Source of the DNA: Alphaproteobacteria bacterium
Lineage (GTDB): Bacteria > Pseudomonadota > Alphaproteobacteria > UBA828
DNA: 64,000 nt
Direction: 5' to 3'
NCBI GenBank assembly: GCA_965214705.1
Contig: CBDCCI010000002.1
Span: forward strand, 1,856,001 to 1,920,000
A program made the position numbers and the translations under genes. Within the stretch, counting starts at the first letter, position 1. Every line of letters begins with the position of its first letter. Positions 1 through 64,000 of this stretch are shown here, in pieces. A model generated the notes under the pieces. The model was not told the origin of the DNA and ran no database searches. It worked only from the letters and a program-made list of their open reading frames with translations.

Positions 1-2
1 GC

Positions 3-818
3 TTCGTCGAGGCCGATCTGCGCATCGCGACCGGCCTGGTGGAGCCGCACTTCATGGCCGGCTGGTCCGGTGGGCGGAAGGTGATCGCGCCCGGCGTCGC
101 CCACGCCGAGACCATCACCACCTTCCACAGCGCGCGCTTCATGGAGCACCCCAACTGCACCAACTGCGTGCTGGAGGGCAATCCGCTGCACGAGGAGCAG
201 CTGGAGATCATGGCGATGCTGGGCGGCGCGCGCGCGGTGAACACAGTCATCGACGACGAGCGCCGGATCGCCTTCCTCAACTATGGCGAGGTGGTGGCGA
301 GCCATGAGGCTGCGGTCGCATTTGCCGAGCAGTTCTGCACTGTCCCCGTGGCCGAGCGGTTCAACACCGTGCTGACCAGCTCCGCCGGCTATCCGCTCGA
401 CGCGACCTATTACCAGACCGTCAAGGGAATGGTCGGGCCTTTGGAAATCCTGGCACCGGGCGGCGACCTCATTGTCGCGTCCGCCTGCTCCGAGGGCCTG
501 GGCTCGGCGCACTATGCGGACGCACAGCGCCGTCTGGTGGAAAATGGGCCGGAGCACTTCCTCGACGAGATCAGTGCCAAGACCCACGCCGCGATCGACG
601 AATGGCAGACCGAGATGCAGCTCCGCCCCATGCGGGTCGGCACGATCCATCTATTTACCGACGGCCTCGCGCCGGAGGAACGCGCGCTCACCGGAGTCAA
701 CCTGACCGACTCGCTGGCGAGCACGGTGGCGGAGAGCACCGCCCGGCACGGTGATCCGCGTGTCGCTGTGATCCCTGAAGGGCCTTACTTGGTTCCTGTC
801 CACCGGCCCGCCGCATAG
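3..818 (+). CDS. Nickel-dependent lactate racemase (LarA) family protein, 5' end outside window
   Basis: EPHFMAGWSGGRK, GYPLDATYYQTVKG, DEWQ and C-terminal VIPEGPY motifs typical of LarA; frame open to window edge. Confidence 0.85.
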   Translation, partial: FVEADLRIATGLVEPHFMAGWSGGRKVIAPGVAHAETITTFHSARFMEHPNCTNCVLEGNPLHEEQLEIMAMLGGARAVNTVIDDERRIAFLNYGEVVASHEAAVAFAEQFCTVPVAERFNTVLTSSAGYPLDATYYQTVKGMVGPLEILAPGGDLIVASACSEGLGSAHYADAQRRLVENGPEHFLDEISAKTHAAIDEWQTEMQLRPMRVGTIHLFTDGLAPEERALTGVNLTDSLASTVAESTARHGDPRVAVIPEGPYLVPVHRPAA

Positions 819-929
819 CACCTCGCCGTCTTTCCGCTTGCGTTTGCCGCGCCCTTGGCGAACGCCGAATCCAAAGGTAGGTTTTCCACACGCGGCCCGG
901 CTCGGCCGATGGACAGCAGGGGGTATGCG

Positions 930-2759
930 ATGTCGTGGCAAGGCAGACTGTTGCGGGTTGACCTCAGTGCAGGCACCTGCACCGAAGAGGCGCTCAACAT
1001 GGAGTGGGCGCAGGCCTATCTGGGCAGCAGGGGCCTTGCCACCAAGTACATCGTCGAGGAGATGGACCCGAAGGCGGATCCGCTCTCGCCCGAGAACGTG
1101 CTCATCTTCGCCACCGGCCCGCTCACCGGGACCACGGCGCCGACGGCCGGACGCTACACCGTCGTCACCAAGGGTGCGCTCACCAACGCCATCGCCTGCT
1201 CGAACTCGGGCGGCTACTTCGGCGGGGAGCTGAAGCTCGCCGGCTGGGACATGGTGATCTGCCAGGGCCGCTCGCCGCGCCCGGTCTACCTCTACATCAA
1301 GGACGACCACGCGGAGCTGATCGACGCCGAAGGCTTCATCTGGGGCAAGTCGGTCTGGGATACCGAGCCGGCGATCAAGGCGCGTCACCAGGACGGCGCC
1401 ATCAAGATCGCCTCCATCGGCCGCGCAGGCGAGAACCTGAACCGCTATGCCTGCGTGATGAACGACCTCGACCGGGCCGCCGGGCGCTCCGGCGTCGGCG
1501 CGGTGATGGGGTCCAAGAACCTGAAGGCCATCGCGGTGCGTGGCACGCGGGGCGTCGCAGTGGACGATGACGACGCCTTCGCCGACGCCGTGGAGAAGGC
1601 CGCCGGCGCGCTCGCTGCGAGCCAGACCCGCGCGGACCTCGCGCGCACCGGCACGCTCTCCATGATCGACGTGACCCAGGCCTTCGGCAGCTTGCCGACC
1701 CGCAACAACCAGGACGTGCAGTTCGAGGGCACCGGCAACCTGGGCCCCGATGCGATGGCGAAGGTGCGGCGCTCGGACGGCTCCGCCAACCTGGTGGCGA
1801 ACCGGGCCTGCTTCGCCTGCACCATCGGCTGCCAGCGGGCGTCGAAGATGGAGCCCAACCACTTCGCGATCAAGGAGCGCGACCGCTACAAGAAGGTGAG
1901 CGGCGGGCTGGAGTACGAATCGGCCTATTCGCTCGGCCCCATGGTGGGCGTGGACGATATCGAGGCCGCGACCTTCGCGAACTTCGTCTGCAACGAGGAC
2001 GGGATGGACCCGATCTCCTTCGGGGCGACCGTCGCGGCTGCCATGGAGCTCTATGAAGAGGGCGCCATCACCGACGCCGAGACCGGCGGTGTGCCTTACA
2101 ACTTCGGCTCGGCCGAGGCGCTCTGCCGGGCAGCGGAGGATGCCGGCACGGGCACCGGCTTCGGCCAGGACCTGGGCCTCGGCGCCAAGCGGCTCTGCGA
2201 GAAGTACGGCCGGCCCGAGCTCGCCATGGTCGCCAAGGGGCAGGAGTTCCCCGGCTACGACGGCCGCTCGATGCAGGGCATGGGGCTCGCCTACGCCACC
2301 AGCAACCGCGGCGCTTGCCACCTGCGCGCCGACCCTTACGAGGACGATTTTTCCGGCGGCAAGCTGGAGGGTAAGGCGAAGATCGTGAAGGACAGCCAGG
2401 ATTCGAATGCCGCCATCGATTCCGTCGGCATCTGCGCCTTCCCGATGATGATCTGGGGCCTCGACGAGGTCGCCAACCTGGTCAACGCCGGCTGCGCTGG
2501 CGAGTGGACCGTGGACCGGCTGAACGAGACCGGCGAGCGCATCTGGAACATGGAGCGTCAGTTCAACCTCGACGCCGGCATGACCGCCGCCGATGACACG
2601 CTGCCGCAGCGCATCCTCAAGGAGGCGGTGAAGAGCGGCTCGGGCAAGGGCAAGGTCTGCGAGCTCGACACCATGCTGCCGCAGTACTACGAGCTGCGCG
2701 GCTGGACTGCGGAGGGCCGGCCCACGGCCGCGACCATGGAGCGGCTCGGCCTCGGCTGA
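930..2759 (+). CDS. Aldehyde:ferredoxin oxidoreductase (tungsten/pterin AOR family)
   Basis: GRLLRVDL N-terminus, AGRSGVGAVMGSKNLKAI, CFACTIGC, EYE and SNRGACH motifs; ATG at 930. Confidence 0.93.
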   Translation: MSWQGRLLRVDLSAGTCTEEALNMEWAQAYLGSRGLATKYIVEEMDPKADPLSPENVLIFATGPLTGTTAPTAGRYTVVTKGALTNAIACSNSGGYFGGELKLAGWDMVICQGRSPRPVYLYIKDDHAELIDAEGFIWGKSVWDTEPAIKARHQDGAIKIASIGRAGENLNRYACVMNDLDRAAGRSGVGAVMGSKNLKAIAVRGTRGVAVDDDDAFADAVEKAAGALAASQTRADLARTGTLSMIDVTQAFGSLPTRNNQDVQFEGTGNLGPDAMAKVRRSDGSANLVANRACFACTIGCQRASKMEPNHFAIKERDRYKKVSGGLEYESAYSLGPMVGVDDIEAATFANFVCNEDGMDPISFGATVAAAMELYEEGAITDAETGGVPYNFGSAEALCRAAEDAGTGTGFGQDLGLGAKRLCEKYGRPELAMVAKGQEFPGYDGRSMQGMGLAYATSNRGACHLRADPYEDDFSGGKLEGKAKIVKDSQDSNAAIDSVGICAFPMMIWGLDEVANLVNAGCAGEWTVDRLNETGERIWNMERQFNLDAGMTAADDTLPQRILKEAVKSGSGKGKVCELDTMLPQYYELRGWTAEGRPTAATMERLGLG

Positions 2760-2808
2760 ACGTTAGCCCGCTATCGGGACCGCTGCGTCAACGGCGGCAT
2801 AGCCGCAA

Positions 2809-3126
2809 TCAAGCCGCAGTGGAGATCGCGCCCACCTCGTTGTCGACGATCACCGGCGATTCGAAATACTCGATCGAAGGCTCGGCGCCCAGGCGCTCGC
2901 GGATGCCGGCTTTCCAGGCCGCGCTATAGAGGCGCTCGGCATCCTCGCGCGACTCGAAGAGATACACGCCGCCGCCGGTCCGGCCGTCCTCGGACAGAAG
3001 ATAGTACTTGCGAACCAGACCCTGGACGCCCTGGTAGAGCGGTGCAGATGCCTCGAATGCGGCCTTTGCCGCCTCGCGCGTCTTGTCCTCGGGCAGCGCG
3101 AAACGAACGATCGCGGTTACCGCCAT
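2809..3126 (-). CDS. YdhR-family putative monooxygenase (dimeric alpha/beta barrel)
   Basis: GLVRKYYLLSEDGRTGGGVYLF motif; ATG at 3126 with GAGGAG RBS upstream. Confidence 0.8.
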   Translation of the reverse strand: MAVTAIVRFALPEDKTREAAKAAFEASAPLYQGVQGLVRKYYLLSEDGRTGGGVYLFESREDAERLYSAAWKAGIRERLGAEPSIEYFESPVIVDNEVGAISTAA

Positions 3127-3229
3127 GGCTGATGTCTCCTCGGTTCGTCGTTCGGGGCGGAGGATAGCAGCCGTTGCGCACGCGGTCACCGCACCCCTTC
3201 GGCAACCGCTCCAGAGCCATCCTTTGCCG

Positions 3230-3523
3230 TCAATCGACGCCCTCGACCACCCGGAAGTCGCGCTCCACCGCGCCTTCGAGCTTCGCGACGGCGGCCTGAT
3301 AGGCGGCACCATCGTGGGTGGCGAGCGCCTGTTCGAAGCTCTCGAACTCGACCACGACGGTGCGCCCGGCAATGCCGGCGTCGAAGGCCTGGACCTTGCC
3401 GCCGCGCGCCAGGAACGTGCCGCCGCCGGCGATGATTGCAGGCCCTGCCAACTTGGCGTATTCCGCCAGCGCGTCGGGATCCTTGATCTCCCGGTAGCAA
3501 CTCACCCAGTAACCCTTCGCCAT
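3230..3523 (-). CDS. DUF1330 family protein
   Basis: GGTFLARGG and RTVVVEFESFEQA motifs, 97 aa, AGGAGG RBS. Confidence 0.85.
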   Translation of the reverse strand: MAKGYWVSCYREIKDPDALAEYAKLAGPAIIAGGGTFLARGGKVQAFDAGIAGRTVVVEFESFEQALATHDGAAYQAAVAKLEGAVERDFRVVEGVD

Positions 3524-3735
3524 TGTGTCCTCCTTTCGTGATTGCGTCCGACGCGACCGGTGCGTCGGGATGTCGATGACCCGGCCCGTCCCCGGCCTCG
3601 ATAGTCTCCGCCACGGGTTCGTGCGAGGTGTTCTCGGGCTTTTACCCGAGCAGGACGGTGGGGTCGATTGTGGTGCACAGGATGTTATGTGCTATGTGAG
3701 CCAATCTGCGGCGGCAGTGCGGGAGCGGGTGAGAC

Positions 3736-3978
3736 ATGCGGGTCAAGGTGGAGCTCATCGCCATCGAGCTCCCTCAATTCGGCAGCGACAAGAGCCGCGA
3801 CCTCGACCTCGAGGCGGGCGCGAACGTCGCGGACGCGCTCTCCGGCCTCGGCGTGGACGCCGATCCCGCCATCCTCGCCATGGTGAACGGCGAGGCCGTG
3901 CCCCGCGATCAGTGGCCCGAGACGGCGCTCTCGGCAGACGACACGATCAGCCTGTTCCGGCCGTTCAAGGGGGGCTAA
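3736..3978 (+). CDS. MoaD/ThiS family sulfur carrier
   Basis: 80 aa with VNG motif and C-terminal GG; close to the AOR gene. Confidence 0.85.
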   Translation: MRVKVELIAIELPQFGSDKSRDLDLEAGANVADALSGLGVDADPAILAMVNGEAVPRDQWPETALSADDTISLFRPFKGG

Positions 3979-4168
3979 CCTATCCCAAGTACTCTATTTC
4001 TCCAATTGCTTATACCTGACACACAGTTTTTGCTTTTGTCTTCTAACGACCGGGGATAATATGTCCGCCAACATAACAGCCACTTGTCGCCTTGCCCATA
4101 AAAACATACATTTTCATCTATTCAATTTAGTCTTAAAATCGCTAACGCTGTGCCACTTCAGGAAACTC

Positions 4169-4879
4169 TTAACGAGAAATCTCACCGCTTGCCATTACAT
4201 GAATTATTGCTCCCAATAGGTCTTGCGCAGACACTCCTGCGACTTCTTCACACACCTCCTCTAACTCACCTTCCCAGACTTCCCCCCGTCTCGGATTGAC
4301 AATTCCCATTCTCGATACACCGAATTGGTTTGAAGACAAATTCAATGCAGAGTAAACGATTAGCTGCCTTATGTCGCTACTGCGAAACCGTCGATCCACG
4401 GACTTTATCTCAAAAATCGTCTCCTTAACTAACACGTCTCCTTCGGAATTATCCACGAAGCCGCAACCTGCAAATTTTGGACGCAAGACAACGCAATCGA
4501 GTTCCTTTCTAAAGAATTTTCCCAGTCTAATCGAAATCTCTTGCGCCTCCTCTTCTTCCTCTTTCGCAAGACCTTCTCGCAGTACCAGCCCTCGGCCTAC
4601 ATATTGCCCCATTCGCGCCTTTGCAATCCTCCATGCGCTTCGATTCAACTGCGCTTCTGATCTCTTTCGCTTCCGTGCCTCATCTCCAACGCGCTCGCAG
4701 AACACTGAAAAACCATACTCGGCAATCAAAGCCCTATTACTTGTATTCGAATCGTTCATGGGGTTTTCAAAATTCCTGACCTCCGCAATATTCAAGCGAC
4801 GCACGAAATGCTCACAGGTCGGAGCATGTGTGTGCCAAAAGGCATTGTAGGAATGCGCAAATGTTAAGGCATCTATCAT
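4169..4879 (-). CDS. PD-(D/E)XK nuclease-like protein (236 aa), partner of the RT
   Basis: EGDVL...FEIK motif then SDIRQLIVY (QxxxY helix) and GIVNPRRG; ATG 4879 overlaps the RT stop as ATGA. Confidence 0.75.
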   Translation of the reverse strand: MIDALTFAHSYNAFWHTHAPTCEHFVRRLNIAEVRNFENPMNDSNTSNRALIAEYGFSVFCERVGDEARKRKRSEAQLNRSAWRIAKARMGQYVGRGLVLREGLAKEEEEEAQEISIRLGKFFRKELDCVVLRPKFAGCGFVDNSEGDVLVKETIFEIKSVDRRFRSSDIRQLIVYSALNLSSNQFGVSRMGIVNPRRGEVWEGELEEVCEEVAGVSAQDLLGAIIHVMASGEISR

Positions 4880-6516
4880 ATCGGAGTAACCCAACGAGCA
4901 TTTTTTGCTTTTTTCCCCGCCCATTCCAACATGAATTTTTCAAAGAGACTTAACTCCGTTTGGATATGACGTCGCCAATGACGACCCTCGTCTTTCAAAG
5001 TGTAAGACGCCACAATGAAGGCTGTCCGCTCTGGACCGCTCAACTCCCTGAAGGCATTCTTGACATTTGAGAGCCAATACCAGTCGCCGAGTTTGGCGGC
5101 TGCTAGAATAATACCCCTTCGAATGAGAGGCGAGGACCGCCGCTCGTATATACCTTGAAGAAGGGCCCGGCTCTTGCCTGTCTTAGATCTGGCCAAGAGC
5201 CGAATCCCATAGCTGAGGTGTACATCTACCCGGAAAATATACGAGTCGTTTTCGATCAGCTGTTGCAGTTCATCTATAATCGCCCTTTGTGTTGATGTTG
5301 AGAGCTCGTCAAACACCTGATCAACCACCAGGAGAACGGAAGAAAATATGGGATAGAGTACATCGTTATTGTTCAATAATGAGCGCACTGCGTTGTCCTT
5401 ATAGTTTCCTTCAAGGAAACGAATGGCTGCAACCACTTTGCGCGCTAAAGCCGTATGCACACGGCTCTTAGCCAGCTCTTCTTTGAGCATACTAATAATG
5501 TCAAATTTCCTAACTTCGCGTTTCAATCGCTCAAAGTCCTCATCACGAGTTGGTGAGTAGGGGTCAAATCTTAACGAGAATCGTAGTAGCTGACTACGTT
5601 TGTGAGCATCTGCCGCAGCTTTGCCCTCAGCTTCCGGATCCGCTTCGGGCAATTGATGTCGAAGAGGGTTAGTCGCACGGAACTCTATAGAGGTCATAAT
5701 TCGAGTTTTGGACTTTTGCAGGGACAGGCCTTGGTTGGTGAATAACATTTCGGATAAAAGCACGAGTTGACGGTATGCTGCCTCGCGTGTGTCGGCGAAA
5801 ATGTGATAATCATCGGCAAAGCGAGTAAAGACAACTCCCTGCCCGATAAGCAATTGATCGATTTGATTGATGGTCAGCTCAGAAAGTATGCGTGAGGCTG
5901 GACCGCCAATAGGCAGACCAAACGAACGTGTGTTCGAATAGTTTGCGAGAAATGACATAATTCGTTTCGGATACGGTGTATCCCCAGCAATTTGCATTAA
6001 GGCGTTTTCGATTCGATGATGACCCAATCTGGAGTAAAACTCGGCAATATCGCAAATGACGACGAAAGAATACTTTTTGGATAGTGCTATCGAGTGGTTC
6101 ATGAATTGAAACCATCCAAAATTACGATCAAATAGATCTGCGGTTTTCTTGCTTAAGGAATAGCGATAGGAAAAAACCATTCGCTCAGTCTTGTGGGGTC
6201 GGGTTCTTTCAATTTTGGTGGTGAGGGCCAAGACACACGTAAGAAAATGAGCGTTCCAAATGGGATCAATTTGGGTGGCCCATCGGAAGCCCGAATAGCT
6301 AACAGGGGTTAGAGAGTTTACATTGCGGGGAGAGAAGCGCGTGAGATAGGTATCAAAGTTCTTATCGTATTCCAAAATTAGTTCAACTATGTCTTCCTGC
6401 ATGTCTGAAAAAGCCAAATTTTCGATTGGAAAGGGGAATATATCTGTGTCCCCATGTGCGACTATATTGCGAACAGCCCTAGTGGCTGCACTCCTAAACT
6501 GGGCCGGCTTTACCAT
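4876..6516 (-). CDS. Reverse transcriptase, UG/Abi (DRT-like) class, with helical C-terminal extension; probably UG7/DRT8-like
   Basis: CDIAEFYSRL, GLPIGGPASRILSE, catalytic RFADD and GLSLQKSKT motifs; N-terminal HGDTDIFPFP; no retron VTG motif or intron maturase domain seen. Confidence 0.9.
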   Translation of the reverse strand: MVKPAQFRSAATRAVRNIVAHGDTDIFPFPIENLAFSDMQEDIVELILEYDKNFDTYLTRFSPRNVNSLTPVSYSGFRWATQIDPIWNAHFLTCVLALTTKIERTRPHKTERMVFSYRYSLSKKTADLFDRNFGWFQFMNHSIALSKKYSFVVICDIAEFYSRLGHHRIENALMQIAGDTPYPKRIMSFLANYSNTRSFGLPIGGPASRILSELTINQIDQLLIGQGVVFTRFADDYHIFADTREAAYRQLVLLSEMLFTNQGLSLQKSKTRIMTSIEFRATNPLRHQLPEADPEAEGKAAADAHKRSQLLRFSLRFDPYSPTRDEDFERLKREVRKFDIISMLKEELAKSRVHTALARKVVAAIRFLEGNYKDNAVRSLLNNNDVLYPIFSSVLLVVDQVFDELSTSTQRAIIDELQQLIENDSYIFRVDVHLSYGIRLLARSKTGKSRALLQGIYERRSSPLIRRGIILAAAKLGDWYWLSNVKNAFRELSGPERTAFIVASYTLKDEGRHWRRHIQTELSLFEKFMLEWAGKKAKNARWVTPI

Positions 6517-6549
6517 AGTTGATCTTTTCTGTTGTTGGCATACGGTATT

Positions 6550-6831
6550 CTAAATCGGTATCGCGCTTCGGCCGCTCCCGTCGGCGATGGCGATAACGCC
6601 TGTGGCGTTGCCGCCGGCCAGGGCGACGATCCCCATCGCATTACCCCCTCCGATGGCGACGAATCCCATGGCGCTGCCAGGAGCGATGCAGACCAGGCCC
6701 ATCGCGTTGAAGAGGGCGACGGCGACGAGCCCGATGGAGTTCCAGAACCCCGCCGACACGAGCCTGATTGCGTTCTGACTGCAGGCAACGGTGCCGATGG
6801 TGCCCCACTTGCTCTTGATCGCTTCAGCCAT
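6550..6831 (-). CDS. Small hydrophobic Gly/Ala-rich protein with six 11-aa repeats
   Basis: NAIRLVSAGFW/NSIGLVAVALF/NAMGLVCIAPG/SAMGFVAIGGG/NAMGIVALAGG/NATGVIAIADG; repeat better conserved in protein than DNA. Confidence 0.6.
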   Translation of the reverse strand: MAEAIKSKWGTIGTVACSQNAIRLVSAGFWNSIGLVAVALFNAMGLVCIAPGSAMGFVAIGGGNAMGIVALAGGNATGVIAIADGSGRSAIPI

Positions 6832-6878
6832 GGCTGAGGGTTCCCCTCGCGTTTGAGCGTATCGTAAAGGGTAAAAGG

Positions 6879-7364
6879 TCAGCCGTCGGCGGCGTTCAGC
6901 GCCTGCACCGCCTCCAGCACGGCCTCCACGTGGCCGGGGACCTTCACCTTGCGCCAGATCTTGCTGACGGTGCCGTCGGAGTCGATGAGGAAGGTCGCGC
7001 GCTCGATGCCCATGTAAGTCTTGCCGTAGTTCTTCTTCTCGACCCAGACGCCGTAGCGCTCGCAGATGTCGCTGTCTGCGTCGGAGACCAGGGTGAAGGG
7101 GAGGCCGTACTTCGCCCGGAATTTGTCGTGTTTGGCGGCAGTGTCCTTCGAGACGCCGACGATCTCAGCGCCGGCCGCCGCGAACGCGGGCAGGGCCTCG
7201 GTGAACTCTTGCGCCTCGCGGGTGCAGCCGGGCGTGTCGTCGCGCGGGTAGAAGTAGAGCACCACCGCCTTGCCGCGCAGGCTGTCGAGGCTCAGAGAGC
7301 CGCCGTCGTTGGTGGGCGCCGTGAACCCCGGCGCAGGCGTGCCGGCTTCGATCGCCGTGGTCAT
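6879..7364 (-). CDS. bcp: Peroxiredoxin Q / BCP
   Basis: LYFYPRDDTPGCTREA and GIERATFLID motifs; GAGGAG RBS; directly follows glnE. Confidence 0.92.
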   Translation of the reverse strand: MTTAIEAGTPAPGFTAPTNDGGSLSLDSLRGKAVVLYFYPRDDTPGCTREAQEFTEALPAFAAAGAEIVGVSKDTAAKHDKFRAKYGLPFTLVSDADSDICERYGVWVEKKNYGKTYMGIERATFLIDSDGTVSKIWRKVKVPGHVEAVLEAVQALNAADG

Positions 7365-7377
7365 GGTCGTTCTCCTC

Positions 7378-10353
7378 TCATTCTGTGGTCTCGCGGTCGA
7401 GCGCCGCCGCAGGCGCCGCAACCAGGCGATGATAGGCGGCGCGGACGCGATCCTGAATGGCGACAACCCTCTCCTCAAGGGCGGCGAAATCCTCGATCCC
7501 CATGGCCCGCGCCAGGGTCTCGCGCACGCCGGGGGTGAAGCGCTCGACCTCGCGGTTGGTGCCGACGGTGAGCCGGAGCAGGCCCTGGAGGCGCTGGAGG
7601 AAGGCCAGCATCTCGGCAAGCTCGGTGGCGTCGTCCGAGGCGAGGACGCCGGCCTCGCCCAGCCCGCGGTACATCGACTGGGTCGATTGAACCAGGATCG
7701 AGGGGTGGCGCGCGGCGTGGTGCAGCAGGTGGTACTGGGCGATGAATTCGAGGTCGAGCAGGCCGCCCCGCACGTGCTTGAGGCGCCAGCGGTTCTCGGT
7801 GTGGCGCTCGCCGTCGATGCGCTCGCGCATGGCGGCGACGTCCGCCAGCAGCGCGTCGGAATCGCGCGGGGCGCAGAGGACCGCGCGGATGTCCGCCATC
7901 ACCGCCGCGGAGAGGTCCGGATCGCCCGCGACCGGGCGCGCGCGGGTAAGCGCCATGTGCTCCCAGGTCCAGGCGTCCTGCTCGTGGTAGCGGCGGAAGG
8001 CGGCGGCCTCGGTCGCGATCGGGCCTGAGGTGCCCGACGGCCTGAGCCGGGTGTCGATCTCGTAGAGCCGGCCTTCGGCAGTGAGCGCGCTCACGGCGTT
8101 GGAGAGACGCTTGGTGAAGCGGGCGTAGTAGTGGCTCGGCGCGAGGCCCTGAGCGCCGTCAGATTCCACGTTCGTTTCGTCCGGCAGGCCGTAGAGGAAG
8201 ACCACGTCGAGGTCGCTGTCGAAGGTGAGCTCCCGACTGCCGAGCTTGCCCATGCCGAGCACGGCGAAGGATGCACCCGGCAACGATCCGTGGCGGCGGG
8301 CGAAGTCCTGGTGCACGCGCGGCAGCAGGGTCTCGATCACCGTGTCGGCGATATCGGAGAGCGCGCCGGAAAGCCGGTCCACCGCCACATCGCCCCGCAG
8401 AATCTGCATGCCGACCTGGAACTCGCGCTCGTGCTGCCAGCGGCGCACGCCGTCGAGCACGTCGTCGTAGTCGCTGGAGGGCGCGAGCGCTTGCGCGAGG
8501 TCGTGGATCAGCTCGTCGCGATTCGGCAGGCGTTGGTGCAGGTCGCCGCTGATGAGGCCTTCGAGCAGGCCGGGGCTGCGGCTCAGGTGCTCGGCGATGC
8601 GGGGCGCGCTGCCCAGGATCTCGGCGAGCTGGGCGAGTAGGCCGGGGTTGTCGTGCAGCAGCAGGAAGGGCTGGACCCCCGACGGCAGCCCGGCGAGGAA
8701 TTCGTCCAGCTTGCGGAAGGCGGAGTCGGGATCGGCGGTGTTGCAGAGAGCGCGGAGGAGGGCCGGCATGAGCTCGGTGAGGAGCTCTCTCGCGCGCGTG
8801 CTGCGGGTCGCCTGGATGCGGCCGTGATGCCAGCGGCGCACGGTCGCCGAGACGCCCGAGGCGTCGCCAAAGCCCATGCGCTCCAGACTCGCGAGGGTGT
8901 CGGGGTCGTCGGCGGTGCCCGTGAACACCAGGTTACCGCCTTCGTCGCCGAGGTCGGGCTCGTCCTCGAAGAGCGCGGCATAATGCTCCTCGACGGAGCG
9001 GACATGGCTTTGCAGTGAATCGGCGAGGTCTGCTTCGTCGGCAAAACCCATGAGGCGGGCGAGCGCGGTGCGTGCGTCTGCGCCGTCGGGAATTCGTAGG
9101 TCCGACTCGTCGTCGATCATTTCGATGCGGTGCTCGAGACGGCGGAGAAAGCGGTACGACTCGATCAGCGCCTCCACCGCCCACTCGCTGGTGCGCTCGG
9201 CGGCGGCGAGCGCGCTGAGCGCGTCGCAGGTGGCGCGGAAGCGGAGCGAATCATCGCGGCCGCCCCAGATGAGCTGCTGAGTCTGCGCGTAGAGCTCGAT
9301 CTGGCGGATGCCGCCCCGGCCACGTTCGATGTCGTGGCCTGCGACGTCGAAGTGCTGGCGGCTGGGCTCGGCGTTGATCTGGCGCTTGATCGACTGGATG
9401 TCCTGGATGGCGGAGAGGTCGAGATACTTGCGCCAGATGAAGGGGCGCAGGCGCTCGATCATGTCGGCGCCGACCGCCATGTCGCCAGCGGCCGGGCGCG
9501 CCTTGATCATCGCGGCGCGTTCCCAGTTCTGCCCGTGGCTCTCGTAGTACTGCTCCGCCGCCGCCGTCGAGAGCGCGAGCGGCGTGGAGCCCGTGTTGGG
9601 CCTGAACTTGAGGTCGGTGCGATAGATGCAGCCGTCGTCGGTGCGCTCACCGAGCAGGGCGGCGAGATCGCGCACGAGGCGGTGCAGGGTTTCGGCGGGC
9701 TCGCCCCGTCCTTGGTGGCGCACGCGCTCGGGGTCGAACAGCACCAGCAGGTCGAGCTCGCTCGAATAGGTAAGCTCGCCCGCGCCGAGGCCGCCGACGC
9801 CGAACACGGTGAGCCCGCACGCCGCCGGTTCGTCTTCGTTTGGGCGCGCGAGGGTGCCCCGTGCGGCGGCCTCCCTGAGCAGGTGGTCGAGCGCGCTTTC
9901 GAGCACGGTGTCGGCCAGCCGGGTGAGGGCCTGGGCGATGCGATCCAGCGGCCAGGCGCCGGCGAGCTCGGCGAGCGCTGCGGTGAGCGTCGCGCGCCGC
10001 TTGGCTCCCCGAAGCCGGCGGGCGAGGGCGCGGCGGTCGGTGGTCTGGCCGGCGGCGTCCGAAATCTCGGCGAGCGCGCTCGCGAACGCGGCGTTGGGAC
10101 CCTGTTCGGCCACCTCGCGAAGCTGGGCCGGTTCGCGGACCAACGCTCGACCGAGCGCAGGGGCGTTCCCGAACACGCCATCGAGGAAGGCACGCGCCTG
10201 ATCATCGCCATCGAGTGCGCTCGCGAACGACTCTTCGTCGCCGCCGAGCGCGGCTGCCGCTGCGAGCCACTCGTCACGACCCGCACGCGCGCGTTCGCCC
10301 GAGGCTGGCTCGGGACACATCGCATCGTCTGTCAGGAAGGGCAGTCGCGACAC
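7378..10353 (-). CDS. glnE: Glutamine synthetase adenylyltransferase GlnE; N-terminal domain degenerate; start uncertain
   Basis: Two nucleotidyltransferase repeats; C-terminal repeat has GMGKLGSRELTFDSDLD, DTRLRPSG and AWTWEHMAL. Confidence 0.9.
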   Translation of the reverse strand: MSRLPFLTDDAMCPEPASGERARAGRDEWLAAAAALGGDEESFASALDGDDQARAFLDGVFGNAPALGRALVREPAQLREVAEQGPNAAFASALAEISDAAGQTTDRRALARRLRGAKRRATLTAALAELAGAWPLDRIAQALTRLADTVLESALDHLLREAAARGTLARPNEDEPAACGLTVFGVGGLGAGELTYSSELDLLVLFDPERVRHQGRGEPAETLHRLVRDLAALLGERTDDGCIYRTDLKFRPNTGSTPLALSTAAAEQYYESHGQNWERAAMIKARPAAGDMAVGADMIERLRPFIWRKYLDLSAIQDIQSIKRQINAEPSRQHFDVAGHDIERGRGGIRQIELYAQTQQLIWGGRDDSLRFRATCDALSALAAAERTSEWAVEALIESYRFLRRLEHRIEMIDDESDLRIPDGADARTALARLMGFADEADLADSLQSHVRSVEEHYAALFEDEPDLGDEGGNLVFTGTADDPDTLASLERMGFGDASGVSATVRRWHHGRIQATRSTRARELLTELMPALLRALCNTADPDSAFRKLDEFLAGLPSGVQPFLLLHDNPGLLAQLAEILGSAPRIAEHLSRSPGLLEGLISGDLHQRLPNRDELIHDLAQALAPSSDYDDVLDGVRRWQHEREFQVGMQILRGDVAVDRLSGALSDIADTVIETLLPRVHQDFARRHGSLPGASFAVLGMGKLGSRELTFDSDLDVVFLYGLPDETNVESDGAQGLAPSHYYARFTKRLSNAVSALTAEGRLYEIDTRLRPSGTSGPIATEAAAFRRYHEQDAWTWEHMALTRARPVAGDPDLSAAVMADIRAVLCAPRDSDALLADVAAMRERIDGERHTENRWRLKHVRGGLLDLEFIAQYHLLHHAARHPSILVQSTQSMYRGLGEAGVLASDDATELAEMLAFLQRLQGLLRLTVGTNREVERFTPGVRETLARAMGIEDFAALEERVVAIQDRVRAAYHRLVAAPAAALDRETTE

Positions 10354-10442
10354 CGTTGGCCGATTGTATTACAAGGATCGCAACGGGGAAGAGGCAAAGG
10401 GGGCCAAGGGGGCGCACTGGCGGCCGTCTCCCGACCATCGAC

Positions 10443-13400
10443 ATGAGCTCGACGGCCCGAATCGCTCTCCAAGCTTTGGGCGCCCTGTTCGGTGTGCTCG
10501 CCATCCTCTTCGGCCTGGCCGCATGGCGGCTTTCGACCGGCCCGATCTCGCTCGGATTCCTCTCTCCCTATATTCAAGAGGCGCTGGAGGGCGAGGGTCT
10601 CTCCTATCACTTCGAATTCAAGGACACGGTTCTGGTCTGGCCCGGCTGGGGCGAAGCGCTCGAAGTCCACTTGACCGATCTCCGGGTTGCCGACGCGAGC
10701 GGCACGACCCTGGCGGCGGTGCCGGCGGCGTCGCTGGGACTGAGCGGCGTGGCTCTGTTGAGCGGCACGATCGCCCCCACGTCGATCGAGCTGATCGGGC
10801 TCAGCCTCGCTTTGGTTCGTGACGCGGACGGGCAGGTGCGCCTTGCCGGCAGCGACGAGGCCGGCATGGCGGACGACGACGCGGCCGATTCCCTGGTCGA
10901 CGATCTGCTCGACCCGCCGCGCGAGGATCACCCGATGGCGCGGCTACAGCGGGTCAGCCTGCGCGATGCCTCCATCGTCCTGGTCGACGAGACAACCGAT
11001 TTCACCTGGACCGCGCCGAGCGCCGACCTCACCCTCAATCTGGACGAGACCGAGATCCTCGGGCACCTGTCGGCAGAGCTGCAGGTGCGGGACCTGGAGA
11101 CCCATCTGGAGGTGGAGCTGTTCCACCACCGCGAGAGCAAGATGGGCAGCGCCGCCATCGGCTTCTCCGGCCTCAATCTGGTCAAGCTCTCCTTCATCGC
11201 TCCTGAGCTTGAGGAGTTCACCGGGTTTCGCGTTCCACTCTCCGGCACGATCGCGATCGATGTGGCCCCCGGCGGCATTCTCGGCGGCGCCGTGTTCGAT
11301 ATCGCGGGCGGGGAAGGGGAGATCGCCTTGCCTGAGATCTTTCCCGCACCGGTTCCGGTGCAACGGATCGTCGCGACGGGTTCGATCGACGGCGAGCTGT
11401 CCCGGCTTAGCCTCGAAAAGTTCGAGGTCGATACGGACGGCCCGCGCTTTTCCCTCGACGGCACGCTCTGGCAGACCGATGCCGGCGTCGGCGTCAAGGG
11501 ACGGTTTCAGGCGCATGACATGCCGTTCGACTCGCTCGGCGATTACTGGCCCGAGACGTTCATCGAGCCCGGACGGCGATGGATCGTGGAGAACGTCAGC
11601 GACGGCGTGATCAGCCGGTTCGATGCCGTGCTCGACATCGAGCCCGGCGACTTCGAGAACGAGCGCTTCGGTGCGGACTCGGCCGCCGGCTCGCTCGCAT
11701 TCGAGAATGCGAGCATCGACTATCTGCGCCCGATGCCGCCTGTGACGGGGGTCAGCGGTACGGGGCGGTTCAACGGGGAAGCCCTCGCCCTCACGATGAG
11801 CGGCGGACGCATCGCGGGGATCACTGCGTCTCGCGGGACGGCCGTGCTGAGCGAGATTCATTCGGCGGTGCCCCGCATGTCGGTGGAGATCGAAGCCGAA
11901 GGGCCGACGGCCGACGCCCTCGACCTGCTCGACCATCCGCGCCTCGCGCTGGTGAGCAAGGTCGGGCTCAAGCCGGTGGGGGTCGGCGGCGCGGTGCACA
12001 CCCTGTTCGCGCTCGAGCTGCCGATGCTGCAAGCGATCGAGCCGGAGGAGGTGGACGTGAACGCCGTCGCCCGGGTACGGGACGCCCGGATGGCGAACAT
12101 CGCGGGCATGGCAGACATGACAGAGGGCGCGCTGCGCCTCGGTGTCGACAACGCCAGCCTGGAACTTCGCGGCACGGCCAGGCTCCAGGGCATGCCCGCG
12201 ACGATCGCGTGGCGCGAGAACTTCGGCGACGACGCGCCATTCGCGCGGCGGCTTGACGTGACGACGGCGCTGACGCCGGAAGCCCAGGCCGCGCTCGGCT
12301 TCGACATGGCGCCTTACGTTCAGGGCACGCTTGCGCTCGACGGGGAATACACGGATCCGGGGGGCGACGGGACGCCACGCACGACGCTTCACGTCGATGC
12401 GACGGAGGCGCGCCTCGAGATTTCGGAGCTGCACTGGGCCAAGCCCGCAGGAGCGCCTGGGACGATACAGGCTCTTGCCAGCGTTCCTCCGGAAGGGCCT
12501 GTCGAGATCACCAGGGTCGAGGTCGAGACGGAGACTCTCTATGGCCTCGGCCGGGCCGTACTCGCCCGTGACGCCGGGGGCATTCGTGAGATCACGATCG
12601 AGAGGATGCGGCACGGCGCGACGGACATCTCAGGCACAATCGCAATCGAGGACGTGGTCACACGGATCTCGATTGAGGGCGCAAGTCTCGACGCTCGACC
12701 CTACATCGAGGATCTGATGGGGGATGACGCGCTGCATTCCGGCCAGCTCCTCCTCGATCTCGATGTCGAACGCGTCATAACCGCCGACGATCGGCATCTG
12801 GCGAATCTGCGCGCGCGTTTCGAGACCGATAGCGAAGGCCGGCACATCGGGTTCATGGAGGGAACGCTGGTCAGCGGTGCGCCCATGACATTCTCCCTGA
12901 AGCCGCAGGGAGGCAAGCGCCTGATCACGGTCCGCTCGCGCGATGCGGGCGCCGTGGCCCGGACCTTCAAGATCTACGACAACGCCGTCGGCGGCGACCT
13001 CGTGATGGAAGCGGTGCTGCACGACGACCAGCCGGGTGCGCCTGTCACCGGCACGGTCAAGATCGACGACTACCGCGTGATCAACGCGCCGACGCTGGCA
13101 AGGCTGCTCACCGTGGCGACTCTGACAGGCATCCTCAGTGAATTGCGGGGCAAGGGGATACGCTTTTCGCGGTTCGAAATGCCTTTCACCCTCGAAGAGA
13201 ACGTTCTCACCATTCGGGACGCGCAGACATCAGGCTTTTCCGTAGGCGTCAATGCCGAGGGGACGGTCGATCTCGAATCGGATCGGGTGGACATCAGCGG
13301 CACGATCGTGCCGGCCTACACGTTCAACACCCTGATCGAAGCCATTCCCGTGCTGGGGGAGCTGCTGACCGGCGGGGAAGGCGAGGGGCTGTTCGCGGCG

Positions 13401-13520
13401 GACTATCGGGTTGGCGGGACGACCGCTGAGCCGGATATCTCGGTGAATCCTCTCTCGGTCCTGGCGCCCACCTTCCTGCGCAAGCTGTTTTCGTCCGACA
13501 AAGAGGAGAAAGCGGAATAA
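10443..13520 (+). CDS. AsmA-like/YhdP family envelope protein
   Basis: N-terminal TM anchor (WRLSTGPISL), long beta-rich body, C-terminal GTIVPAY...IPVLG...VNPLSVLAP; divergent from glnE. Confidence 0.85.
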   Translation: MSSTARIALQALGALFGVLAILFGLAAWRLSTGPISLGFLSPYIQEALEGEGLSYHFEFKDTVLVWPGWGEALEVHLTDLRVADASGTTLAAVPAASLGLSGVALLSGTIAPTSIELIGLSLALVRDADGQVRLAGSDEAGMADDDAADSLVDDLLDPPREDHPMARLQRVSLRDASIVLVDETTDFTWTAPSADLTLNLDETEILGHLSAELQVRDLETHLEVELFHHRESKMGSAAIGFSGLNLVKLSFIAPELEEFTGFRVPLSGTIAIDVAPGGILGGAVFDIAGGEGEIALPEIFPAPVPVQRIVATGSIDGELSRLSLEKFEVDTDGPRFSLDGTLWQTDAGVGVKGRFQAHDMPFDSLGDYWPETFIEPGRRWIVENVSDGVISRFDAVLDIEPGDFENERFGADSAAGSLAFENASIDYLRPMPPVTGVSGTGRFNGEALALTMSGGRIAGITASRGTAVLSEIHSAVPRMSVEIEAEGPTADALDLLDHPRLALVSKVGLKPVGVGGAVHTLFALELPMLQAIEPEEVDVNAVARVRDARMANIAGMADMTEGALRLGVDNASLELRGTARLQGMPATIAWRENFGDDAPFARRLDVTTALTPEAQAALGFDMAPYVQGTLALDGEYTDPGGDGTPRTTLHVDATEARLEISELHWAKPAGAPGTIQALASVPPEGPVEITRVEVETETLYGLGRAVLARDAGGIREITIERMRHGATDISGTIAIEDVVTRISIEGASLDARPYIEDLMGDDALHSGQLLLDLDVERVITADDRHLANLRARFETDSEGRHIGFMEGTLVSGAPMTFSLKPQGGKRLITVRSRDAGAVARTFKIYDNAVGGDLVMEAVLHDDQPGAPVTGTVKIDDYRVINAPTLARLLTVATLTGILSELRGKGIRFSRFEMPFTLEENVLTIRDAQTSGFSVGVNAEGTVDLESDRVDISGTIVPAYTFNTLIEAIPVLGELLTGGEGEGLFAADYRVGGTTAEPDISVNPLSVLAPTFLRKLFSSDKEEKAE

Positions 13521-13556
13521 GTACGCTGGCGCGACTATCGCGCAACCCATGCCGGG

Positions 13557-14222
13557 CTACGCCGGCGGAGGCGGAGACTGGGTGGAGCTCTCGGGGTTGG
13601 CAGCGGCGGCGGCGAGCTCGAACACCCGCTCGAAGACGTCCGGCGTTTGCGCGCCGGTGACCGCGTAGCGGCGCTCGAAGATGAAGCAGGGCACGCCGGA
13701 GATGCCCGCGCGGCTCGCGGCCTCGCTCTCTCTCTTGATTTCCTCGACCCCGTCACTCCCGTCCAGATAGCGGCGCAATTCCGCCTCGTCGAGACCACCG
13801 TCAACGCCGGCAGCAGTGAGTACGCCGTGGTCGCTGATGTCCTCGCCCTGCTCGAAGTAGCGGCGAAACAGCGCCTCCACCACCCCATCCTGTGCCCCGC
13901 GCTGGCCGGCGAACTCGATCAGCCGGTGCGAATCGACGGTATTGGGGGTGCGTCCGATTTGGTCGAAGACGAATTGGATGCCTTCGGCTTCACCCGCCTG
14001 CTCGATCGTGGTGAAGATCTCGGCAACCCGCTCCTCGGAGCCGAACTTGGCCACCAGGTAGGGGAGCCGCTCGACGCCCTCGGCCGGCATGTCCGGATTG
14101 AGCTGGTACGGGCGCCACTCGACGGCGAGATCGGTCGGTCGGCCGGCGTTGGCACGCTCGAAGCGGCGCTTGCCGATGTAGCACCAGGGACAGATCGTGT
14201 CGGAAACGATGGCGACGTGCAT
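13557..14222 (-). CDS. DsbA family oxidoreductase (FrnE-like)
   Basis: SDTICPWCYIGKRR and GISGVPCF motifs. Confidence 0.9.
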   Translation of the reverse strand: MHVAIVSDTICPWCYIGKRRFERANAGRPTDLAVEWRPYQLNPDMPAEGVERLPYLVAKFGSEERVAEIFTTIEQAGEAEGIQFVFDQIGRTPNTVDSHRLIEFAGQRGAQDGVVEALFRRYFEQGEDISDHGVLTAAGVDGGLDEAELRRYLDGSDGVEEIKRESEAASRAGISGVPCFIFERRYAVTGAQTPDVFERVFELAAAAANPESSTQSPPPPA

Positions 14223-14337
14223 CGGCTGAGTATATCGACCCGTCGTCCGTGGCGCGAGTGCGCCGAATCAGTGCCGGTTCTTGACGCCGCGTCGGGCGAG
14301 CGTCGACCATGACGATCATCACCGAAGGAGCCGATAG

Positions 14338-16044
14338 GTGCCTGACAGCAACCGCTACGAGCGCGGACTCGAACGGGGATCCGCCAACCACGTCCCACTG
14401 ACCCCGTGCGACTTCATGGCGCGGGCGGCCGCCATCTATCCCGCGCGGGCGGCGGTGGTGCGCGGCGCGCTCAGGCGAAGCTACGCGGAGACCTACGCTC
14501 GCTGCTGCCGACTGGCCGGTGCACTCGCGGCGCGCGGAGTCGGCATCGGCGACACGGTCTCGATCCTGGCGCCCAACGTGCCGGCCATGCTGGAGGCCCA
14601 TTTCGGCGTGCCGATGGCGGGCGCCGTGCTCAATGCCCTCAACATCCGCCTGGATGCGGCTTCCATCGCCGCGATGCTGGAACACGCGCGCTCTCGCGTG
14701 CTCATCGCCGATGCGACTTTTGCGAGCGTGGTGGAGGAGGCGCTGGCGCAGGTGGACCGCCGCCCGCACGTGGTGGCGATCGACGACTCTGCGGAAGGCG
14801 AAGGGAAGGGGAGGGGTTTCGCCGACGAGAGCTACGAGGAACTGCTTGCCTCCGGGGCGCCCGAATTCGCGTGGCCTTGGCCCGAGGACGAGTGGCAGGC
14901 GATCTCGCTCAACTACACGTCGGGCACGACCGGGCGGCCCAAGGGGGTCGTCTATCACCACCGGGGTGCGTATCTGAACGCGCTCAGCAACGTGCTCATG
15001 AACGGGTTCACCCGGGATTCGGTCTACCTTTGGACCCTCCCCATGTTCCATTGCAACGGCTGGACCCACACCTGGGCCGTGACCGCCGCCGCCGGCGCGC
15101 ACATCTGCCTGCCCCGGATCGAGCCGGCGGAAGTCTTCCGCCTGATCGCCGAAGAGAGGGTGACCCACATGGCCGGAGCGCCGGTCGTGCTCGGTATGCT
15201 GATCAACGCACCTGAGAGCGACAAGCGCCGCTTCGATCATGTGGTGGAGGTGGCGACCGGGGGCGCGGCGCCGCCGGCACCGGTCATCGCAGCCATGGAG
15301 GAGATGGGCTTCAACGTCACCCATCTCTATGGTTTGACTGAGGTTTATGGGCCGGCGCTGGTAGCAGCACCGCAGGAGGACTGGCCGGACCTGCCGCTCG
15401 ACGACCGCGCGGCGCTGATGGCACGCCAGGGTGTGCGGCACCACGCGATTCAGGGCGCGATGGTGGCGGACCCGGAGACCCTCGCGCCGGTGCCGGCGGA
15501 CGGTGCCACGGTGGGCGAGATCATGCTGCGCGGGAACACGGTGATGAAGGGCTACCTCGACGATGCCGGCGCCACTGCGGAGGCCTTCGACGGCGGCTGG
15601 TTCCATACCGGCGACCTCGCGGTGACCCACCCGGACGGCTACATCCAGATCACCGATCGGGCCAAGGACATCATCATCTCCGGCGGCGAGAACATTTCGA
15701 GCATCGAAGTCGAGAACGCGCTCTACAGCCACGAGGCCGTACTCGAAGCGGCAGTAGTGGCACGACCCGACGAAAGGTGGGGCGAGACGCCCTGCGCCTT
15801 CGTCGCGCTGAAGCCCGATGCGCACGCGGTCTCGGAGGAGGCGCTGATCGACCATTGCAGGGCGCGAATGGCGCGCTTCAAGGTGCCGCGCACGATCGTC
15901 TTCGGCGATCTGCCGAAGACAGCGACGGGCAAAATCATGAAATTCGAGCTGCGTGAGCGCGCCCGCGCGCTGCCCACCGACACCGCGGAGGGAGGGAGGG
16001 AGGGAGTGAAGAAGCAGGGTGACGGCCGTTTCTCTGCCTCTTAG
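14338..16044 (+). CDS. AMP-binding acyl-CoA synthetase (DmdB-like)
   Basis: YTSGTTGRPKG, LPMFHCNGW, YGLTE, GWFHTGD and LPKTATGK motifs. Confidence 0.9.
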   Translation: MPDSNRYERGLERGSANHVPLTPCDFMARAAAIYPARAAVVRGALRRSYAETYARCCRLAGALAARGVGIGDTVSILAPNVPAMLEAHFGVPMAGAVLNALNIRLDAASIAAMLEHARSRVLIADATFASVVEEALAQVDRRPHVVAIDDSAEGEGKGRGFADESYEELLASGAPEFAWPWPEDEWQAISLNYTSGTTGRPKGVVYHHRGAYLNALSNVLMNGFTRDSVYLWTLPMFHCNGWTHTWAVTAAAGAHICLPRIEPAEVFRLIAEERVTHMAGAPVVLGMLINAPESDKRRFDHVVEVATGGAAPPAPVIAAMEEMGFNVTHLYGLTEVYGPALVAAPQEDWPDLPLDDRAALMARQGVRHHAIQGAMVADPETLAPVPADGATVGEIMLRGNTVMKGYLDDAGATAEAFDGGWFHTGDLAVTHPDGYIQITDRAKDIIISGGENISSIEVENALYSHEAVLEAAVVARPDERWGETPCAFVALKPDAHAVSEEALIDHCRARMARFKVPRTIVFGDLPKTATGKIMKFELRERARALPTDTAEGGREGVKKQGDGRFSAS

Positions 16045-16760
16045 CGCCTCGATTTATGACTTCAATATCAGCATATTATACCACTTTCCTAGAACATTTT
16101 CTTAGTTTGCCCGATGCCCGAAATTCGGCCCGCCCGATGTCGCCACGCCGGATGAGTTTCGAGTTGGTCGTTAGCTAGGCATCTATTCAGCCGACGCGGC
16201 GAGAGGCTCCGGTCCCATGCCCTCACGGGTGGCGGCATCGGCGAACTCGTCCAACACCGCGCCAAGCGTCGCCATCATCTCCTCGATCTGCGCATGCGTG
16301 ATGATGAAGGGCGGGGCGACGATGACCGAATCGCCGATCGGGCGCGTGATGAGCCCGCGGGCGTAGGCCATCTCCACGATGCGCTCGCCGATGGCGTGCT
16401 CCGGCGCGAAGGGGCGCTTGCTGCCCTTGTCCGCGACGATCTCCAGGGCGCCGAGGAGCCCCACATGCCGCACCTCGCCCACCAGCGGGTGGTCCTCGAA
16501 GCGGCGCATCGCCGCCTCGAGCGAGGGCGCCACCTCGCGCACGTTGTCGAGCAGGCCGCCGGGCTCGGTGATCAGCGCTATGGTTTCCAGCGCGACCGCC
16601 GCTGCGGCCGGGCTGCCGCCGGTGGTGAAGCCATGGGGAAACTCCTCATATTCTTCCGCCGCGCGATGCAGGCGACGGTCCATCTCCGGCGACAGCAACA
16701 CCGCCGCCATCGGGTAGTAGCCGGAGGTGAGCGCCTTGGAAGCCACCACCACTGCGGCGC

Positions 16761-17035
16761 AGCGGCTCAGTCGCTGAAGTAACTGGGGGTAGAGTCTTCG
16801 ACTGGGGTTGAGTCTTCGACGGTTGAAGCGTGAAGTGGTAGCGGGTAGGGCAGACGAGGCCGTCCCTTCAGTGGCGTGCGAGGGCACCCGTTTGGAAGCG
16901 GCTCAGTCGCTGAAGTAACTGGGGGTAGAGTCTTCGACTGGGGTTGAGTCTTCGACGGTTGAAGCGTGAAGTGGTAGCGGGTAGGGCAGACGAGGCCGTC
17001 CCTTCAGTGGCGTGCGAGGGCACCCGTTTGGAAGC
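16761..17035 (+). repeat. Exact 136-bp tandem duplication in the IS110 left end
   Basis: 16761-16896 equals 16897-17032, with AGC microhomology; each copy also holds an internal 19/18-bp near-repeat ACTGGGG..GAGTCTTCG. Confidence 0.95.
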
Positions 17036-17140
17036 TTGGCCCGAACCGTGATCGGCTTCTGTCACTGATGGCGCGGGTTCGCCCGTGACCTCGTTCAAGA
17101 GATTGAGACTTCGCCGCGGTTCCTCCCCACCCGCAACGTC
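16897..17140 (+). ncRNA. Putative IS110 bridge RNA (boundaries approximate)
   Basis: TTGGAAG 17028-17034 equals left target+core; GTCACT 17061-17066 is the reverse complement of core+right target; TCAAGAG 17095-17101 equals left donor+core; stems 16977-16986/17125-17134 and 16990-16995/17089-17094. Confidence 0.7.
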
Positions 17141-17163
17141 AACGGAGTTTGGGAGGGCTCTCG

Positions 17164-18588
17164 ATGGCGCGCAAGCGGAGAAGGAGGCAGCGCCTCAAGG
17201 TAGTGCACCCGAATTGCGCCGGGATCGACATCGGCAAGGACCGGCACTTCGTGGCGGTGGATCCGGAGCGAGCCGAGGAACCGGTGAGGGAGTTCGGCGC
17301 GTTCACGCGCGACCTGGATGCGATGGCCGAGTGGCTGAAGTCGTGCGGTGTGACGAAGGTGGCGATGGAGTCGACCTCGGTCTACTGGATCCCGGTTTAC
17401 GAGGTCCTGGATCGAGCCGGCTTCGAGGTGATGCTTGTGCCGCCCCGGATGACGAAGCAGATCGGCGGGCGCAAGAGCGATGTGCTGGACTGCCAGTGGA
17501 TCTGGCAGCTGATGTCCTACGGCCTTCTGCGCGGCGCCTTCCGGCCGGGCGACGCGATCTGCCCGTTGCGCTCCTTCATGCGCCAGGCGAAGCAGTTGAT
17601 CGAGGACCGCTCTCGCTGCGTGCTGCATATGCAGAAGGCGCTGACCCAGATGAACGTGCGTCTGGACTCGGTGATCAGCGATATCATGGGGAAGACGGGT
17701 GAGCGCATCCTGCGGGCGATCATCGCCGGCGAGCGCGACCCCGGGCGGCTGGCGTCGCTTCGCGACAGGCGGATCAAGGCCAGCGCCGACACGATTGCCG
17801 CGAGCCTGGAGGGCACTTGGCGCGAGGAGCACCTGTTCGCGCTTGAGCAGGCGATGCAGCGCTACGACTTTCTGGAGCAGCAGATCGCGGACTGCGAGGC
17901 GCGGATCATGGCGGAGGTTGAGCACCTGACCCCGCCGGACGATCCGACGGATGAGGGTACGCCCGAGGACACTCCCAGTGTCGGATCATCGGGCACGGCG
18001 TCGAACGAGACCCCAAGCAGCAGCGGCAGGGCGCTCCGCGGGCAGGATAAGGCCATGGCTATGGCGCTGCATAAGATGATGGGGGTCGATCTCACCGCAA
18101 TCCCCACCGTCGGCGTCAACACTGCCCTGGTGATCGCCGCCGAGATCGGTCCTGACTTCTCCGCCTTTCCCTCCGCACAGCACTTCAGTTCCTGGCTGGG
18201 GCTGGCGCCTGGGACCAGGATCAGCGGCGGCAAACCGTTGCCGGGCCGGGGGCCCAAGGTGGTCAACCGCGTTGGCCAGGCACTGCGCATGGCGGCCATG
18301 ACCGCTCGCACCAGCCAAACCTTCATCGGCGCCAAGCACCGCAGCCGCCTCGCCCGGATGGACACCAGCGTAGCCGTTGTCGCCACCGCCCGAGAACTCG
18401 CCTGCCTGATCTACCTGATGGTGACCCGCGGCCAGCAATATGCCGAGAAGGGGATGGAGGTCTACGAGAGCCGACGCCTGGACCGAAAGTTCTCTTCGCT
18501 CCGTCGACAGGCCAAGAAGCTCGGCTTCCAACTGGTCGAGATCGACGACGACAACAAAAACACAAATGCCTCTATGTCAACGGCTTAG
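17164..18588 (+). CDS. IS110 family recombinase/transposase
   Basis: GIDIGK, MESTSVYW and KSDVLD (DEDD); C-terminal IPTVG...WLGLAPGTRISGG with the catalytic Ser. Confidence 0.95.
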   Translation: MARKRRRRQRLKVVHPNCAGIDIGKDRHFVAVDPERAEEPVREFGAFTRDLDAMAEWLKSCGVTKVAMESTSVYWIPVYEVLDRAGFEVMLVPPRMTKQIGGRKSDVLDCQWIWQLMSYGLLRGAFRPGDAICPLRSFMRQAKQLIEDRSRCVLHMQKALTQMNVRLDSVISDIMGKTGERILRAIIAGERDPGRLASLRDRRIKASADTIAASLEGTWREEHLFALEQAMQRYDFLEQQIADCEARIMAEVEHLTPPDDPTDEGTPEDTPSVGSSGTASNETPSSSGRALRGQDKAMAMALHKMMGVDLTAIPTVGVNTALVIAAEIGPDFSAFPSAQHFSSWLGLAPGTRISGGKPLPGRGPKVVNRVGQALRMAAMTARTSQTFIGAKHRSRLARMDTSVAVVATARELACLIYLMVTRGQQYAEKGMEVYESRRLDRKFSSLRRQAKKLGFQLVEIDDDNKNTNASMSTA

Positions 18589-19530
18589 AGAGAAGTTACT
18601 CAAGAGTGACCAGGATGTCCGGCGTGAATTCGTAGGTCTCGGCGCCCCACAGGTTCCCGGTGCGGCCGAGCCCGGTGACCACCTCGTCGGCCACCAGCGG
18701 GATGCCGTGGCGATTGAGCACCGCCTGGATCTTTGGGAAGTAGCCGGCCGGCGGCGGCACCGCGCCGCCGGCGCCCATCACGGGCTCAGCGAAGAAGCCG
18801 GCGAAGGTCTCGGGCCCCTCGGCCTCGATCAGCGCCTCCAGTTCGCCCGCCAGGCGCGCGGAGTAGGCGTCCTCGCTCTCGCCGGGATGGGCGTTGCGCC
18901 AGTAGTGCGGCGCCTCGACGTAGCGCACCTCCGGCAGCGGAAGCCCGAAGGCGCCGATGTAGGGCTTGCCGTTGAGGCTGCACGAGGCGACGGTCGTGCC
19001 GTGATAGGCCATGGAGCGGGAGATCAGCTTGCGTCGCTCGGGCTCGCCGGCGCCTCTCGCCATCATCCAAAGCATCTTGATCGTGGTGTCGTTGGCCTCC
19101 GAGCCCGAGTTGACGAAGTAGACCCGCGCCACCTCCATCGGCGCGATCTCCACCAGCCTCTCGGCGAGCACGACCGGGGGCAGGGCGGTGCGGCCGAAGA
19201 AAGTGTGATAGGCCGGCATCTGCTTGAGGGCCTCATGGGCCGCCTGCACCAGCCTGGGCTCGCTGAAGCCGACCACCACGTTCCACAGGCCCGAAACGCT
19301 TTCGAGATAGCGCTTGCCATGCGTGTCGCGGACGTAGATACCTTCGCCCCGCTCCAGCACAAGCGGGCCATCCCGCTCCAGGCTGGGGAGATGGGTGTAG
19401 GAATGAAGATGATGCGCGAGATCGCGCGCCTCGGGGGAGTTCAGCGCCATCGCTCGGGACCTCGGATCGTTCCGTGGGTGGAGGCAGGCCCCGCCGACCG
19501 CCGTGTTCGACCGCGAGCAGCGGAGCCACC

Positions 19531-20496
19531 ATGCCGAAGGTAATCATACACGATGCGATCGACGAGGCAGGCGTCGATCTCTTGAAAAGCCGCGCCGACC
19601 TGGACATCTGCGAGGTGGCGCGGGACGACGACGACACGCTGCTGAGGGAAATTGCGGACGCCGACGGCCTCATCCTGCGCTATCTGCCGTTGCGGGCCGA
19701 GATGCTTGAAGCATCGACCCGGCTCAAGGTCATCGCACGGCACGGCGTCGGCTGCGACAACATCGACCTGGAGGTCGCGACCGCGCGAAAGATACCGGTG
19801 GCCACAGTGGGCGACGCCAACGCCGTGACGGTTGCCGAGCTCACCCTCTACTTCATGCTCGCGGCGTCGAAGAAGGCCCGCCATTACGACGAGTCGGTGC
19901 GGCGCGGGGAGTTTCTCGTGCGCGAGGCCGCCGACCATCTCGAACTCTACGGGCGCACCGTTCTGATCATCGGCTTCGGGCGCATCGGGCGGCGGGTGGC
20001 GGCGCGCTGCCGGGCCTTCGAGATGAAGGTCGAGTGCTGCGATCCCTACATTCCGCAGATGGAGATTATCGATGCCGGCTGCACGCCGGTTGCCGACCTC
20101 GCCGAGGCGCTGCCGCGGGCGGACTACGTCAGCGTGCACGTGCCGCTCAACGACGAGACCCGACACCTGATCGACCGGGCGGCGCTGGCCCGGATGAAGC
20201 CGGGCGCGATTCTCGCCAATGCGGCGCGGGGGCCGATCGTCGATGGCGTAGCCCTCCACGAGGCGCTCCAATCGGGACATCTGGCGGGGGCGGGCCTCGA
20301 TGTGTTCGACGAGGAGCCGCCGCGACTCGACGACCCGTTGCTCAGTCATCCGGCGACCGTGCTCATGCCGCACATGGGGGGCTCCTCCCGCGGTGCCTTT
20401 ATCCGCATGGCGACGCGGTGCGCGCAGAACGTGCTCGACGCGCTGGATGGAAAGCTCAATTCTTCCTTTGTATTCAATACCGAAGCACTGGATTGA
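19531..20496 (+). CDS. D-isomer-specific 2-hydroxyacid dehydrogenase (SerA-like)
   Basis: RHGVGCDNID, GFGRIG, NAARG, LDVFDEEP and PHMGG motifs. Confidence 0.9.
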   Translation: MPKVIIHDAIDEAGVDLLKSRADLDICEVARDDDDTLLREIADADGLILRYLPLRAEMLEASTRLKVIARHGVGCDNIDLEVATARKIPVATVGDANAVTVAELTLYFMLAASKKARHYDESVRRGEFLVREAADHLELYGRTVLIIGFGRIGRRVAARCRAFEMKVECCDPYIPQMEIIDAGCTPVADLAEALPRADYVSVHVPLNDETRHLIDRAALARMKPGAILANAARGPIVDGVALHEALQSGHLAGAGLDVFDEEPPRLDDPLLSHPATVLMPHMGGSSRGAFIRMATRCAQNVLDALDGKLNSSFVFNTEALD

Positions 20497-20604
20497 GGCT
20501 GCTTCCCGACGCGGCTTGCGGGCTCCCGGTCACCAACGCTTGAACACCGCCTGGACAATTGGGGGGTTGGCGCGCGCGTAACAGGCGTGTCATAGGGGCC
20601 CGCC

Positions 20605-21615
20605 ATGAAACGGCGCGAGTCGCGAATCGGACTGAGATCCGCGCGTATGGTGGCCAGTGCGGCGCTGATCGGCGTGCTGCTGGCGGGTGGCGCGATGGCG
20701 CAGGAAGAGGGTGCCGAGAACTTCGCCGAATGGCGCGAGGGGGTGCGCAGCGAGGCTCTGAGCCAGGGCATCAGCGCCGCCACCTTCGATGCGGCGTTTG
20801 CGGGAATCGAGCCGATCCCCCGCGTCATTGAGCTGGACCGCTCCCAACCCGAAGTTACCCTCACCTTCGCCGAGTATCTGGAGCGCGTGGTACCCGAGTC
20901 GCGCGTCGTGCAGGGCAGGGAACTGCTCGCCAAGCACCGGGACTTGCTCGAGCCGATCGGGCACGAGTTCGGGGTTCCGCCCCGCTTCATCGTGGCGCTC
21001 TGGGGCATCGAGACCAGCTTCGGCAGGTTTCTCGGCGGATTTCCGGTGATCGGCGCCCTCGCGACCCTCGCCCATGACGGCCGGCGCAGCGCCTATTTCC
21101 GCGGGGAGCTGTTGCACGCGCTCCGCATCCTGGAGGACGGCCACATCACGCCGGACGCCATGGTCGGCAGCTGGGCCGGCGCCATGGGGCAGAGCCAGTT
21201 CATGCCGTCGAGCTTCGTGCGCCACGCCGTGGACCACGACGGCGACGGCAAGCGCGATATCTGGGGCACCCAGGAAGACGTCTTTGCCTCGGCGGCGAAT
21301 TACTTGGTCCAAGCCGGGTGGCGCAACGGCGAGACCTGGGGGCGACAGGTGCAGTTGCCGGCCGGCTTCGATCAGGGGCTCGCCGACCTGAAGGTGAAGA
21401 GGACCCTCGCCGAATGGCAGGCCCTGGGTCTTCGCCGCGCCGATGGCAGCGATCTGCCGCAGGCCGCGATGAGCGGCTCGGTGGTGCTGCCCGGTGGGGA
21501 AGGGGGGCCGGCTTACCTCGTTTACGATAACTACCGGACGATCATGCGGTGGAACCGCTCGTTCTACTTTGCGACATCCGTCGGCCTTCTGGCCGACAGG
21601 ATCGGGAGGCGGTAG
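20605..21615 (+). CDS. mltB: Lytic murein transglycosylase (MltB family)
   Basis: WGIETSFG, GSWAGAMGQSQFMPSS and IMRWNRS motifs. Confidence 0.9.
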   Translation: MKRRESRIGLRSARMVASAALIGVLLAGGAMAQEEGAENFAEWREGVRSEALSQGISAATFDAAFAGIEPIPRVIELDRSQPEVTLTFAEYLERVVPESRVVQGRELLAKHRDLLEPIGHEFGVPPRFIVALWGIETSFGRFLGGFPVIGALATLAHDGRRSAYFRGELLHALRILEDGHITPDAMVGSWAGAMGQSQFMPSSFVRHAVDHDGDGKRDIWGTQEDVFASAANYLVQAGWRNGETWGRQVQLPAGFDQGLADLKVKRTLAEWQALGLRRADGSDLPQAAMSGSVVLPGGEGGPAYLVYDNYRTIMRWNRSFYFATSVGLLADRIGRR

Positions 21616-21634
21616 CGGCCGGCGGGTCCGGCCG

Positions 21635-22576
21635 ATGACCAGAAAGCCGCTTCTCCTCGCCTCGCTGGCGCTCTGCCTGCTCGCATTCGCGGGCTGCAGC
21701 GAGGTCAAGCTCGCCCTTCATGTCGTCAAGAAGTTCAACCTGGAGACGAAGGAGGAGGAGCCGCCGGTTCGCGTTGCGAAGCCGCATTACAAGCTCGGCT
21801 CGCCCTACCAGGTCAACCACGTCTGGCATTACCCGAGCTACGATCCCAACTATGACAGGACGGGCGTCGCCTCGTGGTACGGGCCCGCGTTCCACGGCAG
21901 GCCCACGGCGAACGGCGAACGCTTCGACATGAACGGGGTGACCGCCGCGCACCCGACGCTGCCGCTGCCCAGCCGTGTGCGCGTGACCAACCTCGAAAAC
22001 GGGCGGCAACTGGAATTGCGGGTGAACGACCGGGGCCCGTTCGTCAACGGCCGGATCATCGATCTCTCCCGCCGCGCCGCGCAGCTTCTCGGCTTCAAGC
22101 GCCAGGGCTTGACCAAGGTGCGCGTCCAGTACCTCGGCCTGGACCGCCTTGAGCCGCCGGAGCCCCCCGCTGACCAGCCGGTCGTCGTAGCTGCGGTCGA
22201 GCCTGACGTCGCTTTGAAACCCCGCTGGACGAAGCCGTCGAACGGAACGGTGGTGCTGCCGCCGGACAGGCCGGTGCGGCGCGTGGCGAGCGCGAGCCCG
22301 CCCCAGACGCCGAAGAGTGAGACTGCCAGCGTCACGTCGCGGAGGCTCCTGGTCGAAGCGGCAGTCCTCAACGGGCGCGACGATGCCGACCGTTTGGGCG
22401 ATCAGGTGCGCTCTCTCGGGGCGGTTGCGGTCGAGCCCGAGCGCCGCAACGGCCGCGTGGTCTACGCGGTGCGCATCGGCCCGGTGGACACGGACGACGA
22501 GGCGGCGTTCATCCTGGCCGAGCTCAACCGCGCCGGCTTCACCGGCTCGCACATCGTCGCTGCGGGGTACCGCTGA
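21635..22576 (+). CDS. rlpA: Septal ring lytic transglycosylase RlpA
   Basis: Lipobox FAGC, GVASWYG, TAAHPTLP, NDRGPF, IIDLS; C-terminal SPOR-like domain. Confidence 0.9.
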   Translation: MTRKPLLLASLALCLLAFAGCSEVKLALHVVKKFNLETKEEEPPVRVAKPHYKLGSPYQVNHVWHYPSYDPNYDRTGVASWYGPAFHGRPTANGERFDMNGVTAAHPTLPLPSRVRVTNLENGRQLELRVNDRGPFVNGRIIDLSRRAAQLLGFKRQGLTKVRVQYLGLDRLEPPEPPADQPVVVAAVEPDVALKPRWTKPSNGTVVLPPDRPVRRVASASPPQTPKSETASVTSRRLLVEAAVLNGRDDADRLGDQVRSLGAVAVEPERRNGRVVYAVRIGPVDTDDEAAFILAELNRAGFTGSHIVAAGYR

Positions 22577-22659
22577 CGAGAGTGGCGCTTGGCCCGGCCC
22601 CCGGCGAGGGTGTACACCTTGCGATCCGCCCTGATGCGATGCGGAGGAGCCGGAACCAG

Positions 22660-23841
22660 ATGGCCGATCGAAATCCCGTGCGCCGGCGTGCCGTGCCCGT
22701 CGCTCTCTACTTGGCCCTGTGTCTCTGCCTGAGCGGTGCCTTCATCGCTGCGTCCCAGCCCCGCCCTGCCGCGGCGGTCGACACCGAGGCGAAGCAGTTC
22801 ATCCTGATGGATGCAGGGACCGGCATGGTGCTCGCCGAAAAGAACGCGGACGAGCCCATGTATCCGGCCTCCATGAGCAAGATCATGACGCTTTACGTCG
22901 TCTTCGAGCACCTGGCGGACGGCCAGCTCGACCTGGAAGACACCTTCACCGTGAGCAAGAAAGCGTGGCGTATGAAGGGCTCACGCATGTTTCTTGAGGT
23001 CAACAAGAAGGTAACGGTCAGCGAGTTGCTGCGCGGAGTCATCGTGCAGTCGGGCAACGACGCGAGCATCGTGCTGGCTGAGGGTCTGGCGGGATCGGAA
23101 GCCGCCTTCGCCGACCTGATGAACGAGAAGGCCGACGAGCTTGGCCTCGCCGACAGCCACTTCACCAACTCGACCGGATGGCCGGATCCCGAGCACATCA
23201 CGACTGCGCGTGATGTCGCCGAGCTGTCACGGCGCATCATCGTGGACTTTCCCGAGTACTACCCGATGTTCGCCGAGAAGAGCTTCAGCTACAACGGCAT
23301 CAAGCAGGGCAACCGTAACCCGCTGCTCTACCGCTACGACGGGGCTGACGGCCTCAAGACTGGATATACGCAAGCATCGGGCCACGGCCTCGCGGCATCG
23401 GCGAAACGCGGCGAGCAGCGTCTGGTGCTGGTCGTAAACGGCATCAACGGCGTCGATTCTCGTGCACGGGAATCGGAACGCTTGCTCAGCTACGGCTTTC
23501 GGGCGTTCAAGACCTACGTCCTGTTCCGCGCGGGCCAGGTGGTGGACAACTTCGAGGTCTGGCTTGGCGAGGCCGACGAGTTGCCCCTGGTAACCGAGAG
23601 CGACGTCGTGCTGATGATGCCGCGCAAGTCCCGCAAGAGCATGGAAGTAAAGATCGTGGCCGAGGGTCCGATCGCAGCGCCTGTTGAGAAGGGCGCGCGG
23701 GTGGCCACGCTGGTGGTGAGCGCGCCGAACGTGGAGACGCGCGAGTGGCCGCTATTGGCCGGTGCCTCGGTGGACAGCCTCTCCGGCTTCGGCCGGATCG
23801 GGGCCGCAATCGATGCGCTGATCTGGGGCAAGGGCGGCTAG
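22660..23841 (+). CDS. dacA: D-alanyl-D-alanine carboxypeptidase
   Basis: SxxK (SMSK), SGN and KTG motifs. Confidence 0.9.
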   Translation: MADRNPVRRRAVPVALYLALCLCLSGAFIAASQPRPAAAVDTEAKQFILMDAGTGMVLAEKNADEPMYPASMSKIMTLYVVFEHLADGQLDLEDTFTVSKKAWRMKGSRMFLEVNKKVTVSELLRGVIVQSGNDASIVLAEGLAGSEAAFADLMNEKADELGLADSHFTNSTGWPDPEHITTARDVAELSRRIIVDFPEYYPMFAEKSFSYNGIKQGNRNPLLYRYDGADGLKTGYTQASGHGLAASAKRGEQRLVLVVNGINGVDSRARESERLLSYGFRAFKTYVLFRAGQVVDNFEVWLGEADELPLVTESDVVLMMPRKSRKSMEVKIVAEGPIAAPVEKGARVATLVVSAPNVETREWPLLAGASVDSLSGFGRIGAAIDALIWGKGG

Positions 23842-23866
23842 GGTCCGGAGGCCACCACGCCGCGGC

Positions 23867-24505
23867 ATGACGCGCGGACGCTTCATCACGCTGGAGGGCG
23901 GCGAGGGCGCCGGAAAGACCGTTCAAGCCGCCCGGCTTCGCGATGCGCTCGAAGCACGAGGCGTCGGGACAGTCCTGACTCGTGAGCCCGGCGGCTCTCC
24001 CGGAGCGGAAGAGATTCGTCGACTTCTCGTGTCGGGCCCGGTGGAGCGCTGGGAGCCGCTGGCCGAGGCCATGCTGCACGCGGCCGCTCGTCGCGATCAC
24101 CTGTTGCACACCATCGAGCCGGCGCTGGAGCGCGGACTCTGGGTCATCTCCGACCGCTTTGTGGATTCGATGATCGTCTACCAGGGCTACGGCCAGGGCG
24201 CCGACCTCGGCGTCATGGAACGCCTCAGTGAACTCTCTCTCGGAGGCTTCGCGCCGGATTTGACGGTGGTGCTGGATATCCCGGTGTCGGAAGGGCTGAG
24301 GCGGGCCGCTGCGCGCGCGGGATCGAACCGTTACGAGCGCATGGGCACGGACTTTCACGAAACGGTGCGGCGGGGCTTCCTCGCTCGCGCGGAATCAGAT
24401 GAGAGGCGTTACGCGGTTGTGGATGCGACGGCGGACCCGGACACGGTCGGTCGAGCGATCCAGAAGATCGTGGCGGCGCGACTTCCGGTCTCGTTCGATG
24501 ACTGA
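23867..24505 (+). CDS. tmk: Thymidylate kinase
   Basis: FITLEGGEGAGKT, TREPGG, SDRF and YQG motifs. Confidence 0.95.
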   Translation: MTRGRFITLEGGEGAGKTVQAARLRDALEARGVGTVLTREPGGSPGAEEIRRLLVSGPVERWEPLAEAMLHAAARRDHLLHTIEPALERGLWVISDRFVDSMIVYQGYGQGADLGVMERLSELSLGGFAPDLTVVLDIPVSEGLRRAAARAGSNRYERMGTDFHETVRRGFLARAESDERRYAVVDATADPDTVGRAIQKIVAARLPVSFDD

Positions 24506-25577
24506 GGGCGCCGATTCGACCTTCACCTGGCCGGTCCCGCGCGAGAACCCGCATCTCGTTGGGCACGAGACGGCCGCCGGGGCGCTGGTGGAGGCGTGGG
24601 GCAGCGGGCGGCTGGCCCACGCCTGGCTGATCGCGGGTCCGCGCGGCATCGGTAAGGCGACGCTGGCCTACCGCTTCGCGCGCTTCGTGCTCGCCGGCGG
24701 GGAAGGGGGAGGCCACGACGGGCTGGCGATGGCACCGGAACACCCGGTCTTCCAGCGAACCGCGGCGGGCGGGCATAGCGACCTTGCGGTGATCGAACGG
24801 GGCCTCGGCGACCGGGGGCGGCTCCGCGCCGAGATCGTGGTGGACGACGTGCGCAAGGCCAACGCCTTCCTCTCGCTCACGGCGGGCGAGGGCGGCTGGC
24901 GCGTGGTGATCGTCGATGCGGCCGACGAGATGAACCGCAACGCCGCCAACGCCCTGCTCAAGCGCCTGGAAGAGCCGCCCAGCCGCGTGCTTTTCCTGCT
25001 CGTCAGCCACGCGCCGAGCCGGATGCCGGCGACGCTGCGCTCGCGCTGCCGCCTGCTGACGCTATCGCCGCTGTCCGCGCCGGCGCTGGACGGGCTGCTT
25101 GCCGACGCGATGCCCGACTTGCCGGCGGCGGAGTGCCGCGTGCTCGGACTGCTCGCCGAAGGCAGCCCCGGCCGCGCGGCGGCGCTGGCGGAGCAGGGCG
25201 GAGTCGCGCTCTATCGGCGCCTCATCGGCCTGGTCGGCGCGCTACCCGCGCTCGACGTGCGCCCGCTGCACCAGCTTGCCGACGGGCTCGGCGGACGAGA
25301 CGGGGTGGATCGCATGCGCACGCTCAGCGAGCTGATCCTGTGGTGGCTCGGCCGCTCGATCCGCCACGCCGCGCGCGGCGAGCTCGAGTCCATGGAGGAG
25401 GTCGTGCCCGGCGAGAAGGCGAGCGCGGCGCTGCTGCAGGGAGCGGCGCTTGATCGCTGGGTCGGCGTGTGGGAAAACCTCGGCCGCTCGTTCGCGGAGG
25501 CGGACGGGCTCAACCTTGACCCCCGGCAGGTCCTGATCGGCGCGCTCACATCGCTGCAGGAGGCCGCGCGGGCCTGA
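24498..25577 (+). CDS. holB: DNA polymerase III subunit delta'
   Basis: HAWLIAGPRGIGKAT, ANALLKRLEEPP and SRC motifs; follows tmk. Confidence 0.92.
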   Translation: MTEGADSTFTWPVPRENPHLVGHETAAGALVEAWGSGRLAHAWLIAGPRGIGKATLAYRFARFVLAGGEGGGHDGLAMAPEHPVFQRTAAGGHSDLAVIERGLGDRGRLRAEIVVDDVRKANAFLSLTAGEGGWRVVIVDAADEMNRNAANALLKRLEEPPSRVLFLLVSHAPSRMPATLRSRCRLLTLSPLSAPALDGLLADAMPDLPAAECRVLGLLAEGSPGRAAALAEQGGVALYRRLIGLVGALPALDVRPLHQLADGLGGRDGVDRMRTLSELILWWLGRSIRHAARGELESMEEVVPGEKASAALLQGAALDRWVGVWENLGRSFAEADGLNLDPRQVLIGALTSLQEAARA

Positions 25578-25596
25578 ACCGCAGGACCGGAAGCCG

Positions 25597-27156
25597 ATGG
25601 CGCCCCGAGCGGCCTACTACCTCAGCACCCCGATCTACTACGTGAACGATTCGCCCCACATCGGGCACGCCTACACCTCGCTCGCCTGCGACGTGCTGGC
25701 CCGCTTCATGCGGCTCGACGGGCGCGACGTGATGTTCCTCACCGGCACCGACGAGCACGGCCAGAAGGTCCAGAAATCCGCGATTGCCGCCGGCATGGAG
25801 CCCCAAAAGTTCGTCGACCAGGTCTCGGAGCGCTTCCGCGCGCTTGGCGGGGTGATGGGCTACAGCAACGACGACTTCATCCGCACCACCGAGGACCGCC
25901 ACACCCGCTCGTGCCAGGAGCTGTGGCGCCGCATCGCGGCCAACGGCCACATCTACCTCGACAAGTATGCGGGCTGGTACTCGGTGCGGGACGAGGCCTT
26001 CTGCACCGAAGCGGAGGTCACGGACGGCCCCGGCGGCGGCAAGGTGACGGTGGCGGATGGCTCGCCGGTCGAATGGGTCGAGGAGCCGAGCTATTTCTTC
26101 CGCCTCTCCGACTGGCAGGAGCGGCTGCTGGAGTTCTACGAGAAGAACCCGCAGGCGGTGGCGCCCGAGAGCCGGCGCAACGAGGTGATCAGCTTTGTTT
26201 CCGGCGGACTGAACGACCTTTCGATATCCCGCGCGAGCCTAAAATGGGGCATTCCGGTGCCGGACGCGCCGGACCACACCATGTACGTGTGGCTCGACGC
26301 GCTCACCAACTACATCAGCGCCGCCGGCTTCCCCGATACCGAGTGCGACACCTGGCGCACCTACTGGCCCGCCGACCTGCACATGGTGGGCAAGGACATC
26401 CTGCGCTTTCACACGGTCTACTGGCCGGCCTTCCTGATGGCGGCGGGGGTGGAGCCGCCGACCCGCGTCTTCGCCCACGGCTGGTGGACCAACGAAGGCG
26501 AGAAGATGTCGAAGTCGCTCGGCAACGTGATCGACCCGCATCAGATCGTCGCGCGCTACGGGCTGGATGCCGTGCGCTACTTCCTGCTGCGCGCGCTGCC
26601 CTTCGGCAGCGACGGCGACTTCTCGCACCGGGCGATCGTGGGCCGCATGAACGACGACCTGGCCAACGACTACGGCAACCTGGCGCAGCGGGTGCTGACA
26701 ATGGCTTACCGCAACTGCGGCGCCGCCGTGCCGGAACCCGGCGCCTTCACGGCGGCGGACGAGGCGATGCTGGGCGCGGCGGAGGCGCTGGTGGGAACGG
26801 TGCGCGCGGACATCGGCGAGCAGTCGTTCCACCGCGCGTTGATCCACATCTGGGAGGTGGTGGGCCAAGCCAACCGCTACGTCGACGAGCAGGCGCCCTG
26901 GGTGCTGCGCAAGGAGGACCCGGCGCGCATGGCGACGGTGCTTTATGTGGTGATGGAGACCCTGCGCCATCTGGCTGTGCTGACCCAGGCGTTCATGCCG
27001 GACTCCAGCGGGCGTATGCTGGACCAGCTGGGGGTGGAGGCGGACGCGCGCGACCTCGCGGCGCTGGGCCCGGACGGGCGGCTCTCGGCGGGGACGCCGC
27101 TGCCGAAGCCGGCGCCGATTTTCCCGCGATTCGTGGAGGGTAGCGCGGACTCCTGA
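25597..27156 (+). CDS. metG: Methionine--tRNA ligase
   Basis: HIGH, GTDEHG, YVWLDAL and KMSKS motifs. Confidence 0.96.
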   Translation: MAPRAAYYLSTPIYYVNDSPHIGHAYTSLACDVLARFMRLDGRDVMFLTGTDEHGQKVQKSAIAAGMEPQKFVDQVSERFRALGGVMGYSNDDFIRTTEDRHTRSCQELWRRIAANGHIYLDKYAGWYSVRDEAFCTEAEVTDGPGGGKVTVADGSPVEWVEEPSYFFRLSDWQERLLEFYEKNPQAVAPESRRNEVISFVSGGLNDLSISRASLKWGIPVPDAPDHTMYVWLDALTNYISAAGFPDTECDTWRTYWPADLHMVGKDILRFHTVYWPAFLMAAGVEPPTRVFAHGWWTNEGEKMSKSLGNVIDPHQIVARYGLDAVRYFLLRALPFGSDGDFSHRAIVGRMNDDLANDYGNLAQRVLTMAYRNCGAAVPEPGAFTAADEAMLGAAEALVGTVRADIGEQSFHRALIHIWEVVGQANRYVDEQAPWVLRKEDPARMATVLYVVMETLRHLAVLTQAFMPDSSGRMLDQLGVEADARDLAALGPDGRLSAGTPLPKPAPIFPRFVEGSADS

Positions 27157-27176
27157 GTCTACAGGCGAGCACGGGG

Positions 27177-27971
27177 ATGCTGGTCGACAGCCACTGCCAT
27201 CTGGACTTTCCCGACTTCGGCGACGACCTCGACGGCGTGCTCGCCCGTGCAGCCGAGGCCGGAGTCGGCACCGTGCAGACCATCTGCACGCGGGTGACCC
27301 GGTTCGACACGGTTCGCGCGCTGGCGGAGGACCACGAGCGGATCTGGTGCTCGGTCGGGATCCATCCGCACCACGTGGCCGAGGAGCCGGAGGTGAGCGC
27401 CGAGCACCTCGTGCGCATGGCGGACCATCCGAAGGTGATCGGGATCGGCGAGACCGGGCTGGATTTCCACTACGACAACAGCCCGAGGCCGCAGCAGGAG
27501 GCGAGTTTCCGCCAGCACATCGCGGCGGCGCGCAAGACCGGGCTGCCGCTCATCGTGCACACGCGCTCGGCGGACGAGGATACCTGCCGAATCCTGCGTG
27601 AGGAGGCGGGGAAGGGGGCCTTCCCCGGCGTCATTCACTGCTTCAGCGCAGGTCTCGCCGTGGCCGAGACCGCGCTCGACATCGGTCTTCACGTTTCGTT
27701 CTCCGGGATTCTCACCTTCAAGAAGGCCGAGGAGGTGCGCGCCGCCGCCCGCGACGTGCCGGTGGACCGCCTGCTGGTGGAGACCGACGCGCCCTATCTC
27801 GCACCGGTGCCGCATCGCGGCCGGCGCAACGAGCCTGCGCACGTGGTGCACACCGCCGCCCGGCTGGCCGAGATCAAGGGGCTGGACGAGGCCGAACTGG
27901 CCCGCGTGACCACCAAAAATTTCTTCAGGCTGTTCTCCAAGTCCACGCCGCATTCGCCTGATATGGCATGA
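27177..27971 (+). CDS. TatD family hydrolase
   Basis: DSHCH, GIHPH, IGETGLD and ETDAPYL motifs. Confidence 0.93.
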   Translation: MLVDSHCHLDFPDFGDDLDGVLARAAEAGVGTVQTICTRVTRFDTVRALAEDHERIWCSVGIHPHHVAEEPEVSAEHLVRMADHPKVIGIGETGLDFHYDNSPRPQQEASFRQHIAAARKTGLPLIVHTRSADEDTCRILREEAGKGAFPGVIHCFSAGLAVAETALDIGLHVSFSGILTFKKAEEVRAAARDVPVDRLLVETDAPYLAPVPHRGRRNEPAHVVHTAARLAEIKGLDEAELARVTTKNFFRLFSKSTPHSPDMA

Positions 27972-28738
27972 AAATCACCATTCTCGGCTGCGGCACGTCG
28001 AGCGGGGTTCCGATGATCGGCTGCGACTGCGCGGTGTGCCGCTCGCCGGACCCGCGCAACCGCAGGCGCCGGGTCTCGGTGCTAGTGGAATCGGGTGACG
28101 CGCGGCTCCTGATCGACACGCCGCCGGACCTGCACGCGCAGCTGGTGGATGCCGAGGTCACGCACCTGGATGCGGTGCTCTACACCCACGGCCATGCCGA
28201 TCATGTGCATGGCATCGACGACCTGCGCTCGATCAATTTTCATACCGGGCGGGCGCTCGACACCTATGGCTCGGCCACGACTCTGGCAGCGATCCAGGGG
28301 CGCTTCGCCTATGCCTTCGAGCCCATGGGCACAAGGGGTTGGGCGAAGCCGAGCCTGAATCCGGTGGCGGTGGACGGGGCGTTCGAGGCGGCAGGCGTCG
28401 CGGTGACGCCGTTCCCGCAGGAGCACGGGCGCAGCATCACCACCGGCTACCGGATCGGCGCCATGGCGTATTCCACGGATGTGAAAGCGTTCTCGGAGGA
28501 GGCCTTCGCCGCGCTGGAGGGCGTCAAGCTCTGGATCGTCGATTGCCTGGGCTACCGGGAGCATCCCACGCACGCGCACCTCGACCTCACACTCGAATGG
28601 ATCGCGCAGGTGAGGCCGAAGCTTGCGGTGCTGACCCACATGTCCCATCAGTTCGACTACGAGACACTGCGGGCGGCGCTGCCGGCCGGCGTGGTGCCGG
28701 GGCACGACGGGCTCACGATCGAGACGGATCAACTTTGA
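27968..28738 (+). CDS. MBL-fold metallo-hydrolase (PhnP-like)
   Basis: LGCGTSSGVP and THGHADHVHG motifs; ATGA overlap with tatD. Confidence 0.9.
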   Translation: MKITILGCGTSSGVPMIGCDCAVCRSPDPRNRRRRVSVLVESGDARLLIDTPPDLHAQLVDAEVTHLDAVLYTHGHADHVHGIDDLRSINFHTGRALDTYGSATTLAAIQGRFAYAFEPMGTRGWAKPSLNPVAVDGAFEAAGVAVTPFPQEHGRSITTGYRIGAMAYSTDVKAFSEEAFAALEGVKLWIVDCLGYREHPTHAHLDLTLEWIAQVRPKLAVLTHMSHQFDYETLRAALPAGVVPGHDGLTIETDQL

Positions 28739-28864
28739 ACGCTGCCGCGCTACGCTCAAGCGGCCGCACCTATTGCATAACCTATTGTGGCCAGTGTAGC
28801 TGTATCCGAGCAATCCAATGGGCAACGTATAGATGAGCGTCACGGATAATGGAACCTATGAATT

Positions 28865-29653
28865 ATGCTGAAGTTTCAAGGCGGCAGAATTCTTAGATTG
28901 TTTGATGTGCTACATCGCATGGAAAAACTTGCCATTGGCGATCCAACTGCGGCACATGGCGATGCGACTTATCGAAAGAGCTTGAGTTCTAGTGTTGAAA
29001 TGCTGATTGGTGAGCCGGAAATACTCAACGCACCTGTTTCGATAAAGCACGCGCGCACTATACTTATGTACGCTAATGCCTCAAGAGAACGGTGTGGGCC
29101 AGCTGCATTTGTTAAGCTAATATCTCAATCTTTAGAGGAACTTAGAGAACGCATCAAAGACGAATTGGATGACCGCACATTATATTACTTGGGACCGAAG
29201 GAGTCTGAGTTACTACTGGTCGGAAATTACACTTTCGGTAATGAGGTGCTGGATGCCTTTCCAAAGGCCTCGGCTGACATGTCAGAAGCTGTGGCGTGCT
29301 TAGTTTGGGGCAGATATACGGCTTGCGTCTTCCACCTCATGAGAGTCATGGAAATTTCCTTACATGAGGCCGGAGAGAAGCTTGGTGTGAACATTGTGGG
29401 CAAGGATGGAGAATTTCGTGAGTGGGGACCCATCACTCGCCAAATGGACGACGCCATTGGGAGACTGGCGAGCAAAGACGAAAAGCGACGGTGGTCAGAA
29501 GTCCGCGCGCTTCTGGATCATGTCAGGCACTGCTGGAGGAATGCCACGATGCATCCACGGCGCACCTATACCCATGAGGAAGCTCTCGCGGTATTCGACG
29601 CAGTGAAGTCGTACCTTCGTTCTGTTTCCGCTTTGGTGAGCCGCGAGGTGTAA
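28865..29653 (+). CDS. Low-GC hypothetical protein with HEPN-like motif
   Basis: YTACVFHLMRVME helix followed by RNATMH (RxxxxH); A/T-rich codon usage. Confidence 0.6.
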   Translation: MLKFQGGRILRLFDVLHRMEKLAIGDPTAAHGDATYRKSLSSSVEMLIGEPEILNAPVSIKHARTILMYANASRERCGPAAFVKLISQSLEELRERIKDELDDRTLYYLGPKESELLLVGNYTFGNEVLDAFPKASADMSEAVACLVWGRYTACVFHLMRVMEISLHEAGEKLGVNIVGKDGEFREWGPITRQMDDAIGRLASKDEKRRWSEVRALLDHVRHCWRNATMHPRRTYTHEEALAVFDAVKSYLRSVSALVSREV

Positions 29654-29737
29654 GAATGGATCGCGCGATCGAGACGGATGGGCTGTGATGCGGCGCCTAA
29701 GTCATTGTAGCGCTGCGGACTCTCGGAAGAGTCAATT

Positions 29738-29765
29738 ATTTTCCATAATATATCTTATGCGAATT
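29738..29765 (-). other. XerCD dif site
   Basis: Minus strand AATTCGCATAA-GATATA-TTATGGAAAAT, 11-6-11 layout resembling E. coli dif GGTGCGCATAA-TGTATA-TTATGTTAAAT; KOPS converge on it. Confidence 0.88.
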
Positions 29766-29790
29766 AGACATGAGGATGGCCGGTTGGGAC

Positions 29791-29838
29791 GGACGGCGCA
29801 TCGGACGGCGCATCGGACGGCGCATCGGGCGGCGCGCG
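29791..29838 (+). repeat. 12-bp tandem repeat GGACGGCGCATC x3 plus one degenerate copy
   Basis: Units at 29791, 29803, 29815; degenerate unit at 29827. Confidence 0.9.
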
Positions 29839-29896
29839 CGGGCCTGCCCCGCCCCGGACGCTTCATTCCGCCCGCGGCCGATATGGACCCGGATTG

Positions 29897-30793
29897 ATGA
29901 GCGACGCGCCGCCGCCGGACCGCGCGGAAGCTGCCTCCGCGGGCATCGACCGACTGCTCGACGTGATGGCGCGGCTGCGCAATCCGGATGGCGGCTGCCC
30001 GTGGGACCTCGAGCAAAGTTTTGAGACCATCGCGCCCTACACCATCGAGGAAGCCTACGAGGTCGCCGAGGCGATCCGGCAGGACGACCGCGCGGCGCTC
30101 CGCGACGAGCTGGGCGACCTGCTGCTGCAGGTGGTCTTCCACGCGCAGATGGCGCGGGAGGACGGCAGCTTCGACTTCGACGAGGTCGCGCGCGGCATCG
30201 CGGAGAAGATGATCCGCCGCCATCCCAACGTCTTCGGCGACGACGAGTCCGACGCGCGGCACTCGGCGCCGGCGCAGATGCGCTCCTGGGAGGCCCAGAA
30301 GGCCGCCGAGCGCGAGGCCAAGGCCGAGGCCGAAGGACGCCGGCCCAGCGTGCTGGATGGCGTCGCGCTGGCCCTCCCTGCCCTACTCCGTGCCGAGAAG
30401 CTCCAAAAACGCGCGGCCCGCGCGGGCTTCGACTGGCCGGGGCCCGAGCCGGTCTTCGCCAAGGTGCTGGAAGAGGTCGCCGAGCTGCGCGATGCCAACT
30501 CGGCGGCGGGGCACGATAAGGCGGCGGTTGCCGAGGAGGTCGGCGACCTGCTGTTCGCTTGCGTCAATCTCGGCCGGCACCTGGGCGTGGATCCCGAGGC
30601 CGCGCTGCGTGCCGCCAACGCCAAGTTCACCGCGCGCTTCCACCGTGTCGAGGCAGCGCTGGCGGACTCGGGCCAGAGCGCTGCCGACGTCGGCCTCGCC
30701 GAGCTGGACCGCCTGTGGGAAGAAGCTAAGCGCGCGGAGCGCACGCCACCGGCAGCCGGCACAGCGCCGGCCGATCCGACGCGGGGAGAATAG
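29897..30793 (+). CDS. mazG: Nucleoside triphosphate pyrophosphohydrolase MazG
   Basis: GGCPWD, EEAYEV, DELGDLL, RRHP and second domain EEVGDLLF. Confidence 0.95.
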   Translation: MSDAPPPDRAEAASAGIDRLLDVMARLRNPDGGCPWDLEQSFETIAPYTIEEAYEVAEAIRQDDRAALRDELGDLLLQVVFHAQMAREDGSFDFDEVARGIAEKMIRRHPNVFGDDESDARHSAPAQMRSWEAQKAAEREAKAEAEGRRPSVLDGVALALPALLRAEKLQKRAARAGFDWPGPEPVFAKVLEEVAELRDANSAAGHDKAAVAEEVGDLLFACVNLGRHLGVDPEAALRAANAKFTARFHRVEAALADSGQSAADVGLAELDRLWEEAKRAERTPPAAGTAPADPTRGE

Positions 30794-31321
30794 CGCGGTT
30801 TAACCCCCACTCCCGTAAAGGCCATCGTTTATTTGCGACAATTCGAAAAGAGAGACAATTAGGGCCGATAGGGTGTCTTACATTAATTCTTCACTAACTC
30901 AGTGATCGTCAACATATTCTGACCCGACGTAGCACCAAGTTCACCATTCTGTTTGAAACACATTATTTTGGACGTGTCTATTCGGATATATCACTATAGT
31001 CGGCATGTGTTCCTCTTATGGGTGGCACGGGCAGGGTTCTTTCAATGCTGACGCCGTGGTATGCTTCGAAGGCATAGACCAGAGTCACTTCACGAGGAAG
31101 CTCCTCGGAATGGCTACAAACAAGCTCTGCAACCCACGCGGAAGTTCAATTGAGTGCGCTCGACTAGCTGAGGGCCCAGTGGCTATTGCCCCTCTGATAC
31201 CGTTTACATTCGAGCAAAGTTTCCCAACCATCCAAACCGCGCTGGGTTCAAGACGGCAAGGACGTACAGGGGTGAATTGGTGCTCGAGTAGGCGCGTGGC
31301 ACCTAAGCAGGAGAAATGACG

Positions 31322-31852
31322 ATGACCCATCTGACAAGAATCACCACGGTCATGCTGGCAACGGTTGCTCTTGGTTTCGGTATTGCCGGATGTCAGCCCT
31401 AAGGCGAGGCTCCGGCGACTGACGCCATGATGGATGACGCAGACACGTCAGCCGCCCAGGAAGACACGTCAGCTGCCCGAGAAATGGCTCCTGACGATAT
31501 TGAGCTTCTAAGCGCTTCTGAACAGGAAGAGTTGCTGGTTGGAAATACCATCATAGGAGTCTACGAGCCTTGGAAGCTGAACTGGGCTGAGTATTTCGCA
31601 CCGGACGGAACGGTAAAGGCGAGGCTGAAGTTCGAGGGTCAAGATGAAATGAACATGACTGGAACACACTACACAATCTCGGACGATCGTTGGTGTAACG
31701 AGTATCCGGAGGCGCAGGGGGAGCAGAAGGTGTTTTGCCATCAGCTTTATTCGCTGGGCGACGGTCGTTACGGGCAACTCGAAGCCGACGGCACCGTAGA
31801 AGCGACCTACACTCAAATTCTTCCGGGTGAACAGCTGGATGCGCTCGAATAG
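31322..31852 (+). pseudogene. Lipoprotein gene with in-frame TAA at codon 27
   Basis: AGGAGA RBS; signal peptide ending IAGC; TAA at 31400-31402, then the same frame continues into the 31427-31852 ORF. Confidence 0.7.
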
Positions 31853-32640
31853 GGAGCCCGCAAAGGCTTATAAGACCGGAGCTGTCTAAACTGGACATAA
31901 GCCAGCCCTCTCGGGAAGGTACGCGCTCCCCGCCATCCGACTGATGCCACTTGCGGGTGCAGGGTCAGGCAGATTGGGAACCGTGTCGCTCCTGATGGCG
32001 GGGGAGTTTCCTCGGGTCGTTGCTCGTGTGTCCGCAACCTTGTTCTGGGCGCGGAGCCTTGCTCATGCGTCCACGTCGAGAGCCGATGTGCGCCGAGCGA
32101 CAAGCCCTACGCGGGCACGGGTGCGCCGGGGGCGGGGAGTGGCGGGATGCGCGGTTCACGTCCCTATCTATATACAGCAGGTAACGGAACGGCCCGTGGC
32201 CAGAAGGTGCGCAAGCCATGTAGCTGAGGAGAACCGGGCGCGGGCGACTCCATGTTTGCGCACGGGACCTCTCAGGCCCGCTTGGCTCTTTTCTGCGCCC
32301 GCAACCCTTCCGACCCAACTTCACCCCGGCCTCTCCCCTCCCCGATTCTCCGGACCATAGTGCGGTGTACGGCGCGTGCGGCTGGCGTCAGAATCGCGCC
32401 ATGAAGCGCACGGGAATGCAAGTCGAGGCAGGCGGCAACCGGGTGAGCGGGCGCTCGTCTCGCGGGCGTCTTCTTTCCGCGATCGGCGTGATTGCCGACG
32501 ACGACGCCAATAGGACAGAAGCCGTGAGCGCCGCAGCATCCCTTCTATCCCGCTTAATCCCGGCGAATCCCGCCTCAAATTTTGTTTGCTTGTCCCAGAC
32601 ACCCGCATGGAGGACGCCGCAACCGGAACACCGGCACGAA

Positions 32641-32664
32641 GAAGGGGGCCATGCGGCCCCCTTC
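32641..32664 (-). terminator. Hairpin downstream of groEL
   Basis: GAAGGGGGCC-ATGC-GGCCCCCTTC perfect 10-bp stem ~30 bp after the groEL stop. Confidence 0.65.
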
Positions 32665-32692
32665 CCGATTACGTGCGATGGAACGGACGGGC

Positions 32693-34381
32693 TTACATGC
32701 CCATGCCACCCATACCGGGCATGCCACCCATTCCGCCCATACCGCCCATGCCTCCCATTCCGTGCATGCCGCCGCCGCCCGGAGGCATCGGCGGTGGCAC
32801 CTCGGGAATCTCCGCGATGCCGGCCTCGGTCATGATCAGAAGTCCGGCGATGGACGCGGCGTCCTGAAGCGCGGTGCGCACGACCTTGGCCGGATCGAGG
32901 ATGCCGGCCTCGATCATGTCGCAGTACTGGCCCTCCTGGGCGTCGAATCCCCGGGTCGCGCCGCGACCGTCGAGCAGCGTGCCCACGACGAGCGAGCCGT
33001 CGGCGCCGGCGTTCTCCGCGATATGGCGGGTGGGCGTGCGGATCGCGCTCCGCACGATAGCGATGCCGCGATCCTGGTCGGCATTGTCCCCCTGCAGCTT
33101 GTCGAGCTTGCGCGAGGCCGCGAGCAGCGCCACGCCGCCGCCGGCGACGACGCCCTCCTCCACCGCCGCGCGCGTGGCGCGCATGGCGTCTTCGACGAGC
33201 TCCTTCTTCTCCTTGACCTCGATTTCGCTGTCGCCGCCGACCCTGAGGATGGCAACGCCGCCGACCAGCTTGGCGAGTCGCTCCTCGAAGCGCTCCTGGT
33301 CGTATTCGGAATCGGTGGTCTCGATCTCGGTGCGGAGCTGCTGGCAGCGTTCGTTGATGGCCTTCTTGGTGCCGCCCCCGCCGACGATCACGGTCTCGTC
33401 CTTGCTCATCTCGACCCGCTTGGCCGTGCCGAGTTGGTCGAGCGTGATGCTCTCCAGCTTGATGCCCTGCTCTTTGTTCACCACGGTGCCGCCGGTGAGC
33501 ACGGCGATATCCTCGAGCATGGCCTTGCGCCGGTCGCCGAAGGCCGGTGCCTTGGCCGCCGCAGCCTTGAGGCCACCGCGCAGCCGGTTGACCACCAGAG
33601 TTGCCAGCGCTTCGCCGTCCACGTCTTCGGCGATGATCGCAAGCGGCTTGCCGGTCTGACCCACTTTCTCCAACACCGGCAGCAGCTCCTGCATGCTGGT
33701 GAGCTTTTCCTGGTGTACCAGGACGTAGGCGTCGTCGAGCTCCACCGTCATACGCTCGGCATTGGTCACGAAGTAGGGCGACACATAGCCCTTGTCGAAG
33801 TTCATGCCCTCGACGACATCGAGCTCAGTGTCGATGCCGGCCGCTTCCTCGATGGTGATGACGCCGCGCTCGCCCACCTCTTCCATGGCCTGCGAGATCA
33901 TGTCGCCCACCACCGGGTCATTGTTGGCGGCGACGGTTGCCACCTGCGTGATCTCCTCGCGGGTCTTCACTCGCTTGGACTTCTTGCCGATCTCTTCGAC
34001 CACCGCATCGACGGCGCGGTCGATGCCGCGGCGCAGGTCCATCGGGTTCATGCCCGCCGCAACCGCCTTGGCGCCCTCGCGTGCGAGCGCACGAGCAAGG
34101 ATGGTCGCGGTGGTGGTTCCATCGCCGGCGGATTTTTCGGTGTGAGTCGCGGCCTCGCGGACGAGCCGGGCGCCCATGTCCTGGAGCCGGTCCTCGAGCT
34201 CGATCTCCTTGGCGACGGTCACGCCGTCCTTCGTGATCCGCCCGTCGCCGCCCGCCGTCTGATAGACCACGGTGCGGCCCTTCGGGCCGAGCGTGACCGA
34301 TACGGCGTCGGTGAGGATGTCGACACCTTCGAGAAGGCGCTCGCGAGCCTCCTCGGCTTGGTGGATTTCTTTCTTGGCCAT
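32693..34381 (-). CDS. groEL: Chaperonin GroEL (divergent copy)
   Basis: TLGPKG, ITKDGVT, GDGTTT and GGM tail. Confidence 0.95.
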
Positions 34382-34426
34382 CGCCGAACGCTCCAGATTT
34401 CGATGCTTGTGCGGGAGGGTGCCGCG

Positions 34427-34714
34427 CTACTCGATCACGCCCATGATGTCGGACTCCTTCATGATCAACAGCTCCTCGCCGTCGACCTTGACTTCGGTGC
34501 CCGACCACTTGCCGAACAGGATGCGGTCGCCCGCCTTGACATCGAGGGGGGTGAGCCTGCCGTCCTCCCCGCGCTCGCCGGGGCCCGCGGCGACGACCTC
34601 GCCTTCCTGCGGTTTCTCCTGGGCGGTGTCGGGAATGATGATGCCGCCCGCCGTCGTCTGATCCTGCTCGATCCGCCGCACCAGCACGCGATCGTGCAAA
34701 GGCCTGATGTTCAT
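34427..34714 (-). CDS. groES: Co-chaperonin GroES
   Basis: [18 protein letters not shown] and KWSGTEVK motifs. Confidence 0.96.
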
Positions 34715-34772
34715 GCCGCCCTCCAAGACGTGACCGTGTTCAATTTCGCCAGTGTTCCGCTGCGAGCGCTTG

Positions 34773-34799
34773 TTAGCGCTCTCGCGTGGCGAGTGCTAA
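34773..34799. promoter_or_regulatory. CIRCE element (HrcA operator) upstream of groES
   Basis: TTAGCGCTC-N9-GAGTGCTAA, one mismatch to consensus; minus-strand TTGACA at 34831-34826 and a CCTATTAA box lie just upstream. Confidence 0.9.
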
Positions 34800-35095
34800 G
34801 GCTTAATAGGGAGGCGGCGCGGCGGTGTCAACAGCAAGCCGGGCCGACGGGGGAGCCTATACGCGAGCCGCAGTTTCCCAATTGTTCTTCGTTCATCCCA
34901 TGCCAAATGTCGGCCTCTGAGGCCCTTCCGGACGCGCGCAACGCGTGGATGCCAGGCATCCTCGCGCATCCCCCCTCTGCTTGGCCGGAGGATCGTTGAG
35001 TGAGGGAAAACATATAAGATACAGTCAGCTAAAAGATAATACTCCGATTATACGTTACGTAAATTATCAGCGAATCAAGCGTGGCCGTGGAGAAA

Positions 35096-36463
35096 TCAGC
35101 GGGCCGCAAGCGAGATGCCGGGGCGTCGCTCCAGCCGGCCGGCGTCCGCCGGCGTGAGGCTGACCCTGAGACGGGCCTCGCCGTCGTCGTCGGCATGCTC
35201 CAGGACCTTGCCGTGGCGATAGAGCCAGGCCAGAGTCGCGCCGTCGGCATAGGGCACCCGCACCTCGACGATGCGGCGCGCCGCCGTCAGCCGGGCGTCG
35301 ATCGCCCGGATCAAGTCGTCGACCCCTTCTCCGGTGAGCGCCGATGCCGCGACGACGCTCTGGTGATCGGTGAGGCCGTTGGCGCCGTTGCCCCCTTCCC
35401 TTCCCCGCTCCGCGAGGCAGGCGCGCTGGCGCGCCTCGAGCAGGTCGAGCTTGTTGAGCACCTCGACGATGCCGGTACCGAGGCGATGTTCGAGACCGAG
35501 CTCGGTCAGCACCCGGAGCACGTCGGTGCGTTGCTCGGCGCTGTCCGCGTGGGCGCAGTCGCGGACATGCACGATGAGGTCGGCCGCGACCACCTCCTCC
35601 AGGGTCGCGCGGAACGCCGCCACCAGATCGTGCGGCAGATCGGAGACGAAGCCGACGGTATCGGAGAGGATGACGCGCTGGCCCGATGGCAGGACGACCC
35701 CGCGCATGGTCGGATCGAGGGTCGCGAAGAGCTGGTCGCGCGCGACCGCCGAGGCCCCGGTCAGCCGGTTGAAGAGCGTGGTCTTGCCGGCGTTGGTGTA
35801 GCCGACCAGGGCGATCACGGGATAGGGGACGCGTTGGCGGGCGGCACGATGCAGCCCGCGCGTGCGCTTGACCCCGTCGAGCGCGCGCTCCAGGCGGTCG
35901 ATGCGGACGCGAATCTGGCGCCGGTCGGCCTCGATTTGCGTTTCGCCCGGCCCGCCCACGAAGCCAAGGCCGCCGCGCTGGCGTTCCAGGTGCGTCCAGG
36001 ACCGCACCAGGCGGCTCCGCTGGTAGCGAAGGGCGGCGAGTTCGACCTGGAGCCGGCCCTCACGGGTGCGGGCCCGCGCCGCAAAGATTTCGAGGATGAG
36101 CGCGGTGCGGTCGATGACCTTGCAGTGCCACGCGCGTTCGAGATTGCGCTGCTGGACCGGGGTGAGCGTACCATCCACGACGGCCAGTCCGAGCTCGTGC
36201 GCGGACACGACATCCGCGACCGCCTCCACGCGCCCGGGGCCGAACAGGGTCGCCGGCCGCGGCTTCTGCACGGGCACGACGTCAGCCTCCACGACATCGA
36301 GATCGATGGCGTGGGCGAGGCTCACCGCCTCGGCGAGGCGACTCTCGGGCTCCCGCGCGCGTTCGCACGCGTTCCCGGCCGCCGGCGGGCGAGCCAGCGC
36401 CGGATGCAGGACGCAGGTGCGCGGTGGCGAATTAGCGTCGCGCGGGACGCTGACGCTCGCCAC
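35096..36463 (-). CDS. hflX: GTPase HflX
   Basis: GPGETQIE, GYTNAGKT, DTVGF and NKLD motifs; follows hfq. Confidence 0.95.
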   Translation of the reverse strand: MASVSVPRDANSPPRTCVLHPALARPPAAGNACERAREPESRLAEAVSLAHAIDLDVVEADVVPVQKPRPATLFGPGRVEAVADVVSAHELGLAVVDGTLTPVQQRNLERAWHCKVIDRTALILEIFAARARTREGRLQVELAALRYQRSRLVRSWTHLERQRGGLGFVGGPGETQIEADRRQIRVRIDRLERALDGVKRTRGLHRAARQRVPYPVIALVGYTNAGKTTLFNRLTGASAVARDQLFATLDPTMRGVVLPSGQRVILSDTVGFVSDLPHDLVAAFRATLEEVVAADLIVHVRDCAHADSAEQRTDVLRVLTELGLEHRLGTGIVEVLNKLDLLEARQRACLAERGREGGNGANGLTDHQSVVAASALTGEGVDDLIRAIDARLTAARRIVEVRVPYADGATLAWLYRHGKVLEHADDDGEARLRVSLTPADAGRLERRPGISLAAR

Positions 36464-36724
36464 TTACGTATCGTCCTCCTCTGCCGGCTCGGCTCCCTGA
36501 TCGAACAACTGGATCGGCTGAACCGGCATGACCGTGGAGATCGCATGCTTGTAGACAAGCTGCGAATGGTCATCGCGTTTGAGCAAAACACAGAAATTGT
36601 CGAACCAGGTGATAATTCCCTGGAGCTTGACGCCGTTCACGAGAAAGATCGTGACCGGCATTTTTCCTTTGCGGACGTGATTGAGGAAGACGTCCTGGAG
36701 ACTATGAGATCCCTTGCCAGTCAT
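36464..36724 (-). CDS. hfq: RNA chaperone Hfq
   Basis: [17 protein letters not shown] and YKHAIST motifs. Confidence 0.96.
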
Positions 36725-36802
36725 GTGTTTCTCTATCCTTGCCTGCCCCCGCCTCCGAGGGGCCGGGCGCCTGGCATGCTCATGCAAGCATGCCACTGTT
36801 GA

Positions 36803-37489
36803 CTATATGGTGATTCCGTGCGCCCGCAAGAAGTCATGCAACCCCGCGTGATCGGCGACTTGATGATCCGGCACGCGCGGGTAGTCGCCATCGCGGGGCG
36901 GGTCGGCACTGACGATCACCGCGGCGCAGCCCGAATTTCGAGCGCAGGTCACGTCGATGCCCGTGTCGCCGACATACCATACGTCCAGGCCAGGAGTAAT
37001 ATCGGTGCCGTCGAGTGCCAGAGTCACGGCCTCTGGCGCCGGCTTGTCCACCGGCCCATCGTCGGCGCCGACGATGCGCCCGAAATAGCCGCTCCAGCCC
37101 AAATGTTCCGCTTCCTCCCGGACCAGGTCACCCTGCTTGCTGCTGACCACCCCGAGAGGCAGCCCGTCGCGGTGAAGCGCGACCAGCGTGGCCGCGGCGC
37201 CGGAGAGTGGGGTCAACCGACGCAGGTGATGCGCCCTGTAATGCCGGTAGAACGAGTGTTCGGCCCGCACCGCGTCGTCTCCGAAGAGGTCGGGGAACGA
37301 ATCCCGCATGGAACGCCGCACCCAGGCCTTGGTCTGCTCAAAGCTCCAGGGCTCGCGCCCCAGGTCGAGGAAGGTCTGCCGCAGGCTCTCGTGGATGATG
37401 TCCCAGCTCTCGACCAGCGTGTTGTCCCAGTCGAACAAGACGGCGCGCGGCCTCCTCAGCCTCACTGGTTGGCGAGCCCGCCGCGGCAA
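36803..37489 (-). CDS. HAD family hydrolase (phosphoglycolate phosphatase-like); start uncertain
   Basis: FDWDNTLV, KP and VGD motifs. Confidence 0.85.
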   Translation of the reverse strand: MPRRARQPVRLRRPRAVLFDWDNTLVESWDIIHESLRQTFLDLGREPWSFEQTKAWVRRSMRDSFPDLFGDDAVRAEHSFYRHYRAHHLRRLTPLSGAAATLVALHRDGLPLGVVSSKQGDLVREEAEHLGWSGYFGRIVGADDGPVDKPAPEAVTLALDGTDITPGLDVWYVGDTGIDVTCARNSGCAAVIVSADPPRDGDYPRVPDHQVADHAGLHDFLRAHGITI

Positions 37490-38325
37490 TAGGTGAGATA
37501 GAGGTCGCGCAGCCGCAGGGTCACCGGGCCCGGCTCCCCAGTGCCGACCGGCTGACCGTCGATGCGAACGATGGCCCGGACGAAGGACGTGGTGCTGGTG
37601 AGGAAGGCCTCAGGCGCGGCCTGCGCCTCGGCCAGCGTGAACGGACGTTCGTCGACCTCGATCCCTGCCTCGCGAGCCAGTCGGAGCACCGTCTGGCGGG
37701 TTATGCCGCCGAGGATGTTCGATTCGAGGTCGCGAGTCACCACGCGGCCGGCACCGTCGACGATCCAGGCGTTGGTCGAGGAGCCCTCAGTGACCCTGCC
37801 TTGCGGATCGATGAACCAGGCCTCGTAGGCGCCCTGCTCGCGCGCCTCCTGCTTGGCCAGGACGTTGGGAAGCAGGGAGACCGACTTGACGTCGCAGCGG
37901 CCCCAGCGACCGTCCAGAATCGAGACCACTTCGGCACCGCGATCTGCCTCCGCGGTCTCGGGCCATTGAACCGAACGCGCGGTGAGAACAACGGCGCCCT
38001 CGGCATCTTCTGGGAAAGGATGATCCCGCGCTGCGGCGCCGCGCGTGACCTGCAGGTAGACCATGCCGTCCTTCACCCGATTGCGGCGCAGCACCTCGCG
38101 GGTCACCAGCTTGAGCGCGTTGCGCGGGATTGGCAGGTCCATCCTCAGCTCGCGAAGCGAGCGCTCCAGCCGATCCAGGTGTGGCTCTTCGTCGATCACG
38201 CGGCCGCCGAAGACCGCCGCGACTTCGTAGACCCCATCCGAGAACTGGTATCCCCGGTCTTCGACGTGGACGTGCGCCAGGTCGTGGCGCACATAGCAGC
38301 CGTTCACGTAAGCGATGCGGGACAT
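37462..38325 (-). CDS. dat: D-amino-acid transaminase (class IV)
   Basis: EDRGYQFSDGVYE, DVKSVSLL, EGSSTN and ILGGITR motifs. Confidence 0.88.
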   Translation of the reverse strand: MSRIAYVNGCYVRHDLAHVHVEDRGYQFSDGVYEVAAVFGGRVIDEEPHLDRLERSLRELRMDLPIPRNALKLVTREVLRRNRVKDGMVYLQVTRGAAARDHPFPEDAEGAVVLTARSVQWPETAEADRGAEVVSILDGRWGRCDVKSVSLLPNVLAKQEAREQGAYEAWFIDPQGRVTEGSSTNAWIVDGAGRVVTRDLESNILGGITRQTVLRLAREAGIEVDERPFTLAEAQAAPEAFLTSTTSFVRAIVRIDGQPVGTGEPGPVTLRLRDLYLTYCRGGLANQ

Positions 38326-38337
38326 ACGTGCCTCCGG

Positions 38338-39714
38338 TCAGAAGAACTCCAGGCGCACGGCGAACATCTGCTCGATCTTCTTCACCGCGCGCGCCGCCGT
38401 CAGCATCACGACCCGGTCATGCTCCTGAACGACCGTCTGCGGGCGCGGAATGATGACATCGTCGCCGCGCACGATCGCGCCGACGATGATTCCGGTGGGC
38501 AGCTTGGTCTCCATGAGTGGTTGGCCGACGATGGGAGACGTCCCGAGAGCTTCGGCCTCGATGATTTCGGCGGCGCCGTCCCGGATCGAATGCACAGCCA
38601 AAATACGGCCGCGTCGGATGCGCTGCAGGATGGTCGAGACCGTCGACTCTCGCGGGCTTACCGCAACGTCGACACCGAGGCTCCCCATCAGCGGCCCATA
38701 GCTGGAATTGTTGACAAGCGAGATTGCGGTCCTGCAGCCGGCCCGCTTCGCCAGCAGCGCCGCCAGGATATTCACTTCGTCGTCGTTGGAGACCGCGATC
38801 ACCGCCTCGGCGAGTCCGATATTGATTTCGATGAAAATCTCGGGGTCCAGCGCATCGCCGCCGATGATGGTGGCCCGGGTGAGCCGCTCGGCCAGATAGC
38901 GCGCACGCTCCGGTAGCAACTCGACAATCTTTACGTCCAGTCCTGGATGAGTCTCCTCCAGCTCCTGCGTCAGGAAGTAGCCGATGTTGCCGCCACCAAT
39001 GATCACGACCCGGCGCGCCTCCGGCTCCTCGTGCCCGAACACGGCCATGCCACGCGCAACGTGCTCCGAGTCCACCGCGAAATAGACTTCGTCCCCGATA
39101 AGCATCTGGTCGTCGCCGCGCGGCACGATGAGCCGCGAATCCCGGCTGATCGCAAGCACCATGATGTTGAGTTCGGGAAAGAGCTCGGTGAGCTGGCGGA
39201 GCGGTGTATTGATGATGGGACAGCCTTCCTCGCAGCGCACCGCAATCACGCGCAAGCGCCCGCCGCCGAACGGCAGCATGTCGAGGGCACCCGGTACTTG
39301 AAGCCGGCGTTCGATGGCACGGGCGACCTCGATCTCGGGCGAGATGATCAGGTCGATCGGCATATGGTCGCGGCTGTAGAGCTCGGCCCAAGCCGGGTTC
39401 AGGTAGCTCTGTTGCCTCACTCGCGCGATCTTTTCGGGTACGTCGAAGAGGGAATGGGCAACCTGGCAGGCCACCATGTTGACCTCGTCCGAGTGGGTCA
39501 CGGCAACGATCATCTCGGCGGTCTTGGCACCTGCCTCTTCGAGCACGTCGGGGAGCGATGCGTTGCCGACGATCGCCCGCGCGTCCACCGTGTCGGACAA
39601 GCGCTGCACGACCGCCCGGTCGCTGTCGATCACGGTCACGTCGTTCGCCTCGTTGGCAAGCTGGCGCGCGATGTTGGCGCCGACCTGGCCGGCGCCGCAG
39701 ACGATGACCTTCAT
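38338..39714 (-). CDS. trkA: Trk potassium uptake protein TrkA
   Basis: Two RCK domains (GAGQVG, GGGNIG); start overlaps the ntrX stop. Confidence 0.93.
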   Translation of the reverse strand: MKVIVCGAGQVGANIARQLANEANDVTVIDSDRAVVQRLSDTVDARAIVGNASLPDVLEEAGAKTAEMIVAVTHSDEVNMVACQVAHSLFDVPEKIARVRQQSYLNPAWAELYSRDHMPIDLIISPEIEVARAIERRLQVPGALDMLPFGGGRLRVIAVRCEEGCPIINTPLRQLTELFPELNIMVLAISRDSRLIVPRGDDQMLIGDEVYFAVDSEHVARGMAVFGHEEPEARRVVIIGGGNIGYFLTQELEETHPGLDVKIVELLPERARYLAERLTRATIIGGDALDPEIFIEINIGLAEAVIAVSNDDEVNILAALLAKRAGCRTAISLVNNSSYGPLMGSLGVDVAVSPRESTVSTILQRIRRGRILAVHSIRDGAAEIIEAEALGTSPIVGQPLMETKLPTGIIVGAIVRGDDVIIPRPQTVVQEHDRVVMLTAARAVKKIEQMFAVRLEFF

Positions 39715-41174
39715 GGGCTGTTCGGCTTGTCGGTGCTGGCGGGGCTCGTCTCCGCACCTCCCTTCCCGTCTCCCCCGTGCGCATCGTGCTCTCGGTCCAG
39801 CACTCCCAGCGAACGCAGCTTGCGATGCAGCGCCGAGCGCTCCATGCCGACGAACTGAGCGGTGCGCGAGATATTGCCGCCGAATCGTTTGATTTGAGCG
39901 TGTAGATAGTTTCGCTCGAACTGCCGTCGGGCGTCGCGCAAAGATAGCGCCATCAGGTCGCCCTGGCTTGAGAGCGCCTGTGCCGCCCCAGGCCTCGGCC
40001 TGAGGGCTGCCCGGATCATCTCCGCGCCAATCGGCCCGTTGGCGGGCATCGGTGCCATGATGAGTAGCCATTCCACGAAGTTGCGGAGCTGACGCACGTT
40101 GCCCGGCCAATCGAACGACTGCAGCATCGCGGTCCCGTCGCTACCAATCTCGCGCGGCGACACCCCGGCACTGTCTGCCGCCCGACGAATGAAGAAGTTT
40201 GCCAACTCGGGAATATCCTCCCGGCGGTCTCGGAGCGCCGGCACCTCGATGGGCGTGACCAATAATCGGTAGTAGAGGTCTTCACGAAAGCGCCCCTGCT
40301 CTATCTCATTCTCCATGTCCCGCGTCGTCGCCGCCATCACGCGGATATCGACCTCGATCCGCTGCGAGCCACCTTCCCGCTCGAACGTGTGCGCCTGCAG
40401 GGCACGCGCTATCTTGCCCTGAGTTTCAAGGGGCATGTCGGCGATCTCATCGAAGAAGAGCGTGCCGCGGTGGGCGCGCTCAAACGTGCCAATCTTGCGT
40501 GAATCGGCGGCGGCAACCCCGTTTCCCTCGCTGCCGAACAGCTCCAACTCCACACGGTCGGGCCTCATCATCGCTGCGTTGGCTACGACAAACGGTCCCG
40601 ACGAGCGGCACGAGCGGCTGTGGATCAGGCGCGCGAGCACCTCCTTTCCCGCCCCGGCGGGGCCGGTAATAAAGACTCGTCTGTCGGTTGGCGCCGCGCG
40701 CTCCGCAACCGTTCGAATCTGCTTGATTGCCGGCGAAGAACCGATCAGTTCCGTCGTTTCGCCGGCGCGCAGCTTCAACTCGGCGACCTCCCGCCTTAGT
40801 TCGGCTGCCTCAAGGGCGCGCGCGACCGTAATGAGCAGCCGATCGCTGTCGAGCGGCTTCTCGATGAATTCGTAAGCCCCCTTCTTGATGGCGGCGACGG
40901 CGGTATCGATAGTGCTGTGTCCGCTGATCATGATGACGGGCACTTCGGGATGCCGGTGCATAACCCCGTCCAGAACGTCCATTCCGTCGAGCTCGCTTCC
41001 CTCCAGCCAGACGTCGAGGATGACGAGTGACGGCAGTGGTCCGGAATCGATTGCCTCGATTGCGGCAGCACCATCGGCGGCATCACGCGGCGTATACCCG
41101 CCGTCCTCCAGGATCCCGGCAATGGATTTGCGGACGTAGGGTTCGTCGTCGACGATCAGAATATCGTGGGCCAT
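39711..41174 (-). CDS. ntrX: Response regulator NtrX
   Basis: Receiver + AAA (no GAFTGA) + GMERSALHRKL HTH; follows ntrY. Confidence 0.9.
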   Translation of the reverse strand: MAHDILIVDDEPYVRKSIAGILEDGGYTPRDAADGAAAIEAIDSGPLPSLVILDVWLEGSELDGMDVLDGVMHRHPEVPVIMISGHSTIDTAVAAIKKGAYEFIEKPLDSDRLLITVARALEAAELRREVAELKLRAGETTELIGSSPAIKQIRTVAERAAPTDRRVFITGPAGAGKEVLARLIHSRSCRSSGPFVVANAAMMRPDRVELELFGSEGNGVAAADSRKIGTFERAHRGTLFFDEIADMPLETQGKIARALQAHTFEREGGSQRIEVDIRVMAATTRDMENEIEQGRFREDLYYRLLVTPIEVPALRDRREDIPELANFFIRRAADSAGVSPREIGSDGTAMLQSFDWPGNVRQLRNFVEWLLIMAPMPANGPIGAEMIRAALRPRPGAAQALSSQGDLMALSLRDARRQFERNYLHAQIKRFGGNISRTAQFVGMERSALHRKLRSLGVLDREHDAHGGDGKGGAETSPASTDKPNSP

Positions 41175-43438
41175 TGGCTCTCACCCCTCGCCGGCAAGGA
41201 GGGCTCCGTCCCGGCCGCGGCGAAGACGAGCGTGACACGGGCTCCGCCTTCGGCCTCGTTCTCGAGGATCAACCGGCCACCGTGATCCTCCATGATCCTT
41301 CGCACGATGGCGAGGCCGAGGCCCGTGCCATCGGCGCGGTTCGTGACGTAGGGTTCCGTCAATCTGTCGCGCAGCTCGGCGGGTAGCCCCGGACCGTTGT
41401 CCTCGACCTCCACCCGCCAGTGCCGGTCGACTTCACCCACGCGAATGACGATGTGCCCTGGTGGACCGGCGTCGGGTGCTCGGCTCTCGATCGCTTCGAC
41501 GGCATTCTTCAGCACGTTAGTAAGCGCCCGGCCAATCTGGTGTACGTCGCAGTTGAGGTGAACGTCGTCGTCGGGACGCTCGATTTTGATGGCGATCTCG
41601 GGGTTCGCCAGACGGTGCAGGGCGACCGCTTGCTCGACGATGCCCGTCAGCTCCGCCCGTTCGATCACGGGCGCCGGCATCCGCGCAAACGACGAGAATG
41701 CGTCGATCATTTGGCGTATGTCGCCGACCTGACGGACGATGATGTCGGTGCAGTCCTCGAACACTTCCGGTTCGGTGCTGATCTCGCCGAGATATCGACG
41801 CTTCAGCCGCTGGGCGGAGAGTTGGATTGGGGTCAGAGGATTCTTGATCTCGTGGGCGATGCGCTGGGCGACGTCGGCCCACGCCGCCCGCCGCTGCGCC
41901 GACACCAGAGCGGAGATGTCGTCGAAGGTAACGACGAAGCCGTCAATCTCTTGGCCATCACGTTCGGTCACGATACGCACGAGCAAGGTGCGGCGGCGCT
42001 CGCCGCGAACCAATTCGACCTGATCCTCGACCAAGGGCTGGGGCTGCGTTCGCGCCTGGGTCAGCAGGTCGGCCATTTCCGGGATTGCCTCTTGGAACGC
42101 CTGGCTGGAGAGGTCATCTTGCCTCGCGTCCAGCAACGCAAGAGCTGACGGGTTGGGCAGCGTGATCAGCCCGTCCGCGTCCAGGCCGATGACGCCGGCG
42201 GAGACGCCGGCAAGCACCGCCTCGGTGAAGCGCCGCCTTTCGTCCAGTTGCAGGTTGGCGTCTTGCAGCTCCTGCTGCTGGCTGTGGATTTGACCGGTCA
42301 TCCGATTGAAGGCGCGGCTGAGGGAGCCCATTTCGTCGTCTTGCGGGGGTTCATCGACACGCGCTGCAAGCTCGCCGGCGCGAACCCGGTCCGCGGCAGC
42401 GATGAGGCCGCCGATCGGATGGGCGATGCGGTTTGCGAATTGGAGCCCGAGCCACACCGCTGAGAGCAGGACAAGAAGAGCGACCAGGATGAAAATCATC
42501 ACGAACGTGATTTGGATGCCGTAGCGCTCATCCTCGAGGCGCTGGTAATCCCTCGTCACGGCCTGGATTTGGCGGGTGTGAGCGATCACGTCTCGTTGCA
42601 GCGACCGGGCCACATAGAGGTAGCTGTCGATGAATCCGCCGAGCTTGATCAGCGCACGCACGCGGTCGTCCTCGGCCGGAAGGATCACGAGGCGCCCCTC
42701 GGCTGCGGCATTCATGGCCCATTCGGGCACGGGATCGATCACAGCAGCGAGGCCCAGGTCGCTGCGGGCCAAGATATCCCCGTTGCGGCGGAGAATAACC
42801 GCGTCGGTAAGCGAGAGCGCGTTGGCAGTGTCGTTCAGGAGTCGCGGCATGAGCTGAGGGCGTCGTGCAAGATGAACGGCCTGACCGTTGAGCTGCATGG
42901 CCGCAGCCAGGGTGCTGATGCGAATGCTGTCGCCCTGCTCCTGCACATAGGTCTGCGCGACGACCAGAGAACGGTTGAGAGCAGTCGAGACCTTCTCGCT
43001 GAACCAGGACTGCATCCCGAAGTGGAGAAAGAGTGCCGAGAACACGGCGACGACGATGGTCGGCGTCAAAGCCACGAGGCTGAACAGCGCCGCCATGCGG
43101 ATATGCATGCGCGCGCCTGCTGCCCCGCGGCGGCGCTCCATCCAGAGCTTCACCAGCTGCGAAGCGACCAACGCACCGAGCAGCAGCAGCAACACCAGGT
43201 CGATGTTGAGGAGAATCAGGATGGTCTGGGGCTCGGGGCCGAACGGCGCCGATCCGCTCATCGTGGCGTAGGTGATCGCACCGCAAATCACCGCGGCGCA
43301 GGCCAGCCCGATGGCGAGCCAGCGCCGCACATCGGGACGCTGCAACCACGACACGAAACGCTGGCGCAACGCGCTGCCCGCCGGGCGCGGGTCCGCGCTT
43401 GCGGCGGCCTCGGTTCGGATCAGCGCCTCGTCAGCCAT
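41156..43438 (-). CDS. ntrY: Sensor histidine kinase NtrY
   Basis: TM-HAMP-PAS-HisKA layout with AHEIKNPLTPIQLSA. Confidence 0.92.
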   Translation of the reverse strand: MADEALIRTEAAASADPRPAGSALRQRFVSWLQRPDVRRWLAIGLACAAVICGAITYATMSGSAPFGPEPQTILILLNIDLVLLLLLGALVASQLVKLWMERRRGAAGARMHIRMAALFSLVALTPTIVVAVFSALFLHFGMQSWFSEKVSTALNRSLVVAQTYVQEQGDSIRISTLAAAMQLNGQAVHLARRPQLMPRLLNDTANALSLTDAVILRRNGDILARSDLGLAAVIDPVPEWAMNAAAEGRLVILPAEDDRVRALIKLGGFIDSYLYVARSLQRDVIAHTRQIQAVTRDYQRLEDERYGIQITFVMIFILVALLVLLSAVWLGLQFANRIAHPIGGLIAAADRVRAGELAARVDEPPQDDEMGSLSRAFNRMTGQIHSQQQELQDANLQLDERRRFTEAVLAGVSAGVIGLDADGLITLPNPSALALLDARQDDLSSQAFQEAIPEMADLLTQARTQPQPLVEDQVELVRGERRRTLLVRIVTERDGQEIDGFVVTFDDISALVSAQRRAAWADVAQRIAHEIKNPLTPIQLSAQRLKRRYLGEISTEPEVFEDCTDIIVRQVGDIRQMIDAFSSFARMPAPVIERAELTGIVEQAVALHRLANPEIAIKIERPDDDVHLNCDVHQIGRALTNVLKNAVEAIESRAPDAGPPGHIVIRVGEVDRHWRVEVEDNGPGLPAELRDRLTEPYVTNRADGTGLGLAIVRRIMEDHGGRLILENEAEGGARVTLVFAAAGTEPSLPARGESQWPTIF

Positions 43439-43471
43439 CGCCCCTGTCGCTTGCCTGACCGCCGACCAAGC

Positions 43472-43816
43472 TCAGCTATCGGCCTCGCCGCCGTGCGGGC
43501 CGTAGAACACGACCCACACGTAAAGGTCGTCGCTGAAGTCCTCGAATACGTGCGATACGCCGGCGGGCACGAACAGCACGTCGCCGGGCTGGAAGGGATG
43601 GCTCACTGGCCCGTTACGAAAGGTCCCCCGGCCGCTCATGACCACGTAGACCTCGTCCTGGTCGTGGGGCTGCTGCGGGTCGGTGCCACGCGGCGCGTAG
43701 AGTCCGACACGGAGCGTCCCGCGTGAGATCAGCTCGGCCCAGGGCCTGCCGCCCGCCGGAACCTCGGCGAGGGCCGCCACCGCCTGGGCCAACGTGACCT
43801 GGCCCGGAGCATTCAT
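43472..43816 (-). CDS. Cupin domain protein
   Basis: QQPHDQDEVY and PGDVLFVPAGVSH motifs. Confidence 0.85.
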   Translation of the reverse strand: MNAPGQVTLAQAVAALAEVPAGGRPWAELISRGTLRVGLYAPRGTDPQQPHDQDEVYVVMSGRGTFRNGPVSHPFQPGDVLFVPAGVSHVFEDFSDDLYVWVVFYGPHGGEADS

Positions 43817-43838
43817 CGGGTTCTCCCTATTGCAGTCT

Positions 43839-44243
43839 TCAGCCGTCGTCCCAGACCCAGGCGATCTGCTCGGTGTCCTCGTACGCCTGCCAATGCACGA
43901 TGGCGCCGTCCACGATGCGGAAGTGCCAGGCCGTCTCTTGATGAAGGAGACGTCCGGTGTTCTTGGCAGCCGACGTCTCGTCGATGAGCACCATCACGTG
44001 CTCGCCCTCGCCGAACATCAGATTCACCGTGTGGTCGCGGATGTCCAGCAGGGCCCCGATCGCCTGGAAGCATTGCTTGATGGGCTCGCGCCCTCGCCAG
44101 CGGCCCGCCCACGCGACCTTGAACGAGCCCGGCAGGACCACCACCGCGTCCTCGGCAAGCAGGCTCATCATGGTCTGGCCGTCGCCGCCCTTGATCGCAT
44201 CCAGGAACTGCTGAACGACCCTCTTCGGTTCGTCGTCTGCCAT
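43839..44243 (-). CDS. SnoaL/NTF2-like protein
   Basis: LLAEDAV...GRWRGRE...DGAIV...YEDT pattern. Confidence 0.75.
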   Translation of the reverse strand: MADDEPKRVVQQFLDAIKGGDGQTMMSLLAEDAVVVLPGSFKVAWAGRWRGREPIKQCFQAIGALLDIRDHTVNLMFGEGEHVMVLIDETSAAKNTGRLLHQETAWHFRIVDGAIVHWQAYEDTEQIAWVWDDG

Positions 44244-44481
44244 GATCATCTGCTCCCTGCCGTGGATGCTTGCCCGTCCGCCGCTCTACGCGCCGCAGGC
44301 TTTCGCCAAGAGGCGCGTGCGGTCGCGTGCGACTGCCGAAGGCTCCATTGCCACGCTCCCGGTTCGACGCAGGGGCCCCCTGCCCTCACCGGCCATATGG
44401 TGACGCCCACTCATATTGCACCCCTGCCCCGGTGCTGTATACAGGGCCGTCCTGCACTCCCGCGCCTCCGAGGTGCCGCTC

Positions 44482-44682
44482 ATGGCCAGGATTTCCGCCG
44501 ATCTCATCGCCGCCCAAGCCACGGCAGCGGGGCGCAAACCGCCGAGCCCGGAGCGCGCAGCAGCCCTCGCCGTCGCGGTGGAGCTGATGGTGCAAGCGGC
44601 CGACGACGCGGCCTCCGGGCTCGCCTTCGAAAGCGAACCCGCGCACATCGTGATCGCCATGGATGAGACGGCGGCGCGCTGA
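44482..44682 (+). CDS. Small helical protein directly upstream of amidase
   Basis: 66 aa, GAGG RBS, ends ...LAFESEPA...; 1 bp before the amidase ATG. Confidence 0.6.
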   Translation: MARISADLIAAQATAAGRKPPSPERAAALAVAVELMVQAADDAASGLAFESEPAHIVIAMDETAAR

Positions 44683-44683
44683 C

Positions 44684-46096
44684 ATGAGCGACGACATCCA
44701 CCTGTTAAGCCTGGTCGAGCTCGCCGACGCGATTGCCGCGCGGCAGCTCTCCGCCGTCGAAGTGATGACGGCAACAGTTGCCCGCGCCGAGCGACTTCAG
44801 CCGGTGCTCAACTGTTTCATCTCCCTGCAGGCGGAGGCGGCATTGGAGAGCGCGGCGGCTGCCGATGCCGCGCTTGCGCGAGGCGAGGCGCCGGGCCCGC
44901 TGCACGGCGTGCCGCTTGCCCACAAGGACATGTTCTACCGCGCGGGCCACGTCACCACTTGCGGCTCACGCATCCGCAAGGACTTCGTACCGGACCACGA
45001 CAGCACCGCCCTCGCCCGCCTCCACGGCGCCGGCGCGATCTACCTCGGCGGGCTCAACATGGCGGAGTTCGCCACCGGGCCGACCGGCCACAACGAGCAC
45101 TGGGGCGACTGCCGCAACCCCTGGAACCGGGATCACATCTCCGGCGGCTCGTCGAGCGGCTCCGGCTCTGCCGTCGCGGGCCGGGTGGTCTTCGGCGCGC
45201 TCGGCTCCGATACCGGCGGCTCGGTGCGGCTGCCGTCGGCCTGCAACGGCGTCGTCGGGCTCAAGACGACCGCCGGCCTGGTCAGCCGCCACGGGATCAT
45301 GCCGCTCTCCCACACGCTGGACACGGTGGGGCCGCTCACGCGCACCGTGCGCGACGCGGCCCGGATCGTCAGCGTGATCGCAGGCCACGACCCGCGCGAC
45401 CCCACCTCCAGCAACCGGCCCGTCCCCGACTACGATGCGGCGCTGGCGGAGGGCGTCCAGAGCCTCAGGATCGGCGTGCCGACGAGCTACTTCTACGACC
45501 TCGCCACCGACGAGGTGCGGGCGCTGATGGAACAGAGCCTCGACGTCCTGCGCGATTGCGGCGCCACGGTCGTCGAGGTCTCGGTGCCCGACATCGAGCG
45601 CATCAACAACCTCTCCAACGTGATCCTCTCCACCGAGGCGGCGGCGATCCACGAGCCTTGGCTGGTCAGCAGGCCCGAGGACTATCAGGCGCAGGTCCGC
45701 AACCGCTACGAGCCCGGCCTGCACGTGCCGGCGGTCAAGTACATCCAGGCCCTCGCCGCCCGCGCCGGGCTGCTGCGCGAGTTTGTGGATACCGCGCTCG
45801 ACGGCGTCGACGCGCTGCACACGCCGGCCATCCCCTTCCCCATCCCCACGCGGGAGGAGACGAATGTCGGCGGCGGCGACCGCATGGCCGCCATGGTCGC
45901 GGGCCTGAGCACGTGCACCCGCGCCGCCAACTACCTCGGTGGCCCCGGACTGATCGTGCCCTGCGGCTTCACCGAGAGCGACCTGCCCGCCGCCTTCCAG
46001 CTGATGGGGCGTCCGTTCTCGGAGGCGACCCTCTTCCGCCTCGGCCACGCCTACCAACAGGCGACCGACTGGCACACCCGGGCCCCCGACCTATGA
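44684..46096 (+). CDS. Amidase signature family protein
   Basis: GVPLAHKD, GGSSSGS and GSDTGGSVRLPS motifs. Confidence 0.92.
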   Translation: MSDDIHLLSLVELADAIAARQLSAVEVMTATVARAERLQPVLNCFISLQAEAALESAAAADAALARGEAPGPLHGVPLAHKDMFYRAGHVTTCGSRIRKDFVPDHDSTALARLHGAGAIYLGGLNMAEFATGPTGHNEHWGDCRNPWNRDHISGGSSSGSGSAVAGRVVFGALGSDTGGSVRLPSACNGVVGLKTTAGLVSRHGIMPLSHTLDTVGPLTRTVRDAARIVSVIAGHDPRDPTSSNRPVPDYDAALAEGVQSLRIGVPTSYFYDLATDEVRALMEQSLDVLRDCGATVVEVSVPDIERINNLSNVILSTEAAAIHEPWLVSRPEDYQAQVRNRYEPGLHVPAVKYIQALAARAGLLREFVDTALDGVDALHTPAIPFPIPTREETNVGGGDRMAAMVAGLSTCTRAANYLGGPGLIVPCGFTESDLPAAFQLMGRPFSEATLFRLGHAYQQATDWHTRAPDL

Positions 46097-46172
46097 TCCC
46101 CGGTCCACGCCGTGCGGACGGGGGGCAGTCAACACAACCCAGGAATCTCGACGGAGGGCGAAAGCGATCCCG

Positions 46173-46562
46173 ATGAAGCTACACGGTACATTTTTCTGGA
46201 ACGAGCTGATGACCGGGAGCGTCGACAAGGCGAAGGCGTTCTACGGGGAGACCCTGGGCTGGCAGTACGAGTCGCACCCGATGGCCGACGGCGGCACCTA
46301 CACGCTCTGCAAGGCCGGCGAGACCATGGCCGCCGGCATCTTCGAGATGAAGCCGGGCACGGGCTTCGACGGCGTCCCGGACCACTGGTTCTCCTACATC
46401 ACCGTGGACGATATCGACGCCCGGCTCGCAGGAGTCGAGGCGGCGGGCGGCGAGATCATGCGCCCGGCCTTCGACGTGCCCGACGTCGGTCGCTTCGCCG
46501 TGGTCAAGGACAGCGCCGGCGCCTCCATCGGCTGGGTCACCCCGTTCGAGTGCAGCGAATGA
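46173..46562 (+). CDS. VOC family protein
   Basis: WNELMT...FY...LGW and W.SYITVDD motifs. Confidence 0.88.
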   Translation: MKLHGTFFWNELMTGSVDKAKAFYGETLGWQYESHPMADGGTYTLCKAGETMAAGIFEMKPGTGFDGVPDHWFSYITVDDIDARLAGVEAAGGEIMRPAFDVPDVGRFAVVKDSAGASIGWVTPFECSE

Positions 46563-46577
46563 TCTAGGAGGCGCGCG

Positions 46578-47747
46578 ATCTACGACGCGATCGTCGTCGG
46601 CGCCCGCTGCGCGGGTGCGCCCACAGCCATGCTTCTGGCCCGCAAGGGCCACCACGTGCTGCTGCTCGACCGCGATCGCTTCCCCAGCGAGATGGGGCAA
46701 TCGACGCACCTGATTCATCCGCTGGGTGCCGCGCACCTGCGCGACTGGGGCGTACTGCCGCAGATCGCGGCGCGCGCCGAGCCCTTCACCGGGTGGCGGG
46801 TCGACCTGCACGGCACCGTGCTTGAGGGCGCGCCGCCTGCGGTGGACGGCCAGACCGAGTCCTACGGCCCCCGACGGCAGCTACTCGACGGAACGCTGGC
46901 GGAGGAGGCGGTCGCCGCCGGCGCGGAGTTCCGCGACGGCACGCGCGTGGTGGATCTGGTCGAGGATGGCGGCACGGTTGTCGGCGTCGTGACCTTGGGC
47001 CAGGACGGCAGGCGGCAAACCGAGCGCGCGCGCCTGGTCATCGGCGCGGACGGGCCCGCCTCGGTCGTCGCGCGCTGTACCGGCGCGAAAGAGTCCCTGT
47101 GCGAGCCGGTCGTGCAGAGCAACATCTGGAGCTATTGGGAGGGCATCCCGCTCGACCACGTCCGGCTCTACATCCGAGAGCACAAGGGAGCCTTCGCCTT
47201 CCCCGCGAGCGACGGCACCGTGCTGGTCGCCGCCAACCTGATGCACGACGAGTTCGTGGCCGCCCGCCGGGATCGCGAGGCAGCGTTCCACGCGAGGCTC
47301 GACGAGGTCGCACCGGACCTTCGCGAACTGCTGCCCGGTGCCAAGCGGGTCGAGGGCTTCCACGCCGGCTGCACGCGGGCCTTCGTGCGCGAGGCGGCCG
47401 GCCCCGGCTGGGCCCTGGTCGGCGATGCGGGCATGAAGAAGGACCCGGTGACCGCGCAGGGCATCTCGACCGCGTTCCGCTGCGCCGAGATGCTGGCCGA
47501 GGCCGCCGACGACGGGCTCAACGGCCGGCGCCCGCTCGAGGACGCGCTCACGGCCTACGGCGAGGCGCGCGACAAGTGGCTGCTGCCCTACTACCATTTC
47601 ACCGCCCAGCTCGCCCGCTTCGCCAGGCCGACGGAGACGCTGGCGGCCTACTACCGCGCCATCCAGCCCGACCCGGCCGCGACCGCCCGCCTCTTCGGTT
47701 GCGTCGCCCTCACCCACTCACCCGACGAAGTGCTGCCGCAGGCTTAG
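46578..47747 (+). CDS. FAD-dependent oxidoreductase with apparent ATC start
   Basis: (M)YDAIVVGARCAG dinucleotide motif lies upstream of the first ATG; GADG and LVGDAG motifs; AGGAGG 6 nt before ATC. Confidence 0.8.
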   Translation: MYDAIVVGARCAGAPTAMLLARKGHHVLLLDRDRFPSEMGQSTHLIHPLGAAHLRDWGVLPQIAARAEPFTGWRVDLHGTVLEGAPPAVDGQTESYGPRRQLLDGTLAEEAVAAGAEFRDGTRVVDLVEDGGTVVGVVTLGQDGRRQTERARLVIGADGPASVVARCTGAKESLCEPVVQSNIWSYWEGIPLDHVRLYIREHKGAFAFPASDGTVLVAANLMHDEFVAARRDREAAFHARLDEVAPDLRELLPGAKRVEGFHAGCTRAFVREAAGPGWALVGDAGMKKDPVTAQGISTAFRCAEMLAEAADDGLNGRRPLEDALTAYGEARDKWLLPYYHFTAQLARFARPTETLAAYYRAIQPDPAATARLFGCVALTHSPDEVLPQA

Positions 47748-47878
47748 TCCGGTTCCGTCGTCACGCTCGTGGCCTCGACCCAATGTGGGCCGTGACCGCA
47801 ATTGGAAATCCAGGCTAGTCTACGCGGCGCCAAGAGCAGCCGCTCCCTCGAGCGGCGGGCGAAGGACGGCAGGCGGAC

Positions 47879-49033
47879 ATGACCGAGGCGCAGCCGGCGA
47901 GCACTGAGACGGGCAATCGCGAGGCAGCCCTCGCCGCTCTCTACGACGACGTCCACCGCGGCCACATGTTCCCCTTCTGGGCGACTACCACCGACGTCGC
48001 ACACGACGAGATCAGGCAGCTCATGGGGAGCCGCGGCGCCATTCCCTACCTCTGGCGCTACGAGAGCGAGATCGGGCCCCTCCTCCGCCGCTCCGCCGAG
48101 CTGGTCTCGATGGCGGATTCCGAACGCCGCTCGCTGATCCTGGTCAACCCCGGCCTCGCGCCCACGCGCGCGACCGTCTCCACCATGTACAGCGCCTACC
48201 GCCTCAACGACCCCAACGAGGTGATGCCGCCGCACCGGCACTCGCCCAACGCCATCCGCCTCGGCCTCACGGGCTCGATGAACTTCACCGGCGTCGAGGG
48301 CGAGGACATCGTCTTCGGTCCCGGCGACATGGTGCTGACGCCGCAAGACACCTGGCACAACCACGGCAACAAGGGCGATGAGCCTGCCGTGAACCTCTCC
48401 GTACTCGACCTGCCGCTGGTGGAAGTCCTCAACGCGATCTACTTCGAGCACGACTACAAGGAAGAGAAGGACGGCCGCGCGGTCGCCGCGAAGGAGCAGT
48501 CCGCCCGCTTCAGCGCCGACTATTCGGCCGAGGTTTACGGCTCCGGCGGCCTGATGCCCTGCTTCGTGCCCCACGGGCGCGGCAGCGGCACCGGCTCGCC
48601 CATGTACGTCTACCGCTGGGAGCCCATGCGCGCGATGCTGGAGGCACATCGGGACCGTGACGGCGACCCTCACGAGGCCTTGATGGTGGAATACGTCGAT
48701 CCCACTCGCGGCGGTCCGGTGTTCAGGACCATGACCTTCTACGCGCAGATGCTCAGGCCCGGTGAGAAGACCCAGCCGCTCCAGCAGACCGCGAGCCTGC
48801 TCGTCTCCCCGCTCGAAGGGAGCGGCCACAGCATCGTGGGCGAGACCCGCTTCGACTGGCGGCCGTTCGACACGCTCGCGGTTCCCGGCGGCCAGTGGTG
48901 CCGCCACGTCAACGATTCCGAGAGCGAGCCCGCCATCCTCTTCGTGGCGAGCGACAAGCCGGCGCTCCACGCGCTCGGACACTTCAAGAAATGGGGCCGG
49001 GACGCCTCGGGCGACACGGTCCGCCTCGTCTGA
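47879..49033 (+). CDS. Gentisate 1,2-dioxygenase-like bicupin
   Basis: ERRSLILVNPGL, HRHSPNA, WHNH and EYVDPTRGG motifs. Confidence 0.8.
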   Translation: MTEAQPASTETGNREAALAALYDDVHRGHMFPFWATTTDVAHDEIRQLMGSRGAIPYLWRYESEIGPLLRRSAELVSMADSERRSLILVNPGLAPTRATVSTMYSAYRLNDPNEVMPPHRHSPNAIRLGLTGSMNFTGVEGEDIVFGPGDMVLTPQDTWHNHGNKGDEPAVNLSVLDLPLVEVLNAIYFEHDYKEEKDGRAVAAKEQSARFSADYSAEVYGSGGLMPCFVPHGRGSGTGSPMYVYRWEPMRAMLEAHRDRDGDPHEALMVEYVDPTRGGPVFRTMTFYAQMLRPGEKTQPLQQTASLLVSPLEGSGHSIVGETRFDWRPFDTLAVPGGQWCRHVNDSESEPAILFVASDKPALHALGHFKKWGRDASGDTVRLV

Positions 49034-49079
49034 GGCGGGCCAGCCAGCGGCGGCATCTACCAGAGGGAGAACCACGGAC

Positions 49080-50003
49080 ATGACCACGGCAGCGGTGATC
49101 GGCCTCGGCACCATGGGGCCCGGCATGGCGGCAACGCTCGCGCGCGGCGGACTCACGGTCCGAGCCTTCGACACGGAGGCGACACAGTTGGAGAAGGCGC
49201 CGGGCACCGCCGGCATCGCCTTCGGCGTACTGGAGAAGCTGGGGATGCCCGATCGCGGCGGGGCCGAGCTGATCAGCTATCACGACACCCTCGCCGATGC
49301 CGTCGCCGGCTGCGATATCGTCCTGGAGAGCGTGCCCGAGAAGGTCGAGATCAAGCGAGCCGTCTTCGCGGACCTCGACAAGCTGGTCTCGAAGGAGTGC
49401 ATCCTCGCCTCCAACACCTCCGGCATCCCGGTGACCACGCTGCAAGAGGGCAACTCGGCGCCGGGCCGCGTCGTAGGCATGCACTGGTCGAACCCGCCCT
49501 TCATCATTCCGGTCATCGAGGTCATCGCCGGCGCCGAGACCACGCAGGCCACCTGCGACGCGATGGTGCAGGCGATCAAGGACCTCAACCTGCTGCCAGT
49601 GGTGGTCAAGAAGGACGTGCCCGGCTTCGTCGAGAACCGCATTCTCTACGCGATCATGCGCGAGGCCTGCGATCTGGTGGAGAACGGCGTGATCGAGCCG
49701 GAGGGGCTCGACACCTGCGTCTCCTGGGGAATCGGCTACAAGCTCGCCGTGGTGGGGCCGATGTCGCTGCTCGACATGGCCGGTCTCGACATCTACCAGG
49801 CGGTCGGCAGCTACCTGAATGCCGACCTCTGCAACCGCGACAACGTGAGCACCTACATCACCGAGCGGACGGAGAAAGGCGATCTCGGCATGAAGACCGG
49901 GACCGGAATTTTCTCGTACACGCCTGACGACATCAAAGCCCTGCAAGGCAAGCGGGCCGGCCAGCTCGTCGCCGTCCGCCGCGCCCTCGAAGGCCGCTCG
50001 TAG
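49080..50003 (+). CDS. 3-hydroxyacyl-CoA dehydrogenase family, resembling 5-formyl-3-hydroxy-2-methylpyridine-4-carboxylate dehydrogenase (vitamin B6 degradation)
   Basis: GLGTMGPGMAA, GMHWSNPP, KKDVPGFVENR and LDTCVSWGIGYK match my recollection of the Mesorhizobium enzyme. Confidence 0.75.
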   Translation: MTTAAVIGLGTMGPGMAATLARGGLTVRAFDTEATQLEKAPGTAGIAFGVLEKLGMPDRGGAELISYHDTLADAVAGCDIVLESVPEKVEIKRAVFADLDKLVSKECILASNTSGIPVTTLQEGNSAPGRVVGMHWSNPPFIIPVIEVIAGAETTQATCDAMVQAIKDLNLLPVVVKKDVPGFVENRILYAIMREACDLVENGVIEPEGLDTCVSWGIGYKLAVVGPMSLLDMAGLDIYQAVGSYLNADLCNRDNVSTYITERTEKGDLGMKTGTGIFSYTPDDIKALQGKRAGQLVAVRRALEGRS

Positions 50004-50049
50004 CGCTCTGCCTAGGGACCAGAGATGAGCAACCGCAACACCCCTTTCT

Positions 50050-50140
50050 CGTCATGCCCGGACTCGTTCCGGGCATCCAATCTCGGAAGGCGCACTCCGT
50101 GCGCCCTCGTGGATGGCCGGGACAAGCCCGGCCATGACGA
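50050..50140. repeat. Alphaproteobacterial REP/RPE-like palindromic element
   Basis: GTCATGCCCGGACTCGTTCCGGGCATCCA...TGGATGGCCGGGACAAGCCCGGCCATGAC. Confidence 0.8.
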
Positions 50141-50206
50141 TGAGGGGCAAACGACACTATTACTGCGTATTGCCGGGGCGGGTCACTTGCCGCGCGAGGC
50201 CAAGTG

Positions 50207-51340
50207 ATGGCCGACGCGCACCGGACTCGCCGGATCGCCCATATCGACTGCCCCGGCGGCGGCCAGGTCTGGGTCGACGGCACCACGCTCTATATCGGCC
50301 ACATGCGCTGGCCGTCAGGCACCACCATCGTCGATGTGGCCGACCCGGCGAGCCCGCGCACGCTCGCGCGCATCGAGCTGCCGGAAGGCTGGCATTCGCA
50401 CAAGGTCCGCGCGGCTGACGGAGTCATGCTGGTCAACCACGAGCGCCTCGGCGGTGGCGGGAACGATGCCAACGGCTTCGGTGGCGGGCTCGGCATCTAC
50501 GATGTCTCCAACCCCGCCAAGCCGAGCCTCATCACCAAGTGGCGCACCGCCGGTAAGGGCGTGCACCGCTTCACCTTCGATGGCCGCTATGCCTATATCT
50601 CGCCCACGGTCGAGGGCTACGTCGGCAACATCGTGATGATCCTCGATCTGGCGGACCCGGCGCAGCCAGAAGAAGTCGGCCGCTGGTGGATCCCAGGCCA
50701 GTGGCAGGCGGGCGGCGAGGAGTACCCCTGGAACGACTGGGTGGCGCCCCGCTGCCATCATCCGCTCCGCCTCGGCGACCGGCTCTACGTCAGCTACTGG
50801 CACCACGGCCTCTTCATTCTCGACATCGAGGACATGTCCCGGCCGAAGCACGTGGCGGGTATCAACACCAGCCCGGCCTTCCCGCACCCCACCCACACCT
50901 GCCTGCCGTTCCCCTACAAGCTCAAGGGCCGGCACATCATGGTGGTGGCGGACGAGGACGTGGCGAAGCTCTGGCCCTCGCCGCCGGCCTTCGCCTGGGT
51001 CTACGACATCACCGAGGAGCGCTGCCCCATCCCCATCAGCACCATCGACGTGGAGGGCGTCGATCAAGACGGCAGCCCCCAGCCCGACATGACCGGCTGC
51101 CACCAGCCGTCGGACAGGTTCACCGGCAACGTCGTGCCCTTTGCCTGGTTCGCCCAGGGCCTGCGCCTGGTGGACGTGTCGGACCCGTTCGCGCCGCACG
51201 AGGTCGCGCGCTACGTCCCCGACCCGCCGGAAGGCTGCGAGCGCGCCTCCTCCAACGATGTCACCGTGGACGACCGCGGCCTTATCTACCTGATCGACCG
51301 CCAGCGCGGCGTCGACATCATCGAGACCGACGCTCTCTAA
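50207..51340 (+). CDS. LVIVD-repeat protein
   Basis: Repeated I(V/Y/L)D(V/L)xDPxxP units with conserved His residues. Confidence 0.8.
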   Translation: MADAHRTRRIAHIDCPGGGQVWVDGTTLYIGHMRWPSGTTIVDVADPASPRTLARIELPEGWHSHKVRAADGVMLVNHERLGGGGNDANGFGGGLGIYDVSNPAKPSLITKWRTAGKGVHRFTFDGRYAYISPTVEGYVGNIVMILDLADPAQPEEVGRWWIPGQWQAGGEEYPWNDWVAPRCHHPLRLGDRLYVSYWHHGLFILDIEDMSRPKHVAGINTSPAFPHPTHTCLPFPYKLKGRHIMVVADEDVAKLWPSPPAFAWVYDITEERCPIPISTIDVEGVDQDGSPQPDMTGCHQPSDRFTGNVVPFAWFAQGLRLVDVSDPFAPHEVARYVPDPPEGCERASSNDVTVDDRGLIYLIDRQRGVDIIETDAL

Positions 51341-51441
51341 ACCGCCCCGCCGTGGCGTCCCGCCGGATTTCGGGCTAGGGTCCGCCCGCCTGGCGGCGAG
51401 AGCCGCCGGCAGGGAGAGCTATCTGACACGGCGGGAGAGCC

Positions 51442-53505
51442 ATGCGATTTGCGGTCGATACCGGGGGAACCTTCACCGACCTTGTCGTCGAATCCGACGA
51501 CGGGGGCCTGCGCATGTACAAGGCGCCGACCACGCCGTCGGACCCGGTCGCCGGCGTGCTGGAGACGCTCTCCCACGCCGCCGAGGATCTGGGCGAGAGC
51601 CGCGAGGCCCTGCTCGGCCGCGGCGAGATGCTGATCCACGGCACCACGCACGCGATCAACGCCATCGTCACCGGCAACACCGCGCGCACGGCCTTTCTCA
51701 CCACCGAGGGCCACCCGGACGTTTTGGTGTTCCGCGAGGGCGGGCGCATCGAGCCCTTCAACTTCACCGTGCCCTACCCCGAGCCCTACGTGCCGCGCTC
51801 GCTCACTTACGAGGTGCCCGAGCGCGTGGCCTACGACGGCACCGTCACCGAGCCGCTGGACGAGGCGGGCGTCGTCGCGATCATCGAAGAGCTCAAGGGC
51901 CAGGATATCGAGGCGGTCGGCGTCTGCCTGCTCTGGTCCATCGTGAACCCGGCGCACGAGCTTCGCGTCGGCGAGCTATTGGAGCGCCACCTGCCGGGCG
52001 TGCCCTACACCCTCTCGCACGTGCTCAACCCCTCGCTCCGCGAATACCGCCGCGCGTCGTCGACCTGCATCGACGGCTCGCTCAAGCCGCTCATGGGCAG
52101 CTACCTCGGCGGCCTGGAAACGCGCCTGCGGGACGCGGGTTTCGGCGGCCGGGTCCTGGTGGTCACCACCCAGGGCGGCGCCATGGATGCCGCCGACATG
52201 GCGAGCGCGCCGATCCATTCGATCAACTCCGGCCCCGCCATGGCGCCCATCGCGGGCCGCGCCTATGCCCAGGCCGATTCCGGTGTCGATACCGCCATCG
52301 TCGCCGACACCGGCGGCACCACCTTCGACGTGAGCCTGGTGCGTGGCGGGCGCATTCCGTGGACGCGCGAGACCTGGATCGGCCAGCCCTACCGCGGCCA
52401 CATGACCGGCTTCCCGGCGGTGGACGTGAAGAGCATCGGCGCCGGCGGCGGCAGCATCGCCTGGGTCGACGAAGGCGGCCTGCTCCACGTCGGGCCGAAG
52501 AGCGCCGGCGCCGTCCCCGGTCCGGTCTGCTACGGCGCCGGCGGCACCGAGCCCACCGTGACCGACGCCTCGGTGGTCCTCGGCTGGATCGACCCCGCCT
52601 ACTTCCTCGGGGGCACCATGGCGCTGGAGACCGAGGCGGCGGCCGCCGCCATCGAGACCCACGTCGCGAGCAAGCTCGGCCTCTCGCTCCACGAGGCGGC
52701 AGCCGCGATCATGAGCGTCGCCACCGAGAACATGGTGCATGCCATCGAGGACATCACGGTCAACCAGGGCATCGACCCGCGCGAGGCCGCCATCGTCGGC
52801 GGCGGCGGTGCGGCCGGCCTCAACGCCGTCGCCATCGCGCGCCGGCTCGGCTGCGCGCAGGTGATCCTGCCCGAGGTCGCGGCCGCGCTGAGCGCCCACG
52901 GCGCGCTCATCTCCGACCTCAGGGCCGAGTACAGCGGCACGCTCTACACCTCCACCGGCGATTTCGACTTCAACGGCGTCAACGCGCTGCTGGAGGGGCT
53001 GGAGCAGAAGTGCCGGGCCTTCATCGAGGGGCCGGGCGCGGGCTCGCTGGAACAGGTCGTGGAGTTCACCGCCGAGGCGCGCTACCCCAGCCAGATCTGG
53101 GAGATCGAGGTGCCGCTGCGCGCGGACCGGATCGAGGACGAGCCCGCGCTCGCGGCCTTCATCGAGGACTTCCACAAGACCCACGAGGCGCTCTTCACCT
53201 TCGCCGACACCGAATCGACCATCGAGACCGTCGGCTGGCGCGCCAACGTGCGCTGCCACCTCAGGGACGGCGTCAACCTGAGCGTGGAGAGCGCCGGCGG
53301 CGGGCCGGAGATCGCGCACAGCCGCTCGGTCTATTTCCCGGACACCGGCTTCGTCGAGGCGCGCGTCGTGCACTTCGACGGCATGGGACCGGGCGAGACC
53401 GTGGAGGGGCCCGCGATCATCGAATCGTCCTTCACCACCGTTGTGATCGACCCCGGGGCCAAGGCCGAGCGCCGGCCCTCGGGCAGTCTCCTGATAACGC
53501 CCTGA
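51442..53505 (+). CDS. Hydantoinase A/oxoprolinase family protein
   Basis: DTGGTFTD, SGPA, DTGGTTFDV, IGAGGGS and GPKSAGAVPGP motifs. Confidence 0.92.
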   Translation: MRFAVDTGGTFTDLVVESDDGGLRMYKAPTTPSDPVAGVLETLSHAAEDLGESREALLGRGEMLIHGTTHAINAIVTGNTARTAFLTTEGHPDVLVFREGGRIEPFNFTVPYPEPYVPRSLTYEVPERVAYDGTVTEPLDEAGVVAIIEELKGQDIEAVGVCLLWSIVNPAHELRVGELLERHLPGVPYTLSHVLNPSLREYRRASSTCIDGSLKPLMGSYLGGLETRLRDAGFGGRVLVVTTQGGAMDAADMASAPIHSINSGPAMAPIAGRAYAQADSGVDTAIVADTGGTTFDVSLVRGGRIPWTRETWIGQPYRGHMTGFPAVDVKSIGAGGGSIAWVDEGGLLHVGPKSAGAVPGPVCYGAGGTEPTVTDASVVLGWIDPAYFLGGTMALETEAAAAAIETHVASKLGLSLHEAAAAIMSVATENMVHAIEDITVNQGIDPREAAIVGGGGAAGLNAVAIARRLGCAQVILPEVAAALSAHGALISDLRAEYSGTLYTSTGDFDFNGVNALLEGLEQKCRAFIEGPGAGSLEQVVEFTAEARYPSQIWEIEVPLRADRIEDEPALAAFIEDFHKTHEALFTFADTESTIETVGWRANVRCHLRDGVNLSVESAGGGPEIAHSRSVYFPDTGFVEARVVHFDGMGPGETVEGPAIIESSFTTVVIDPGAKAERRPSGSLLITP

Positions 53506-53521
53506 CCCAAGGAGCCGGGCG

Positions 53522-55300
53522 ATGGCAAGGAACACACTGACACTCAACGCGGACGGCACGCTCGACGGCGTGCAGATGGCGATCATCAACAAGCGGATGG
53601 AGGCCATCTGCGCCAAGATGGCCAACACGCTGCTGCGCACCGGGCGCTCCGGCGTGCTCAACAGCGCGCGCGATTTCTCTTGCTGCATCGTCACCGCCGA
53701 GAACCGGCTGCTCACGGTCAACGAGAGCCTGCCGATTCACGTGCTGCGCGGCGCCGACATGATGTGCGAGTCGATGCAGGAGTTTCACCCCGTCCTCAAG
53801 CGGGGCGACGCCTTCCTCCACAACTCGCCTTACCACGGCTGCTCGCATCCGGCCGACCACACCATCCTCGCGCCAGTGGTGGACGACGACGGCGTGCACC
53901 GCTTCACCATGGTCGCCAAGGCGCACCAGGCGGACTGCGGCAACTCCATCGCCACCACCTATCACGGCAGCGCGCGCGACGTGTACGAGGAAGGCGCGCT
54001 GATCTTCCCAGCGGTCCAGATCCAGCGCGACTACGAGGACATCGAGGACATCGTGCGCATGTGCCGGCTGCGCATCCGCGTGCCGGAGCAATGGTGGGGC
54101 GACTATCTCGCGGAGCTCGGCGCGGCACGGATCGGCGAGCGCGAGATCATGGCCTTCGGCAGCGAGATCGGCTGGGACACCCTGGCCCAGTTCGCCGACC
54201 AGTGGTTCGACTACAGCGAGCAGCTGATGATCGCGGCCGTCCGCAAGATGCCGGGCGGCCGGGCCGTGACCACCTCGATGCACGACCCCTTCCCCAACGC
54301 CGAAGGCGGAATCCCGGTCAAGATCGTGGTCGACGTCGACCCCGACGAGGCGACGGTCGACATCGACCTCCGCGACAACCCGGACGCGATGCCCTGCGGC
54401 CTCAACCTCTCGCAGGCCTGCTGCGAGAGCACGCTGCTGCTCGGCGTCTTCAACAGCATCCCCGATTCTGTGCCGACCAACACCGGCTCCTTCCGCCGCG
54501 TGCGCATGCACCTCAAGGAGAACACCGTCTGCGGCATTCCGAAGCACCCGACCAGCTGCTCGGTGGCGACCACCAACCTCGCCGACCGCGTCGGCAACGC
54601 CGTGAGCCGGGCGATCGCGGACCTGGGCGACGGCTACGGCATGGCCAGCACCGGCTCGATCATCCCCCCCTCCCTCGGCGTCATCTCCGGCACGAGCGAG
54701 AAGACCAAGGGCGCCTACGTCAACCAGATCTTCCTGGGCTGGGGCGGCGGCGCGGCCAGCGCCCAGGCCGACGCCTGGATCTCGATCGGCCACCTCGGCA
54801 ACGCCGGCATGTCCTACCAGGATTCCATCGAGCTCGACGAGATGCGCTTCCCGCTCACCGTGCGTGGCCGACACTTCCTCACCGATTCCGGTGGCCATGG
54901 CCGCACGCGGGGCGGCGCCGGGGTCTACTGCGAGTTCGGGCCGACCGAGGGCGACCTCGAGGTCGGCTACGTCAGCGACGGCAACATCACCGCGCCCGAG
55001 GGTGCGCGCGGCGGCACCGCCGGCGGCCGCGCCAACCAGTTCCGGCGCGATGCCAACGGCGATCTGCACCAGCTCGACCCCTGCGCCCAGGCCATCATCC
55101 CCGAGGGCCACACCATCGTCTCCTACTCCTGCGGCGGTGGCGGCTACGGCGCGCCGACCGAGCGCCCGGCAGAGCAGGTGGCGGTCGACGTGCGCGAGCG
55201 CTGGGTCTCACCCGACGCCGCTCGCGAGACCTACCGCGTGGCCCTCGACGACGCCGGCGGGCTGGACTCGGCCGCGACGGAGCAGCTGCGCAACGGCTAG
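53522..55300 (+). CDS. Hydantoinase B/oxoprolinase family protein
   Basis: RDFSC, HPAD, HQAD, DSGGHGRTRGG and GGGGYG motifs. Confidence 0.92.
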   Translation: MARNTLTLNADGTLDGVQMAIINKRMEAICAKMANTLLRTGRSGVLNSARDFSCCIVTAENRLLTVNESLPIHVLRGADMMCESMQEFHPVLKRGDAFLHNSPYHGCSHPADHTILAPVVDDDGVHRFTMVAKAHQADCGNSIATTYHGSARDVYEEGALIFPAVQIQRDYEDIEDIVRMCRLRIRVPEQWWGDYLAELGAARIGEREIMAFGSEIGWDTLAQFADQWFDYSEQLMIAAVRKMPGGRAVTTSMHDPFPNAEGGIPVKIVVDVDPDEATVDIDLRDNPDAMPCGLNLSQACCESTLLLGVFNSIPDSVPTNTGSFRRVRMHLKENTVCGIPKHPTSCSVATTNLADRVGNAVSRAIADLGDGYGMASTGSIIPPSLGVISGTSEKTKGAYVNQIFLGWGGGAASAQADAWISIGHLGNAGMSYQDSIELDEMRFPLTVRGRHFLTDSGGHGRTRGGAGVYCEFGPTEGDLEVGYVSDGNITAPEGARGGTAGGRANQFRRDANGDLHQLDPCAQAIIPEGHTIVSYSCGGGGYGAPTERPAEQVAVDVRERWVSPDAARETYRVALDDAGGLDSAATEQLRNG

Positions 55301-55344
55301 CCTGGATTTCTGGGCTCCGTCAGAGCGTTTGGGGAGTCGGGCAG

Positions 55345-56445
55345 TCAGGCCTCATACAGGTTTCTGGCGACGACATCTTCGTTCCAGTCCAGGCCCACCC
55401 CAGGCACATCCGGGATGTGCAAATGGCTATCCTTGATCTCATAGGGCGTTTGCAGGATCGGATCGGCCCAGTCCTGCCACTCCAGCCAATGGGCGGTTTC
55501 GGTCGCCCGCATCACGTGGGCGCCGACTTCGGGATAGAGGTGCGTTGACATCGGAACGCCGGCCGCGCCGGCAATGGCTGCCGCGCGCATCCATCCGGTG
55601 ACCCCGCCGATACGCATGAAGTCCGGCATCACGTAGTCGCAGGCCCCGGACCGCAACGCCTTGTGCAGATCGCGCGGCCCGTAGAAATTCTCGCCGATCT
55701 GCAGGGGCGTCTTGAGCTCCCGTGCGAGCTGCGCGTATCCGTCGAAATTGTCGTAGACGACCGGCTCTTCCAGCCACGTCAATCCGAGATCGTCGAGCAT
55801 ATGGCACCGGCGTAGTGCCTCCGCCATGTCCAGACCCTGGTTGAAATCGATCATCAAGTGCATGTCTTCGCCGACCGTCCGGCGAACCGCATCGATCGTG
55901 GCGAGGTCGTCCTTGGGATCGTCCCGGCCGAGACGCAGTTTCACGCCTTCGAACTGTCCTTCGTCGCGGATCTCGACGGCCTCGGCGGCGACTTCGGACG
56001 GAGACTGGAGCCAGAGCCCATTGCTGTTGTAGGCGCGCACCGGACCCGGCGAGGCGCCGAGCAATGTGCAGAGCGGCATGCCGGCGGCTCTGGCCAGGGT
56101 GTCCCAGGCTGCCATGTCGATGCCGGAAACGGCGATCATTGACATGCCCTCGTAACCCACAAAGTGCAGCGACTTTTGTGCGGTTTCGTAGATTTCGGAC
56201 GGCGCCAGCCTTTGGCCTTTGAGCATCGCCCCCATGTCGCGCAAGGCCGGCACGAGATAGTTCATCGACTTGACGATGTAGGGCTCCAGATAGCTGCGCC
56301 CGACGACCCCTTCCTCGGTCTTCAGATCGATCAGGATGAGCGGCCAGTCCGTAATGGTCGCGATCTTGGCGACAACAGGCCGCCTCAGCTTGAGAACAAC
56401 AGCGCGCACGTCGACGCTGTGGAAGGTCAGTGTTTCGGGCGTCAT
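55345..56445 (-). CDS. Mandelate racemase/enolase superfamily protein
   Basis: DFNQ, WLEEP, GEN and MPDFMRIGGVTGW motifs. Confidence 0.88.
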   Translation of the reverse strand: MTPETLTFHSVDVRAVVLKLRRPVVAKIATITDWPLILIDLKTEEGVVGRSYLEPYIVKSMNYLVPALRDMGAMLKGQRLAPSEIYETAQKSLHFVGYEGMSMIAVSGIDMAAWDTLARAAGMPLCTLLGASPGPVRAYNSNGLWLQSPSEVAAEAVEIRDEGQFEGVKLRLGRDDPKDDLATIDAVRRTVGEDMHLMIDFNQGLDMAEALRRCHMLDDLGLTWLEEPVVYDNFDGYAQLARELKTPLQIGENFYGPRDLHKALRSGACDYVMPDFMRIGGVTGWMRAAAIAGAAGVPMSTHLYPEVGAHVMRATETAHWLEWQDWADPILQTPYEIKDSHLHIPDVPGVGLDWNEDVVARNLYEA

Positions 56446-56623
56446 CGATCGGGGCTCCATCGGCGTTGGGGGGCTCTCAGCGCATGAACGCGCAATTGGT
56501 TTGCGGCATTGCCGGCCGGCGCCTCAGCCAGACCAGAGTATCCCAGTTCCACGACATGTTGGGCGCCTTCCCGGTGACGCATCCGCTCGCTAAGTTGAGA
56601 GCGGCAACTTGGGAGGAGTGCTC

Positions 56624-58393
56624 ATGGCCCGGAAAACGCTTCGCAGCCGAAGCTGGTTCGACGATCCACTCGATCCCGGCATGACCGCACTCTATATCGA
56701 GCGGTACATGAACTTCGGCCTGACCCGCGAAGAGCTGCAGTCCGGCAAGCCCATCGTCGGGATCGCGCAGACAGGGTCAGACCTCTCGCCCTGCAACCGC
56801 ATCCACCAGAGCCTGGCAGACCGAATGCGGGCCGGCATCCGCGAGGCGGGCGGCATCCCGCTCGAATTTCCGGTTCACCCGATCCAGGAAAGCGGCCGAC
56901 GGCCAACGGCCGCTATCGACCGCAATCTCGCCTACCTGGGCCTGGTGGAGATCCTGCACGGCTATCCGATCGACGGCGTCATCCTGACGACGGGCTGCGA
57001 CAAGACCACGCCGGCGATGATCATGGCGGCAGCGACGGCGAACCTCCCCGCGATCTCGCTCAATGGCGGCCCGATGCTGAACGGCTGGTGGGAGGGCCGC
57101 CGAGCCGGTTCGGGCACCATCCTCTGGGAAGCCCGCCGGCTGCTCGCCGCCGGGAACATCACCGACGAGGAGTTCATCGAGATGGTGGCCTCGTCGGCGC
57201 CGAGTCCGGGCCACTGCAACACCATGGGAACAGCGTCCACCATGAACTCGCTCGCCGAAGCACTCGGCATGTCGCTGCCGGGTTCGGCCACGCCGCCCGC
57301 ACCGAACAAGGAGCGCGCCCAGTTCGCCTATGCGACCGGCCGAAGAATCGTCTCGATGATCCACGAGGATCTCACGCCGGCGAAAGTCCTGACCCGCGCC
57401 GCCTTCGAGAACGCCATTGCGGTCAACAGCGCGATCGGCGGTTCCACCAACGCGCCCATCCATATCAATGCGATCGCACGTCACATCGGCGTCGAACTCA
57501 CGCTCGAGGACTGGCAGGCGGTGGGCTACGACGTGCCGCTTCTGGTCAACTGCCAGCCCGCCGGCGACTACCTGGCGGAGGACTATCACCGCGCCGGCGG
57601 CGTGCCTGCCGTGATGGGAGAACTCCTGCGCGCGGGAAAGCTAAACGGCGATGCTTCCACGGTGAACGGCAGGACGGTGGCGGAGAACGTCGCCCGAGCC
57701 GCGCCGTTCGACGAGGATATCATCCGCCCGTTCGACAGGCCGCTGAAGGAACGGGCCGGGTTCGTGGTCATGGGCGGCAACCTTTTCAGCGCTGCGATCA
57801 TGAAGACGAGCGGGATCTCCGACAGCTTTCGCGCCCGTTTTCTCGAGTCCGCCGACGACCCCGACGCGTTCGAGGGGAGAGCCATCGTCTTCGACGGTCC
57901 GGAGGACTATCGAGCCAGAATCGACGACCCGACGCTCGAGATCGACGAGACCAGCATCTTGATAATGCGCGGCACCGGGCCCGTGGGATATCCCGGATCG
58001 GCGGAAGTCGTGAACATGCAGCCGCCGGCGGAACTCATCCGGGCGGGTATCCACGAGCTGCCGACCATCGGCGACGGGCGGCAGTCCGGCACCTCCGGCA
58101 GTCCCTCGATCCTGAACGCCAGCCCCGAAAGCGCCGTCGGCGGCAGCCTCGCAATCCTGGAGACTGGCGATCGGCTCAGGGTCGACCTCCGCCGCCGGCG
58201 GGTCGACATTCTGCAGCCCGAGGAAATCCTGGTGGCCCGCCGCGCCGCCCACACGCCCGCCGAACTCGAACACCACACGCCATGGGAGGAGCTCTATCGC
58301 GCGCACGTCGGGCAGTTGGCCGATGGCGGCTGCCTGGAATTCGCGACCCGCTATCGTTCCGTGTCGGCGAAGCTGCCCCGGCACTCCCATTAG
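56624..58393 (+). CDS. IlvD/Edd family sugar-acid dehydratase
   Basis: SPCN, GCDKTTP, GHCNTMGTAS and GDGRQSGTS motifs. Confidence 0.9.
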   Translation: MARKTLRSRSWFDDPLDPGMTALYIERYMNFGLTREELQSGKPIVGIAQTGSDLSPCNRIHQSLADRMRAGIREAGGIPLEFPVHPIQESGRRPTAAIDRNLAYLGLVEILHGYPIDGVILTTGCDKTTPAMIMAAATANLPAISLNGGPMLNGWWEGRRAGSGTILWEARRLLAAGNITDEEFIEMVASSAPSPGHCNTMGTASTMNSLAEALGMSLPGSATPPAPNKERAQFAYATGRRIVSMIHEDLTPAKVLTRAAFENAIAVNSAIGGSTNAPIHINAIARHIGVELTLEDWQAVGYDVPLLVNCQPAGDYLAEDYHRAGGVPAVMGELLRAGKLNGDASTVNGRTVAENVARAAPFDEDIIRPFDRPLKERAGFVVMGGNLFSAAIMKTSGISDSFRARFLESADDPDAFEGRAIVFDGPEDYRARIDDPTLEIDETSILIMRGTGPVGYPGSAEVVNMQPPAELIRAGIHELPTIGDGRQSGTSGSPSILNASPESAVGGSLAILETGDRLRVDLRRRRVDILQPEEILVARRAAHTPAELEHHTPWEELYRAHVGQLADGGCLEFATRYRSVSAKLPRHSH

Positions 58394-58540
58394 ATAGGGC
58401 CGATCCCGCCAGCCGCTAGGCCGGCGCGGCACGCATGCGGCGACCGGTTCCGGCGCCGCGGCCGGTCAGTGCCCCATGGGGGCGATGGTATACTTTCGAA
58501 TCCGGGGTGACGATGCCGGGCTTGCAGCAAAGGGTTGAGG

Positions 58541-60319
58541 ATGCAATCGCTTGATCTCGCCATCATCGGGAACTGCACCTATGCGGGCCTGCTCGACTCG
58601 CGGGCACGCCTGGTCTGGGCGTGCATGCCCCGTTTCGACGGCAACCCGGTATTCTGCGATCTGCTGCAGCCGATCGAGCCCGTTGGCTTCTATGAGGTGG
58701 AGCTGGACGACCTCGCCACCAGCGAACAGCGTTATCTGCCGAATACGGCGATCGTCGAAACGACGCTGCGCAGCAGGTCCGGCGATGCGCTCAAGGTCCA
58801 GGACTTCGCACCGCGCTTCAAGCGGCACGGCCGCCTTGCGCGCCCCCTGACGCTGGTACGCCGGCTGATCCCGCTCTCCGGCAGCCCGCATGTCCGCATA
58901 AGGCTGCGGCCGGCCGGGAACTACGGTGCCGAGCGGCCAACCGTCACACGCGGCAGCAATCACGTGCGTTACGTCCTGCCCGACCACGTCCTGCGCCTCA
59001 CCACCAACGCGCCGGTTTCTTTCGTGCTCGAGGAGACGGCGTTCCTGCTGAATCGCCCATTGGACCTTATTCTCGGCCCTGATGACTCTCTCGAACGGGA
59101 CATCGCGGAGCTTTCCCGGGAGTTCTTCGAAAGGACGGAGGATTATTGGCGGGAATGGGTCCGTTACCTCGCGCTGCCATTCGAATGGCAGAGCTCCGTG
59201 ATCCGGGCGGCCATCACGCTCAAGCTGTGCGAGGTCGAAGAGACCGGCGCCATGGTGGCCGCCATCACCACGTCCATACCCGAGGCAAACGGAACCTCCC
59301 GCACCTGGGATTACCGCTTCTGCTGGCTGCGCGATTCCTATTTCGTCGTTCGCGCATTCAATCGCCTGGGTATCACCCGCACCATGGAAGAGTATCTCAA
59401 CTACATCCTGAACATCGTCGCCGCGAGCCCTGACGGCACGCTCCAGCCGGTGTTCGGCATCAACATGGAGACAGAGCTTACGGAGCGCGAGATCGAATCG
59501 CTCCGGGGCTATCGCGAGCACCAGCCGGTGCGCGCCGGCAATCTCGCCTATGTCCAGACCCAGAATGACGTCTACGGCACCGTCATCCTCGCCTGCGCAC
59601 AGGCGTTTTTCGACGAGCGAATCGATCTGCGGGGAGACGAGAGCCTTTTCCGCGTGCTGGAGCGGGTCGGCGAAGCGGCGTTCCGGCTCTACGACAAGGT
59701 GGACGCGGGGATATGGGAGCTTCGCGGCACCGAGCGCATCCATACGTTTTCTGTCCTCATGTGCTGGGCGGCCTGCGACCGCCTCGCGCTCATCGCCCGT
59801 CGTCTCGGACTCGAGGATCGCACCGAGCTGTGGGACGCGCGCGCCGAAACGATCAGGGAATGCATCGAGCGCGAGGCCTGGAACGAGGAAAAGCGGTGCT
59901 ATGTGAGCGCGTTCGGAGGCAGCGAAATCGACGCGGCTTTACTGCTCATGCACGAGATTTCGTATTGCAGCGCCTGGTATCCGCGTTTCAGTGACACCGT
60001 GGCAGCGGTCGAGCGGGAACTGCGTCGCGGCGATCACGTGTTTCGATATGTCGAAACAGACGATTTCGGGGCGCCAGAGAATGCGTTCAACGTTTGCACC
60101 TTCTGGTACATCGATGCCATCGCGGCCCTTGGCCGGCGGGATGAGGCGCGGCGGCTGTTTGAAAACATGCTCGCCTCATGCAACGCGATGGGCCTCCTGT
60201 CTGAAGACCTCGATCCGAAGACGGGAGAGTTGTGGGGAAACTTCCCTCAGACCTACAGCATGGTCGGGTTGATCACCTCGGCGATCAAGCTCTCCCGGCC
60301 ATGGGAGGACGCGTTCTAA
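58541..60319 (+). CDS. Glycoside hydrolase family 15 (trehalase-like)
   Basis: WDYRFCWLRD, GIWELRG and GLLSED...WGNFPQTYS motifs; next to otsA. Confidence 0.9.
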   Translation: MQSLDLAIIGNCTYAGLLDSRARLVWACMPRFDGNPVFCDLLQPIEPVGFYEVELDDLATSEQRYLPNTAIVETTLRSRSGDALKVQDFAPRFKRHGRLARPLTLVRRLIPLSGSPHVRIRLRPAGNYGAERPTVTRGSNHVRYVLPDHVLRLTTNAPVSFVLEETAFLLNRPLDLILGPDDSLERDIAELSREFFERTEDYWREWVRYLALPFEWQSSVIRAAITLKLCEVEETGAMVAAITTSIPEANGTSRTWDYRFCWLRDSYFVVRAFNRLGITRTMEEYLNYILNIVAASPDGTLQPVFGINMETELTEREIESLRGYREHQPVRAGNLAYVQTQNDVYGTVILACAQAFFDERIDLRGDESLFRVLERVGEAAFRLYDKVDAGIWELRGTERIHTFSVLMCWAACDRLALIARRLGLEDRTELWDARAETIRECIEREAWNEEKRCYVSAFGGSEIDAALLLMHEISYCSAWYPRFSDTVAAVERELRRGDHVFRYVETDDFGAPENAFNVCTFWYIDAIAALGRRDEARRLFENMLASCNAMGLLSEDLDPKTGELWGNFPQTYSMVGLITSAIKLSRPWEDAF

Positions 60320-61516
60320 TGGTATGAGTCCGACGCCTGTCCTCGCCGAGTTGCCGTCGTCGGGACAGGTCGAATGATTCCAATCGTGGGGTATCGCGAC
60401 ACCCATGACGAATCGCATTGTCGTCGTTTCCAACCGGGTTGCGCCGGTCAACGAGGGCAAGACTGCTGCGGGCGGTCTGGCCGTGGCGGTGCTTGCGGCG
60501 CTCCGGCGCTCCGGGGGTGTCTGGTTCGGTTGGAGCGGCGAGGTGGTCGCCGTTCCCGACGAGGATGTGACCGTAACCGAGAGCGGACGGCTTGCCCGCG
60601 CCACCGTGGATCTCAGCGAACGCGACTACGAGGAGTATTACAACCGCTTCGCAAACTCCACGCTCTGGCCGCTGTTTCATTACCGCGTCGATCTCGTCAA
60701 CTTCGATCGCGGCAACTACACCGGCTATCGGCGCGTCAACAGGGAGTTCGCCCGCAGGCTGGCCGGCCTGCTGCAGCCCGACGACCTGATCTGGGTTCAC
60801 GATTACCACCTGATTCCGCTCGGCCAGGAACTGCGCCGGCTCGGAATACGGAACCGGTTAGGTCTCTTTCTGCACACACCCCTGCCGCCGCGGGAGCTTC
60901 TGGCGACTCTGCCGGTGCACAGGGAACTCATGCGTTGCTTCTCCTTCTTCGATCTTGTCGGCTTCCAGACGGAGACGGACCGCGCTCACCTTCTCGACTA
61001 TCTGGTTCGCGAGGGGGGAGCCCGGGTAGAGGAGCGAGAGGAAGGCGCAGTCGTTCGCGCGTTCCGGAGGGTCTTCAAGGTCGAGACCCATCCGATCGGC
61101 ATCGACACGCGTTATATCGAGCGCAATGCGGCCAGGGCCGAGAGCAGTCGGGAATTCGAGCGCCTCCGGGTGAGCCTCGCCGGGCGCCGGCTGATCATCG
61201 GCGTGGACCGGCTCGACTATTCGAAGGGACTGGTACAGCGCTTCGATGCGTTTGCACATTTTCTGCGGGCCTATCCCCGCCACCTCAACCGCGTCTCCCT
61301 GATGCAAGTCGCGCCCCCCAGCCGCGGCGGCATCGCCGAGTATTCCGAGATCCGACGCACGCTCGAGACGCTGGCCGGACACGTGAACGGTGAGTTGGCG
61401 GACGTCGACTGGGTGCCGATTCGCTACCTGAACAAGAGCTTCGGCCGGCGAACCCTGTTCGGCTTTCTGCGTCTCGCGCAAGTCGGCCTGGTCACGCCCT
61501 TGCGCGATGGCATGAA

Positions 61517-63190
61517 CCTAAATCCCGCAGTTGGGGGCGATGATCGGTCGATTTCCGGGCTCAATTTCAGCCTGCCAGCGCAGGCCGAGGCGGTGGAATC
61601 CAGGGCTGGCGACCCGGCTGGCGGCCCCGGAGGTACTTCTTCAGCGCTTCCGCCAGGATCCGGCGCCAGCGATCCTCAGCGCTCAACTGCTCCGCACTTG
61701 TCAGCAGAGTCTGGAAGAAGCCGGTGATCCGCCGCAACGCCGCGACCACGGCCCCCCGCCGCCCGTGGCTCGACGTCACCGTCAGCCGGGTTTGACCGGC
61801 GTGATGGGTCTGGCGGGCAACCCCATGCAGCAGGAGCGGTCGGCTGGTGATCGCCTCGCGGTGGTGATCGGGGTCCGCCAAGCGCACGAACAGGCTCCAC
61901 CAATTGTAAATGAGCGCGATCAGCCGGGCCATGTGCTGGCAGCGCTTCAGGTCTCGCGTGGTGAAGCCGCCCCAGCCCCACTGGTTCTTCAACTCGTCGA
62001 AGCCGTTCTCCGCGTCCGCCCGATCCCGGTAGAGCTGGGCGATCGAGAGAACCTCCAGATCCAGAGACGTCGCCAGAACCGCAAACTCCCACACCTTGGT
62101 GCCAGGCTGCGCGTCGGCCCAGAAGAGATCGCCCTGACCGTCGTCTGCGCGCGTCAGCGCCACCGTCCCGGGAAGCCGACGGCGCAGCACCACCACGCGA
62201 CGCGTCCGGCTCCAGCCATGCAAGCGAAGCTCGGCCTCGATCCCCGACCAGCCCGGGCCCGCGTCCGTCCACTCGTCCCGCGTCATCAGGCACTCGGCAA
62301 GCCGGCGCGCGCCCTTGGTCAGGCGCAGCTTGAACAGATAGTCGAGACCCGCCCCCTCGCACGACGCCATGTTGCCCTCGTTGCCCCAGTCCTTGTCGCC
62401 CCGTACGAGCCGCGGCCAGTTCTCACGGCCGAGGCGGTCGAGCAAGGCCCACAGCGAAGGCGCCGCGTTCTTCGAGTGGTGACGGTTCCCGGGCGCGACA
62501 TCGACGTCCAGAACAAGGCGCGTGCCCGCCATCAGGAACGCATGGTAGGCATGCGACGGACGGCCCGGCTTCTTCGGGTTGTAGCTCACCACAGCCCCCT
62601 CCTGGTGGCCGTAGAGCGGCTTGATCGTTGTGTCGCAATCCAGAACCCACGGCTCGCTCAGCAAGGGCCGCGCCGTGTCGTCGAGATGGCCGTGCAGCCA
62701 GGAAGCGCCGTCCTCCGCGTCGATCCGTCCCAGGCCGCGCCGAACCGAGTCCTCGCTCGCCACCTTGGTCATGCCCAACAGCGACGGATTGACGCCGTCG
62801 CCGCGCAGCGCCGTGATGTGCGCGTAGCGCCAGTGTCCTGCGAGGGCCGACAGCATCACCGTCCCCAGCACGTCCCGCTTCGAGGGCGCGTTCGGGCTCG
62901 TGTAGTGCAGCGGGCAGTCCGCCACCAGCGCGTCGAAGCGGCCGCTGACTTTCAGGTATTCGGCGAAGAACACCAGATGACCCAGCGGTGTGGCCGCCGC
63001 ATCCGGGTCCCATTCGACGTGGACGGTGCCGCCGAAGGTGTCCACCTTCACGGCCTCTCGGGCGAGCTCCCGCGCAGTGCTGGGACCATCACCCGCAGGG
63101 TGAGCCTCAAGGGCCTGTTTCGATTCGCTCATGCCCCTAGCCTACAAGGCTTTTTCGTGATCGGCCCCGAAACCAACTGCGGGATTTAGG
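61517..63190 (-). mobile_element. IS1380 family element (1674 bp)
   Basis: Perfect 18-bp terminal inverted repeats CCTAAATCCCGCAGTTGG; 5-bp target duplication ATGAA at 61512-61516 and 63191-63195. Confidence 0.92.
61567..63132 (-). CDS. IS1380 family DDE transposase
   Basis: LDCDTT...YGHQEG, RGD and YRDRADAENGFDELK motifs. Confidence 0.88.
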   Translation of the reverse strand: MSESKQALEAHPAGDGPSTARELAREAVKVDTFGGTVHVEWDPDAAATPLGHLVFFAEYLKVSGRFDALVADCPLHYTSPNAPSKRDVLGTVMLSALAGHWRYAHITALRGDGVNPSLLGMTKVASEDSVRRGLGRIDAEDGASWLHGHLDDTARPLLSEPWVLDCDTTIKPLYGHQEGAVVSYNPKKPGRPSHAYHAFLMAGTRLVLDVDVAPGNRHHSKNAAPSLWALLDRLGRENWPRLVRGDKDWGNEGNMASCEGAGLDYLFKLRLTKGARRLAECLMTRDEWTDAGPGWSGIEAELRLHGWSRTRRVVVLRRRLPGTVALTRADDGQGDLFWADAQPGTKVWEFAVLATSLDLEVLSIAQLYRDRADAENGFDELKNQWGWGGFTTRDLKRCQHMARLIALIYNWWSLFVRLADPDHHREAITSRPLLLHGVARQTHHAGQTRLTVTSSHGRRGAVVAALRRITGFFQTLLTSAEQLSAEDRWRRILAEALKKYLRGRQPGRQPWIPPPRPALAG

Positions 63191-63499
63191 ATGAATCTTG
63201 TCGCCATGGAGTATCTGGCATCCCAGCCGCCGAACGATCCGGGGGTTCTCGTGCTTTCGCGCTTCGCCGGTGCGGCCGAACATCTGCCGGACGCGTTGAT
63301 CGTGAATCCCTATGACGTGGAAGGCGTCGCCAAGACCATCCAGGCGGCACTCATGATGCCTGCTGAGGAGCGGAGCGAGCGCTGGCGGAGATCGATGCAG
63401 GTTCTCCGGTCGAACAGCGTGGAGGCCTGGTTCGAGCGGTTCGTCACCCGGCTCTCGGAGGCATAGGCTGCACTTCCCACCCTGGTCTTGGCCATGGGC

Positions 63500-64000
63500 T
63501 CATGACGATGCCCGTGTTGCGCCGGCCACCCGCGTCAACCATCCCCGCAATTCCCCGACCGTATCGACCTGCACCGCCGCCTGCGTGGCAGAGCCCTTGC
63601 CGACGCGGATGCTCACGCCGCCCCTTCCGTTGACAACCCCGAATCCGTCTTCGTCGGAGATATCGTCGCCGCAGAATACCGGCGTCCGCCCGAGGAACGG
63701 CGCTTCGCCCATGAACGCGTCTATGGCCGTACCCTTATTGACCTCACAGGGCCGGAGTTCGAACACGAACTTGCCTTCGATCACCTGCCAGCCCTGCGGA
63801 GCAACCTTGAGGGCGGCGTTCACGACATCCCTGCAGGCATCCCGCAACGACGGGGCAAGGCGATAGTGCAGGCCGAGAGTGTATGTCTTGTCCTCGACGA
63901 GAATACCTGGACGCGCCGCCGCGAACGCCTCCAGCAGCGCCCGGACAGCGTGCAAATCACCTCGCGGCAAGGCAGGACGCACAATCCCGCCATCCGCCGT
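63500..64000 (-). CDS. otsB: Trehalose-6-phosphate phosphatase, 5' end outside window
   Basis: EDK...LHYR, GKFVFELRP, NKG and GDDISDEDGF motifs. Confidence 0.85.
   Translation of the reverse strand, partial: TADGGIVRPALPRGDLHAVRALLEAFAAARPGILVEDKTYTLGLHYRLAPSLRDACRDVVNAALKVAPQGWQVIEGKFVFELRPCEVNKGTAIDAFMGEAPFLGRTPVFCGDDISDEDGFGVVNGRGGVSIRVGKGSATQAAVQVDTVGELRGWLTRVAGATRASS

Follow-up and report, generated by a model that had tools for sequence, protein, structure and literature searches.

An AG-core IS110-family element whose left end carries segments that covary with its insertion sites and its own right end in an alphaproteobacterial genome

The element, its recombinase and its insertion site

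The window, which is the whole stretch of 64,000 nucleotides analysed here, holds a class-III aminotransferase gene that is split by an insertion element just before the codon of its PLP lysine. The features of the locus are listed below in window coordinates.

16183..16742, minus strand: C-terminal part of the class-III aminotransferase, beginning S-K(PLP)-ALTSGYYPM (PF00202, profile positions 254-402)
16736..16742, plus strand: left half of the target with its core (TTGGA-AG), original to the aminotransferase gene, whose minus-strand codons here are those of the serine and the PLP lysine
16743..18604, plus strand: body of the IS110-family element, one of ten 100% identical copies, with start CCACCACC and end GTTACTCAAG
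16761..17032, plus strand: exact tandem duplication of 2 x 136 bp (16761-16896 = 16897-17032, 100% identity)
17164..18588, plus strand: recombinase gene, 474 aa from a conserved ATG
18595..18604, plus strand: right end, made of the subterminal 5-mer GTTAC (18595-18599) and the left donor TCAAG (18600-18604)
18605..18606, plus strand: AG core repeated at the right junction
18607..19450, minus strand: N-terminal part of the class-III aminotransferase (PF00202, profile positions 10-256)

The recombinase joins an N-terminal DEDD RuvC-like domain through a long linker to a C-terminal Tnp domain with the catalytic serine. It matches PF01548 (E 4.5e-23) and PF02371 (3.2e-12), reaches 280 bits against NCBIfam NF033542, 'IS110 family RNA-guided transposase' (cut-off 140), and aligns with chain 8wt6_A of the IS621 structure (E 6.5e-10) at the GID motif and at the serine of I-S-G-G. 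These matches bear out the family assignment that a sequence-only reading of the locus had made. The element has neither terminal inverted repeats nor a target duplication, and its non-coding ends are very unequal, 285 bp on the left in canonical copies and 18 bp on the right; the left end is predicted to encode an RNA whose fold is marked by covariation, and segments of this RNA covary among relatives with the target (18 target guides) and with the element's own end (6 donor guides). As judged from its sequence, the element is an intact member of the IS110 family.

The genome contains ten copies of the element in total, all 100% identical and with divergent flanks. The copy in the window is longer than the nine others (1862 bp vs 1726 bp) because of its 136-bp duplication. 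No identical element was found elsewhere in the genus; relatives occur in 11 of 21 genomes, the nearest at 91%, at loci that for the most part were already in the set of relatives compared, and one public run (X1) holds the element as a near-identical 1729-nt contig. AG stands at both junctions in 10/10 copies, and the aminotransferase frame requires that one AG be removed. The left flank is TTGGAAG in nine of the ten copies and TTAGAAG in the tenth (L008). On the right, all ten flanks differ, those of the nine other copies being ttag, tagc, agta, aacg, ccca, atac, cggg, gggc and ccgg, and only TTGGA plus AG is common to the ten sites. The insertion targets are thus a plain 7-mer, in genes and in intergenic DNA, with none of the REP or BIME targets of an ISPpu9-like clade at the ten sites; 322 unoccupied TTGGAAG sites are left in the genome. 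As a side observation, C or G directly precedes TTGGAAG at 10/10 sites as compared with 62% of the free sites, a difference too weak to interpret given the many positions examined.

Uninterrupted orthologues of the aminotransferase in the same genus all read ...TPDILVTSKALTSGYYPM (PDILVTSK, 9/9), and the empty-site DNA of the closest one (L093) is, on the plus strand, CCTTGGAAG followed by TGACC, that is TTGGA-AG-TGACC with a single AG. The proposal that excision at an AG core rebuilds TTGGA-AG-TGAC and the frame PDILVTSK therefore holds. A crossover at ACCA, leaving ILVASK, was also considered; it is ruled out by the orthologue empty sites and by the right flanks of the nine other copies, which lack ACCA.

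Two left-end segments that follow the target and the donor

Three short segments of the left end had been put forward as guides.

17028..17034, plus strand: left target guide UUGGA-AG, a hypervariable slot ending in AG
17095..17101, plus strand: left donor guide UCAAG-AG, the same as the right end plus core
17061..17066, plus strand: GTCACT, earlier taken as a right target guide, a conserved structural segment and not a programmable guide

All the letters described earlier are present, namely TTGGAAG at 16736-16742 and 17028-17034, GTCACT at 17061-17066, and TCAAGAG at 17095-17101 and 18600-18606, with CGT before both internal 7-mers (17025-27 and 17092-94). Covariation was examined with 81 loci of relatives (54-94% amino acid identity); 85 records with a target guide were assessable, and 74 for the donor. 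The slot at 17028-17034 is hypervariable among these relatives (18 distinct 7-mers), always has AG at its end and lies in a conserved context, and it equals the record's own left flank in 70 of the 85 records (7/7 in 65, 6/7 in 5). Wobbles (G-T or U-G) account for three of the five mismatches in the 6/7 cases. For the slot at 17095-17101 the agreement with the record's own right end is 7/7 in 70 records and 6/7 in 4, which makes up all 74, and the slot occurs in six variants (TCAAGAG, TCGAGAG, TCGGGAG, ATGAGAG, ATAAGAG and ATGAAAG). A relic in the same genome (L011) has the guide TGTTAAG and the flank TGTTAAG. In the orientation of the recombinase gene, the guides end in AG in all 34 aligned relatives. 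Because the two slots covary with the element's own flank and its own right end, the left target guide and the left donor guide, both first proposed from the window copy, are real. Moreover, some relatives are inserted in the guide-coding DNA of sister copies (L018, L043, L058 and L032/L047), which indicates that the left half plus core is sufficient.

The same covariation could in principle arise if the internal 7-mers were not RNA guides, being recognized at the DNA or protein level (for example as repeated binding sites) or copied from the target into the element. The RNA is predicted here from sequence, and the subterminal 5-mers could be DNA-level signals: GTTAC at the right end has its reverse complement, GTAAC, at two places in the left end (16779-16783 and 16915-16919), and the pair covaries among relatives in four types. 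However, the internal 7-mer is unchanged at three sites where the flank differs (L008, L052 and L079), so it was not copied from the target; three of the five mismatches are compatible with wobble pairing; the 7-mers lie within a fold that shows compensatory changes and strand-specific G-U pairs; and the IS110 family is experimentally RNA-guided, as described in PMC11208160 and PMC11208158. We therefore regard recognition of the 7-mers by anything other than RNA as very improbable.

The third segment behaves differently. The sequence-only reading had assembled a full loop of the IS621 kind, with UUGGAAG as a 5' left target guide, a CCGA/UCGG hairpin, GUCACU as a 3' right target guide, a CCGU/AUGG closing stem and an 11-bp target TTGGA-AG-TGAC. 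In the window GTCACT is indeed the exact reverse complement of AG+TGAC, and a 4-nt extension of this kind has a chance of about 1 in 256 at a given place. However, the nine other identical copies carry unrelated right flanks. Alphaproteobacterial relatives, 16 of the 34 in the alignment without counting the element itself, retain GTCACT as GTCACTGATGG whatever their right flank, and among 50 distinct sites the right flank starts with TG in 3 and with TGAC at the window site alone. The two proposed helices, paired in 74.5% of cells across the alignment, show a covariation of 0.043 as compared with 0.037 in shuffled alignments (114/500 shuffles as high), and they clash with stems A, B and D (below), which do covary. 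Such a full loop is hence hardly credible, neither GTCACT as a guide nor the 11-bp target survives, and the match of GTCACT to the right flank in the window is a coincidence. The effective target is 7 bp, and the element would choose its sites on these 7 bp only.

A predicted two-domain RNA

The alignment of relatives yields a different fold in the left end, with the parts listed below.

16981..17130, plus strand: predicted bridge RNA core, closed by outer stem O (16981-16986 with 17125-17130)
16994..17041, plus strand: target-binding domain, closed by stem A (GGCC 16994-16997 with GGCC 17038-17041)
16998..17004, plus strand: 5' arm of the target loop, G+UCCCUU and then invariant CA
17008..17026, plus strand: hairpin H1 (UGG.GUG ... 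CAC.CCG), directly 5' of the target guide
17043..17122, plus strand: donor-binding domain, closed by stem B (GAACCGU 17043-17049 with GCGGUUC 17116-17122)
17066..17093, plus strand: hairpin D, directly 5' of the donor guide

The fold comprises 36 pairs, which are formed in 98.2% of cases, with a covariation score of 0.321 as against 0.169 for shuffled and 0.03-0.07 for slid alignments. Stem A changes to GACC/GGTC in 5 sequences and to GATC/GATC in 2; in stem B both sides have changed in 5 of 7 pairs (up to 15 sequences per pair), and in hairpin D in 6 of 11 pairs. Hairpin H1 is 100% paired and mostly invariant, and some relatives extend its helix by paired insertions. UCA of the GTCACT segment may form a weak stem C with UGA at 17104-17106. 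Because G-U pairs are invariant or frequent, the RNA is placed on the plus strand. The two domains follow each other within the outer stem, and each guide comes after an internal hairpin, occupies the 3' arm of its loop and ends in AG. The two helices proposed earlier are replaced by this fold; the earlier nested architecture applies to the outer stem alone, which encloses both domains, and otherwise the domains are sequential. An Rfam scan of 16000-19500 gave a sub-threshold msiK as its sole match, within the recombinase gene.

The right side of the target is read weakly if at all. Among the relatives, the target loop's 5' arm shows a weak, in-register complementarity to the right flank over its first 2-4 nt (p ~5e-5); against the element's own ten right flanks it is at chance level (0.4 contiguous, 1.3 of 4). 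No left-end column covaries with the element's first 6-7 nt, by mutual information or by windowed complementarity, neither a column nor a window is complementary to its variable first 5 nt, and the best score for a right donor guide was 4.57 of 7, at the conserved GGCT adjoining the end; the earlier failure to see a clear right donor guide is thus repeated in these scans. The two letters after the target guide, compared with the element's first two in a handshake-type test, gave no significant result (p 0.06-0.47). According to PMC12288879, ISPpu9 fails to form its circle properly when the sequence just inside its left end is mutated, which suggests that something reads that side though a right donor guide was not found here.

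A scan for one promoter type, sigma-70, found none in the left end or across the natural right-end/left-end tandem junction of a relative. Contigs from RNA libraries (X17, X18 and X20) come only from relatives at 90-95%, where they fall on the left end and the 5' part of the recombinase; they are no proof of transcription, and neither their depth nor the stretches that they leave uncovered are informative. The 16-mer expected at the circle junction has 0 occurrences in the assembly. Relatives have chromosomal head-to-tail tandems with a single AG in 12 records, so the junction exists as DNA, and a circle is not thereby shown.

Taken as a whole, the data are best explained by an AG-core IS110 element with a plus-strand, two-domain bridge RNA, two 7-nt guides and exchange at AG, to which we give a probability of roughly 0.85. 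The element inserted at TTGGA-AG-TGACC and thereby split the class-III aminotransferase. Its left non-coding end would encode a structured bridge RNA that is made and bound by the recombinase, each domain having an internal hairpin, a G-U linker and a 7-nt programmable segment. UUGGA-AG repeats the top strand of the left target and core and would therefore pair with the opposite, bottom strand; UCAAG-AG would pair likewise at the element's right end, and the DEDD/Ser recombinase would exchange strands at the shared AG.

The tandem duplication is present in the window copy (L001) only, among the ten copies, and shows up in the genus search as an additional match to query positions 1-157. It covers element positions 19-154, and its junction, GTTTGGA/AG/CGGCTCAG, falls at the core of the internal guide and is flanked by AGC microhomology. 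It may have arisen by slippage at this microhomology, or by a nested insertion and then a deletion. A simple guided event made by the recombinase was rejected, as the second breakpoint GGCGC-AG-CGGCT fits the donor guide at 0/5 and the target guide at 1/5 positions (by eye). The duplication may impair the window copy's own RNA. In a stronger form, which is compatible with the bridge-RNA explanation for the family as a whole, the copy would be crippled: a second, partial target domain without a 3' closing strand would misfold the RNA, and RNA from the nine intact copies would be needed. Hairpin H1, five guide letters and the 5' strands of stems O and A all fall in the duplicated stretch, whose restriction to this one copy fits such a loss. 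Yet the other copies agree at 100% with the complete downstream domain and the recombinase gene of this one, both of which are intact, extended IS621 transcripts still work in vitro as described in PMC13626964, and the duplication could be an assembly error; we consider a crippled copy rather unlikely.

Relation to known systems and significance

The element resembles IS621/ISCro4 (Durrant 2024; Hiraizumi 2024; PDB 8WT6) in its DEDD RuvC-like and Tnp(Ser) recombinase and, as those systems are described, in the target loop and donor loop of its left-end RNA, the core dinucleotide within the guides, the G-U linker before each guide and the 3'-arm guides that end in AG. It differs in that the protein similarity is remote (E 6.5e-10, above), the core in gene orientation is AG and not CT, the guides are 5+2 nt as compared with 7+2, the reading of the right flank is weak or absent, with no right donor guide (RDG) found, and the outer stem encloses both domains. 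Moreover, hairpins H1 and D precede its left-matching guides, which are on the 3' arm and not on the 5' arm. In IS621 the left target guide (LTG, A50-U58) lies 5' of the stem-loop and the right target guide (RTG, G77-G80) lies 3' of it and pairs with C11-C8, so that the RTG ends in AG (PMC11208158).

An AG core is not new, because ISPpu9 of Pseudomonas putida KT2440 (Nucleic Acids Res 2025) recombines at AG according to PMC12288879, and the element's AG-core clade probably includes ISPpu9. Relatives in Pseudomonas (54-58% amino acid identity) insert in REP-like sequences (GTGGCGAGGGAG/CTTGCTCCCGC), and some have a GCCC-N4-GGGC palindrome near the left end as described in PMC12288879, which does not imply that these loci are ISPpu9; our element differs in that its target, within genes or between them, is a plain 7-mer rather than REP. 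ISPpu10 (bioRxiv 10.64898/2026.03.19.712850) also belongs to the IS110 group and has a left-end bridge RNA, whose guides were dissected experimentally; as described there its core is CT, its right target guide is stringent and a stem-loop is required at the target, whereas the right flank of our element is free. Here the RNA lies upstream of the recombinase gene and the right non-coding end has only 18 bp. In the IS1111 group the seekRNA reportedly lies downstream of that gene. Shared with the IS1111 group and its seekRNA (Siddiquee 2024) are the recombinase family, subterminal inverted repeats and short RNA segments that match the target and the ends. Guides for the element's clade may already be given in the supplementary data of Durrant 2024.

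Because both guides share with the RTG and RDG of IS621 a place on the 3' arm and a terminal AG, the system may follow IS621 logic on the opposite strand, where the core is CT, with the strong guides in right-guide positions, the 5' arm of the target loop weak and that of the donor loop absent. This comparison uses the published IS621 residue numbers and the predicted fold, not an alignment to the IS621 RNA; the in-register complementarity between 5' arm and right flank in relatives fits the arm assignment. Carried further, it leads to a 'half-site' bridge system in which both guides would be homologues of the IS621 right guides (3' arm, AG end, pairing with the CT strand), the gene cassette would thus be inverted relative to the recombination sites, and of the two loops the target loop would keep a vestigial 5' arm while the donor loop would have lost its own. 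We propose this tentatively, at somewhat less than even odds. If true, seven base pairs suffice for target and for donor, which would explain the hundreds of possible sites, the self-insertion into guide-coding DNA and the tandem arrays of relatives.

The element is an ordinary member of its family that offers a clean natural data set, with ten identical copies and about 30 distinct relatives, and two bridge-RNA guides open to direct comparison with target and donor. It would represent a natural IS110 clade using a 5+2-nt guide on one side only. For the engineering of bridge recombinases, this bears on how much pairing is needed, in half-matches and off-target recombination, and on whether the loop arms are interchangeable. 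For annotation, an apparent AG core may be a CT core viewed from the other strand, and guide-coding DNA is itself an insertion hot spot.

Insertion site and core

The element interrupts a class-III aminotransferase gene on the minus strand, the halves of which match Pfam profile positions 10-256 and 254-402.

16743-18604: insertion sequence, a single element
17164-18588: recombinase open reading frame, 474 aa, with both IS110 domains

In Pfam the recombinase matches PF01548 (E = 4.5e-23) and PF02371 (E = 3.2e-12). Its NCBIfam hit is NF033542, 'IS110 family RNA-guided transposase', at 280 bits where the cut-off is 140. A further match is the IS621 structure chain 8wt6_A (E = 6.5e-10), in whose alignment both the GID motif and the Ser of I-S-G-G line up. 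Aminotransferase orthologues of the same genus carry TPDILVTSKALTSGYYPM in 9/9 cases, and the nearest one (99% amino acid identity) has empty-site DNA of exactly CCTTGGAAG followed by TGACC. The AG-core reconstruction of the sequence-only reading is therefore right, and the alternative of an ILVASK empty site is excluded.

The whole genome (7.9 Mb, three contigs) holds ten full copies of 100% identity and three diverged fragments. All ten copies start with CCACCACC and end with GTTACTCAAG, with AG on either side. Their left flank is TTGGAAG in nine and TTAGAAG in one; their right flanks (tgac, ttag, tagc, agta, aacg, ccca, atac, cggg, gggc, ccgg) show no shared sequence. TTGGAAG occurs 342 times genome-wide, at 9 left junctions, in 11 internal copies and free in 322 places. 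No circle junction was found in the genome assembly.

The sole difference among the copies is in L010 (G000:C1:852330-854039 of this genome), where GGGAGG becomes GGGGGG at the equivalent of window position 17153, in the Shine-Dalgarno region. At the 3' terminus of the RNA domain, UCCUCCCC (17121-17128) complements the GGGAGG ribosome-binding site of the recombinase gene (17150-17155). Pairing between the two could mask recombinase translation, an effect reported for the 5' UTR of ISPpu9; covariation favours pairing of the segment with 16981-86 rather than with the ribosome-binding site. As assembled, the window copy alone bears an exact 136-bp tandem duplication in its left end (16761-17032). 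Its junction, GTTTGGA-AG-CGGCTCAG, coincides with the internal guide's core, the partner being the AG at element positions 19-20, with AGC as microhomology; it may have arisen by slippage, or by nested insertion and a later deletion.

Left guides and their covariation

We scanned relatives, taking one genome per species, and obtained 78 loci of 54-94% amino acid identity; 93 guide-bearing records in 81 loci were collected, 85 of them with sufficient upstream sequence. In relatives, the 7-nt slot flanked by cacccgN and NNtgg is hypervariable, yet ends in AG in every case.

Left flank compared with the internal 7-mer (85 records, 18 distinct target guides)
Identical, 7/7: 65 records
6/7: 5 records, three of them G-T or U-G wobbles
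Copy head-to-tail behind another copy: 12 records
No match: 3 records (L034, the second record in L043, and L071 at 5/7)

In the 65 exact matches the left terminus directly adjoins the flank 7-mer; this boundary was set independently in multi-copy families, by the point of flank divergence between copies, whereas for single copies it was deduced from a match lying where one was expected. The second slot, behind GACCTCGT, has six variants. Among 74 assessable records, 70 have a slot identical to the final 7-mer of their own right end, and the remaining four match it at 6/7 (three by G-T wobbles). Both left slots track their own flank or right end across homologous insertions; the sequence-only reading had noted the matches of TTGGAAG and TCAAGAG in the window copy. 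Under the published rule that left guides carry top-strand sequence, as given in part of PMC11208160, 17028-17034 is a left target guide and 17095-17101 a left donor guide of the predicted bridge RNA.

The genome also contains two decayed relatives with other guides, L011 (G000:C3:1733818-1734679; TGTTAAG, identical to its flank) and L012 (G000:C2:567088-567453; AGAGGAG). Some guide families conserve target letters beyond the 7-mer, namely tgt before TGTTAAG (L037 family) and (g)gttc before TCTGGAG in the left flanks of L024/L025/L028/L029/L061, across different phyla. No contiguous guide accounting for these letters was found in either set, and the targets may be repeat families.

Several relatives are inserted in a sister copy's guide-coding DNA (L018:~1226; L043:1047-1194; L058 and L032/L047 near 1327-1340), with a left junction of cacccga plus guide before the element or a right junction of right end-AG before cctggtccgaacc, and an unrelated right flank; thus the guide gene itself is a target. 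The 12 head-to-tail records share a single AG between copies (L040-L057 in OZ253557.1; G004:C1:2231596-2240229, in a relative's genome, and others), in runs of up to five hits spaced about 1707 bp; these joints represent donor-type junctions that have become chromosomally fixed. The right-end 5-mer before the left donor (18595-18599) is the reverse complement of a left-end 5-mer about 37 nt inside (16779-16783 / 16915-16919). The two covary (GTTAC/GTAAC, GTTTG/CAAAC, GTTCC/GGAAC, GTTTC/GAAAC), the left one lying in the aligned window in 31/35; in the other four it is CAAAC and precedes an insertion of ~85 nt. The pair forms an asymmetrically placed subterminal inverted repeat.

Predicted RNA fold and candidate right guides

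RNAalifold on 34 distinct RNAs gave a consensus of 36 pairs.

16981-86 with 17125-30: outer stem
16994-97 with 17038-41: stem A, GGCC/GGCC (GACC/GGTC in five sequences, GATC/GATC in two)
17008-26: hairpin H1
17043-49 with 17116-22: stem B, single pairs changed on both sides in as many as 15 sequences
17066-93: hairpin D
Stem C: weak, 3 bp

Paired cells reach 98.2% (89.8% in shuffles) and the covariation score is 0.321, versus 0.169 shuffled and 0.03-0.07 with slid partners. Because G-U pairs are frequent or invariant, the RNA is predicted to be the + strand. Each guide occupies the 3' arm of its own domain in this predicted fold, behind a hairpin and then a G-U linker. The CCGA/TCGG hairpin and CCGT/ATGG stem suggested earlier fare poorly in the same RNAs (74.5% paired cells; covariation 0.043 vs 0.037 shuffled, equalled or exceeded in 114/500 shuffles). 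No promoter was found by a sigma-70 consensus scan of the left end and a relative's natural tandem junction; RNA-library contigs cover only related elements with other guides (e.g. CCTAGAG) and are no proof of transcription.

GTCACT, taken before as the right target guide, is present but conserved as GTCACTGATGG in alphaproteobacterial relatives irrespective of flanks; right flanks begin with TG in 3 of 50 distinct sites and with TGAC at the window's site only. With the ten right flanks sharing nothing, the proposed 11-bp target is likewise unsupported. The target-domain 5' arm reads G+N6 and then an invariant CA (here GUCCCUU, 16998-17004), and in relatives is complementary to the right flank from the first base past the core. 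Its mean contiguous match over the 50 sites is 0.96 versus 0.46 permuted (P about 5×10−5), with five sites at 3 nt or more, and 1.20 versus 0.48 when 28 guide sets are counted once each (P about 5×10−5); the signal drops to background on shifting by one or two bases. Two further in-register 4-nt matches are CGCG in L116 and CACG in L120. The element's own ten sites are at chance (0.4 contiguous, 1.3 of 4). The 5' arm may therefore act as a weak second target guide in relatives. No right donor guide was found among left-end columns and windows tested for complementarity to the element's first nucleotides, the same outcome as before; this sits uneasily with the part of PMC12288879 reporting that changes just inside the left end of ISPpu9 derail circle formation.

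Comparison with IS621 and ISPpu9

In the layout described in part of PMC11208158, IS621 left guides lie 5' and right guides 3' of the internal stem-loop, and right guides pair with the CT core and so end in AG. Like these, the 3'-arm guides of the element's clade end in AG in 34/34 sequences, a comparison made with the published layout. By analogy, the enzyme would read the core as CT, on the antisense strand of its own gene, and the two verified guides would then be positional equivalents of the right target and right donor guides.

Pseudomonas members of the clade, which may include ISPpu9 itself, insert in REP-like repeats, and some carry the GCCC-N4-GGGC palindrome mentioned in PMC12288879. 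Four of their left ends (L074, L075, L087, L089) have an ~85-nt insertion that contains a terminator-like GC-rich hairpin between A and T runs; its location is reminiscent of the small-RNA genes of ISPpu9. No paper mapping guides for AG-core elements was found in the article texts searched. An AG core has been described before, for ISPpu9 in part of PMC12288879; the possible arm-swap and half-site reading would be the novel part.
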